DNA of 41,440 bases from a virus (taxonomy: Duplodnaviria; Heunggongvirae; Uroviricota; Caudoviricetes): IMG/VR virus record IMGVR_UViG_3300037245_003487, positions 1-41,440 of that record. One strand, written 5' to 3'. Positions within the stretch are counted from its first letter, which is position 1; every line of letters starts with the position of its first letter. The notes beneath the pieces are model-generated. The model saw only the letters and a program-made list of their open reading frames with translations. It did no database searches and had not been told where the DNA came from. Of the stretch, positions 1 to 41,440 are shown piece by piece. A program made the position numbers and the translations under genes.

Positions 1-2
1 GC

Positions 3-485
3 TGTAGTTATGAAGGAAGAAAAATTAAATATAACAAGCCTATTTTATTAAAAGAATTTATGTTAAAAAATAAACAGTATGAATATTTTATTAATGGTAA
101 ACAAATTAATGAATATAGTGAATTTGAAAATGATTTGTTCAAAAAAAATAATTTTATTTTTGAAATAAAAGTGAATAATGAAGCTTTCGCAGTATTAGCA
201 GAAATAGGAAAAAATAAAAAAATAAAAAATAAAAATATGTTTATAAGAGTTAATACCTGTAAATGTGGACATAAAAACAATATTTATATTAAAAAATTCA
301 CTTACGTACAATCCAAACCAGAACCAATAAAAGAAGTCAAGGCACTCAAATCAGACTGGTCCATCAAAAAGATCTTACTACTAATAGTGTTATGCTTCGT
401 GGGATTACAATTGGCAACTAAATTAACAACTAAAGTTATTTTAGTACAGGTTAAGAAATGGAAAAAAACCTGGGACGAGGTGTAA
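3..485 (+). CDS. hypothetical protein with C-terminal hydrophobic segment, probably 5'-truncated
   Basis: Frame of track ORF 60..485 stays open back to the window edge (CSYEGRKIKY...); one TM-like stretch ILLLIVLCFVGL. Confidence 0.7.
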   Translation, partial: CSYEGRKIKYNKPILLKEFMLKNKQYEYFINGKQINEYSEFENDLFKKNNFIFEIKVNNEAFAVLAEIGKNKKIKNKNMFIRVNTCKCGHKNNIYIKKFTYVQSKPEPIKEVKALKSDWSIKKILLLIVLCFVGLQLATKLTTKVILVQVKKWKKTWDEV

Positions 486-487
486 GT

Positions 488-895
488 ATGATAGGAAAGT
501 TATTTGAAGATTGTGAGAGATATTGTGGAATTTGGTTTATTATATTTATTATAACAATAGGATTATTGTTTTTATGTAGCTTTGGAATTCAAAGTTTACA
601 TTATTGGGATACATTTACTGCCTTATCTAATTATATAACACTTATAGTTGTGTTTGTGGTATTATTAATATTATACATGTTATCATTTATTATGTATACA
701 ATAGGGATGCAGGAGAATGAAAATTATTTAATATATTACATATCAGTATTTATTTATCTTATAGGATTTATAAATGGAATAGCTTGTATGGGATTTTATA
801 ATATAAATTTTGGAACCTGGATGGCGGGGATAGTTATAACAGGAATAAATGTATGTTTTTTTTCATGGATAATACGATCAATTGATAATTGTTAA
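488..895 (+). CDS. multi-pass membrane protein, unknown function
   Basis: About 4 hydrophobic segments; start moved to ATG 488 after SD-like GAGGTG. Confidence 0.75.
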   Translation: MIGKLFEDCERYCGIWFIIFIITIGLLFLCSFGIQSLHYWDTFTALSNYITLIVVFVVLLILYMLSFIMYTIGMQENENYLIYYISVFIYLIGFINGIACMGFYNINFGTWMAGIVITGINVCFFSWIIRSIDNC

Positions 896-904
896 GGAGG
901 AATT

Positions 905-1072
905 ATGGGCTGGATATTAGTTTATATATTAATAGGAATAATAACAGGAGCACTATTATCAGAAAATGCAACTGAGTTTCTAATGTGTTTAGCTGGATGG
1001 CCATTATTGGCAATTATTTTTATATGGTATTTAATTAGTGAAGTTATAAATTATTTTAAATGTAGATCATAA
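905..1072 (+). CDS. small membrane protein (55 aa), not in ORF track
   Basis: AAGGAGG SD then ATG 905; MGWILVYILIGIITGALL...FKCRS*. Confidence 0.7.
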   Translation: MGWILVYILIGIITGALLSENATEFLMCLAGWPLLAIIFIWYLISEVINYFKCRS

Positions 1073-1086
1073 TACTGGAGAGTTAA

Positions 1087-1518
1087 ATGAAAAATATATT
1101 TTTATTACTTATTACGCTTTCATTAATAGGATGTTACCCATTGCAATTTCAATCAACTGAACGTAGAATAAAAACTTATGTTCAGGAAGTTGAGTTAAAT
1201 GGAATAGATTGTCAGTTAATTGAAGATACGCTTTTATATTTTTGGCCAATAAATTTTAATGATGAATTCACTGGAAAAAACATAAAATATCGTTTATCAT
1301 TAGGTGTTAAGTGGAGAGGCTTAAGATATAAAGTTATAAGTAATGGAAGATATCGTGTTTATGTTAAAACTCATTATGATAAACACACTAAACAGGTTTA
1401 TCTGTATACGTTTCATTGGTCGTTAAGTCTAAAAAAAGTGAAATATATACATATAGAGAAAGAAGTGATGCCTGAAGTAAAACCAGAAAATAGAGGTGAG
1501 GCATGGATAAATATTTAA
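1087..1518 (+). CDS. putative lipoprotein
   Basis: MKNIFLLLITLSLIG-C signal peptide with lipobox-like Cys; GGAGAG SD. Confidence 0.7.
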   Translation: MKNIFLLLITLSLIGCYPLQFQSTERRIKTYVQEVELNGIDCQLIEDTLLYFWPINFNDEFTGKNIKYRLSLGVKWRGLRYKVISNGRYRVYVKTHYDKHTKQVYLYTFHWSLSLKKVKYIHIEKEVMPEVKPENRGEAWINI

Positions 1519-1781
1519 TTAAAGTATTAAAAAAAATGTGCCATATAGTTAATGTTAATTATAATGAAATTAATTTCAAATCACATGATTGGTATTTACA
1601 TCATCAATGGACCAAAGATCAGGAAAATAAATTCAAGAAATGGTTTATTAGAAAATTAAATTGGAATAAAAAAATGAGACAGAGTATAATGAATTTTGAT
1701 TCTAAAAGCAATATTATAGAGACTGTGAATTGGTTTGTATTTATGTACGGATGGAAATATAAGGATAATTATTATGAGTAG
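1503..1781 (+). CDS. hypothetical phage protein
   Basis: 92 aa, GAGGTGAG SD, Trp-rich, overlaps neighbours. Confidence 0.75.
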   Translation: MDKYLIKVLKKMCHIVNVNYNEINFKSHDWYLHHQWTKDQENKFKKWFIRKLNWNKKMRQSIMNFDSKSNIIETVNWFVFMYGWKYKDNYYE

Positions 1782-1965
1782 TAGAATAGGTGAATTTAAG
1801 GATATAATAATAAATAAATTTTATGGTGGAGATAATAGAGGAACCTGTATATAAATAACCAGAGAAACTGATAACTTCAAAAATGATCCGTTTTTTGATT
1901 ATCTACAATTCACAAAAGAAGAGGTCGAATTTATAATTGAAACATTACAAGATAATTTTTTGTAA
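1774..1965 (+). pseudogene. 63-codon ORF interrupted by an in-frame TAA at 1852-1854
   Basis: MSSRIGEFKDIIINKFYGGDNRGTCI*ITRETDNFKNDPFFDYLQFTKEEVEFIIETLQDNFL*; frame continues open after the stop and fills the intergenic gap. Confidence 0.6.
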
Positions 1966-2011
1966 TTTTAATGTAAAAACTATTTACTTTTTAGATTTAA
2001 TTTGATATAAA
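1960..2011 (+). promoter_or_regulatory. sigma70-like promoter with conserved upstream tandem boxes
   Basis: TTGTAA-N6-TGTAAA-N5-TTTACT-N17-TATAAA with TG extended -10. Confidence 0.75.
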
Positions 2012-2023
2012 TAAGGAGATTGA

Positions 2024-2230
2024 GTGTTTATATTACTCGAGACTTTAGATGATTGTCGATTTTTAACTAGACATTTAACCAAGATAGATTGTGATAACTG
2101 TCTTGATTTAAATAAAATATGCCCTGGAAAAGGCAATGTTATGAGTGAATTTAGGTTTAATACAAAACAAGAATTACTCGAAGGAGTGATTCAATTAACA
2201 GGAGGATTAAATGAAAACAAAAATAATTAA
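2024..2230 (+). CDS. small Cys-containing hypothetical protein
   Basis: GTG start after AAGGAG; CxxC motif. Confidence 0.7.
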   Translation: MFILLETLDDCRFLTRHLTKIDCDNCLDLNKICPGKGNVMSEFRFNTKQELLEGVIQLTGGLNENKNN

Positions 2231-2423
2231 ATGGGTTTTATTTCTAATTTTAATGGGGTTATTAACAATACTGCCATATGTAGGTTTTATCGTCAGTAAG
2301 TTATTGGCTTTATTAGGTGTTTTATTATTAATAGTTTTATTTGGATTAGATTTTTTTAATAAAATTTTTACAGCAATTAAAAACTTTTTTATTAAAATTA
2401 AAAATTTCTTTATAAGGAAATGA
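2211..2423 (+). CDS. small membrane protein
   Basis: Two hydrophobic segments; GGAGG SD. Confidence 0.75.
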   Translation: MKTKIIKWVLFLILMGLLTILPYVGFIVSKLLALLGVLLLIVLFGLDFFNKIFTAIKNFFIKIKNFFIRK

Positions 2424-2424
2424 T

Positions 2425-2982
2425 ATGAACTTTCTATTTAAAAAAATAAAAGGAACATGGCGTGATGTTGGTGATTCAGCAAGGACTACTGTTAATATGA
2501 AGCCTGGGACCAAAGAACCTTCATCTGATTGGAAACGTAAAATGCTTTTAGCAGAACATTCTCCAATTAGACAAATTATCGTAAAAGGCATTTGGGGGGA
2601 CTTGAAGTCCTGGGTTTCAGTGCATCTCGTAAGGCATTGGCTTGGAATAGTTCATTGGGTTAGATCTCAAAGATCAGATCGTACTGGAGTGAACCGAGAT
2701 GAGTTAAGGCAAGATGCTTTAGTTGAACATGAAATTGAAGTAAATGCACAGGCAATGATAAATATATCTCGTAAGAGACTGTGTAATTGTGCTTCAAAGG
2801 AAACCAGAGAAGCCTGGAAAGATGTGGTAGAGTCTATTAAAAATGCAGAGCCAGAACTTTATAGATGTTGCGTGAGGGATTGTGTTTACAGATCTCATTG
2901 CTATGAAATAAAATCTTGTAATTATCATAAAACATGGGAATTCCAAGAGGAATTAAAAGATTACCGTGATGGTATAAATTAA
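2425..2982 (+). CDS. thyX: FAD-dependent thymidylate synthase-like protein (ThyX/Thy1 family, phage-type variant)
   Basis: LLAEHSPIR, SWVSVHLVRH...VRSQRSDRTG, NAQAMINISRKRLC motifs; RH-to-SxR spacing is one residue longer than canonical RHRxxSxxxxSxR. Confidence 0.75.
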   Translation: MNFLFKKIKGTWRDVGDSARTTVNMKPGTKEPSSDWKRKMLLAEHSPIRQIIVKGIWGDLKSWVSVHLVRHWLGIVHWVRSQRSDRTGVNRDELRQDALVEHEIEVNAQAMINISRKRLCNCASKETREAWKDVVESIKNAEPELYRCCVRDCVYRSHCYEIKSCNYHKTWEFQEELKDYRDGIN

Positions 2983-2993
2983 AGGAGGATATT

Positions 2994-3311
2994 ATGTTAG
3001 ATTTTTATATTTATTTTGCACTAGGACTTATCGCAAGTTATATGATATTTATAATAGGCGTTGGCGCTTATTTGCTCTACCTACAAGCGGTATCTTATAT
3101 TAAAGATGAGGAATTTGAGTTTCCAAAATGGCTAATGGATGGCGACTCTTATTCAAGTCAATGCTGGATAGGGTATACGCTTTTAGTTGTTGTATTTTTA
3201 AGCTTTTTATGGCCATTAGCTTTAATAGGTTTTACTGGATGGGGAATTCTTCGTTTATTAAGAAGTGTTTATAGATTAAAAGTTAAAGTAGATAAATTGG
3301 AGGCAAAATAA
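2994..3311 (+). CDS. 2-TM membrane protein, paralog family A
   Basis: FLWP motif and LRSVYRLKVKVDKLE tail shared with 3311, 4321, 6636. Confidence 0.8.
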   Translation: MLDFYIYFALGLIASYMIFIIGVGAYLLYLQAVSYIKDEEFEFPKWLMDGDSYSSQCWIGYTLLVVVFLSFLWPLALIGFTGWGILRLLRSVYRLKVKVDKLEAK

Positions 3312-3640
3312 TGTGGTATGTAGCAGGAATGATTATTGGTTTTATGGCTTTGGGTGCATCATTAATATTGTATGGGATTATATGTTTTGCGTATTTTTTT
3401 GTGAGCTTTATAAATAGAACTGAGGTTAAATTTCCTAATTATATTAATAAGTTAAACAAGGAGGCTGGATATGATGTACCACCTTTAATAGTTGTTTATT
3501 TATTTATTGGTTTTTGTGGTACATTAATATGGCCTATTGGTATTATAGCTGGAATAGTTACAGTTATAATGTTTGCACTAAGAAGTGTTAATGATATTAA
3601 AGTTAAATTAAAGGAATTAGAGGGAAACAATGAAAAATAA
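3311..3640 (+). CDS. 2-TM membrane protein, paralog family A
   Basis: LIWP motif, LRSVNDIKVKLKELE tail. Confidence 0.8.
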   Translation: MWYVAGMIIGFMALGASLILYGIICFAYFFVSFINRTEVKFPNYINKLNKEAGYDVPPLIVVYLFIGFCGTLIWPIGIIAGIVTVIMFALRSVNDIKVKLKELEGNNEK

Positions 3641-3911
3641 TACACAAGATCAAATTGAATTATTATTTAATAATTTTAAAGATTTTCTCAAGGAAAAAAA
3701 TAGGCGTTATGGTGATTCTGCAATAAGCCCAGTTAAAGTATTTAGCAGAGTTGAAACATCAGGTCAATTATGTAATAGATTGGATGATAAATTAAGTAGA
3801 ATTAAAAATTCCGATGAATTAAAGAAGAATGATATAGCCGATGTATTTGGTTATACCGCCCTTCTTCTGATACAAATGGGGTGGACTGATTTTGAGGAGC
3901 TGTTAGATTGA
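3630..3911 (+). CDS. DUF1599 / nucleotide modification associated domain 1-like protein
   Basis: KNRRYGDS...RLDDKLSRI...DVFGY pattern. Confidence 0.75.
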   Translation: MKNNTQDQIELLFNNFKDFLKEKNRRYGDSAISPVKVFSRVETSGQLCNRLDDKLSRIKNSDELKKNDIADVFGYTALLLIQMGWTDFEELLD

Positions 3912-4237
3912 AAACAGTATATATTTTTGGTCCCATGAGCGGATATAAAAACTATAACTTCCTGAATTTCTTCAGAGCAGAGCGAGATTTAATAAAGAAA
4001 GGCTACGAAGTTATTAATCCTGCTCGTGAAGCTTTTGCAATGAAGTCAATCCATGATTATAAAGACTTTAAGGTTATTGATTTAATCAAATTAATACGCC
4101 AAGATGTTAATTGCATAATGAATTATAGCGATGCTCTGTATGGCCTAAAAGGATGGGAATACTCTACGGGCGCACAAGCAGAACATGCTTTAGGTAAATG
4201 GTGTAAAAAAGAAATTTATTATCAGAGTACGTTATAA
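3908..4237 (+). CDS. DUF4406-family protein (nucleoside 2-deoxyribosyltransferase-like fold)
   Basis: VYIFGPMSG...NF..F..AE..L...GYEVINPA...LKGWEYSTGAQAE. Confidence 0.8.
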   Translation: MKTVYIFGPMSGYKNYNFLNFFRAERDLIKKGYEVINPAREAFAMKSIHDYKDFKVIDLIKLIRQDVNCIMNYSDALYGLKGWEYSTGAQAEHALGKWCKKEIYYQSTL

Positions 4238-4241
4238 AAAA

Positions 4242-4293
4242 TAGTAAATAATATGTAAAAAGTATTTACTTTTCTATTTAAAAAGTATATAAG
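4242..4293 (+). promoter_or_regulatory. sigma70-like promoter with conserved upstream tandem boxes
   Basis: TAGTAA-N6-TGTAAA-N5-TTTACT-N17-TATAAG. Confidence 0.7.
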
Positions 4294-4320
4294 TATTTAA
4301 TCAAATTAAAGGAGGATTAT

Positions 4321-4701
4321 ATGTTAAATTTATATTTATTTATTTGTACTGTAATGTGTTTTATCTGGAGTGGATTCACTATTTTTCTTTCATTATTAAT
4401 GATAAAAAATAAATGTGCATCATATATTAATGATGAAGAATATCAATTACCAAAAACTATTCAGGGCATGAAACACTTTGGGCCAATTAGTTATTTTAGC
4501 GACTCAGAGGAATGTTTTTCTAGCCATTTTTTTCTAAATTTAATTATGATGGGTGTATTTTATAATGTAATTATATGTTTTTTATGGCCTATATCCGTAT
4601 TGATATTTGTGCCTTGGGGAATACTTTATGTATTAAGATCATTAAAAAGATTAAATAAAAAAATAAATACAATATCAGAAAATTGTAAAAATTGTGAATA
4701 G
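4321..4701 (+). CDS. 2-TM membrane protein, paralog family A
   Basis: FLWP motif, WGILYVLRSLKRLNKKI tail. Confidence 0.8.
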   Translation: MLNLYLFICTVMCFIWSGFTIFLSLLMIKNKCASYINDEEYQLPKTIQGMKHFGPISYFSDSEECFSSHFFLNLIMMGVFYNVIICFLWPISVLIFVPWGILYVLRSLKRLNKKINTISENCKNCE

Positions 4702-4710
4702 GAGGATAAA

Positions 4711-5352
4711 ATGCAAAAACTGTTAATTATAATATGTCTACTTATAACAATGGGGCTATTCTCAGAAGTTGTATTAGATGTCAATGGAAAACAAGTTTTT
4801 TTCAATGAAAAAAAATATCAGCAATTAGTTGATAAATATGAATCTCTTTATGTAGCTAAAAGTGAAAAGCTTTTAAAGAAAATAGTTACAGCTAAAAATG
4901 CGATGTTAGATGCAAGACATGAAAAAGAAGTAGCTTATAATGATAGAGATAAAAAGTGGAAAGCTAAAAAAATAGCTGAGAAAAATGTAGATCTCACTAA
5001 GGAAAAACTTTATCGAGTATGTAGTTTAATTGAAGATCTAAGGCTTGATATAAATGAGCTTAGAGTTTATCTTTATTTTAAACTTAAAATTGAAGCAGAT
5101 GTAGTTCTATTAATTGAGATTCTTGATGGTAAATGGAATTATCTAACTAAAAGAGAGTCTATTTTAAGGGATAGTCTAGCTAAATATGAGGCTGTGTATA
5201 AGATAAAAACCGATGAACATAAAAAATGTGATGATTATTTTCAGTACAGAGTCAGAGTATACAATTACAAGGTTTATCAACTCACAGAATTAGATAAACA
5301 ACTTATATCTCTGCATGAATTTATTAAAGAAAATTATGAGGAGTTAAAATGA
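4711..5352 (+). CDS. secreted/anchored coiled-coil protein
   Basis: N-terminal signal-like segment then long K/E-rich helical sequence. Confidence 0.75.
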   Translation: MQKLLIIICLLITMGLFSEVVLDVNGKQVFFNEKKYQQLVDKYESLYVAKSEKLLKKIVTAKNAMLDARHEKEVAYNDRDKKWKAKKIAEKNVDLTKEKLYRVCSLIEDLRLDINELRVYLYFKLKIEADVVLLIEILDGKWNYLTKRESILRDSLAKYEAVYKIKTDEHKKCDDYFQYRVRVYNYKVYQLTELDKQLISLHEFIKENYEELK

Positions 5353-5675
5353 AATGGATAATATTTGTATTACTGATATTAATATTTGTAAGTTGTGAAT
5401 ATATTTTACAATGTCCAAATGATAAAATGGCTGGTGTTTGGAAGTATGAAAATGAGAATAATGATGAGCAATACATCTTTAATGATGTAGATAACTTCTG
5501 TGAATATATCAGAGTAGCTGAATATCATTACTTATGGTCATTAAAAGGTGGTAAAATAACATTGCAGCCATGTACAAGCGTGGGATTAAAGCTAGATTCA
5601 ATGCCAAGGACTTATGATATTGAAATAAATAAAAACTATTTAATTATAGATGGTAAAAAATATACAAGGAGATAA
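5349..5675 (+). CDS. putative lipoprotein
   Basis: MKWIIFVLLILIFVS-C; GVWKY motif suggests a small beta-barrel domain. Confidence 0.7.
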   Translation: MKWIIFVLLILIFVSCEYILQCPNDKMAGVWKYENENNDEQYIFNDVDNFCEYIRVAEYHYLWSLKGGKITLQPCTSVGLKLDSMPRTYDIEINKNYLIIDGKKYTRR

Positions 5676-5677
5676 TT

Positions 5678-6007
5678 ATGAATGGAAAAATAGATAAAAA
5701 TGGAGAGGAAATTCTTAATCCATCAGAGGAGCAAAAAAAGGATTTTGAAAACTTAGAATGTATAGGATCAGTATTAATTGAAGTAAAAATAACTAGTGAA
5801 AATGAAGAAAGTTTTAGAACTTCGATGAATACTGAAGTAAAAAATGTATCTACATCTCAATTAGTAATCATTGGAAATAAAATTCATAAAGAAATTCAGA
5901 AAAAAGTATTTAAAAATGACGGAGGAGATCCTTCAATTATGGGATTTCTTAAATATCTAAAAGGAGAAGCTGATGAAAAAACTACTGATAATAATACTGT
6001 TAATTAG
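5678..6007 (+). CDS. hypothetical protein
   Basis: 109 aa, AGGAG SD, in operon. Confidence 0.75.
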   Translation: MNGKIDKNGEEILNPSEEQKKDFENLECIGSVLIEVKITSENEESFRTSMNTEVKNVSTSQLVIIGNKIHKEIQKKVFKNDGGDPSIMGFLKYLKGEADEKTTDNNTVN

Positions 6008-6389
6008 TTTATCTTTCGCTTTAATGGCGAGTGAGAATGATTTTCGTAGAAATGTTTTGTTAGATAACAACCTACGAAACGTAAAATTCTTCAAATCTGC
6101 AATTGCATTAAATATAATTGGATCGTCAATGGTTTTAATTGGCTTACCAATGCTGGCAGTTGGAAGTTATTACATGGATAAAACACCTGTTGATTACATG
6201 AAGTTGATCTTTGCTATTGGATGTACTGCGTTTATTACAGGAATTTTACTGGATTTAGTAAGTGTGATTTATTTCGTTGCTTCTGGAAAACCATTAAGGG
6301 AATTTAAGAAGAAAATGAAAAGAAAATTGCAGTTAAAAAAACAAAAAGGTCCGAATATTAAATTTGGAGTGAGGTTTGATTATGAATGA
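5973..6389 (+). CDS. signal-peptide membrane protein
   Basis: Signal peptide, two further TM segments, basic C-terminus. Confidence 0.75.
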   Translation: MKKLLIIILLISLSFALMASENDFRRNVLLDNNLRNVKFFKSAIALNIIGSSMVLIGLPMLAVGSYYMDKTPVDYMKLIFAIGCTAFITGILLDLVSVIYFVASGKPLREFKKKMKRKLQLKKQKGPNIKFGVRFDYE

Positions 6390-6639
6390 TATTTTAGGTA
6401 GAGAAATAAAAATCGATGATTTTATTATTTATGCAACATATAGGAAAACAATCGCAATAGGTAAAGTTTTAGAGTTTGTTGAAACAGAAATAAGGCCTGG
6501 TTATAATATAAAAGAAATTATACTAAAAGGAATTGGTCCTAGAAAAAGTAAAATAAACTTTGAATCCTGGAGAATTGTTTTAGTTGATAAAAAAAATATA
6601 CCAAAAGAATATTTAGAAAAAATGGAGGAAAAAATATGA
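6376..6639 (+). CDS. hypothetical phage protein (small beta/SH3-like domain)
   Basis: DILGREIKIDDFIIYA pattern common in phage small proteins. Confidence 0.7.
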   Translation: MIMNDILGREIKIDDFIIYATYRKTIAIGKVLEFVETEIRPGYNIKEIILKGIGPRKSKINFESWRIVLVDKKNIPKEYLEKMEEKI

Positions 6640-6992
6640 CTGAAGAATTATATTTTACAATAGGATTTAAAATAGCATTTATATTAACATCAATATATGG
6701 AATACTACCATTAAGCTTAATAATAGCTAAATGTAAAGCTTTTTTATTCGATGAAAGGTATGAGGCTTTTGAGATAACTTATTGGATACCGTGGATTGAA
6801 GTTGGGTGCTTTGACTTTGCTTGGGATTTTTGGTCATCTATGGGTATTGGCGCAGCGTTATTATTTATAACATTTTTGGGTTGGATCATAGTTTTTCCTA
6901 TAGCCATATTGTTATTAGTTACAATAGTTCCGCTTTACATAGCTAGAGCTATAATAAGATTAAATAAAAGAGTAAAAAAACTGGAGGATTAA
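6636..6992 (+). CDS. 2-TM membrane protein, paralog family A (divergent)
   Basis: CKAFLFDERYE linker and RAIIRLNKRVKKLED tail align by eye with 2994/4321. Confidence 0.7.
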   Translation: MTEELYFTIGFKIAFILTSIYGILPLSLIIAKCKAFLFDERYEAFEITYWIPWIEVGCFDFAWDFWSSMGIGAALLFITFLGWIIVFPIAILLLVTIVPLYIARAIIRLNKRVKKLED

Positions 6993-7460
6993 ATGAAAAA
7001 AATAAACTGGATTATAATAATTGTGCTTATAACACTTATGAGTTGTATTTACCCATGGGTTCCAGAGGATAACAGTGGAGTTAGAGGTGATTTATCTACA
7101 GATGTTATAGTCGTGACTGCAACACCATCACCAACTTCTACTGCTACTCCAACCGCAACTGCTACTCCAACAATTGATTTACCATGTATCTTAGGTATGT
7201 GGCAAAGAACAGGATCAACAGGATCGATAGCAACTTATAATTTTAGAAGATGGAAAAATGGTTATTATAGAAGAATAAATTCAAGTAGGGATAAAGATGT
7301 TACTGGATCTTGGTCTATAGTGAATGAAAAACAAATAAGATTACATGAAGATGGATTATATAGTATGGTATTTGATCTCACATGCGATGGACAATCGATT
7401 TGGCTTAGAAATACAACTGCTGGAAGTGACAATCATGCTTACAAATTTAATAAAATGTAG
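6993..7460 (+). CDS. putative lipoprotein with Thr/Pro-rich linker
   Basis: LITLMS-C lipobox-like; TATPSPTSTATPTATATPT; ILGMWQ beta-domain start. Confidence 0.75.
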   Translation: MKKINWIIIIVLITLMSCIYPWVPEDNSGVRGDLSTDVIVVTATPSPTSTATPTATATPTIDLPCILGMWQRTGSTGSIATYNFRRWKNGYYRRINSSRDKDVTGSWSIVNEKQIRLHEDGLYSMVFDLTCDGQSIWLRNTTAGSDNHAYKFNKM

Positions 7461-7785
7461 TTTAGTTCTATTACTCCTTATGTCATGTACAGGTGAATAT
7501 ATGGAGATTTATCTTTACGAGCATAAAGAATACAAGATGTATATCAATGATTGTTATATAGGTAATACGGTTTATAACCTTAATAAAGGTAGAAGAATTT
7601 TTAGATTCACAGTTGATAAAAATAGAGAAGGTAGATTATACGATGACATCATATACCTGGATAACTTTATTTCACCTATTAAAACTATAATTGTAAAAAA
7701 TTTGAAAATAAAGTTTACATACACAGAAGATTGTGGTAAAGTAATAATAACTTATATAAAAGTTAGGGAGATTGATAATGAGTAA
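7435..7785 (+). CDS. putative lipoprotein
   Basis: In-frame ATG 7435 gives MLTNLIKCSLVLLLLMS-C. Confidence 0.6.
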   Translation: MLTNLIKCSLVLLLLMSCTGEYMEIYLYEHKEYKMYINDCYIGNTVYNLNKGRRIFRFTVDKNREGRLYDDIIYLDNFISPIKTIIVKNLKIKFTYTEDCGKVIITYIKVREIDNE

Positions 7786-8041
7786 TACAATAGATAAACG
7801 ATTAATTAAATTCTGGCAATGGATGGAAGTCAATGAATATGGTATTATAATGGATGAAGGAAATTATTTTATAGATAAAAATGGTGATCCTACGTTGCCT
7901 ACGGATATAATGTTAATGGGGAGTTTGATTCGATATATGGTAGAACATATGGGGCCTACATATCATCTTATGTCATTAACAGGCACGTGTAATGTAGATA
8001 ATGAAATTGAGTGTTTAAAAATTGCTATAGGAGGTATGTAG
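7772..8041 (+). CDS. hypothetical phage protein, paralog of 16698..16979
   Basis: KFWQWME...G and MLMGSLIRYM match KFWEWME...G and MLIGYMYEY. Confidence 0.75.
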   Translation: MIMSNTIDKRLIKFWQWMEVNEYGIIMDEGNYFIDKNGDPTLPTDIMLMGSLIRYMVEHMGPTYHLMSLTGTCNVDNEIECLKIAIGGM

Positions 8042-8187
8042 TGGGAATTAAAGGTAAGGGTAATAAAAATAAGCCTTGTAAAATTAGATATAAAAATGAG
8101 GAAAGGTGGAAAAAAAATAAAGCAAGAAAGAAAGCAAAACATGCCAGAAAACTTGCAAAACAAAAAGCCAGAAGGGAAGCAAAATGA
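8041..8187 (+). CDS. small highly basic protein (48 aa), not in ORF track
   Basis: GGAGG SD, GTG start, K/R-rich, TGA overlaps next ATG. Confidence 0.65.
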   Translation: MGIKGKGNKNKPCKIRYKNEERWKKNKARKKAKHARKLAKQKARREAK

Positions 8188-8459
8188 TTTTAATACTAAA
8201 TAATATGTTGGTGGATTTAGATTATATTGTCAGTATAACCAATGATTATCTTGATGAAATTAGAATGGTGGACACAAATGGAAATGACTTAAGTTTTGAT
8301 TGTGATCCAAGTGGAAAAGCAAAAGATGAAATTTGCACAGAAGTTTTTGAAAAAATCAAAGAGGTTTATAGAAAAAAATATGATAGCGATATTACAATAG
8401 CAGAAATTACTGTTAAAGCCAATGAAGTCACATTAGAATTTTTAAAAGATCTTGATTAA
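8184..8459 (+). CDS. acidic hypothetical protein
   Basis: 91 aa, ATGA overlap with upstream gene. Confidence 0.75.
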   Translation: MILILNNMLVDLDYIVSITNDYLDEIRMVDTNGNDLSFDCDPSGKAKDEICTEVFEKIKEVYRKKYDSDITIAEITVKANEVTLEFLKDLD

Positions 8460-8462
8460 GGA

Positions 8463-9797
8463 GTGAGTATGAATTTACCAGAAACTTTATTAAAATTGAA
8501 TAAAATTTTTAAAGAAGAGAAGGCTGAATTGTTTCTGGTCGGTGGTGCGATTAGAAATTATATATTAAGAAAAGATATTAAGGATTATGATTGTGCCACC
8601 AATCTTACTCCTGATAAAATGCTAGAAATAGCAGCGAAAAATGAAATAAAATGCATTGAAACTGGTATCGAGCATGGAACTGTAACATTTGTAATTGATG
8701 AGGATCACTATGAGGTAACAACCTATAGAACCGAGTCAACTTACTCAGATAACAGACATCCTGATGAAGTAAAATTCGTTACAGATATCAAAATCGATAT
8801 GGAAAGAAGAGACTTTACGGTGAATGCAATGTACATGGATATTTCTACAGAGCAAATCTATAATCTTACAGATGATACAACAAACAAACTAATAAAATGC
8901 GTTGGTGATCCGAGTGAAAGATTTAAAGAAGATGCTCTTAGAATGCTTCGGGCTATAAGATTTGCATCACAGTTAGGATTTTACATAGACAAACCAACAT
9001 TCGGAGCCATAGTTAATTGGGGATACTTACTTAATTCTATTTCTAAGGAACGAATACAAGATGAGCTATGTAAGATTTTAATGAGTGATAACCATGTGTT
9101 TGGGATGAATTTACTTAAGCAAACTGGATTATTGCATTTTATTTCATTTGAACTTGAAGATATGATTGGATGTGCACAGAATAATCAGCATCATATCTTT
9201 AATGTTTGGGATCATACTATGATGGCTTTAAAACCAGCTACAAAAGATCTTGAAATAAGGTTAGCATTACTATTTCATGACACTGGAAAACCAATAATGA
9301 AAACGAAAAACGAATACGGAATGCATAATTTTATAGAACACGGAATTGCATCTACAAGGATAACTCAAGAATTTATGGATAAATTTAAGTTTGATAATAA
9401 AACTAAAATTCATGTAGCTCAATTAGTTAAATACCACGATGATCCGATATCTTGTAATAAACCTAAAAAGATAAAGAAATTTATTAATAAATTGGGCCCC
9501 GAGCTATTTGGCAAATTGATTTCAGTTCAAATATCAGATAAACTAGCTCAAAATGGGCTAAAGCAAGATTTAGTAGAAGAATTAAAATCAGTCTTAAAAT
9601 TAATGCCAATACTTCTTCTTGATCCTATTTATCTTAGAGATTTAACTGTGGATGGAGATGATATGCAAGAATTAGGCTTAAGTGGCGCTGATATTGGATT
9701 GGTACTTAATAGATTATTATCACATGTTTGGTCCAGGCCACAAGATAATACTAGAGAGGAATTACTTAAGCTGGTAAAAGGAATGAGAAATGACTAA
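8463..9797 (+). CDS. cca: CCA tRNA nucleotidyltransferase (class II) with HD domain
   Basis: LVGGAIRN, KDYDCAT, EVTTYR, RRDFTVNAM, RFKEDALRMLRAIRF, ISKERI, and HD motif LLFHDTGKP. Confidence 0.93.
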   Translation: MSMNLPETLLKLNKIFKEEKAELFLVGGAIRNYILRKDIKDYDCATNLTPDKMLEIAAKNEIKCIETGIEHGTVTFVIDEDHYEVTTYRTESTYSDNRHPDEVKFVTDIKIDMERRDFTVNAMYMDISTEQIYNLTDDTTNKLIKCVGDPSERFKEDALRMLRAIRFASQLGFYIDKPTFGAIVNWGYLLNSISKERIQDELCKILMSDNHVFGMNLLKQTGLLHFISFELEDMIGCAQNNQHHIFNVWDHTMMALKPATKDLEIRLALLFHDTGKPIMKTKNEYGMHNFIEHGIASTRITQEFMDKFKFDNKTKIHVAQLVKYHDDPISCNKPKKIKKFINKLGPELFGKLISVQISDKLAQNGLKQDLVEELKSVLKLMPILLLDPIYLRDLTVDGDDMQELGLSGADIGLVLNRLLSHVWSRPQDNTREELLKLVKGMRND

Positions 9798-10041
9798 TGA
9801 ACAAAAAATGGGAACTAAAAATATGATTCTTAAAATTAAAGTTGGTTCCTATTTATATGGTACAAATACACCCGAATCAGATGAAGACTTAGAGGAAGAT
9901 ATTAGACAAGCTGTTGAAAAAACGGAATTACCGACTAATAAAAGATTTGATGAAATTAATGAACTTTGTATGACAATGTTTCATGAGTTTTATGTTAATG
10001 GGCATTATTATGAAAACTGCAATTACAAGGGAATGATATGA
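9790..10041 (+). pseudogene. internally deleted Pol-beta superfamily nucleotidyltransferase remnant (RlaP / T4 NrdC.11-like)
   Basis: VGSYLYGTNTPESDED active-site N-terminus joined directly to a C-terminal-type AVEKTELP...EINEL segment; only 83 aa. Confidence 0.65.
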
Positions 10042-10268
10042 GTTTTAAAGATTTTGAACACAAAGAGCAGATAAGAATGATACTTGAAGTGAAAAATAAG
10101 AATATAAGAAAGCTGGAGGTATTATGCGTAGGGTTATTGGAAAAATATGAAGCTATTAAAATGGAATATTTAGCATGTATTCATGAAGATCTAATAGATG
10201 AACTAAAAAAACTGGATGCAGAAATTACTGCAGCAAGAGATATAATAAAAGGATTAATAGGATGGTAA
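10038..10268 (+). CDS. small coiled-coil protein, paralog family B (divergent)
   Basis: IRKLEVLCVGLLEKY resembles EKLFILCEELIHKY of 17383. Confidence 0.65.
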   Translation: MSFKDFEHKEQIRMILEVKNKNIRKLEVLCVGLLEKYEAIKMEYLACIHEDLIDELKKLDAEITAARDIIKGLIGW

Positions 10269-10269
10269 T

Positions 10270-10479
10270 ATGTTAGTAAAGATATTTATGGAAAGCATGA
10301 AAGAAAAACTAAACGATTATGCAATAGAGGAAATGACCAAAGCTCTAAGAGAAAAAATGTATGTTTGGATAGGAAAAGAAAAACCAATCATTAAACATAT
10401 TGGTACTGATATAATGTGGGGCCCTATACTTGGACAAGAATCTAAAATTGTTTGGACTGTGTTCTGGGATAAAGTGTAA
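10270..10479 (+). CDS. hypothetical protein
   Basis: 69 aa, in operon. Confidence 0.65.
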   Translation: MLVKIFMESMKEKLNDYAIEEMTKALREKMYVWIGKEKPIIKHIGTDIMWGPILGQESKIVWTVFWDKV

Positions 10480-10498
10480 AATATTAAAGGATGGTATT

Positions 10499-10702
10499 AT
10501 GAAACCGAAGTTTAGAACTAGTTACGAGGGATTTAACATTACACTAATGAGAGATTTTATACCTATAATTGATTTTTCGATTCTTGGAATTTCTCTGTTT
10601 TATATAGGGTTCTGCAATCACTCTTGGGGCGATAATATCGATAAAAAAATGGAAGTCGTATTATTAGGATTTGGCATTAGTGTTGGTATCGATAATTATT
10701 AA
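10499..10702 (+). CDS. hypothetical protein
   Basis: Start moved to in-frame ATG 10499 after AAGGATGG. Confidence 0.6.
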   Translation: MKPKFRTSYEGFNITLMRDFIPIIDFSILGISLFYIGFCNHSWGDNIDKKMEVVLLGFGISVGIDNY

Positions 10703-10704
10703 AT

Positions 10705-10950
10705 ATGACAAAGGAGTATAATGTGTTTGGTGCAAGTTTCATGGAAATGTTTCTTCAAATGTTTTCTGGATGGAGTAATTCAAATAGAATACCTGTATCT
10801 GTGAAGCCAGAAGGCAATACGCTTAAGGTAATTTGTATGAAAGATCATGAGGGAATAGTAAATGGGTTTTTACAAACAAACATGCTTCCAGGACTTGGAT
10901 ATGTAGTTCGTGGAGTAAATGAAAAGGAAAGAAAAGGAGAGAAAAAATGA
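10705..10950 (+). CDS. hypothetical protein
   Basis: 81 aa, tight packing. Confidence 0.7.
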   Translation: MTKEYNVFGASFMEMFLQMFSGWSNSNRIPVSVKPEGNTLKVICMKDHEGIVNGFLQTNMLPGLGYVVRGVNEKERKGEKK

Positions 10951-11198
10951 TTTATATTTTAACGTATATTTTTACAGGACTATTAATAGGAATATTTGTG
11001 GTGGACATGAATAAACTACTTGATGCACATTTCTTTATAAACTTAGGAGCAATATCTCCGCAGAAATTTGTAATGAGATATAAAGCGTGGTCACAGTTTT
11101 TAATATTTTTAATACCACATTTAATGTTTGTATTCTTGCTTTTAATTATATTTTATTCAAAAATAGTAAATCTTATAAGAACATCAAGGATCAAATAA
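10947..11198 (+). CDS. 2-TM membrane protein
   Basis: Two hydrophobic segments, AAAGGAG SD. Confidence 0.75.
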   Translation: MIYILTYIFTGLLIGIFVVDMNKLLDAHFFINLGAISPQKFVMRYKAWSQFLIFLIPHLMFVFLLLIIFYSKIVNLIRTSRIK

Positions 11199-11368
11199 TG
11201 ACTGAATTTATAGGAAGTGCATTATTGATGATAGTATTATTTTTCATGCTTTGGTCCGTTATATGTTGGTTCTGGATTGGAGTAATAGCATTTATTATAG
11301 GCGTTATGGTATTTATAATTGCTAAATGTATTATACTTGGAATATTATTTTGGTGGTTAAGGAGTTAA
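11198..11368 (+). CDS. small membrane protein
   Basis: Start moved to ATG 11198 (TAATG overlap); almost entirely hydrophobic. Confidence 0.65.
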   Translation: MTEFIGSALLMIVLFFMLWSVICWFWIGVIAFIIGVMVFIIAKCIILGILFWWLRS

Positions 11369-11369
11369 T

Positions 11370-11648
11370 ATGTGTAGATGTCAACCAGAAGTAAGAACTC
11401 CATTTTGTGGAAGACCAGGATGTGAATGGCCTCAAAGTGAAGCTGAAAAAGCTGCAATGAAATGTCCTGTATGTGGAAAGGCTGTAGCTTTGATGGAAAT
11501 AAAAACAGAAACCTCATTTTTTAATTATAAAGCAATAGAAAAACTTGCTGAGTGGAAAACCTGGAAACTCGGAAAACATAGAGCACATTTTGAGTGTTCT
11601 AATTGTGGATGCCAGGTTATTCTACCAGGAGATGCAAAATTTGAGTAA
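11370..11648 (+). CDS. Cys-rich (zinc ribbon-like) phage protein
   Basis: CRC...PFCGRPGC, CPVCG, CSNCG. Confidence 0.75.
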   Translation: MCRCQPEVRTPFCGRPGCEWPQSEAEKAAMKCPVCGKAVALMEIKTETSFFNYKAIEKLAEWKTWKLGKHRAHFECSNCGCQVILPGDAKFE

Positions 11649-11838
11649 TTTTGAACAAATGACAAATATGGCTTTGAATATATTGGAAAATTTCAATATA
11701 AATATGACTAATATGCTTCAGGACGAACATTTAGAGCAATGGAAACTTATGCATGGAAATTATCTACATGATATTAAAATGGTTGGAAAACCTAGAAAAG
11801 AAATAAATAAATTAGAAGTGGAGGTGAATTTTAAATGA
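11632..11838 (+). CDS. hypothetical protein
   Basis: In-frame ATG 11632 after CAGGAG; fills gap. Confidence 0.55.
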   Translation: MQNLSNFEQMTNMALNILENFNINMTNMLQDEHLEQWKLMHGNYLHDIKMVGKPRKEINKLEVEVNFK

Positions 11839-12089
11839 TATTATTAGAAAGTTGTTTTTATAAAGTGGTTAAAATTAAAAAGAAAACTAAAGCTTGTATG
11901 TTTAAAGATCTTAAAATTGGCGATGAGTTGCAATTCTCAATACCAATCCAATCTGCGGGCAGTAACAGAGGCACTTATGCGTCTTATATAAAAATAGCAT
12001 GTATAACAAATGGTAATTACACCACTAAATCTTTTAATCAAATTGGAAGTTGCTTAAATAATTTTGAGTTAGAGGAATTAATATGGTAG
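11835..12089 (+). CDS. hypothetical phage protein, paralog of 18673..18951
   Basis: AxMFxxLKxGD...GS..G...FEL shared. Confidence 0.8.
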   Translation: MILLESCFYKVVKIKKKTKACMFKDLKIGDELQFSIPIQSAGSNRGTYASYIKIACITNGNYTTKSFNQIGSCLNNFELEELIW

Positions 12090-12289
12090 ACATAAAAGCG
12101 TTAACCGAAAAAGATATCGGGAAATGGGTTACTTACGAACCAGGACATAAAAAAGAATCTGGAAGAATTAAGTCTTGGAATGGCACATGGGTATTTGTAG
12201 TTTACAACTGTGATGGATATTGGCATCGATATGATGAATTTACCGCAGCTGCTACAAATCCACGTGATTTAAAAATTAAAGGAGGATAA
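12083..12289 (+). CDS. hypothetical phage protein (small beta domain)
   Basis: DIGKWVTY...GRIKSWN..WVFVVY..TAAAT.PRDL. Confidence 0.75.
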   Translation: MVDIKALTEKDIGKWVTYEPGHKKESGRIKSWNGTWVFVVYNCDGYWHRYDEFTAAATNPRDLKIKGG

Positions 12290-12293
12290 AATT

Positions 12294-12608
12294 ATGATAT
12301 TATTTTTAATAGTACTAGGATTAGCGATGGCATTTATAGGATTATTTTTAGCACTATGGGGCGATGACGAATTGGAAAAATGGGCTGTTGGAATTGGGCT
12401 TATAATGTGTATTGGTGGCGCTATAATACTTATATGCGGACTTTCGATGAATGATAAATCTATAGAGCCAGAACCAATAAAGGAAGTTATAGAAGTAACT
12501 CCAATTCCACAAATAACGCCAACTGTAACTCCACAGATTACGCCGAACTATAAAATAGTTATACCTGATAACCAGGGAGTTATTAATATTTACTTAGGAG
12601 ATGAGTGA
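12294..12608 (+). CDS. 2-TM protein with PT-rich linker and C-terminal NxG[VT][IV]NIY motif
   Basis: VTPIPQITPTVTPQITP...DNQGVINIY. Confidence 0.8.
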   Translation: MILFLIVLGLAMAFIGLFLALWGDDELEKWAVGIGLIMCIGGAIILICGLSMNDKSIEPEPIKEVIEVTPIPQITPTVTPQITPNYKIVIPDNQGVINIYLGDE

Positions 12609-12973
12609 TGAGGAAATGGATATTGTTAGCGCTATTACTAATAGCTATTTTTAGCTGTAATGATGAAAAAATATTATGTGAATTTAGTCATATAGAAAAT
12701 GTAATAAATAAAAATTACTGTGTATTTTATGAAGGCGATAAACAACATATAATAAAAATTTATGATGATATAGCTTTTTTGAAACTTAAAAATTTAAAAA
12801 AAGGTGATAATTTCTATCTATCAACAATCAATAGTGACATAGATCATTATGAGTTAACTATATATAAAGAATTATCCCATTCGAGTCCAAAAAAACCTGA
12901 GATAACACCGTTGCCAGATCCTAAAATAGACATAGAAAATAATGGAACTGTCAATATCTATATGGAGGAATAA
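12605..12973 (+). CDS. putative lipoprotein with C-terminal NxG[VT][IV]NIY motif
   Basis: LLIAIFS-C; PEITPLPDP...ENNGTVNIY. Confidence 0.8.
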   Translation: MMRKWILLALLLIAIFSCNDEKILCEFSHIENVINKNYCVFYEGDKQHIIKIYDDIAFLKLKNLKKGDNFYLSTINSDIDHYELTIYKELSHSSPKKPEITPLPDPKIDIENNGTVNIYMEE

Positions 12974-13332
12974 TGTACGTAAATATAATAAAAGATCATA
13001 TAAGAAAAAAAATAGAAATATGTGAGGATGATGGATTTACAGATTGGCCTGAAAGATTCCTAGAAATTTGCGATGAAATAATAGATAACTATGGAGAAAG
13101 TACTTGCAAAGATATAGTATTACATGGTCAGTACAATTCATATCTATGCCCATTTTGCGTTCGTGAATGTGAAATTAAAGGAACTAAGTGTGCAGAATGT
13201 GAATTTGGTAAAAGATTTGGGCAATGCGCAAGTGACGAAGATAACTTATTTGATTTACTTCCATTAACATTAGATGTATGGCCAGAATTAATTGAAATCA
13301 ACGAGAGTTATGGAGTGTTTATAGATGGCTGA
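12973..13332 (+). CDS. Cys-cluster protein, probable paralog of 14714..15124
   Basis: CPFC...CxxC.F.K....C. Confidence 0.75.
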   Translation: MYVNIIKDHIRKKIEICEDDGFTDWPERFLEICDEIIDNYGESTCKDIVLHGQYNSYLCPFCVRECEIKGTKCAECEFGKRFGQCASDEDNLFDLLPLTLDVWPELIEINESYGVFIDG

Positions 13333-13549
13333 TATAACAATGTGTAGCGGTGAATGCTGCATGGTAAAAAATAAATGCTATAGACATACTGCGCCATGGA
13401 ATGAATATAGACAATCTATGTTTACAGATGTTCCAGGTAAGGATAGAGACTGTTCACAGTTCTGGGAAAATGACTGGAAAAATAGTGACGTGAAATCGTA
13501 TCTAGTGAGGAAAGATTTAGATATAGGTTGTTTAATAGGAGATGGGTGA
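13325..13549 (+). CDS. small Cys-rich phage protein
   Basis: DITMCSG.CC..K..CYR.TA...QS.F...P....C..F. Confidence 0.75.
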   Translation: MADITMCSGECCMVKNKCYRHTAPWNEYRQSMFTDVPGKDRDCSQFWENDWKNSDVKSYLVRKDLDIGCLIGDG

Positions 13550-13998
13550 TGAAAATAATTAAAGGCGATCTTATAAAGCTTGCAAAAGAAGGTAAGTTTG
13601 ATGTGATAGTCCATGGATGTAACTGCTTTTGTAAAATGGGAAGAGGTATAGCCAAAACTATAAAACAAGAATTCCCTGTAGCATATGCTGCGGATATGAA
13701 AACAATGCCTGGTGATCAAAATAAATTAGGTACATATACAGAAAACACTATTCAGATCGAGAATCATATTCTTGTAGTAGTTAATGCTTATACGCAATAT
13801 AAATATTGGGGTAAGGAAGCTAATATAGATTATAAAGCGCTTAGATCTTGTTTTAAGGAAATAAGTAAAAACTATTTCAATCTTAGAATCGGTATCCCTA
13901 AAATTGGAGCTGGTTTAGCTGGTGGAGATTGGGATAAGATTCAAGGTATAATTGAAGAAGAAATGGCTGGCTGTGATATAACATTGGTGGTATTATGA
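13549..13998 (+). CDS. macrodomain protein (ADP-ribose binding/hydrolase, DarG/TARG1/T4 Tk.4-like)
   Basis: KGDL, IVHGCNCFCKMGRGIA, VVNAYTQY, PKIGAGLAGGDW; start moved to ATG 13549. Confidence 0.9.
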   Translation: MKIIKGDLIKLAKEGKFDVIVHGCNCFCKMGRGIAKTIKQEFPVAYAADMKTMPGDQNKLGTYTENTIQIENHILVVVNAYTQYKYWGKEANIDYKALRSCFKEISKNYFNLRIGIPKIGAGLAGGDWDKIQGIIEEEMAGCDITLVVL

Positions 13999-14008
13999 GG
14001 AGAAAAAA

Positions 14009-14350
14009 ATGATTACAATATTAATAGCAATAGGAATAATAATTGGAATAGTAGGTATAATAATCACAAATAATATAGTAAGTAATTTAATGAAAAAAAA
14101 TAAATGCGCTTATTGTACTTGCTGTAAATATAATAAACATTTTATATATGAACATCAACACAGTGGTTGTTGGCATAAATCTAATGTAGAATTTTGTAAA
14201 GAAGGCATGGATGAAGGTCGGTTTGCTATGATAACAAGTAATTTTAATAATGCAATGAATAAGCAATATGATTGTGGAAATTTTAAGTTAAATATTCTAA
14301 TTAATTATTTACCATGGGGCCACTGGACTAGAATATTTCCAGTATGTTAG
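14009..14350 (+). CDS. membrane-anchored Cys-rich protein
   Basis: N-terminal TM then CxxCxxC. Confidence 0.7.
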   Translation: MITILIAIGIIIGIVGIIITNNIVSNLMKKNKCAYCTCCKYNKHFIYEHQHSGCWHKSNVEFCKEGMDEGRFAMITSNFNNAMNKQYDCGNFKLNILINYLPWGHWTRIFPVC

Positions 14351-14359
14351 GAGGAAAAA

Positions 14360-14701
14360 ATGACATTTGGAATAGTAGGTAGTAGAGAATTTACAGACTA
14401 CAAAAAGCTAGAGAGATGTTTACAGCCTTATCGCAAGCTTATAACTAAAATAGTAAGCGGTGGTGCGAAAGGAGCTGATGCATTAGCAAAACAATATGCT
14501 GAATATTTCCAAACGCCTTACGTGGAATTTGAAGCTGATTGGGATAATGATGGCAAGTCAGCAGGGTTTATTCGCAATACACTAATCGTAAAAGCAAGCG
14601 ATGTAATTATAGCGTTTTGGAATTTAGAGTCAAATGGTTCAAGGCATACTATACATACAGCTAAAGCTAGTGATGTACCATGTATTATATTTGTGGTTTG
14701 A
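14360..14701 (+). CDS. SLOG-family protein (DUF2493/YspA-like)
   Basis: IVGSREF, IVSGGAKGADALA, ADW...GKSAGFIRN, IIAFWN.ES.GS.HTI. Confidence 0.85.
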   Translation: MTFGIVGSREFTDYKKLERCLQPYRKLITKIVSGGAKGADALAKQYAEYFQTPYVEFEADWDNDGKSAGFIRNTLIVKASDVIIAFWNLESNGSRHTIHTAKASDVPCIIFVV

Positions 14702-14713
14702 TAGGAGGAAAAT

Positions 14714-15124
14714 ATGTATCAAGAAAAAATTATAAAATTTATGAAAGGTAAAGCTGAAAGGTTAAATGAATATGATATTGATATTGAATATATTAATAAT
14801 GATGTTCTGGAAATTATAAGACAATGGGATGACGAGAGTGCTGAATATGTCTGGGGTGATATAGAACATAGTAGAGGTCATGAGTATCTTTGGAATCTAA
14901 CTGGAGATGAATGTCCTTTCTGTGTTTTGCAAAATAAGGATGATTACAACTGCAAAGAGTGTGGATATACTAAGGTTATGAATAATTGTACTGATAAAGG
15001 CTCTACGTGGAATAAAATCCAGGATATATTAAGAAAACGTGATCCAGAGAGTAAAGAGATTTTCACAAAAGAATTCTATAATGATCTTGTGGATAAAATT
15101 AATTGTAAATTAATGGTAAAATAA
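14714..15124 (+). CDS. Cys-cluster protein, probable paralog of 12973..13332
   Basis: CPFC...CKECGY.K....C. Confidence 0.75.
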   Translation: MYQEKIIKFMKGKAERLNEYDIDIEYINNDVLEIIRQWDDESAEYVWGDIEHSRGHEYLWNLTGDECPFCVLQNKDDYNCKECGYTKVMNNCTDKGSTWNKIQDILRKRDPESKEIFTKEFYNDLVDKINCKLMVK

Positions 15125-15153
15125 GTTGACTTTATCTTAGGATTTGGTATTAT
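15103..15153 (+). promoter_or_regulatory. sigma70-like promoter with conserved upstream tandem boxes
   Basis: TTGTAA-N6-GGTAAA-N5-TTGACT-N16-TATTAT with TG extended -10. Confidence 0.7.
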
Positions 15154-15172
15154 GATTTAAAAGGAGGTAATA

Positions 15173-15613
15173 ATGTTTGGAGTTAAATTTTTAAAGAATA
15201 ATAAATTTCTATACATAATCGTGTTAATATTACTTATACTTGGAACCGTGTTAATGTTTAACTTGGGAATTTTCTGTGGAGGAAAGGGTAGTATAGCTTA
15301 TTATTATATAGTAGATGCAATAATACTATTTACCTTATCAGGAGCTTGTCTTTTATTTAGCATAGATGCTTTTATGAGATTTAGTGAATGGTTATGGACT
15401 GTAAATAAGGGAATTTTCTGGGCTTTTATATCATTGGCTTTAATAGGGATGTTGCATTTTATTGTGTATTTTGCATGTCAATGTAGCCCTAATGGTGGGG
15501 CAATAAGGCTTCAAGAGGCGATGGTGATATTTGGCATTATATACTCCGTAGTTACAGGCATAGCGGTTGGATCATTTATAAGTGAAGACGAAACTAATGA
15601 TTATGAATATTAG
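15173..15613 (+). CDS. 4-TM membrane protein
   Basis: Four hydrophobic segments; AAAGGAGGT SD. Confidence 0.8.
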   Translation: MFGVKFLKNNKFLYIIVLILLILGTVLMFNLGIFCGGKGSIAYYYIVDAIILFTLSGACLLFSIDAFMRFSEWLWTVNKGIFWAFISLALIGMLHFIVYFACQCSPNGGAIRLQEAMVIFGIIYSVVTGIAVGSFISEDETNDYEY

Positions 15614-15622
15614 GAGTAAATA

Positions 15623-15790
15623 ATGTTTAAAGTATTTAATTATAATTCAAATGTAAATGGTAGCATAATTCTTTTTACAGATAGTGTTCAGGATTTTATT
15701 GATGATCATAATATATTAAGTGTTAAAGTAGAAAATAGCATGGGCGGATCTTACTGTGTGATATCTTATGTGATTGAGTATAAATTATGA
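15623..15790 (+). CDS. hypothetical protein (55 aa), not in ORF track
   Basis: AGGAG SD; TGA overlaps next ATG. Confidence 0.65.
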   Translation: MFKVFNYNSNVNGSIILFTDSVQDFIDDHNILSVKVENSMGGSYCVISYVIEYKL

Positions 15791-15984
15791 ACAACGACAT
15801 AATAGATAAATGGAATGCAAGTGTTCCAGAACAACCAGATCGTGATGAGCCTGTAGATGATATGAGGGATGCCTTGAGAGATCTTGTGAATAAGGTAGAT
15901 GAATTTACAAGTAATGATAATCTATGGAACTTATCTGCTATGCTTCTGAGTATAGAGAGAGCTAAAAGGGTGTTAGGGGATTGA
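15787..15984 (+). CDS. hypothetical protein
   Basis: 65 aa, ATGA overlap. Confidence 0.65.
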   Translation: MNNDIIDKWNASVPEQPDRDEPVDDMRDALRDLVNKVDEFTSNDNLWNLSAMLLSIERAKRVLGD

Positions 15985-15985
15985 T

Positions 15986-16234
15986 ATGAAAAAAATATTA
16001 TTTATTTTGTCATGTATAATTTTAGGAATAATCATACTTAGCTGTGATTGTCCTGACTGTACTGCTTGTAATGGTCCTAGAAATAAAAGAAGTTCGGATG
16101 CATCTATAAGAAGGTATAGAGCTTCATTTATAACTCCGACACCTAGACCAACTCCAAAAGCAACTAAAGGTGGCGCTACTATAATTTATAACATAGAAAA
16201 TTATGGCACTGTAAATATATATGAGGGGGATTAG
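15986..16234 (+). CDS. putative lipoprotein with PT linker and C-terminal NxG[VT][IV]NIY motif
   Basis: GIIILS-C; ITPTPRPTP; ENYGTVNIY. Confidence 0.8.
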   Translation: MKKILFILSCIILGIIILSCDCPDCTACNGPRNKRSSDASIRRYRASFITPTPRPTPKATKGGATIIYNIENYGTVNIYEGD

Positions 16235-16235
16235 T

Positions 16236-16436
16236 ATGAAATATCCTAACAGAACTATGTATAGAATGGAAGAAAAGATAAGTAAGTTAATTAAATTATG
16301 TGATGTATTAAATGAAAGAATTATAGAGCTAAGTTTTCAAGGGCATTTTAACTCATGTGGCTGCCCAGATTGTATTCAGTCAAGGGAAAAAATACGGCAA
16401 TATGAAGGGCGGCTAAGTAAATTAAAGGAGGATTAA
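16236..16436 (+). CDS. small coiled-coil protein, paralog family B
   Basis: MKYPNRTM..M / IRQYEGRLSKLKED, compare 17158 and 17383. Confidence 0.75.
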   Translation: MKYPNRTMYRMEEKISKLIKLCDVLNERIIELSFQGHFNSCGCPDCIQSREKIRQYEGRLSKLKED

Positions 16437-16694
16437 ATGAAAAATAAAATGGTTATTGATAAAGAATTATTAGAAATTTATTATGATAAGATCGGTGAGA
16501 CTGTTATGATAAACTATAAAGATAAACAGACAAAAGCAAAAATTTGTGAAATAGAAATCAATGAAGATAAAACTATAAAAGTTGTAATGGATTATGAATT
16601 AAACGATGTTACCAATGAGATCTTTAAAGAGCTACATAGTAATCATGGCGTATCTGTTGGGTATGAGTTGGATAACAGTATTATCAGGAGGTAA
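16437..16694 (+). CDS. hypothetical protein
   Basis: 85 aa, AAAGGAGG SD. Confidence 0.75.
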   Translation: MKNKMVIDKELLEIYYDKIGETVMINYKDKQTKAKICEIEINEDKTIKVVMDYELNDVTNEIFKELHSNHGVSVGYELDNSIIRR

Positions 16695-16697
16695 GTT

Positions 16698-16979
16698 ATG
16701 GATAAATTTTGGGAATGGATGGAAGAAAAAGGTTATGGAAGAAGTGGAACTCTTGTGAATGGTGACTGGTTTATGATGAAGATCCATTTAAAAATACAGA
16801 TGCTAATAGGGTACATGTATGAGTACGCCAGACAACTACTTGTTGAGTTGGATATTAATTATCAGCAGAATGGAAGTTTTGAAGCTAGGCTTAATACTGC
16901 CAATAACCATAAAAATCATTATGAAAAACTTGAGATAATTATTAATGATATGGAATTAATAAAACTGAGGGTGAAATGA
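16698..16979 (+). CDS. hypothetical phage protein, paralog of 7772..8041
   Basis: KFWEWMEEKGYG. Confidence 0.75.
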   Translation: MDKFWEWMEEKGYGRSGTLVNGDWFMMKIHLKIQMLIGYMYEYARQLLVELDINYQQNGSFEARLNTANNHKNHYEKLEIIINDMELIKLRVK

Positions 16980-17161
16980 ACGGAAATAATAACAAAGATT
17001 ATATAGGTGATGGAGTTTATGTGATCCATGAAGGATATGGTATTTGGCTGCATGCAAATCACCCAGAAAATCCAACCGATAGGATCTGGCTTGAAGGAGA
17101 TATGCTTGAGAAGTTAGTTAAGTTTGATAAGCGCATTAAATCTGAGATGGGGAATAAATGA
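16976..17161 (+). CDS. hypothetical phage protein
   Basis: DYIGDGVYV...GIWL.AN pattern; ATGA overlaps. Confidence 0.75.
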   Translation: MNGNNNKDYIGDGVYVIHEGYGIWLHANHPENPTDRIWLEGDMLEKLVKFDKRIKSEMGNK

Positions 17162-17382
17162 AATATGTAAACTTAACTATGCAAAGGATGGCGGAATCAA
17201 ACGAAAAACTAATCATTTTATACGAAGAGTTGATTAAAAAGCTTCAAGAAGAAGTGGATGACTCGCTGTATGTTGGAGAAGGTGGTGTGTTTGGATATTA
17301 TGGTAAATATATTGAAGCTGATTGTATAGGTGGTATAAAATACGAATACGAAGATAAGCTTAATAAATTAAAGGAAGAATAG
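17158..17382 (+). CDS. small coiled-coil protein, paralog family B
   Basis: MKYVNLTMQRM, NEKLIILYEELI, YEDKLNKLKEE. Confidence 0.75.
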   Translation: MKYVNLTMQRMAESNEKLIILYEELIKKLQEEVDDSLYVGEGGVFGYYGKYIEADCIGGIKYEYEDKLNKLKEE

Positions 17383-17733
17383 ATGGATAAGTTAGAGAGA
17401 AACTTGAAGTTTATAACAAAAGAACTAAATAAAACATATAGGGATCTATATATAGAGCAAGTAAACACGAATGAAAAATTATTTATTTTATGTGAAGAGT
17501 TGATTCATAAATATCATATTGCAGAAAAAACCTTATTTATGAGCTTATATAAAGAAGAAAAAGCAATAGAAAAAATGTGTATATTAGATGAAGAAATTCA
17601 ACAATACGAAAATGATCTAAGTAAATTAAAAGGAGGTGAAGTGAAAAAATGCTTTACCTGCAGATATGATGGTAATTCTGAGGGATTGATTTGTATAGAA
17701 TGTGTTGATAGTAGTAACTATAAGGAGGATTAG
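17383..17733 (+). CDS. paralog family B protein fused in frame to a small Cys-rich domain
   Basis: NEKLFILCEELI; internal SD AAAGGAGGTGA plus in-frame GTG at 17641. Confidence 0.7.
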   Translation: MDKLERNLKFITKELNKTYRDLYIEQVNTNEKLFILCEELIHKYHIAEKTLFMSLYKEEKAIEKMCILDEEIQQYENDLSKLKGGEVKKCFTCRYDGNSEGLICIECVDSSNYKED

Positions 17734-17910
17734 ATGAATGAAAAAATGATGATCGATTTTATTACAAATAAAGGCTTTGGAAAAGAATTTGCAACACAAG
17801 CTGCTTATCAAATAATGTCTACAGCAAGTATGCTTTCGTTATGCTGCGAAGGTAGTTTTGATGATATGGTTATTAGTATTTTAAAGATAATTGGGTATGA
17901 GGATGAATAA
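17734..17910 (+). CDS. hypothetical protein (58 aa), not in ORF track
   Basis: AAGGAGG SD; abuts both neighbours. Confidence 0.7.
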   Translation: MNEKMMIDFITNKGFGKEFATQAAYQIMSTASMLSLCCEGSFDDMVISILKIIGYEDE

Positions 17911-18282
17911 ATGCATATAGATAAATACTTTAAAGATGACGGTTATTATGATGGTGATACCTATTACGAGGATGCAGAGTCTTTTCTTGCAACTGCTATA
18001 TTAGATTTTTGTGGTTGTGGTATGCCTGATGCTGCATTGGAGCATGTAAGAGATGCTTTGCAATTAATTAAAGATCTTTATGATACCAATAAATATGATG
18101 AGTGGAGAGAAAAAGAATTAAAGTTATTTAATAGTGATGGACCTGCATATTTTATGTATTACTTTCTTGATAATAAGGAATTAACTGAACACGGTGGTCA
18201 AGTACCTGGGTGGTTAACATTGGAAGGCGAAGAATTACTTGATGATTTAAATGAACTTATTAAGAATTGCGAGGAGGAATAG
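17911..18282 (+). CDS. hypothetical phage protein
   Basis: FCGCG.P...LD.KELTEHG...GWLT.EG pattern. Confidence 0.8.
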   Translation: MHIDKYFKDDGYYDGDTYYEDAESFLATAILDFCGCGMPDAALEHVRDALQLIKDLYDTNKYDEWREKELKLFNSDGPAYFMYYFLDNKELTEHGGQVPGWLTLEGEELLDDLNELIKNCEEE

Positions 18283-18672
18283 ATGGTAATAACAGATAAA
18301 ATGAAAAAAGACATACAGGATTATTTAGAATATAAAATTAAAAATAACCAAAAATTTACAACCGATTTAAAAGATTTTTTTGAAAATAGAAATTACGAAG
18401 TCGAAGAAGAAGAAGAAAGCAAGCTTGATGAGCTTTATGAAGAAATTGAACACATGGAAGAAATGGACTTTATCAAAACAGGAGGAGTCCAAAATTTATC
18501 TGCTTTAATAAGGGAAACAATAAAAGAACTCCAACAAAAACCAAAAATTGATGCTGATTTGATTGAGTGGCTGGAATATCTAAAAAATGGAAATTATTAT
18601 CCAGAACATTTTAACTACACAGGATTTAATGATTTAGCAGAAAAACTATTAAAGCAATTAAAGGAGGATTAG
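18283..18672 (+). CDS. acidic hypothetical protein
   Basis: 129 aa, GAGGAGG SD. Confidence 0.75.
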   Translation: MVITDKMKKDIQDYLEYKIKNNQKFTTDLKDFFENRNYEVEEEEESKLDELYEEIEHMEEMDFIKTGGVQNLSALIRETIKELQQKPKIDADLIEWLEYLKNGNYYPEHFNYTGFNDLAEKLLKQLKED

Positions 18673-18951
18673 ATGTTAATGATGAAAAGTGACATATTAA
18701 CAATAACTGGTATCAAAAAAGAAGTTAAGTCTGCAAAAATGTTTTGCAATCTTAAGGTTGGTGATCGTATTAGATTATCAAGTCGTGTTTTATTTGTGGG
18801 AAGTTATAGTGGACACCCTAACGCTGCTTCAATTATTATTACTAACTTAAAAACTCATGAGACTACAGAGAAAACTTATAATGAGATATGGAAATGGTTA
18901 GATAGATTTGAGTTAATTAATGAGGATCATTATGAGGTCAAAGAGTATTAG
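18673..18951 (+). CDS. hypothetical phage protein, paralog of 11835..12089
   Basis: AKMFCNLKVGD...GS.SG...FEL. Confidence 0.8.
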   Translation: MLMMKSDILTITGIKKEVKSAKMFCNLKVGDRIRLSSRVLFVGSYSGHPNAASIIITNLKTHETTEKTYNEIWKWLDRFELINEDHYEVKEY

Positions 18952-18960
18952 GAGGAATAG

Positions 18961-19191
18961 ATGAAAGAAGTAACATCTTATAAAGCTAATGATGGTAAGA
19001 TATTTGAGGATTTAATTGAGTGTATGAGACATGAAGTGATTGAAAAAGCAAGATCTAGTATAGACGCATGGATTTCTCAGTATGAAACAATGTCTGGGAT
19101 ATTAATAAAGGAAGAGATGTATATAATGTTATTAAGGTTCTCTAAGGAATTTGAAGAGATTTTACATGTGTATAATAAGGAGATGAAGTAA
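18961..19191 (+). CDS. hypothetical phage protein
   Basis: Y.A.DGK.FED..EC..HE pattern. Confidence 0.75.
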   Translation: MKEVTSYKANDGKIFEDLIECMRHEVIEKARSSIDAWISQYETMSGILIKEEMYIMLLRFSKEFEEILHVYNKEMK

Positions 19192-19374
19192 GTGATAGGT
19201 GATTTAGAAATATTAAAAGTAATGTGTTTTGCTTTTATTTTAACTGCTATTACGATGTGTTTAACATTCGTGATGTATTTTTTACCAGCATTTGTGATGA
19301 TTATTTTTATACCCATGTGGATATTTGTTATTATTAAGGTATGTTGGTGGGTAGTTAAAAAAGGGATATTATAA
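19192..19374 (+). CDS. small membrane protein
   Basis: GTG start, two hydrophobic segments. Confidence 0.65.
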   Translation: MIGDLEILKVMCFAFILTAITMCLTFVMYFLPAFVMIIFIPMWIFVIIKVCWWVVKKGIL

Positions 19375-19382
19375 GGAGAATT

Positions 19383-19628
19383 ATGAGTGAATTAACAATG
19401 AGTGACATAGTAGTTACTATTAAAAAAAAGGTATTAGATATAGGAATGTTTAGAAAATTTGATATCTTTCAATTAGATGATGTTATTTATTTAGTTGATA
19501 ATTTATTTGATGGACATTTAGAATGCAAAGCTCGTATAGAAGATGGAATAATAATTAAGGCCACTTTGAATGTAGAAGATTTTATTGGTAAAAAATATAA
19601 GGACCTAGGTAATGTGTTTGGGAGTTAA
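19383..19628 (+). CDS. hypothetical protein
   Basis: 81 aa, AAGGAG SD. Confidence 0.7.
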   Translation: MSELTMSDIVVTIKKKVLDIGMFRKFDIFQLDDVIYLVDNLFDGHLECKARIEDGIIIKATLNVEDFIGKKYKDLGNVFGS

Positions 19629-19646
19629 TAAATGGAGAAATAGCGC

Positions 19647-19850
19647 ATGGTAATATCTTATTTAAAAGGACATGAAATATATTATAAAAACAACATGTGG
19701 ATGTTTAGTGATACCGATGAAAAAATATACAAAAGGGCGTGTATAAAATGTGGCGGAATCTCTGATTACGATGATTGTTTAGGTATAATAGACAATACTA
19801 TAAGTGCTTGTTGTGGCCACGGAGTAACAAAGGGTTTTATTAAAAAATAA
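19647..19850 (+). CDS. small Cys-rich phage protein
   Basis: CIKCG, DDCLG, SACCGHG. Confidence 0.75.
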   Translation: MVISYLKGHEIYYKNNMWMFSDTDEKIYKRACIKCGGISDYDDCLGIIDNTISACCGHGVTKGFIKK

Positions 19851-19863
19851 AAGGAGTTAAAAT

Positions 19864-20145
19864 ATGACCGTAGGACAAAATAATAATAACCAGATTAGAA
19901 ATTTGATAGATGAATGTGAGAAAAATATAAAAAATAGTAAAAATGTAATGGAATATTTAGAAAATGAGTTTATAAAAGTAAATACTGAAAATATGCAAGG
20001 ATATAAAATATTAACTGGAAATGATTTTGTGATAAAAGGGGATGAATTCCTAGCATTTGATGGTTCGTGGAATTATTGTAGTATTGGAGGACATAGAGTT
20101 TGGGATGAAAGACACATAATGAAAGCAGTAAGGAGAAAATTATGA
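19864..20145 (+). CDS. hypothetical protein
   Basis: 93 aa, AAAGGAG SD. Confidence 0.7.
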   Translation: MTVGQNNNNQIRNLIDECEKNIKNSKNVMEYLENEFIKVNTENMQGYKILTGNDFVIKGDEFLAFDGSWNYCSIGGHRVWDERHIMKAVRRKL

Positions 20146-20474
20146 ACTTTAATTGTAAAAAGTGTGGGAAATGTTGTACGGCAAAAGGTTTTCTCTATGT
20201 TAATTTAAATGATGTCGTCAACATAAGCGAGTTTTTAAAAATTAAAAAGGATGATTTTATCAACAATTATCTTCATAAAGATAATGATGATAAATACTAT
20301 CTTGGAGGGAGCGATAACTCATGTCATTTTTTTCAAAAAGGATGCACAATATATGATGTAAGACCTTATCAATGTAGGTCTTACCCATTTTGGTATTATA
20401 TTGTTAGATCTAAAGAAGAATGGAATAAAGAGTCTAGGTTCTGTAAAGGAATAAAAATCCCTAGCGACTTATAA
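20142..20474 (+). CDS. YkgJ-family (CxxCxxCC) metal-cluster protein
   Basis: FNCKKCGKCC, CHFF...CTIYDVRPYQCRSYPFW, CKGI. Confidence 0.85.
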   Translation: MNFNCKKCGKCCTAKGFLYVNLNDVVNISEFLKIKKDDFINNYLHKDNDDKYYLGGSDNSCHFFQKGCTIYDVRPYQCRSYPFWYYIVRSKEEWNKESRFCKGIKIPSDL

Positions 20475-20497
20475 TTTTTTTATAAAGGAGCAATTAA

Positions 20498-20581
20498 ATG
20501 GAAGATATAATAATAAAAATAGGGCTTGTAATAGTATCAGTACTATTAGGGTTTATGTTTGGTATGTATTGGAATAAGTAA
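20498..20581 (+). CDS. 27-aa single-TM peptide
   Basis: AAAGGAG SD; MEDIIIKIGLVIVSVLLGFMFGMYWNK. Confidence 0.55.
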   Translation: MEDIIIKIGLVIVSVLLGFMFGMYWNK

Positions 20582-20596
20582 AGTTAGGGGGTAAAA

Positions 20597-20776
20597 ATGA
20601 TAATTAATAAAGTATCAAAACTGACAATTGAACATTTAAATGGTGTTAAATATTTATATAATGAACAAAAGCAAGGATTTATTGTAACTATTGGAAAGTG
20701 TTTTCCTGATGAAAAATACAGTGATATTGTAGAGTCAATAGATCATGGATGTAAGATTTATTTTGATATGCAGTAA
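20597..20776 (+). CDS. hypothetical protein (59 aa)
   Basis: AGGGGG SD-like; fills gap. Confidence 0.55.
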   Translation: MIINKVSKLTIEHLNGVKYLYNEQKQGFIVTIGKCFPDEKYSDIVESIDHGCKIYFDMQ

Positions 20777-20792
20777 TTGGAGGAGTAGAAAC

Positions 20793-20879
20793 ATGATATA
20801 CTTAATAATATTTATTTTATTTATAGGGTTTTGTTTTGGGAATTTATTTCAAATTTTGATTAGGGATTACTGGAGTTAG
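20793..20879 (+). CDS. 28-aa single-TM peptide
   Basis: GGAGGAG SD. Confidence 0.5.
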   Translation: MIYLIIFILFIGFCFGNLFQILIRDYWS

Positions 20880-20893
20880 ATAAGGAGGATAAT

Positions 20894-21406
20894 ATGAATG
20901 GTTCGGAATTTTTATGTAAGTGTAAAAAACGTAAAACATGGATATTAGAAGGTGAAAAAACAGAAAAATGTGATAATTGTGAAAGAGTATATTTTGGAGT
21001 ATATAGTAAGAAAAAATTATCTATAATAGGAAAGGAGATTTTTATGTGGAAAATTAGATTGATAGCAAGCTGGTATGTGTTGTGGTTTGAAATAAAAAAT
21101 CTTTTTGCTAAAAAAGAAAATTGGGATAAAATTAAAGAATCGGTTGCTACCTTTTTAGGACCTGATGATGTTGATGATTTTGTAAAACTTTATAAAAAAC
21201 ATAAAGAAATTCCTTTAGCTATAGACGGGGGCGGATTTCCTTATTCGATACATCTTCATGAAGGTATGCAGATTAGGAATCATATGAGGGAATTACCTGA
21301 ATGTAAAAACTGGAATTGTCATGATTTTGATAATCAGTGGATTAAGGTTGTAACTGATATTGCTGCGGATATAGTTGCGGATATGGATGGAGGAAGAAAT
21401 GGGTGA
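20894..21406 (+). CDS. hypothetical protein, probable in-frame fusion of two small genes
   Basis: Zn-ribbon-like N-part; internal SD AAAGGAG and ATG at 21044; HLHEGMQIRN.MR C-domain. Confidence 0.7.
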   Translation: MNGSEFLCKCKKRKTWILEGEKTEKCDNCERVYFGVYSKKKLSIIGKEIFMWKIRLIASWYVLWFEIKNLFAKKENWDKIKESVATFLGPDDVDDFVKLYKKHKEIPLAIDGGGFPYSIHLHEGMQIRNHMRELPECKNWNCHDFDNQWIKVVTDIAADIVADMDGGRNG

Positions 21407-21477
21407 TTGTGAAAGTTGTAAAAAAGCAAGAAGAGTGTGGAGTATGAGTATTGGTCAGGTTAGGAGGAGTTAGATAA

Positions 21478-21615
21478 ATGGTTTTAAATTCTAAGGAAGT
21501 TGAATGGTATATTAATATGGTTATTAAATATAGGCTACCAGTATATTGGTTATTTAATTTTTTATATGATTATGAAAGTTTAAGTGAGTATAATGGATTT
21601 TTAGTTGAATGTTGA
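21478..21615 (+). CDS. hypothetical protein (45 aa)
   Basis: AGGAGGAG SD upstream. Confidence 0.45.
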   Translation: MVLNSKEVEWYINMVIKYRLPVYWLFNFLYDYESLSEYNGFLVEC

Positions 21616-21791
21616 TAAGTCTGATGTGTTGGATAATAGTTTAGTTTATAGCTATGAGATTGAGGATTTACTTCCTTGGTCCTGATGAAAAACTTAAAAT
21701 TATAAATTTTTTATAGCTATGGTCATGATGAAGAAGTGAAAACTGTAAAAATATGAGAATACACCGGACAAAGAAATACATAAACCGCCGT

Positions 21792-21812
21792 TACTAGTAG
21801 GGGGTATACCCC
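21792..21812. repeat. two adjacent palindromes TACTAGTA and GGGGTATACCCC at the gene-strand/composition switch
   Basis: Read directly: 21792-21799 and 21801-21812. Confidence 0.85.
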
Positions 21813-22250
21813 TTTCATTCTCTCACAGCTTCATACTACCACTTCACAGCTCGTTCTCACATACCACTGATACAATTCCACCATATAAAGGGTCGCTCTC
21901 TCCTGGGTTCATTCTACCACAATACAGAACATGTCAATATACCGCCACTTCTATTCATTATCATGATGGATCGTGTTGCATCAGTGCGTGACGTTGATCA
22001 TTGCTTCATTGGCTAGTCCAGGTTAGATCTATATATAGTTAGTTATCATGAGTAGTATATATAAATATATCTATTGGTTTATATGGTTAGCTGTATAGCG
22101 TAGTATTATATATATGACATATATACTATGCTATATAATGACATACCGGTATATACGTACATACATGCATGATACTATACGTATGACAGGTATCAATATA
22201 GTATACACCTTATAGTAATAGCTGAGGGTACGCATACAGAGTACTACTCA

Positions 22251-22331
22251 TAGGGTTATAGGTTATAATATAGGGTTATATAAGGGCTTGTTAAGGGTTA
22301 CGAAGACTTATGAAGGGTTATGAAAGGGTTT
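22251..22331 (+). repeat. phased AGGG[T/C]T repeats
   Basis: Starts at 22252, 22272, 22283, 22294, 22314, 22325. Confidence 0.8.
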
Positions 22332-22345
22332 ATATGACAGGGCAT

Positions 22346-22380
22346 AAAAAAGGGCAACAACTAATTAAAGTCATTACCCT
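22346..22380 (-). terminator. rho-independent terminator
   Basis: AGGGTAATGACT-TTAATT-AGTTGTTGCCCT then TTTTT; 12-bp stem including G-U pairs. Confidence 0.8.
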
Positions 22381-22404
22381 ATAGATCATATATGAATATT
22401 TAAA

Positions 22405-22743
22405 TTACTCCTTGTCAATTCTTTTAATCAGCTCCACTATAAGCTCCTTAACCTTATTCTTACTATCATTACAGCCGAAATCAATACCATCAACTAGATC
22501 AAGTAATGGATCTTGCTTTATAGTCTTATAATTTTCAACTGCTTTTAAGAATTCATCTAAAGTTACTTCTGATGCAGTAATACCAGCAGTTGATAAGCAC
22601 CTACGATTAAAATCAATATGAATATAATCCATATTTATTACATTACCTTTTGAAATAGGCCAAATCAAACCATTTTCAAAACATTTCTCTTGTATCGCTT
22701 TACTTACATTTTGATCACTAACTTTGATAAAAATATTATCCAT
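22405..22743 (-). CDS. hypothetical protein
   Basis: 112 aa, AAGGAG SD. Confidence 0.8.
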   Translation of the reverse strand: MDNIFIKVSDQNVSKAIQEKCFENGLIWPISKGNVINMDYIHIDFNRRCLSTAGITASEVTLDEFLKAVENYKTIKQDPLLDLVDGIDFGCNDSKNKVKELIVELIKRIDKE

Positions 22744-22769
22744 TTTAATTTACTCCTTGTATATTAAAT

Positions 22770-23126
22770 TTACCAATTAGTCCAGCTTGGTTCTAATACG
22801 CCTCTTAAACTCTTGCCTGAATAATACAAATGACCTGTCTTACTTGTACAATTATCATCATAACATAATGTAGTTATCATTCGATCCTTAACTTCTATCC
22901 AGTAAGTAACATTACCAGTATATTTAGTACCTTTAACTATAATACCGTTCTTTATGATCTTGTAATCATCATCATCAGTAATTACAGTTGATCTACCAAT
23001 ACAATTGATCTTACCTTGATTGACTCTAACATGAAGGATCTTGACTTTGCCTTCAATTCTAGTATCACAAGGATAAACACTTAGTAATATACTAAGTAAT
23101 AACATAGTAATAATTATTCTTTTCAT
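22770..23126 (-). CDS. secreted protein
   Basis: MKRIIITMLLLSILLSVYP signal-peptide-like. Confidence 0.75.
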   Translation of the reverse strand: MKRIIITMLLLSILLSVYPCDTRIEGKVKILHVRVNQGKINCIGRSTVITDDDDYKIIKNGIIVKGTKYTGNVTYWIEVKDRMITTLCYDDNCTSKTGHLYYSGKSLRGVLEPSWTNW

Positions 23127-23248
23127 TTAATACTCCTTGTATTTATAGTATTTATAATAATTATATGCAATAACTAACTATATAATTAAGTCTCCGGCCC
23201 ATGAGAACATAGCACTTTACGTTGGTAACAGTACATAGTTAAAATTGA

Positions 23249-23404
23249 TTACCTTGAATTTAGCTCGTTTTCTACTGCTTTTAATCGTTTTTTTATATTA
23301 TCTACAGTCCTTTTATTAAATAAAGATCTAAACTCATAATCTAAACATAAGCTGTCTTTCATTGTTTGTAACTCTCCAGAGCTTAATTGGCTTAATTTAT
23401 TCAT
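23249..23404 (-). CDS. hypothetical protein (51 aa)
   Basis: AAAGGAA SD-like; not in track. Confidence 0.55.
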   Translation of the reverse strand: MNKLSQLSSGELQTMKDSLCLDYEFRSLFNKRTVDNIKKRLKAVENELNSR

Positions 23405-23462
23405 ACTATTATTTTCCTTTAAACAGAGTCTCAGAGTACTTGCCTATTGCATTAGAGCTGTT

Positions 23463-23591
23463 TTAGTTAATTTTTACATCTAATACAACTATATTACCTT
23501 TAATAAGATCATTAAATTCGATCATATTCATTGTTTTTACTTCAATCTTTGTATCATCATCAACGCTATAGAACACTTCATATTTAATCAT
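23463..23591 (-). CDS. hypothetical protein (42 aa)
   Basis: AAGGACGG SD-like; not in track. Confidence 0.5.
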   Translation of the reverse strand: MIKYEVFYSVDDDTKIEVKTMNMIEFNDLIKGNIVVLDVKIN

Positions 23592-23603
23592 TTAATACCG
23601 TCC

Positions 23604-23747
23604 TTATTTATTTAATTTATATATTCTCATTATACCATATATTTTATTAGCTCTAATTACATCTAACTCACTTTGAGTAGTTACTGTAGTATAGCTAACG
23701 TCACCAGTTTTAAAGTTCTTAAGTTGTACGTTTGTTAAGTTATTCAT
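23604..23747 (-). CDS. hypothetical protein (47 aa)
   Basis: AAGGAG SD, downstream of promoter 23775. Confidence 0.55.
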   Translation of the reverse strand: MNNLTNVQLKNFKTGDVSYTTVTTQSELDVIRANKIYGIMRIYKLNK

Positions 23748-23774
23748 ATAATGCTCCTTAGTAAGTTATATCTA

Positions 23775-23834
23775 GTTATACAACTATTTATATTATAATG
23801 CAAGCTTTATTTAATTATTTACATTTGATTTACA
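23775..23834 (-). promoter_or_regulatory. sigma70-like promoter with upstream TGTAAA pair
   Basis: TGTAAA twice 11 bp apart, N14, TTGCAT-N17-TATAAC. Confidence 0.6.
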
Positions 23835-24085
23835 TTATAAATAGGTTATTTTCTCTTATAGCACATAGAATATAGTTCATAGCGATTATAAATTAATTAG
23901 ATTGCTTTTAATATTTTAGTAGGGAAGTACATGCGAATTTTGCTACTTCTCACTATCACTATCATTACTATTCACCACAATAATATATATTTATAATCCA
24001 TTACATATACTATTAACAACCATTTAAGCCTTACTACTTAAGTATTACTTAACTTACTTAACTACCACTTAACAACAACTATTGT

Positions 24086-24181
24086 TAAGTTAACACTAAG
24101 TTAACATACCTAAGATCTAACCATATCAACACTTCAACTACAACACAACACAACACGACACAAGTTAACAATAAGTTAACA
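24086..24181. repeat. iteron-like array: 4x AAGTTAACA flanking a (CAACA)n tract
   Basis: Copies at 24087, 24098, 24162, 24173; CAACA x3 plus CGACA at 24141-24160. Confidence 0.8.
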
Positions 24182-24283
24182 TATACGACTTAAATTATAC
24201 TTAAGTTAATTAAATTCAATCTAAATTTAATCATTATTAATCAATAATTAATCATTATTTTTTAGAGCCTTTATCATCAGTCA

Positions 24284-24382
24284 TTAAGTATAACTCCTGG
24301 AATTATTCCCAATGCATAATATAAAATAGGTATGTTTATTAAAATTTACATCTAGTATAGCTGATAATATTAACTCTTTCAT
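24284..24382 (-). CDS. hypothetical peptide (32 aa)
   Basis: AAGGAG SD. Confidence 0.4.
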   Translation of the reverse strand: MKELILSAILDVNFNKHTYFILCIGNNSRSYT

Positions 24383-24440
24383 TTTATTAACTCCTTATTA
24401 TTATATACTACTTGTAATAGGAATGATTCATACTGACAAG

Positions 24441-24480
24441 TATTTAATTATCAAATATAATCTAATTATTAATCATTCGG
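24441..24480 (-). repeat. 40-bp dispersed repeat, copy 1
   Basis: 31/40 identical to 25588-25627, 30/40 to 25104-25143. Confidence 0.75.
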
Positions 24481-24586
24481 ATTTAAGGCGATCATTCTTT
24501 ATATTTTCACATTCTAAACAAAATATAATCAATTTCCCAACACCATAACCAAGTAAGCTAATAACTAATATAAATAATATAATCAC
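24473..24586 (-). CDS. 37-aa membrane peptide
   Basis: AAAGAGGTG SD, GTG start; stop lies inside repeat copy 1. Confidence 0.5.
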   Translation of the reverse strand: MIILFILVISLLGYGVGKLIIFCLECENIKNDRLKSE

Positions 24587-24744
24587 TTTTTCACCTCTTT
24601 AATCTCTTGATAGATATCAAATAAAATTTTAATATCTCTCATTAAATCATTTTTATTTATATTATCAGATTTATATAATAATATTTGGCTCTGTATTATC
24701 TCAATTCTATTAAAAAATTCTTTGTTTAAATCTTCTATACTCAT
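24583..24744 (-). CDS. hypothetical protein (53 aa)
   Basis: ATGA/GTGA overlaps with both neighbours. Confidence 0.55.
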   Translation of the reverse strand: MSIEDLNKEFFNRIEIIQSQILLYKSDNINKNDLMRDIKILFDIYQEIKEVKK

Positions 24745-25103
24745 TTTATCCCCTTATATAAATATAATTTATCTGGTATAGTTTTAAATAAATTCCTTAA
24801 CTCAGTCTTACAAATACTTATACTATCATGTACATTATAATAATAATCTATCCAGGGATAAATATCATCGTTAATTTTAAATTCATCAATTAGAGTATAT
24901 TTCTTTGATTTTCTATCCGATAGTAATAAATCTTTATTTAATAGATCCTTACTATTCAAATAAAGATATACATCACTATAGAAATCAAATTCATTATCTT
25001 TAATTATTATATTCATCCCTTCCATATTTCTTTTAAGTTTAAACTTAATTATCATTTCTTTACCTCGTATAGTATATATTTTAATATCCATGTATATGGA
25101 CAA
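24741..25103 (-). CDS. paralog family C protein
   Basis: LLLSDRK...ISICKTELRNLFKTIPDKLYLY. Confidence 0.75.
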   Translation of the reverse strand: MSIYMDIKIYTIRGKEMIIKFKLKRNMEGMNIIIKDNEFDFYSDVYLYLNSKDLLNKDLLLSDRKSKKYTLIDEFKINDDIYPWIDYYYNVHDSISICKTELRNLFKTIPDKLYLYKGIK

Positions 25104-25143
25104 CTATTATATATCAAATAACACTTAATTATTAATTATTCGG
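25104..25143 (-). repeat. 40-bp dispersed repeat, copy 2
   Basis: Core TAATTATTAATTATTCGG (+ strand); contains TATAAT on - strand. Confidence 0.7.
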
Positions 25144-25146
25144 TTT

Positions 25147-25320
25147 TTAGCCAAATAACCAATTTATAAAAGAATCTATCATTTTTCTTGTGTCAATCTC
25201 TTTCCTTACCTTGCCTTTTACCTTATAACTTTTTAATTGATCAATATTTAATCTTTTTTCCTGCAAGCCTTCATTGAATAATGCTTCAATTCTTAATTGT
25301 TCCAGGTATGATCTTTTCAT
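25147..25320 (-). CDS. hypothetical protein (57 aa)
   Basis: AAGGAA SD-like; ends just before repeat copy 2. Confidence 0.55.
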   Translation of the reverse strand: MKRSYLEQLRIEALFNEGLQEKRLNIDQLKSYKVKGKVRKEIDTRKMIDSFINWLFG

Positions 25321-25333
25321 TATATTTCCTTAT

Positions 25334-25582
25334 TTAATTTTCTAATAATTGTTTAATTCTTACTATTTCACCTTGTTTTTTATCAATAAGCTTATAATAT
25401 ACATTTAATTCATTTATATATATATCTACATTATCTATATTTATATCAGATCTTAATTGATATTCTAATTCATATAAATAATTTACTATTTTCTGTTGTC
25501 TTTGTTTAATTTCTTGCTTTAATTTATTTTCCATTTCTTTATACTTCCTTATATAGATATTTAATAAAGTCCATTCATACAA
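25334..25582 (-). CDS. coiled-coil hypothetical protein
   Basis: 82 aa; true start uncertain. Confidence 0.6.
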   Translation of the reverse strand: MYEWTLLNIYIRKYKEMENKLKQEIKQRQQKIVNYLYELEYQLRSDINIDNVDIYINELNVYYKLIDKKQGEIVRIKQLLEN

Positions 25583-25587
25583 ACAAA

Positions 25588-25627
25588 CATTTAATTATTA
25601 AAGTCAATACAATTGTTAATTATTCGG
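25588..25627 (-). repeat. 40-bp dispersed repeat, copy 3
   Basis: Contains TTGACT on - strand; stop of 25616..25942 lies inside. Confidence 0.75.
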
Positions 25628-25942
25628 TTCTATGGAATTTTCATATATATAAATCTTTTCAGGAATACAATTAAATAATTTATATAGCCAGTTCACGCAA
25701 ATAGTTAAATTTTGTTTATTTGTTATATAACGACAATCATCACAACTATATTTATGTTCAAATTTTAATATATGTAAAGATTTTTTTTTTAATCTTTTAT
25801 CAGATACTATCAATTTTTTATTAAGATTATTTTTTTTAATAAATTTATCTACACTGTTATAAAATATAGTTGTATTATATTCAAAAAACATATCATATTC
25901 ATTATTCATTGCACCATATTTTATTTTAATTTCATGCTTCAT
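25616..25942 (-). CDS. paralog family C protein
   Basis: LIVSDKR...LTICVNWLYKLFNCIPEKIYIY. Confidence 0.8.
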   Translation of the reverse strand: MKHEIKIKYGAMNNEYDMFFEYNTTIFYNSVDKFIKKNNLNKKLIVSDKRLKKKSLHILKFEHKYSCDDCRYITNKQNLTICVNWLYKLFNCIPEKIYIYENSIEPNN

Positions 25943-26151
25943 TTTTTCACCTCTTTTAATTCTAATTGAATTTTTAAAACTTTAATTTCATCATGTAAAA
26001 CATCGTTTAAAAGCTTGCAGCCTTTATTATTAATATTTAAATCAACTATACGATCTTTCAAGATCTCATTATCATTATTTAATCTCGAATTCCCAATTAT
26101 AAACACTACTAAAAAACTAATTAAAATAAATATAATTGCTCCAGCCATCAA
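25939..26151 (-). CDS. single-TM coiled-coil protein
   Basis: N-terminal TM; GAGGT SD. Confidence 0.7.
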   Translation of the reverse strand: MMAGAIIFILISFLVVFIIGNSRLNNDNEILKDRIVDLNINNKGCKLLNDVLHDEIKVLKIQLELKEVKK

Positions 26152-26504
26152 ATTACCTCTTTATTATTATAAGTTATTTCATAATATTGATATATATAAA
26201 TATTATCAGGAACCTTTTTAAATAATTTATCAAATTCTTCTTTACATAATGAAATTAATTGATCTGTTTTCTCTGATATATAATAATATAATTTATCCTC
26301 TTTATATTGAAAAAGTCTTAATTTATCAATTGATTTGCTTTTAAATTCTTTATCTGATATAATTAAATAGTCTTTTAATAAGTTTAATTTTTTAATATAA
26401 AATATATTATCATTAAACATTTTTATCTTTTTACCGTTAATTTGAATTGATAAATTGCCAAATTCATTTAAATAAAATATTGATTTAATATACATTTTTG
26501 CCAC
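26148..26504 (-). CDS. paralog family C protein
   Basis: LIISDKE...ISLCKEEFDKLFKKVPDNIYIY. Confidence 0.8.
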   Translation of the reverse strand: MAKMYIKSIFYLNEFGNLSIQINGKKIKMFNDNIFYIKKLNLLKDYLIISDKEFKSKSIDKLRLFQYKEDKLYYYISEKTDQLISLCKEEFDKLFKKVPDNIYIYQYYEITYNNKEVI

Positions 26505-26513
26505 CTCTTTATT

Positions 26514-26570
26514 ATTATATCAAAATAAAATTATATTGCAAGTCTTTTTTACTATTTATTACTATTTATT
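26514..26570 (-). promoter_or_regulatory. sigma70-like promoter with tandem AATAAATAGT upstream
   Basis: (AATAAATAGT)x2...TTGCAA-N16-TATAAT with TG extension. Confidence 0.65.
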
Positions 26571-26620
26571 AATAAGCTTAATAAACAGAATTAAATTAAT
26601 AATCCTGAATATAAAACCGA

Positions 26621-26821
26621 TTAAATTAAATTCTTATTCATATGTAATTGATCATTTTTTATATCATATATAAAATCGAAATATTTAGCGAATCTATCTA
26701 ATACATTAGTATAGACTCCATTTTCAAATTCATTATCATTAAATACATAACAATTACTATCCTGGTTTATAACATCTTCAATGTTTACTTCTGTAAAATA
26801 TTCTTTTAAAAATTCATTCAT
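26621..26821 (-). CDS. hypothetical protein
   Basis: 66 aa, AAAGGAG SD. Confidence 0.7.
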   Translation of the reverse strand: MNEFLKEYFTEVNIEDVINQDSNCYVFNDNEFENGVYTNVLDRFAKYFDFIYDIKNDQLHMNKNLI

Positions 26822-26977
26822 TTAATTGACTCCTTTATATTTGCTCAATATCCATATAATAATTAAACTTAAAATAAAAAATATAATAGTATACATTAGC
26901 CACCTCTAAAAATTTTACTTAATCCAGTAATTAACAGTAACAAAACTATACACATAATAATAAAAAAATCTACCAAA

Positions 26978-27148
26978 TTAAACCACCTTTTTTAAATCAT
27001 TTAAATTAACTGAATTCTTTTTATTTATTAAACTGATAACATATTTAATATTATTATCAATTACTTTTAAAAATTCCCAATAATTTAATACAGGATCTTT
27101 AAATATTTTAAAATTATCCTGTTTATCTTTATAATGTATTATTATCAT
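26978..27148 (-). CDS. hypothetical protein (56 aa)
   Basis: AAAGGTGGTG SD; not in track. Confidence 0.6.
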   Translation of the reverse strand: MIIIHYKDKQDNFKIFKDPVLNYWEFLKVIDNNIKYVISLINKKNSVNLNDLKKVV

Positions 27149-27165
27149 AATTCACCACCTTTTTA

Positions 27166-27417
27166 TTAAAATGAATTTTGCCTATACCAATTAGGATAAA
27201 CATTTTTATCTTTAAATTGCACATAAAATTTAATAGAATCATAATAAGGCTTACTCATTCTAATATTAATATAATTCATATCATTTCTTGATATTGCATT
27301 ATCTTCTACGGTGATCGCTTCTTTCATATTTTCACATTCAAAAACTAATTTATTTATTTTTCCCTTTGCAGGTCCCCAACCTGACATAAATTTATCATTC
27401 ATTGTAACATAGATCAT
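27166..27417 (-). CDS. hypothetical phage protein
   Basis: YVTM.DKFMSGWG.A...NKL...C pattern. Confidence 0.8.
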   Translation of the reverse strand: MIYVTMNDKFMSGWGPAKGKINKLVFECENMKEAITVEDNAISRNDMNYINIRMSKPYYDSIKFYVQFKDKNVYPNWYRQNSF

Positions 27418-27436
27418 AATTCACCACCTTTAAATT

Positions 27437-27787
27437 TTAATCAAATAAACCATATAAAATTAAATCACTTGCAAAAAATAAAATAACTTGTAAATTATTT
27501 AATTTATTTTTACCTTCACAATATTTTTTACAATAATTATGATTATCCCCAATAAAAGAATCAATACTTTCTTTATTTTCCCGATATGCTTCAATTAAAT
27601 CATTCAATGATAAATTATAAGTCTTTTTTTTATCAAGTCCAGGATTATCCTTTAAAACATATTCAGGATAATACATATAAAAATCTATCCAGGTATCATT
27701 ATTTAATTTTTTTCTCATATCAAAATCAACTATCAAATAACCTTCATTTATACAAGTATCCAAATCAATATCAGTTCCAAAAATCAT
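27437..27787 (-). CDS. hypothetical protein
   Basis: 116 aa, GGAGG SD. Confidence 0.75.
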   Translation of the reverse strand: MIFGTDIDLDTCINEGYLIVDFDMRKKLNNDTWIDFYMYYPEYVLKDNPGLDKKKTYNLSLNDLIEAYRENKESIDSFIGDNHNYCKKYCEGKNKLNNLQVILFFASDLILYGLFD

Positions 27788-28143
27788 TTTTTAACCTCCT
27801 TTATTGTAACACCGCCATTATAAGCCATATTATATTCAGTCTGTAAATATAATGCGTTTTCATGATCATCAGTTCGATCAATTTCCTCACCTTTCCACAT
27901 TAAAATATATTCCATATTTAAACCACCTTTAAATTCTTTTATTTTCTCATTTAATATAATTCTCTCACAAGAAGAACAATATAAATAATTGCCTATTCTT
28001 TGATCTTGCCTTTTAACTGGTATTCTAAATGATGGAATATGAATTAATTTATCTTTGTTAAATTCTTTTTTACAGCAATCGCAAGTCAAAAATTCAAATG
28101 TTTGATAGATTTTAACAGTTTTTATTAATTTAGTTACAATCAT
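27784..28143 (-). CDS. Zn-ribbon protein fused in frame to a second small domain
   Basis: CDCC/CSSC; internal SD AAAGGTGG plus ATG at 27915. Confidence 0.7.
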   Translation of the reverse strand: MIVTKLIKTVKIYQTFEFLTCDCCKKEFNKDKLIHIPSFRIPVKRQDQRIGNYLYCSSCERIILNEKIKEFKGGLNMEYILMWKGEEIDRTDDHENALYLQTEYNMAYNGGVTIKEVKK

Positions 28144-28229
28144 ATTAAACCACCTTACAAATTAAAATTACACCTAATAAGATCAATAAATTAATCCCTT
28201 TTACAATAAATATTATTTTTAATTCCATA

Positions 28230-28481
28230 TCAGATCCTTACAAGCCTTTTAATAATATCAGTATTTAATAAGTTTAAATTCTTGCCAATATTATTTTTTA
28301 CTGCTGCTTTCATTTTTTCCATACTTTCAAAATATAATATCTTTTCCTTACCTAAATTTATTATACTTTCAAATAATTTGCCAGCTCTTTTCTCTTTTAC
28401 AGTTATAGGAATAGATATAGTTTCGTATTTATACCTATAGCTATTTGACAACTCTATAATATTTACTTGTATCAATTTCAT
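28230..28481 (-). CDS. hypothetical protein
   Basis: 83 aa, ATGA overlap. Confidence 0.7.
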   Translation of the reverse strand: MKLIQVNIIELSNSYRYKYETISIPITVKEKRAGKLFESIINLGKEKILYFESMEKMKAAVKNNIGKNLNLLNTDIIKRLVRI

Positions 28482-28735
28482 TCTTGATCCCCTTTATAAT
28501 TTGCATGTAAATATTTATCACTTCTTTTAATTAAATCATAGTTTTTATATACAAAATAATCAAGATACTCTTTACACTCTTTTAACCCTATTTTTCTATT
28601 AAATATTTCATTTCTAAAAAACTTTATTATAAATATTCTACAGCTAGTAAATTCATGAAATAAATTTCCATTCATTAAAAATAATATCATTTTTTTATAA
28701 AATAAAAATGCAAAAAATAATTTAATATTTTTCAT
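28478..28735 (-). CDS. hypothetical protein
   Basis: 85 aa; IGLKECKEY helix. Confidence 0.7.
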   Translation of the reverse strand: MKNIKLFFAFLFYKKMILFLMNGNLFHEFTSCRIFIIKFFRNEIFNRKIGLKECKEYLDYFVYKNYDLIKRSDKYLHANYKGDQE

Positions 28736-29106
28736 TTTTCACCTACTTTTTTTTTATTTGAGTCTAAAAATTTCTGTATACTTTCTTTTAGTGTAGGAGC
28801 TAAATTATCTGATTTAAAAGACCATCTAACTACAGAACTTGTATTATCTACTACTTGACACATATAAAATCCACCGTGTTTAGGATATATTATTTCTTTC
28901 TCATAATATCTTTTACTATCTGGAAATATTTCTTTTAATCTTTCAATTTGTTTAGAATTCATATTTGAAAAATCTATATTTTTACTTATAAGCTCTCTAC
29001 CTTCTTTAATAGGCTTGTCCTTGTAATGACTCCACATATTAACAGTAAAATTAGGTATTTTTCTAATTGATAAATTATTATCATCTATGATTTTTAAAAC
29101 ATTCAT
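28732..29106 (-). CDS. hypothetical phage protein
   Basis: 124 aa, AAAGAGGTGAT SD. Confidence 0.8.
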   Translation of the reverse strand: MNVLKIIDDNNLSIRKIPNFTVNMWSHYKDKPIKEGRELISKNIDFSNMNSKQIERLKEIFPDSKRYYEKEIIYPKHGGFYMCQVVDNTSSVVRWSFKSDNLAPTLKESIQKFLDSNKKKVGEK

Positions 29107-29134
29107 GATATCACCTCTTTAATTAAGTTAATTT

Positions 29135-29176
29135 ATATTATCATTATAATTATATCATGTCAATATAAATTTTACT
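29135..29176 (-). promoter_or_regulatory. sigma70-like promoter
   Basis: AGTAAA-N7-TTGACA-N17-TAATAT with TG extension. Confidence 0.65.
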
Positions 29177-29182
29177 ATTTTT

Positions 29183-29413
29183 TTAAATTCTTTGGAATTC
29201 CTCAATATATTGTCGAGATCCATTTTTAAAGAAATATGGTTTATTTTCTTTTTTCCCATTGGTATAATATATTTTATTTACTCTCACTTGATCGACTTTA
29301 TCATTTAATATATTACAAGTCTTAATATGATCATCTATTATATCAATTATACCAATTGAAAGCCCGATCCCTTCAGTTTTAATTGCTTTAATTCCTCTGT
29401 TATCTATTATCAA
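29183..29413 (-). CDS. hypothetical phage protein
   Basis: 76 aa; KPYFFKNGSRQYIEEF. Confidence 0.7.
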   Translation of the reverse strand: MIIDNRGIKAIKTEGIGLSIGIIDIIDDHIKTCNILNDKVDQVRVNKIYYTNGKKENKPYFFKNGSRQYIEEFQRI

Positions 29414-30060
29414 ATTATTTCACCTCTGCCATTAAATTTATATTCGTTTGCTTGTAAAGTTTCAATTATTGCTTCAGTACTTACCAGACAATCATAATTT
29501 TCTTCAAGTTGTTTATATAACCATTTACACAAATTCCTTATTTCGATTTCAAGTTCTTGAATTCCTTCATATTGACTAGAATGATTATTATAAATTTCAA
29601 TACCAATAGAATTGTAATGGTAATAATGATCGTTATGAGTAATTTCTGATTCCAATTTATAGAAGTTTAATTTTTGAATTTTACTCAAATTTAAAACTAT
29701 TTCATGAAGTTCTTCATCATGTGGCGCAAATTCTTTTATATTTTTATAACTACCTTGTTTATAATCATAATAACCAGTAAAACAAGCTCCGTCTCCTTGA
29801 CTTGAAAATCCAGAAAAATAAATATTTTTAACTTTAATTCCTATAATATCACATATATTCTTAAAATCTTCATATATAAAATCAAACCAGTCATGATTTG
29901 TATTTATATCATGATAATTCTCTAATATCAATTGTCTTAATTCCTCACTACAATTATCAATAGTATATTCTTTTTTAAGATCAATAAAATTATTGTCACC
30001 TTGATCAATTGGAAGATCTATTAATTCACCTTCCAAAGTTTTTAATTTAATCATTTCCAT
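29410..30060 (-). CDS. conserved phage/mobile-element protein with FSGFxSQGDGACF motif
   Basis: DWFDFIYEDF...IYFSGFSSQGDGACFTG...LYKQLEENYD...ANEYKF. Confidence 0.75.
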   Translation of the reverse strand: MEMIKLKTLEGELIDLPIDQGDNNFIDLKKEYTIDNCSEELRQLILENYHDINTNHDWFDFIYEDFKNICDIIGIKVKNIYFSGFSSQGDGACFTGYYDYKQGSYKNIKEFAPHDEELHEIVLNLSKIQKLNFYKLESEITHNDHYYHYNSIGIEIYNNHSSQYEGIQELEIEIRNLCKWLYKQLEENYDCLVSTEAIIETLQANEYKFNGRGEII

Positions 30061-30103
30061 TTTATACCTCTTTTTAATTTTAAGCTCTTACGAACTTTAT
30101 TAA

Positions 30104-30129
30104 AATGACTGATAATTAAACCAGTCATT
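30104..30129 (-). terminator. hairpin, probable terminator
   Basis: AATGACTGGT-TTAATT-ATCAGTCATT then TTAATAAA; weak U-tract. Confidence 0.55.
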
Positions 30130-30158
30130 AAAATAAAATCAATAACTCTTAATAACTA

Positions 30159-30284
30159 TTAACAAGTTATAAGGCTTTTAACTTTTCTTTCCTTTCTTCG
30201 TTGCTTTATTCTCTGTTTAATCATTGCCTTTTTTCTAAATTCATCTTTCATATTTTCATAATTCTTTTGACTTGTTTTTTTCAT
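30159..30284 (-). CDS. 41-aa highly basic peptide
   Basis: GAGGTAG SD; KQRIKQRRKERKVK. Confidence 0.55.
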   Translation of the reverse strand: MKKTSQKNYENMKDEFRKKAMIKQRIKQRRKERKVKSLITC

Positions 30285-30560
30285 TTAAACTACCTCTTTA
30301 AAAGTTTTATTATATTCATTTTTAAATTCATCTTCATTCAATCTGATAGAATGATCTCTATCAATAGAATTTAAATGTTTTCCCGTTGTAATATTCCAAT
30401 AATTTTTTATAATCCTTAATTCACCTTTACTTTCAAAAGCAATTAGAGTTTCATAAGAATAATAAAATAAATTCCCTTGCCCATCTTCAAAACATAAAGA
30501 ATTAATTCCATAATTAGCACTTGATCCTTGACAGTAATTAAAAAATTTTGGTAATTTCAT
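30285..30560 (-). CDS. hypothetical phage protein
   Basis: YYSYETLIAF...NYW..TTGKHLN.ID pattern. Confidence 0.8.
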   Translation of the reverse strand: MKLPKFFNYCQGSSANYGINSLCFEDGQGNLFYYSYETLIAFESKGELRIIKNYWNITTGKHLNSIDRDHSIRLNEDEFKNEYNKTFKEVV

Positions 30561-30570
30561 ATAATTCCCC

Positions 30571-30810
30571 TTATTTATAATATATATCAGACTTTTCGAA
30601 GTCTATTTTACTTATTAGATCTTTTTTTGCTTTTTTAATATCATTACTTGAAAATGCAATATTATAAGCCTGGTGATCTGTTATTTCTCCACTTCTATTA
30701 TATTCATCAATAAAAAAACTAAATTCCGTTGTAATAACACAATGATCATTGTTTAAAATTACCTGATCATTAATATAGATAAATTTTGTTTTAATTTCTT
30801 TAAATGTCAT
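30571..30810 (-). CDS. hypothetical protein
   Basis: 79 aa, GAAGGTGG SD. Confidence 0.7.
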   Translation of the reverse strand: MTFKEIKTKFIYINDQVILNNDHCVITTEFSFFIDEYNRSGEITDHQAYNIAFSSNDIKKAKKDLISKIDFEKSDIYYK

Positions 30811-31184
30811 TTCTTACCACCTTCATTATAAATTTCCTCTGCTTCATTAATAGCTTTTAAATATTTACTTTGTAGATTTTTATTTAGGAATTTACTAATA
30901 ATATGTTTTTTACTTATTCCCAAGTTAAAAGCCGTTAAGGCTGCAAACTTTACATTATTATAATGATTTTTAAAACTACCATTATTTTTAAGTTCATCTT
31001 CTTTTATTGCAAGATCTTCTATACTATCAAGTATAATAAATAATAATTTTTCAATGCCATAATAATTAATATACATTTTTCGACCCTTCGTAAAGTATCT
31101 ACTTACTATATATATTTTATTATCATGTACAAAAGCAAGCTTTAAACCTGCACTGTTAAATAAGTCATTGTTCTTAATTTCCAT
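30807..31184 (-). CDS. hypothetical protein
   Basis: 125 aa, first gene after promoter 31215. Confidence 0.75.
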   Translation of the reverse strand: MEIKNNDLFNSAGLKLAFVHDNKIYIVSRYFTKGRKMYINYYGIEKLLFIILDSIEDLAIKEDELKNNGSFKNHYNNVKFAALTAFNLGISKKHIISKFLNKNLQSKYLKAINEAEEIYNEGGKK

Positions 31185-31214
31185 AATTTACCTCTTTATA
31201 TTTAATCTACTGTT

Positions 31215-31266
31215 ATTATATTACTTTATCGGTATAAGTCAAGTATTATTTTACTATTTTTTACAT
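31215..31266 (-). promoter_or_regulatory. sigma70-like promoter
   Basis: ATGTAA-N5-AGTAAA-N7-TTGACT-N16-TATAAT. Confidence 0.7.
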
Positions 31267-31286
31267 ATTTTTTCATATTTATACAT

Positions 31287-31326
31287 AAAAAAGCTTATAG
31301 CCAATATTATCAATGGTTATAAGCTT
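31287..31326 (-). terminator. rho-independent terminator
   Basis: AAGCTTATAACCA-N10-TGGCTATAAGCTT then TTTT; one mismatch. Confidence 0.65.
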
Positions 31327-31612
31327 AAATATTTATTTTATATATTTATATATTTTTCAATTAAATTCCTTGTTTTTATAATACACTCTCATTCGCATAA
31401 AATGACACCTACAATCAAAATTAATATATTTGATAGAATAACATTAAACTTTAATACTTATTCATTACAACTATCATTTTTAATTGCTAACTATGTGTTA
31501 ACTTAGTTTAATTAAGATCGCATTAAATCATATATTTTCAAACTATGAGAAGAATTTCTCCAACTCCGACTGCTGGGCTGGCGAAATTAAAAAATCCGAG
31601 CTTATTAATAGC

Positions 31613-31849
31613 TTATATACTATTATATATATCATTGATTATCTGGATCTTTTCTTTGATATGTTTAATTTTTATATCATACTCCAGTACACAATTAGCT
31701 GATTTTATTACCTTGAATATTATATCTCGACCATTTTTGTATTTATTATAGTCATTTTCAAGGCAATATTCAAAAGCCTTCTTTAATTGTTCATCTTTTG
31801 ACAACTGTTCATTTAAAGCGTTTAATTTATTTGTGAAAATACTTGACAT
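31613..31849 (-). CDS. hypothetical protein
   Basis: 78 aa, AAGGAG SD. Confidence 0.7.
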   Translation of the reverse strand: MSSIFTNKLNALNEQLSKDEQLKKAFEYCLENDYNKYKNGRDIIFKVIKSANCVLEYDIKIKHIKEKIQIINDIYNSI

Positions 31850-31962
31850 ATTATACTCCTTTTATATGAAATATACATAAGAAAAATTAAGAGAATCGCT
31901 GTGTAAAAATCGTAAAATTTGATATTTCCCAATTCTTAAAAAACATATTATGAAATTCCTCT

Positions 31963-32337
31963 TTAAAATATATCATAATCAGCTCTTTGCTCTCTATCAT
32001 CAAAAGCTTTTTCATCATCATAAGATTCAAAGCAATCATTGCAATAATAACCTTTTTCAAGTTCAGTCATACTTTCAATTCTTTTAAACGTACCACACTT
32101 TATACATTCTTTTACAGTTGTATCAGTAAGGCATTCCATGAAGCCATCATTGTTATCATATAACTCTATGCTGTCATTAGTACATTTTTCATCTTTATTA
32201 TGATTACAGTTATTATTTACGCATATAATATTTACTAATTTACTCATTTTCACCTCCCTTACATATTTTGGTTTATAAAGCCTGTCTGGATCTTCCCATA
32301 TGACAGGCTTAAAATTACTTATCCAGTGTTTAATCAT
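31963..32337 (-). CDS. Cys-rich (zinc ribbon) protein, probable internal start at 32247
   Basis: C..NNC.HN....C, CIKCG, CNDC; GGAGGTGA SD before ATG 32247. Confidence 0.7.
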   Translation of the reverse strand: MIKHWISNFKPVIWEDPDRLYKPKYVREVKMSKLVNIICVNNNCNHNKDEKCTNDSIELYDNNDGFMECLTDTTVKECIKCGTFKRIESMTELEKGYYCNDCFESYDDEKAFDDREQRADYDIF

Positions 32338-32641
32338 TTGGATATTTAAATAAAGTTCTTTCTTTAAAAACTACTTTGAAAAAATTAATCAACTTATCGG
32401 GCAAGGTAAAATTATACTTATCATTTAAATATAACCAAGCTTTATATATCCCACAACATAAACTTACTACAATAAGCATTATTATTATAAAAATAAATAC
32501 CATGCCTCCCATAAGAGTTATACCTATTATCATAATAACATCAAGAATCTTAATTTCCACACTACCATTAGAATGATATTCCAGCCAATAAACAAAAACA
32601 GCACTAATAAACCCTAATAATAACCATATAAATAAACCCAT
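32330..32641 (-). CDS. 2-TM membrane protein
   Basis: Hydrophobic segments, GGAGGT SD. Confidence 0.75.
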   Translation of the reverse strand: MGLFIWLLLGFISAVFVYWLEYHSNGSVEIKILDVIMIIGITLMGGMVFIFIIIMLIVVSLCCGIYKAWLYLNDKYNFTLPDKLINFFKVVFKERTLFKYPND

Positions 32642-32643
32642 AA

Positions 32644-32892
32644 TTAAACCTCCAGTATTTCAAGTGCTTTAAGCATTTTAGCTAACACTTGTATGTTTTT
32701 TGCTATGTTATCAGAAAAAGAAATAGAATCATGGAATATTAACTTTTCTTCATGTTCCATATCTCTATCATTATCTGATATTCGTAATATAACATAATTT
32801 GGATATATGTCAAGTATAATTGAATATCTTTTTTCTATTCTCATATTATACTTAAATACTATCTCTGCAACTTCCATTAAAAATATTATCAT
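32644..32892 (-). CDS. hypothetical protein
   Basis: 82 aa, TAATG overlap. Confidence 0.7.
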   Translation of the reverse strand: MIIFLMEVAEIVFKYNMRIEKRYSIILDIYPNYVILRISDNDRDMEHEEKLIFHDSISFSDNIAKNIQVLAKMLKALEILEV

Positions 32893-33347
32893 TAATTTTC
32901 CTTTATCGTTATTGTAAATTGTTGCTCTTGCTTTTCTTTATATCTGTTATTATATTTATCTACCCGATCTCTTAATTTATAATCTTTTATTTCCTCTATA
33001 AGTAAATTATTATGATATTCTCTATTTTTAATATCATTTTCCAAATTAACTATTTTAATTTTTAACTTTTCATTTGTAGTTCTATAAACATTAATTTCCT
33101 TAATATCTTGATATGAATTTTCGGGTTCTTTTTTGTTAATCCTCGCATCTTTTAATTTTTCTATATAACTATAATTATCATTACATTGCTGTTTAAATAA
33201 TTCAATTCCCTTAACTTCTTTTTCTAGATCATCTATTTTATACTTTTGACAAATAGAACCTATAAACCCCACTAAACTCATAAACCCTATAACAATAAAA
33301 ATCAAACAAAATACTCCAAAATTTTCATCATTCATACTAACCTCCAA
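32892..33347 (-). CDS. single-TM coiled-coil protein
   Basis: N-terminal TM then heptad-rich region; true start probably the second Met. Confidence 0.7.
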   Translation of the reverse strand: MEVSMNDENFGVFCLIFIVIGFMSLVGFIGSICQKYKIDDLEKEVKGIELFKQQCNDNYSYIEKLKDARINKKEPENSYQDIKEINVYRTTNEKLKIKIVNLENDIKNREYHNNLLIEEIKDYKLRDRVDKYNNRYKEKQEQQFTITIKEN

Positions 33348-33534
33348 TAATTTTATTTTTTATTTCATTATCACATGATACTCTTTGATTATTATGGCGA
33401 TCCATAATATAGAGAATATCATCTTTTGATAACTTTTCCGTACTATCTAAAAAATTTACAAATGATATATTTTCATTATATACAGTTTTCCAAATTTTCT
33501 CAATAAATTCAACTATCCTTTTCCCTGCTGTCAT
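33337..33534 (-). CDS. hypothetical protein
   Basis: 65 aa, ATGA overlap. Confidence 0.65.
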   Translation of the reverse strand: MTAGKRIVEFIEKIWKTVYNENISFVNFLDSTEKLSKDDILYIMDRHNNQRVSCDNEIKNKIIGG

Positions 33535-33734
33535 TTTAACTCCTTAAATTGTTCTTTAATGTGATTTATAAGTAATTTCATTATTTTAGGTATTCCCCAA
33601 AAAACATTTAACCACTTATAAAAAACTTTTTTAGTTTTATAATACTCATTATCTACTTGACATAATAATACAGTAAGTACACCAGTATAATAACAAGAAA
33701 TAATTAAACTTGTAAAAAATATTAAATTAAACAT
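33531..33734 (-). CDS. small membrane protein
   Basis: N-terminal TM; directly follows the transglycosylase. Confidence 0.7.
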   Translation of the reverse strand: MFNLIFFTSLIISCYYTGVLTVLLCQVDNEYYKTKKVFYKWLNVFWGIPKIMKLLINHIKEQFKELK

Positions 33735-34426
33735 TAATCCCTCCTATAAACTATAATTTTTTCAATATGATCTGTTAATATAAAAAGCTTATAAACTCTT
33801 GAAATATAACTCTTAATAAGAAATTCATTTTTTAATTCAATTTGCTTTTTATAACGTTCAATTATTTGTTTTTTAATAAATATAAACTTTGTTATATATC
33901 CTTTAGTTTCATCAGGAAGATACATTTTAATCTTTATAATTTCAAGTGAATTTGATCTCCTAATTATATGATTAAGATTACCTATACCGTGATTATAAGC
34001 TATTAAACTTAATATTATATCAGTTGATCCATATCGTTGTTTAATGTATTTCCTGATCCATTGCATATAATAAGAACCTGCTTTGATGTTATCGCCTGGA
34101 TTATTGAGATCATCAACAGGAATTTGCTTTCTTATATCCTTTAATGTATCTGGCATTATTTGCATTAAACCCTTTGCGCCTACCCATGATAGAGCTTTTG
34201 GATTAAGTGTTGACTCAATATATGACTGAATCTTTAAGTCAATCCAGTCATTCCCAAATTCAGCACCATATTTTTTAAATAAATCATCATATTTCTTTTG
34301 AGATTCAACATAATTAATATCAAAGTCTGATAAAGAAAATAAGCCACCTGTAATAAATAATAATGAAATTATAATTATCATTACAATTAAACAATTATCA
34401 ACTATCCAATTTTTCATTTTTACCAC
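33734..34426 (-). CDS. lytic transglycosylase (SLT domain) with N-terminal membrane anchor
   Basis: IES catalytic Glu, GAKGLMQIMPDT, NIKAGSYYM, AYNHG, ETKGYI. Confidence 0.9.
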   Translation of the reverse strand: MVKMKNWIVDNCLIVMIIIISLLFITGGLFSLSDFDINYVESQKKYDDLFKKYGAEFGNDWIDLKIQSYIESTLNPKALSWVGAKGLMQIMPDTLKDIRKQIPVDDLNNPGDNIKAGSYYMQWIRKYIKQRYGSTDIILSLIAYNHGIGNLNHIIRRSNSLEIIKIKMYLPDETKGYITKFIFIKKQIIERYKKQIELKNEFLIKSYISRVYKLFILTDHIEKIIVYRRD

Positions 34427-34776
34427 CCTAATTCTTTTATTAGATCTTCTTTTTTTTCTTTTAATCGTTCAGCTATTTCTCTTAAATCATTTTCAATTTG
34501 AAACTCAACATCATCAATACTATCAGTTATAAGCTCTTTAGCTACTGAGGTTACATGACTGTCGTATTGTGTATAAAACTTTTTCATACAGTCTGTAAAG
34601 TCAAGTTCATGATTATTGATTTTAAAAGTTATATCAAACTTACCATTTCTATCTGTTAGCTGCTTTAAATATTCACTGCCTTTATCAAATAGTTTAGCTG
34701 TTTCTAAAGCTTCGAAAAACAACCACTCTGTAAATTCATTTGAAGTTATGTTACTTATGTCCATGTCTTTATTCAT
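34420..34776 (-). CDS. acidic hypothetical protein
   Basis: 118 aa, AAAGGAG SD, first gene after promoter 34804. Confidence 0.8.
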   Translation of the reverse strand: MNKDMDISNITSNEFTEWLFFEALETAKLFDKGSEYLKQLTDRNGKFDITFKINNHELDFTDCMKKFYTQYDSHVTSVAKELITDSIDDVEFQIENDLREIAERLKEKKEDLIKELGW

Positions 34777-34803
34777 AATACACTCCTTTTAATAAGTTAA
34801 ATC

Positions 34804-34854
34804 ACTTTAACATTTTTGATTCAAAAGTAAAGATATTTTACATTTAATTTACAA
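34804..34854 (-). promoter_or_regulatory. sigma70-like promoter with conserved upstream tandem boxes
   Basis: TTGTAA-N6-TGTAAA-N5-TTTACT-N16-TAAAGT with TG extension. Confidence 0.7.
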
Positions 34855-34856
34855 GA

Positions 34857-35258
34857 TCAATCTAATGTATCGAAAATAACCTCTTTATCTTTATCTGACA
34901 ATATAGAAAAAAATCCCCTCTCATCAATTTTAACTTCCTTGGTTTTTTCATCTTTATAAACTAGTCTTTTCATTAAAGTTATAAATTCATTTTGTGATTC
35001 AAGTTCTCTTCTTAATTCATCATTTTCATTATCAAGATCATAATTATGATCTTCTAATTCTTCCTTACAATCTGGGCAAAATAATTTTTCATGATCTTCA
35101 AATCCTATTTCAATTCCACATGTGCATTGTAATCCTTCGATAGTATATTTCATACCATGAGTTTCTTTTTGAAAAGCTCTAATATAATCTTCGCAATCAA
35201 TTGAATTTATATGTTCCCTTATTTCTTGCCTTAATTTATCAGTTTTTAAATAACACAT
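34857..35258 (-). CDS. Zn-ribbon/coiled-coil protein
   Basis: CTCG...CPDC. Confidence 0.75.
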   Translation of the reverse strand: MCYLKTDKLRQEIREHINSIDCEDYIRAFQKETHGMKYTIEGLQCTCGIEIGFEDHEKLFCPDCKEELEDHNYDLDNENDELRRELESQNEFITLMKRLVYKDEKTKEVKIDERGFFSILSDKDKEVIFDTLD

Positions 35259-35651
35259 TTAAAGCTCCTTTTTTAATTCTTTAAGTTCTTTTTCTAATTT
35301 AGCAATCTTGTACTCAATAGCTTTTTGTTTTTCTGGATCTTCGTATTGAGTATGATCCTCAAAGCCTAATTTTAAAAGTTCATTAATAAAATCATCCTGT
35401 GATACTTTTTTACTATCTAATTCTGGTAATAATTTAAATAATTCAGGATAATATTCAAACGCTTTCCATGAATCATTAAACATCATTAGTCTTGGTGTTA
35501 ATTCATTATCTCTTAAATCACGCCATGTAATATTAAATTCCATTGTACAACCACCATCATCAGTATAATCACCAATTAATATTTCTGGATCATCTAAAGT
35601 TAAGCTTTTAGCATACCAGGCTTTATTAGTTATAACAAAACATTTATTCAT
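35259..35651 (-). CDS. hypothetical phage protein
   Basis: Start moved to ATG 35651 after AAAGGAG; PRLMMFNDSW. Confidence 0.75.
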   Translation of the reverse strand: MNKCFVITNKAWYAKSLTLDDPEILIGDYTDDGGCTMEFNITWRDLRDNELTPRLMMFNDSWKAFEYYPELFKLLPELDSKKVSQDDFINELLKLGFEDHTQYEDPEKQKAIEYKIAKLEKELKELKKEL

Positions 35652-35652
35652 A

Positions 35653-35796
35653 TTATTCTCCTTTATTGTATTCAAAATAATGCTCTAAACCAGCTTTAAA
35701 AACTAAATTATATATTTCTGTTTTGGTCTTTAATCTTAAAATGCTTTTTAATAAGTTGGCTTTCTTTGCTAACCTTTCATTAACTCTTATTATCAT
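35653..35796 (-). CDS. putative ribbon-helix-helix DNA-binding protein (47 aa), not in ORF track
   Basis: GGAGGT SD; MIIRVNERLAKKANLLKSILRLKTKTEIYNLVFKAGLEHY fits a beta-helix-helix pattern by eye. Confidence 0.55.
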   Translation of the reverse strand: MIIRVNERLAKKANLLKSILRLKTKTEIYNLVFKAGLEHYFEYNKGE

Positions 35797-36280
35797 TAAT
35801 ACCTCCATTTTCAAGATCACACTTTAAACATTTATTTTTATCCATACTACATATACTACATGGTAAAATTAATTTATTACATGAAGGGCATACTTGAATT
35901 TTCCTTTCATTTTGCAATGTGACATCAATATCGCAAACAGGACAATATTCAGTGCAAAATTCACCTGGATTATCATTTACATAATTATCAATAGAACAAT
36001 CTATAGTTTCCCAGATTATACCATAACTGCAATCATGTAAACTTTTTATATTACTAAGAATGTTTTTTGCTTGCTCCTTATTTATAACGATATTGTGATC
36101 CTTTGCTTTATCTATAACATCTATAATATTCCATTTAATAGATATTTCATTATTATCTTCAAATATCGGTTTTAAAACTTCATAAAGTTCTTTCACCTGC
36201 TCTTTACGCATATAATATTTTAAATTATGTTCTTTATTTATTAACTCAAAAATATCATTACATTCTATTACTTCAAACAT
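35780..36280 (-). CDS. hypothetical phage protein with C-terminal Cys-rich domain
   Basis: HDC..GI.W; CP.C, CPSC, CSIC, CLKC. Confidence 0.8.
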   Translation of the reverse strand: MFEVIECNDIFELINKEHNLKYYMRKEQVKELYEVLKPIFEDNNEISIKWNIIDVIDKAKDHNIVINKEQAKNILSNIKSLHDCSYGIIWETIDCSIDNYVNDNPGEFCTEYCPVCDIDVTLQNERKIQVCPSCNKLILPCSICSMDKNKCLKCDLENGGINDNKS

Positions 36281-36296
36281 ATAAAACTCCTTTTAA

Positions 36297-36638
36297 TTAT
36301 TTCTTTGCTTTTTTCTCTTTAAGTTCAGTGATATTAAATGTTTCACTTTCAGTTTTTTTAACTGATTTTTTAAATTGATAATCTGTTAAGTATTTTTTAA
36401 GTAAAACATAATCAGCTTTCTTACTTTCTGTTGGTGAGATAATAAGAGAATAATTTTTGTTATCAATTTTTAAAGTTCTATCAATTGCATTTTTGACTTT
36501 ATCTACTACACTAATACCTTTACTTTCCTTAAAAAGCTTTTTAATTTCAACCTTTACAGCTTTTTGTTTTTTATCGGCTGCACTTTTTATTTTACCATAC
36601 TTAAGATACTCCATAAATTTATCTTCTAATTTAGTCAT
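36297..36638 (-). CDS. lysine-rich hypothetical protein
   Basis: 113 aa, AGGAG SD, first gene after promoter 36693. Confidence 0.75.
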   Translation of the reverse strand: MTKLEDKFMEYLKYGKIKSAADKKQKAVKVEIKKLFKESKGISVVDKVKNAIDRTLKIDNKNYSLIISPTESKKADYVLLKKYLTDYQFKKSVKKTESETFNITELKEKKAKK

Positions 36639-36692
36639 TTAACACTCCTATGTTTTTATTAAGCAATCCAATGTTGCTTTTGATTTAATCGA

Positions 36693-36743
36693 ATTATAAT
36701 TGATTTGATTCAAAAGTCAAATTATTTTACACTTAATTTACGA
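36693..36743 (-). promoter_or_regulatory. sigma70-like promoter with conserved upstream tandem boxes
   Basis: TCGTAA-N6-TGTAAA-N5-TTGACT-N16-TATAAT. Confidence 0.75.
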
Positions 36744-36843
36744 AAAACTTAACAAGCACTGTTTATTGTAAATCTGGATCTAATTCTGATCTAATGTTGA
36801 TAATATATGATATTATAAATTAACTTATATTAAGGAGGCAGAT

Positions 36844-36924
36844 ATGGAATTAATGATAGCTTTTGTAATTGGTTTATTTATAGGCTGCTTTTTAGGAGTT
36901 ACCATAATTTATATTATTAACTAA
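36844..36924 (+). CDS. 26-aa single-TM peptide, lone + strand gene
   Basis: TAAGGAGG SD; MELMIAFVIGLFIGCFLGVTIIYIIN. Confidence 0.65.
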   Translation: MELMIAFVIGLFIGCFLGVTIIYIIN

Positions 36925-37455
36925 AAATTCGCAATTCGAGAACAGCGAACAGATCTATAAAATTCATTACTTATCACAAAGTCCAAAAATCTCGACAAAT
37001 TCCGATGAGAATTTTGAAAATCCGAAAACATTAATATATCCCTTGCGTGAACTCTTCAAAGTCCGACGAAAGTTTTGACTTGAAACTTCGACTAAAAAGT
37101 TGTTAAAATTCCAAGGAAATATTATTACCTATCAATTAAATCACATGAAATTTTCATTAAAATGAAATAAGTGTGGAAATTCTACTAAAACTCACAGCTA
37201 AATTGCATGAATTTTCAATATAATGAAAAATAATAATTTGAAATTACGAGGAATTGTTGGGTTATTAGCTTAATTTGTTGGACAAATCTAAGGTATTATG
37301 TAGGTATTATAGGAAATTAGTTTATAAAGTTGAAAAAAATAAATTGAGTTTTTGAAATGTTCTAAACTGTCAAAAATATTTGATGAAATTAATCCTAAAT
37401 AAAAAATTTGAAAAAGTAAAAGTATTATATTCTTAAAATAAAAATCATGATAAAT

Positions 37456-37477
37456 AAAAAGCCAGAATTAACTGGCT
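37456..37477 (-). terminator. rho-independent terminator
   Basis: AGCCAG-TTAATT-CTGGCT then TTTT. Confidence 0.7.
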
Positions 37478-37485
37478 CAATATAA

Positions 37486-38103
37486 CTAATCGTGTCGTAA
37501 ACATATCTCAATTATTTTATTAGCAATTTTTTTAACTACTTCACGCTGCTCATCACAATCAAAATTTAATGTATCGATGAATTGGTTTATGTCAGATTGT
37601 GGAATATTTTCTTTTTTCTCTACAAGCTCAAGACAATAAAATGGCCAAGACCAATTATCATCAACTTTAAAACTTCCATTTTCCACTGTTGTAATAACAA
37701 CTACATCACCAATGTAATCATTTATTGAACTAAACTCAGTAAGTTCACATCCATACTCACCGTCCTTAAACCCTCGTGCTATCCTAACTTTATCTCCTAA
37801 GCCTAAGCCACATTCTTTAAACATCTTTAAATAAGCTTTTGTGCTATTCATTATATCCTCCTTTAATTTTAAACCTTCTTGTGTTATGACATAGTAAAGA
37901 TTATTGTGTAATATAATATATCTATTATCACCATAAGCAATACTATAATATACAACATCACATACAGCGCCTAAAAATAATACATTCCCATGATCATGTC
38001 TTACTTCATTCAATCCAGTATGATTGAAGATTTCAGTACAATAAGGGCAAATACAACCACTATTTATTACTTCTACTTTATCATCAATATTAAACTTTCT
38101 CAT
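37486..38103 (-). CDS. hypothetical protein, two small beta-rich domains in frame
   Basis: KFNIDDKVEV and GLGDKVRI repeat-like starts; internal SD AAAGGAGG plus ATG at 37851. Confidence 0.75.
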   Translation of the reverse strand: MRKFNIDDKVEVINSGCICPYCTEIFNHTGLNEVRHDHGNVLFLGAVCDVVYYSIAYGDNRYIILHNNLYYVITQEGLKLKEDIMNSTKAYLKMFKECGLGLGDKVRIARGFKDGEYGCELTEFSSINDYIGDVVVITTVENGSFKVDDNWSWPFYCLELVEKKENIPQSDINQFIDTLNFDCDEQREVVKKIANKIIEICLRHD

Positions 38104-38124
38104 AATATATCTCCTTATTTCCTA

Positions 38125-38176
38125 TTTATACCACAACTAAATCTCAAAGTAAACAACTTTTACACTTAAGTTACAA
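38125..38176 (-). promoter_or_regulatory. sigma70-like promoter with conserved upstream tandem boxes
   Basis: TTGTAA-N6-TGTAAA-N5-TTTACT-N17-TATAAA. Confidence 0.75.
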
Positions 38177-38177
38177 T

Positions 38178-38209
38178 AAAAAAGGATCAGCTTATTAAGC
38201 TGGTCCTTT
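38178..38209 (-). terminator. rho-independent terminator
   Basis: AAAGGACCAGCTT-AAT-AAGCTGATCCTTT then TTT; one mismatch on the - strand. Confidence 0.7.
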
Positions 38210-38247
38210 CAAAGGAGTATTTAATTACGTATTGTAATTATGATTAT
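38178..38247 (-). ncRNA. candidate ~70-nt small RNA
   Basis: Promoter 38253-38304 fires into a gene-less 70-nt unit: hairpin, ACUCCUUU linker, terminator. Confidence 0.35.
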
Positions 38248-38252
38248 AATTT

Positions 38253-38304
38253 ATAATAACATATTTTAAATATAAAGTAAAGTCTATTTACATTTTGCTT
38301 ACAA
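38253..38304 (-). promoter_or_regulatory. sigma70-like promoter with conserved upstream tandem boxes
   Basis: TTGTAA-N6-TGTAAA-N5-TTTACT-N17-TATTAT with TG extension. Confidence 0.7.
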
Positions 38305-38311
38305 AAAACAT

Positions 38312-41020
38312 TTAAACATTACCTTGTAGCTTAACTCTTTTTTGCCTTGTCATCTCAGCATCATTACCCATGTCCATTTGTGCAAAACAATCCTCAAGTA
38401 ATAAAAGTCCATCAATTGATACAGGAAATTTCTTTAAATATTCTTTCAATGCTATCAAGCATTCTCTATACAACTCTTTACTAAAATACATTTTAGCCAT
38501 ATTCAATAAAAAACTATCAAATTGATCAGTTTCAGCCATAACTTCTTTTAACTGTTCCATTCCTGCATATGTATCCTGAAGCAATAAAGCTAATCCATAC
38601 TCAAATTTATATCTTTGGTTTCCAGGACATGTATCTATAAGTTTTTTATAATATTTAACTGACTTACTTATTTTGCCTACGTGATGATATGTAGTGGCAA
38701 GTCCCCATAAAGCCTGTTCGTTATCAGGAAATAGTTTATGAGCTTTTTCTAATTGTTCTAAAGCTCCAGTAAAATTCCTTTTATCTATTTTATCTTTTTT
38801 AGGTTTTCCAAGTTTTTTTGCTGCTTCCATATAGTCATTAAACTTTATAAGATCTGTCTTATCTTCTCTATTATTAGCCTTCTCAATTGACTCCTGCCTC
38901 AATTGTGTAGATCTCATATAAATATCTTTAGCTAATTTTATCTCACCATCAGTATAATCAGGTAAGTTTGCTAAAACCCTTTTGGCATCAACATAAGGAT
39001 GACCCCAATTACCGGCTTTAAAGTATTTCTCAACATCTTTGAGATTAGCTTTTATGGGAGATCTATCTATTAATAAGCTATCATCATTTGTTTTCATGTA
39101 TTCTTTTAAAATACCTAATGACTCTTTATATATCTTACTTAGCTCTTCAGCGCCTTCAACAGCACCTTTAAGAATCATAGAATTTCTTTTGATCCTCTTT
39201 TTAAGATCAATTCTCTTTTTAACTAAAGCATCGCCTTCTGAAGATTTAACATTATATTCTTCTGCATATAACTTTCTACTATACTTATAGATATATAATC
39301 CAATTAAAGGGCTATTTATTGCTTCAGTATGAGCGATATTAGAAAACTCCTCATTTTTATCTAACAGCTCTTTTAACTCAGTAAGAGGTCGTCTTTTCTT
39401 TTGATTTAACTCTTGAATTTTATCACAAGTCTCAAGGGCTTTTTTAGAAAACTTTTTAATTTTCTTTAAACCTTCTATTTCTTCTTCTAATATAGGAATG
39501 ATAGTCTTTATGTTTTTCTTCCATCCCTGTTCTAACCCCAGGTATCTTTCTATAATAGACTTGTTTATCTTCTTCTTACAGTACTTTTTAAGCGCATTCT
39601 CTAAAGGCATCTGTATAGTGCCCTTTAATTTAGCACCACCCTCTGTGCAATTAACATATGTTTTATCATTATATACACTGAATAACCCCTCATAAGAAGT
39701 AATAAAACTAGCTAAACCAACGTTGGTTAGTACAGGTTCGCCATAGTAACCATCAACAGGTACTGCACCACCCATACTATAACTACCTTTTGACTTCTTA
39801 TCCTTCTTTAAAGTGCTACGTGGATCTTTAATCTTCCATGTTAACCCACCATTTTCATCAATTTTAATGTCGCCACCTGCATCAACGAGTGGTATATGAG
39901 ATTTATCACCTTCATATGCAAGATCTTGACCAATAAACATGATCGGATCACACTCCATCTTAAGTGCAAGACCATAACAAAAGTGACTAACACTTCCGCC
40001 CTGCTCTAAACTACCTTTTTTTTGAAGAAAACCAACACTTGTGCTTTCAGGAACATTAGCTTTTGATATTGACACAATCTTATTACCTTGCCATCTCTTT
40101 AAAATACCATCATAACTTCTATTAAGTGCAACTAAAGTTACGTCCGAGTCCCATAAACCTCTAAAATGCTCTTCATTTACCACTCCAAAATCAACTGTGC
40201 CTATAAAATCAGGTTCAATGTCATATGCCTGTAATACACGTAATGCCTGTGCAACTGCAATAATAACAATATTACCTCTATGTTCTTTTAATAAATGTAT
40301 GTTCTTTTGTAGGCTAGGGCCTGTACTCACGATAACACATGGTTTATCCCTATATATACCCTCTAACTCATTAACACCTTTATGTCTTATGATATAAGGT
40401 AAGTTAGCTATATCATTAAGCGCTATCTTATACCCTGCGCCTTCCATAGTACCTATATTACACTGCATTTGGTTAATTAGTCTCATTACATATAGGTTAA
40501 TTTCACCATAGTCATCGGTCCTAAATATAGTATAATACTCAGAAGATAGGAACCATCTTTGTACTACTTGTGTTTGATCATAAAGAGAAAACATACCAGC
40601 AATTATTCTTTCGTCATCAGTATCTATAATAGTTACCGTATCATTCTCTAGATATTTAGAAAAATTATGTAGCTCTAATGCTTTTTTAACTAAATATGTA
40701 TTAGGCTCTATAATTAATATATTATGCCCTGGATCTTTCTTCTTAACAAGTTCACTTAAATGATAACCTAATCCAATTCCAACCACAACAGTTAAATTTG
40801 ATTTAGTTAAACCATCTTTTTTAACTTTAATAACTTTTAATGGATTTTTAATATCATAAGCAGGAATTACATTTCCACCATTCTTGATTAAAAAATTTGC
40901 CATTTTATTTTTAGAATAAATTAACTCAAACCATTTTGGCTTTTCACACTCTTGAATATTTTCATATAACTTAGGAATTTTTGTCTTTATTACTTCCAGA
41001 TTTTTCTCTAGTATTTCCAT
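38312..41020 (-). CDS. Maf/DUF115 (MptE-like) family protein, putative nonulosonate glycosyltransferase, with C-terminal TPR-like repeats
   Basis: VVGIGLGYHL, IIEPN, PCVIVSTGPSLQKNIHLLK, IEPDFIGTVD, GGSVSH, IMFIGQDLAY, NCTEGGAKLKG; ALWGLATTYHHVGKISKSVKYYKKLI TPR-like. Confidence 0.85.
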   Translation of the reverse strand: MEILEKNLEVIKTKIPKLYENIQECEKPKWFELIYSKNKMANFLIKNGGNVIPAYDIKNPLKVIKVKKDGLTKSNLTVVVGIGLGYHLSELVKKKDPGHNILIIEPNTYLVKKALELHNFSKYLENDTVTIIDTDDERIIAGMFSLYDQTQVVQRWFLSSEYYTIFRTDDYGEINLYVMRLINQMQCNIGTMEGAGYKIALNDIANLPYIIRHKGVNELEGIYRDKPCVIVSTGPSLQKNIHLLKEHRGNIVIIAVAQALRVLQAYDIEPDFIGTVDFGVVNEEHFRGLWDSDVTLVALNRSYDGILKRWQGNKIVSISKANVPESTSVGFLQKKGSLEQGGSVSHFCYGLALKMECDPIMFIGQDLAYEGDKSHIPLVDAGGDIKIDENGGLTWKIKDPRSTLKKDKKSKGSYSMGGAVPVDGYYGEPVLTNVGLASFITSYEGLFSVYNDKTYVNCTEGGAKLKGTIQMPLENALKKYCKKKINKSIIERYLGLEQGWKKNIKTIIPILEEEIEGLKKIKKFSKKALETCDKIQELNQKKRRPLTELKELLDKNEEFSNIAHTEAINSPLIGLYIYKYSRKLYAEEYNVKSSEGDALVKKRIDLKKRIKRNSMILKGAVEGAEELSKIYKESLGILKEYMKTNDDSLLIDRSPIKANLKDVEKYFKAGNWGHPYVDAKRVLANLPDYTDGEIKLAKDIYMRSTQLRQESIEKANNREDKTDLIKFNDYMEAAKKLGKPKKDKIDKRNFTGALEQLEKAHKLFPDNEQALWGLATTYHHVGKISKSVKYYKKLIDTCPGNQRYKFEYGLALLLQDTYAGMEQLKEVMAETDQFDSFLLNMAKMYFSKELYRECLIALKEYLKKFPVSIDGLLLLEDCFAQMDMGNDAEMTRQKRVKLQGNV

Positions 41021-41150
41021 TTTTCTCCTCTGATTTATATCTAGCTGGCTTAGAATTTTTGATCATAGCTGGAATTCTTTTATGAAATTCATCTATGGAT
41101 CGTAAAATTTCTTCCATATACTCATCAATCATTTTTTTCGTTCTCTTCAT
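40971..41150 (-). CDS. hypothetical protein (59 aa), overlaps Maf-like start
   Basis: GGGTGAG SD-like; MKRTKKMIDEYMEEILRS... Confidence 0.45.
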   Translation of the reverse strand: MKRTKKMIDEYMEEILRSIDEFHKRIPAMIKNSKPARYKSEEKNGNTREKSGSNKDKNS

Positions 41151-41277
41151 TTAATATCTCACCCAATGCATCCTTACATCGTTCTATATAGCCTCTATCA
41201 ATCTCACATCTGGTCCTACCATCAATACGACCAGCGATATAAGCTATGATAAAGATTGGTATAAGTAGAAAAATCAT
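41125..41277 (-). CDS. 50-aa single-TM protein
   Basis: GAGAGG SD; MIFLLIPIFIIAYIAG. Confidence 0.55.
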   Translation of the reverse strand: MIFLLIPIFIIAYIAGRIDGRTRCEIDRGYIERCKDALGEILNEENEKND

Positions 41278-41438
41278 TCAACTAACCTCTCACATAGTTT
41301 GTGTATTTTATCATCGTTATCTACGATCTTTTTGAATAATTCAATTCCATCTTTTATGTCGTTGTGAAATATTACTTTTAAACAATTCATAAGTTTTTCA
41401 TTATTTTTAGCCCTTTTTTCTTTAATTTCTGCTATTTC
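41274..41438 (-). CDS. hypothetical protein, 5'-truncated by window edge
   Basis: Frame open to the edge; TGA overlaps ATG 41277. Confidence 0.5.
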   Translation of the reverse strand, partial: EIAEIKEKRAKNNEKLMNCLKVIFHNDIKDGIELFKKIVDNDDKIHKLCERLVE

Positions 41439-41440
41439 AA

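Follow-up and report, generated by a model that had tools for sequence, protein, structure and literature searches.

Can a tailed phage carry its own protein O-glycosylation enzyme and, if so, where would the sugar come from and which protein would receive it? The question is raised by a 902-aa ORF near the end of the window, that is, the whole stretch of 41,440 nucleotides analysed here, which opens a viral record of 122,610 bp. The original prediction saw in this ORF a phage-encoded Maf-type protein with a TPR-like tail.

Architecture of the Maf-TPR protein

The gene, its domains and its neighbours in the window are located as follows.

38277..38302, minus strand: sigma-70-like promoter with upstream GTAA/GTAAA boxes, 10 nt past the Maf stop (genome motif scan, sequence)
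38312..41020, minus strand: P0001, the Maf-TPR gene, 902 aa (ORF, start and Shine-Dalgarno; Pfam; NCBIfam; AF2; 5MU5 match)
38315..38863, minus strand: five-repeat TPR module, aa 720-902, putative acceptor-binding part (TPR Pfam families, AF2, structure match)
38873..39583, minus strand: helical domain, about aa 480-716 (secondary structure of the model, 5MU5 alignment range)
39908..40411, minus strand: central MptE-like/Maf_flag10 (GT-A-like) catalytic domain, aa 204-371, with D277, S343 and D366 (PF01973, alignments)
40526..41020, minus strand: Maf N-terminal domain, about aa 1-165 (PF20157; model 1-637 aligned to 5MU5 9-650)
40971..41150, minus strand: 59-aa ORF with a 49-nt overlap with the Maf start (ORF lists)
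41125-41277: 50-aa ORF (ORF lists)
41274..41440, minus strand: 3' part of a 97-aa ORF that continues to genome position 41567 (neighbour-ORF clustering, alignment)

P0001 starts with ATG, and a Shine-Dalgarno sequence, GAGGAG, lies 6 nt 5' of it. Pfam matches comprise PF01973 (MptE-like, Maf_flag10) at aa 204-371 (3.7e-43, 147.7 bits against a gathering cut-off of 34.6), the PF20157 Maf N-terminal domain (6.7e-11, 42.5 bits against 23.5) and several TPR families over aa 745-816, each above its cut-off. The AF2 model (pLDDT 92.1, pTM 0.87) has as its top match the Magnetospirillum Maf 5MU5, both in Foldseek (E 1.2e-15) and in VIA-align (Z 23.6, rmsd 6.4, 529 aligned residues, model 1-637 on chain 9-650), and by the range of this alignment the helical domain up to aa 637 is the counterpart of the Magnetospirillum Maf C-terminal domain. 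At aa 720-902 the model contains ten helices forming five TPRs, a module that is MamA-like (Z 18.6, rmsd 2.9 over 171 residues). The Maf-type ORF with its TPR-like tail is hence real, and the fusion of a C-terminal TPR to a Maf core, a trait of the bipartite (Maf-1-type) glycosyltransferases, is present by both Pfam and AF2. By profile and predicted structure, P0001 has all three domains of a Maf glycosyltransferase, to which five TPR repeats are added at the C-terminus. The NCBIfam PseD domain model matches aa 2-375 (1.9e-41); however, the PseD flagellin modification protein model NF050051 gives 142.4 bits against a curated cut-off of 670, with only the first 381 of its 640 profile positions matched, so that on profile scores P0001 is a relative of PseD and not a PseD orthologue.

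The residues needed for Maf activity are E324 and D415 in MmMaf and D272, S334 and D357 in CbMaf (bioRxiv 10.1101/2020.06.03.131540). In P0001, D277 pairs with MmMaf E324 in the HMMER alignment, the position of MmMaf D415 is kept as D366, and S343 and D366 stand at the positions of CbMaf S334 and D357, as set by spacing and alignment and not by superposed coordinates. The three residues are kept across 43 members of the phage clade and in 58-61 of 61 cellular Mafs (S343 in 43/43 and 60/61, D366 in 40/43 and 58/61, respectively). The clade has, moreover, invariant catalytic-domain residues peculiar to itself: D271 (His in cellular Mafs), H285, H346 (Asn in cellular Mafs) and D380. The published catalytic positions are thus retained in P0001, which would be catalytically intact.

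A complete phage genome and its relatives

The record bears a 127-bp DTR, reaches 100% completeness in CheckV and includes myovirus structural genes; it is the complete genome of an uncultured myovirus and not a chimera. Since homologues have been deposited in MAGs of several phyla, an assembly chimera or host contamination at the Maf locus could be imagined, and the original prediction had named it as a point to check; it was not borne out and its probability is negligible. Besides the DTR and the CheckV result, GC is continuous across the junction, the same gene order is found beside Mu-type baseplate genes in dozens of independent contigs from different samples, and the MAG contigs that carry homologues either are short or match IMG/VR viral contigs exactly, which identifies them as mis-binned phage.

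A single-sequence scan of IMG/VR with P0001 gave no matches and an alignment-based scan was needed, by which 51 full-length relatives were found. No match was obtained by tblastn of P0001 against 50,697 deposited phage genomes, nor by megablast of the region. The phage proteins of about 900 aa form their own clade (SH-aLRT 100%) with 24-28% identity to cellular Mafs. The order cytidylyltransferase-oxidoreductase-aminotransferase-NeuB-PseB-GNAT-Maf recurs among some 50 IMG/VR contigs, which agrees with the phage origin first proposed; among the 38 loci with enough flank it is canonical in 33, and at least five of the six sugar genes are likewise kept in 33. One subclade encodes the Maf core and the helical/TPR part as two genes, so that L052, L054 and L056 have natural stand-alone forms of the putative adaptor. 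The interrupted Maf genes of loci L050-L056 gave no intron in an Rfam search and are genuinely two ORFs. The GC of the loci spans 25-60%, a sign of hosts that differ widely. Among cultured phages, Azospirillum phage Cd has the closest capsid protein, at 41.5%, and gives no host clue. Eight capsid-related records have no Maf, all of them fragments 30-44% complete.

The sugar-donor cassette

The original prediction saw neither pse-type flanks nor sugar-synthesis genes around the ORF. This holds within the window, which ends at 41440, but fails beyond its edge, where sugar genes occupy 41926-51269 on the same strand as Maf. They encode a GNAT, a PseB-like dehydratase, a NeuB-like synthase, a PseC-like aminotransferase, a GFO-type oxidoreductase and a CTP_transf_3-like cytidylyltransferase. 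The GNAT gene starts at 41926, 0.9 kb 5' of Maf, and from it to Maf the single strand is coding with no intergenic gap, the 59-aa and 50-aa ORFs leaving none between the sugar genes and Maf. P0001 therefore has the genetic linkage to CMP-nonulosonate biosynthesis genes that is a trait of the Maf family. As the phage has its own PseB/PseC/NeuB/GNAT/cytidylyltransferase cassette directly upstream, it would supply its own donor for Maf, probably a pseudaminic- or legionaminic-like sugar; the earlier expectation that the donor might come from elsewhere in the genome was right in this form. Against this explanation, the NCBIfam scores all lie below equivalog level (PseB 279 bits against a cut-off of 408, PseC 167 against 423, PseI 105 against 340, PseH 35 against 93), and the NCBIfam profile search recognised no PseG in the cassette. 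The cytidylyltransferase is nearest to KdsB-type models, and the extra GFO-type oxidoreductase is conserved among related loci.

Taken together with the protein features, P0001 is very probably a 'bipartite' Maf-family CMP-nonulosonate:protein O-glycosyltransferase, encoded by the last gene of a phage sugar operon. MptE, the namesake of PF01973, is a 6-hydroxymethylpterin diphosphokinase, a small single-domain archaeal enzyme of folate/pterin context. That P0001 might be such a kinase and not a glycosyltransferase is suggested by the Pfam family name and by sources in which some homologues are labelled 'MptE-like protein', and is most improbable. The protein has a Maf N-domain, its three domains superpose on Maf 5MU5, it keeps the residues on which Maf transferase activity depends, its gene shares an operon with a nonulosonate pathway, and MptE is absent from the top fold matches in Foldseek and Swiss-Prot, the best of the latter being Treponema Maf-like proteins. 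The choice of Maf over MptE made from the letters was correct. The architecture of P0001, with 902 aa, Maf N-domain, helical domain, TPR and a sugar-pathway context, is not that of MptE.

Flanking ORFs and transcription

The immediate flanks are as first described, with small overlapping ORFs of 59, 50, 97, 60 and 61 aa on the 5' side of Maf and, on its 3' side, a promoter followed by a 205-aa ORF. The 97-aa ORF is a diverged copy of a helical protein of about 60 aa that is kept directly 5' of Maf in 31 loci. This small protein is modelled by AF2 as a helix hairpin (pLDDT 85-91 in the conserved part) and matched no Pfam family. When Maf was modelled together with this protein, the complex scored 0.00 and the partner's pLDDT was 46, figures that speak neither for nor against a contact.

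The promoter at 38277..38302 marks the end of the Maf transcription unit. In the genome motif scan, promoters of this sigma-70-like class lie within and upstream of the cassette, and the same class serves small early ORFs; no copy occurs in the structural block at 83-120 kb. The sugar cassette and Maf are located outside that block.

The acceptor of the phage Maf

The cassette would produce a CMP-activated pseudaminic/legionaminic-like nine-carbon sugar, and P0001 would move it onto Ser/Thr of a protein in the cytoplasm of the infected cell, its helical/TPR part holding the acceptor. That the TPR could select the substrate, as originally suggested, has a published precedent in Shewanella Maf-1 (bioRxiv 10.1101/2023.12.03.569772), from which it may be extended to the phage by analogy. 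The acceptor might be one or more phage virion proteins, so that the particle would gain an acidic sugar coat. This is the favoured reading, before host flagellin, and is held tentatively, a little short of probable; it would imply a widespread lineage of myoviruses that make a sialic-acid-like sugar and use Maf-TPR to O-glycosylate their own virion proteins. Several observations lead to it: neither Flagellin_N nor Flagellin_C was found in the phage genome or in 31 related viral records (9 complete), the module takes 8-17% of genomes of 58-123 kb, Maf adjoins the tail-fibre/baseplate block in 25 of 32 relatives, and virion assembly takes place in the cytoplasm, the compartment in which Maf acts. 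A precedent for glycosylated virions exists, further, in mycobacteriophages (Freeman 2023, cited in PMC12619734). No tyrosine integrase was found in the genome, which makes a host-surface conversion of the temperate-phage kind less likely. On the other side, no candidate virion acceptor was identified in the present analysis, which counts against the virion, and the cassette lies apart from the structural genes with promoters of the early-ORF class. PHROGs and Pfam searches of the structural ORFs of unknown function gave no decoration protein, and the 289-aa ORF 3' of the capsid gene is an HNH endonuclease.

With the same enzyme and donor pathway, host flagellin could be re-glycosylated during infection, an explanation we regard as rather unlikely. 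The phage might in this way block flagellotropic competitors, keep its progeny from being lost on debris, or either disturb or sustain motility. Flagellin is the acceptor of every Maf characterised so far (PMC4065374; bioRxiv 10.1101/2020.06.03.131540) and is bound by the TPR of Shewanella Maf-1 (bioRxiv 10.1101/2023.12.03.569772), both of which speak for this reading and against the virion; the early/middle-type promoters on the cassette would suit it too. A further argument in the same direction is the only truly chromosomal member of the clade, a Desulfarculia MAG Maf-TPR (L070) that lies in a flagellin/PseB/second-Maf island, 2.2 kb from the flagellin gene, and is placed inside the phage clade; however, this nesting is weak, with an AU p of 0.044, a group named post hoc and a high GC common to L070 and its sister. 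Flagellar filaments already built would remain unmodified, the cost of the module is high for an apparently virulent phage, and the diversity of hosts suggested by GC also argues against flagellin.

Less likely again is another acceptor for the same enzyme: a non-flagellar host protein (pilin, S-layer, defence or regulatory), a non-structural phage protein or a glycan. The Clostridium botulinum Maf is reported to be promiscuous for acceptor and donor (PMC11339370), and the invariant catalytic-domain residues peculiar to the phage clade, together with the lack of an identified acceptor, leave room for it; against it, no positive sign of any such target was found, and a TPR suggests that the partner is a protein. 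The PT-rich proteins, first put forward as candidate substrates, have a lipobox or an N-terminal membrane anchor, and being exported or lipoproteins they are poor candidates on topology, since their PT linkers are expected outside the cytoplasm whereas Maf acts within it (PMC4065374). DNA was also considered as acceptor and rejected, as a thymidylate-synthase-type hydroxymethylase was looked for and none was found.

Implications

So far, Maf enzymes have been known only from motile bacteria, as glycosyltransferases specific for flagellin; here a donor pathway and a Maf form a conserved module of virus genomes devoid of flagellin. A literature search that covered few subscription journals yielded no report of a phage-encoded Maf or of nonulosonate glycosylation by phages. 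Should the virion be the target, it would be the first non-flagellin Maf acceptor and the first phage particle with a nonulosonic-acid coat, and the module a so far unrecognised means of coating phage with acidic sialic-acid-like sugars, with a bearing on adsorption, on stability in sediments and groundwater and on immune recognition in phage therapy. Should it be host flagellin, phages would be shown to manipulate host motility or receptors in a new way. With either target, the modules would be compact, self-contained nonulosonate glycosylation systems for glyco-engineering, and the natural fused and split enzyme forms would offer a handle on Maf acceptor choice.

Comparison with known systems

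Maf-1 of Shewanella oneidensis is an So3261-type 'bipartite' flagellin pseudaminyltransferase of 822 aa whose C-terminal helical/TPR region binds the acceptor, flagellin in a two-hybrid assay, and is indispensable (bioRxiv 10.1101/2023.12.03.569772). Maf-1, compared here through its description, and P0001 share a Maf_flag10 core followed by a long C-terminal helical/TPR region, with a Pse-type pathway encoded adjacently. They differ in that Maf-1 is a cellular enzyme encoded in a motility island, with FlaA/FlaB as its acceptors, whereas P0001 belongs to a phage without flagellin in its genome; unlike Maf-1, moreover, one phage subclade splits core and TPR part into two genes. In the Maf of Magnetospirillum magneticum AMB-1 (5MU5) all three domains superpose on P0001, with E324 corresponding to D277 and D415 to D366; however, identity is 15%, the 5-TPR extension is absent, and D271, H285, H346 and D380 are invariants of the phage clade. 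The Desulfarculia Maf-TPR (L070:9947-12976, 1009 aa) is of the same clade, about 32-38% identical along its whole length, TPR region included, and has a PseB-like gene adjacent, but it resides on a 2.6-Mb chromosome, where a flagellin gene (563 aa) lies nearby and a second Maf (556 aa) next to it, with no phage genes within 10 kb.

In mycobacteriophages, phage-encoded glycosyltransferases reportedly decorate the phage's own capsid and tail proteins, in work attributed to Freeman et al. (Cell Host Microbe, 2023). Enzyme families and sugars are other than those of P0001, with no nonulosonic acid and no Maf. By analogy, mycobacteriophage virion glycosylation is nevertheless the favoured functional model for the phage Maf.

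The Maf-TPR protein P0001

The gene of the Maf-TPR protein P0001 is an open frame of 902 codons with an ATG start and the motif GAGGAG 5' of it.

38312..41020, minus strand, Maf-TPR ORF P0001

In Pfam, residues 204-371 match the MptE-like/Maf_flag10 family PF01973 (3.7e-43), the Maf N-terminal domain PF20157 scores 42.5 bits (cut-off 23.5), and residues 745-816 are hit by several TPR families. The NCBIfam PseD domain model matches residues 2-375 at 1.9e-41, far under its orthologue cut-off. The frame and these matches therefore confirm the protein described in the original prediction, with Maf domains and a TPR-like C-terminus. The AlphaFold2 model, calculated from a 44-sequence alignment, has a mean pLDDT of 92.1 and a pTM of 0.87, and its top solved match is 5MU5, the Magnetospirillum Maf glycosyltransferase (Foldseek E 1.2e-15). 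Model residues 1-637 superpose on residues 9-650 of the 5MU5 chain (VIA-align Z 23.6, 529 residues aligned), so all three Maf domains are present in P0001. The ten helices of residues 720-902 make up five TPRs, which in the model align with MamA (Z 18.6, rmsd 2.9). A true MptE kinase, the contrary identity considered at the outset, was not among the best fold matches to P0001 in reviewed UniProt, the top ones being two Treponema Maf-like proteins.

Activity requires E324 and D415 in the Magnetospirillum Maf and D272, S334 and D357 in the Clostridium botulinum Maf (bioRxiv 10.1101/2020.06.03.131540). In the HMMER alignment D277 of P0001 pairs with E324 of the 5MU5 Maf. Conservation was counted over 43 clade members and 61 cellular Mafs: position D277 is Asp or Glu in all 104, 103 keep the Ser of S343, and 98 keep the Asp of D366. 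Four further residues of the catalytic domain near these positions, D271, H285, H346 and D380 (window ~39881-40210, minus strand), are invariant in the phage clade, the cellular equivalents being His, Leu/Met, Asn and a variable residue, respectively; they may be a sign of altered donor or acceptor specificity. P0001 is a clear member of the Maf family.

Phage genome and sugar cassette

The window covers bases 1-41440 of an IMG/VR virus record of 122,610 bp (GC 29.8%), which has a 127-bp direct terminal repeat and a CheckV completeness of 100%. It encodes an HK97-type capsid protein, S78 prohead protease and an intein-bearing portal, tail sheath, tail terminator, tape measure and the Mu-type baseplate proteins gp44/P, gp45-48 and J, as well as large terminase, DnaB helicase and M23 peptidase; no tyrosine integrase was found in it. 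It is a complete and apparently virulent myovirus. A host-phage chimera at the Maf gene, which the original prediction had named as a possible refutation, was rejected on the terminal repeat, the completeness and the myovirus structural genes. Selfish elements are present: the portal intein lies in genome 110757-112535 (minus strand), an HNH-type ORF immediately follows the capsid gene (genome 107098-107967, minus strand), and a further HNH endonuclease interrupts the sugar cassette described next.

Directly upstream of the Maf gene, on the same strand and outside the window edge at position 41440, lies a series of sugar genes.

Table. Sugar cassette (genome coordinates, all minus strand)
41926-42492, GNAT acetyltransferase, weakly PseH-like
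42685-43494, 269-aa ORF, no family
43478-44473, Polysacc_synt_2 dehydratase, best model PseB (3.5e-83)
45393-46277, NeuB-family synthase (PseI 5e-30)
46270-47535, DegT aminotransferase (PseC 5.5e-49)
48597-49589, GFO/IDH/MocA oxidoreductase
49574-50092, inserted NUMOD4-HNH homing endonuclease, not conserved in relatives
50508-51269, CTP_transf_3 cytidylyltransferase

A 206-aa ORF inside the cassette (47798-48418, minus strand), also not conserved in relatives, has a weak match to Rnl2-type RNA ligase (1e-07, far under cut-off).

Between the GNAT and Maf genes there are just five small ORFs, and since these abut or overlap there is no space for a separate transcription unit. As the sugar genes thus adjoin the Maf gene, the phage itself would provide the donor pathway for P0001. 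The donor had been expected from the host or from elsewhere in the genome; the second proposal holds, the sugar genes having been hidden by the window edge. Because every pathway match falls under its NCBIfam equivalog cut-off, no PseG-type hydrolase is recognisable among the cassette genes and the oxidoreductase is an extra one, the putative product is named only as a Pse/Leg-like nonulosonic acid.

A promoter class of the form GTAA-N7-GTAAA-N5-TTKAC with a -10 box occurs genome-wide in about 18 good copies, all of them at 0-83 kb or 120-122 kb, where the small ORFs and the metabolism/replication genes lie; the motif scan found none between 83 and 120 kb, the structural block. One copy starts 10 nt past the Maf stop codon.

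Table. Promoter copies
window 1962, 4244, 15105, plus strand
window 34827, 36716, 38149, 38277, minus strand
genome 50468-50493, within the cassette, just downstream of the cytidylyltransferase gene, directed towards Maf
genome 53805-53830, upstream of the cassette

Judged by the promoter consensus alone, expression of the cassette looks early or middle, not late.

Directly upstream of Maf a helical protein of ~60 aa is conserved in 31 loci; its Arg, Asn-Asn, Met, Ile and Asp positions are invariant, and in about half of the loci stop and start codons overlap. No Pfam family matches it and its AlphaFold2 model is a helix hairpin; a role as a GlfM-like specificity factor is conceivable.

Table. 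Examples of the small upstream protein
genome 41274-41567 (window to 41440), minus strand, diverged 97-aa copy
2238-2435 in relative locus L012
9808-9999 in relative locus L018

Relatives and phylogeny

The original prediction had proposed a search for viral homologues and a phylogeny against host Mafs, and both were carried out. More than 200 homologues were found in metagenome proteins, the best 120 of which are 796-1010 aa long, share 35-51% identity over 87-100% of the query and have the same MptE and TPR make-up. An alignment-based scan of IMG/VR gave 54 loci. Full-length relatives occur at 51 of these, and their contigs reach 110 kb; nine of the relatives' records are complete genomes of 58-110 kb with direct terminal repeats, and capsid relatives were found on Maf-bearing contigs. 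In the precomputed gene calls two loci share the order cytidylyltransferase, GFO, DegT, NeuB, PseB, GNAT, Maf, and beyond Maf come tail-fibre and Mu-type baseplate genes in convergent orientation. Among 38 distinct loci whose upstream flank reaches at least 8 kb, all six sugar genes are kept in 22 and five in 11, and the canonical order in 33; a convergent baseplate J gene follows Maf in 25 of 32 loci.

Among 185,579 species-representative genomes, full-length relatives were confined to short MAG contigs and one real chromosome. The MAG contigs (L064-L069, from GTDB) are labelled as the unrelated Melioribacteraceae, Alphaproteobacteria, WWE3, Woesearchaeota, Desulforudis and Thermodesulfobacteriota, and because two of them match IMG/VR viral contigs exactly they are likely mis-binned phage that would contaminate reference genomes. 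Cellular Mafs of the ordinary kind (Riflebacteria, Deferribacteres, Acetivibrio, Syntrophomonas and others) have 620-680 aa and share only residues 1 to ~540 with P0001, at 24-28% identity. In the maximum-likelihood tree the ~900-aa proteins form a single clade of their own with 100% SH-aLRT, in a tree that is not a full Maf phylogeny because its cellular Mafs were those matching patterns drawn from the phage family.

The chromosomal relative, L070, encodes a Maf-TPR of 1009 aa; a flagellin gene (563 aa) lies 2.2 kb upstream of it.

Desulfarculia MAG chromosome 2, 60826-83720, flagellin glycosylation island: flagellin, GT2, PseB-like, 556-aa Maf, 1009-aa Maf-TPR

It is nested in the phage clade as sister to a viral contig of like GC (58.5% and 59.7%). 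An AU test against phage monophyly gave a p of only 0.044, was framed post hoc on the tree and is prone to compositional attraction. A phage-to-cell transfer is possible.

Acceptor of the glycosyltransferase

The PT-rich proteins of the phage had been put forward as substrates.

Table. PT-rich proteins and their predicted types
window 6993-7460, plus strand, lipoprotein, lipobox LMSC
genome 64798-65070, 65070-65390 and 68565-69155, minus strand, membrane-anchored

Maf-dependent glycosylation is cytoplasmic and precedes export (PMC4065374). Because of the lipobox or membrane anchor at their N-termini, the PT linkers should be extracytoplasmic, and these ORFs were discarded as substrates on this predicted topology. 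Such small proteins resemble exported phage proteins, for example those of superinfection exclusion or lysis.

No flagellin gene was found in this phage genome nor in 31 related records. The acceptor is tentatively placed in the virion: the module is conserved lineage-wide at a cost of 8-17% of the genome, usually lies beside tail-fibre/baseplate genes and belongs to phages of virulent-looking lifestyle; virions are assembled in the cytoplasm, and the mycobacteriophage precedent also counts in favour. Host flagellin, to which all known Maf biology points together with the early/middle-type promoters of the cassette and the position of the Desulfarculia clade member near a flagellin gene, is the less likely acceptor of the two, and another target is less probable still.

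C-terminal module and comparison with known systems

Residues 480-902 were searched against 1.84 billion representatives (E <= 1e-30). Nearly all of the 107 proteins matched are Mafs of 850-950 aa with the module at an equal position, and about 20 are stand-alone proteins of 415-525 aa. In one phage subclade (L050-L056) the Maf gene comes naturally in two parts. The first ORF, of 454-470 aa, corresponds to residues 2-450 and, in the five loci reaching far enough, a second corresponds to residues 538-902 (~490-498 aa in the three loci read); Rfam detected no intron in these genes.

Table. Split Maf genes
L054, 9968-11380 and 11361-12845, adjacent ORFs
L052, 9980-11362 and 11793-13265, a 121-aa ORF between
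L056, 6401-7795 and 11835-13331, ~4 kb apart

The split forms and stand-alone proteins thus show the helical/TPR part to be a separable module tied to the ~900-aa Maf clade.

In full-text literature searches neither a phage-encoded Maf nor a phage nonulosonate protein-glycosylation module was found described, and P0001 has no match among 50,697 deposited phage genomes. What is new here is the viral setting without flagellin, together with a distinct phage clade of ~900-aa proteins that occur both fused and split. In Shewanella Maf-1 the TPR binds the acceptor, and fused systems convert to multi-component ones and back (bioRxiv 10.1101/2023.12.03.569772). The TPR region, originally suggested as a substrate selector, would by analogy fit this precedent, and the separable TPR module of the phage clade agrees with the acceptor-binding TPR of Maf-1.
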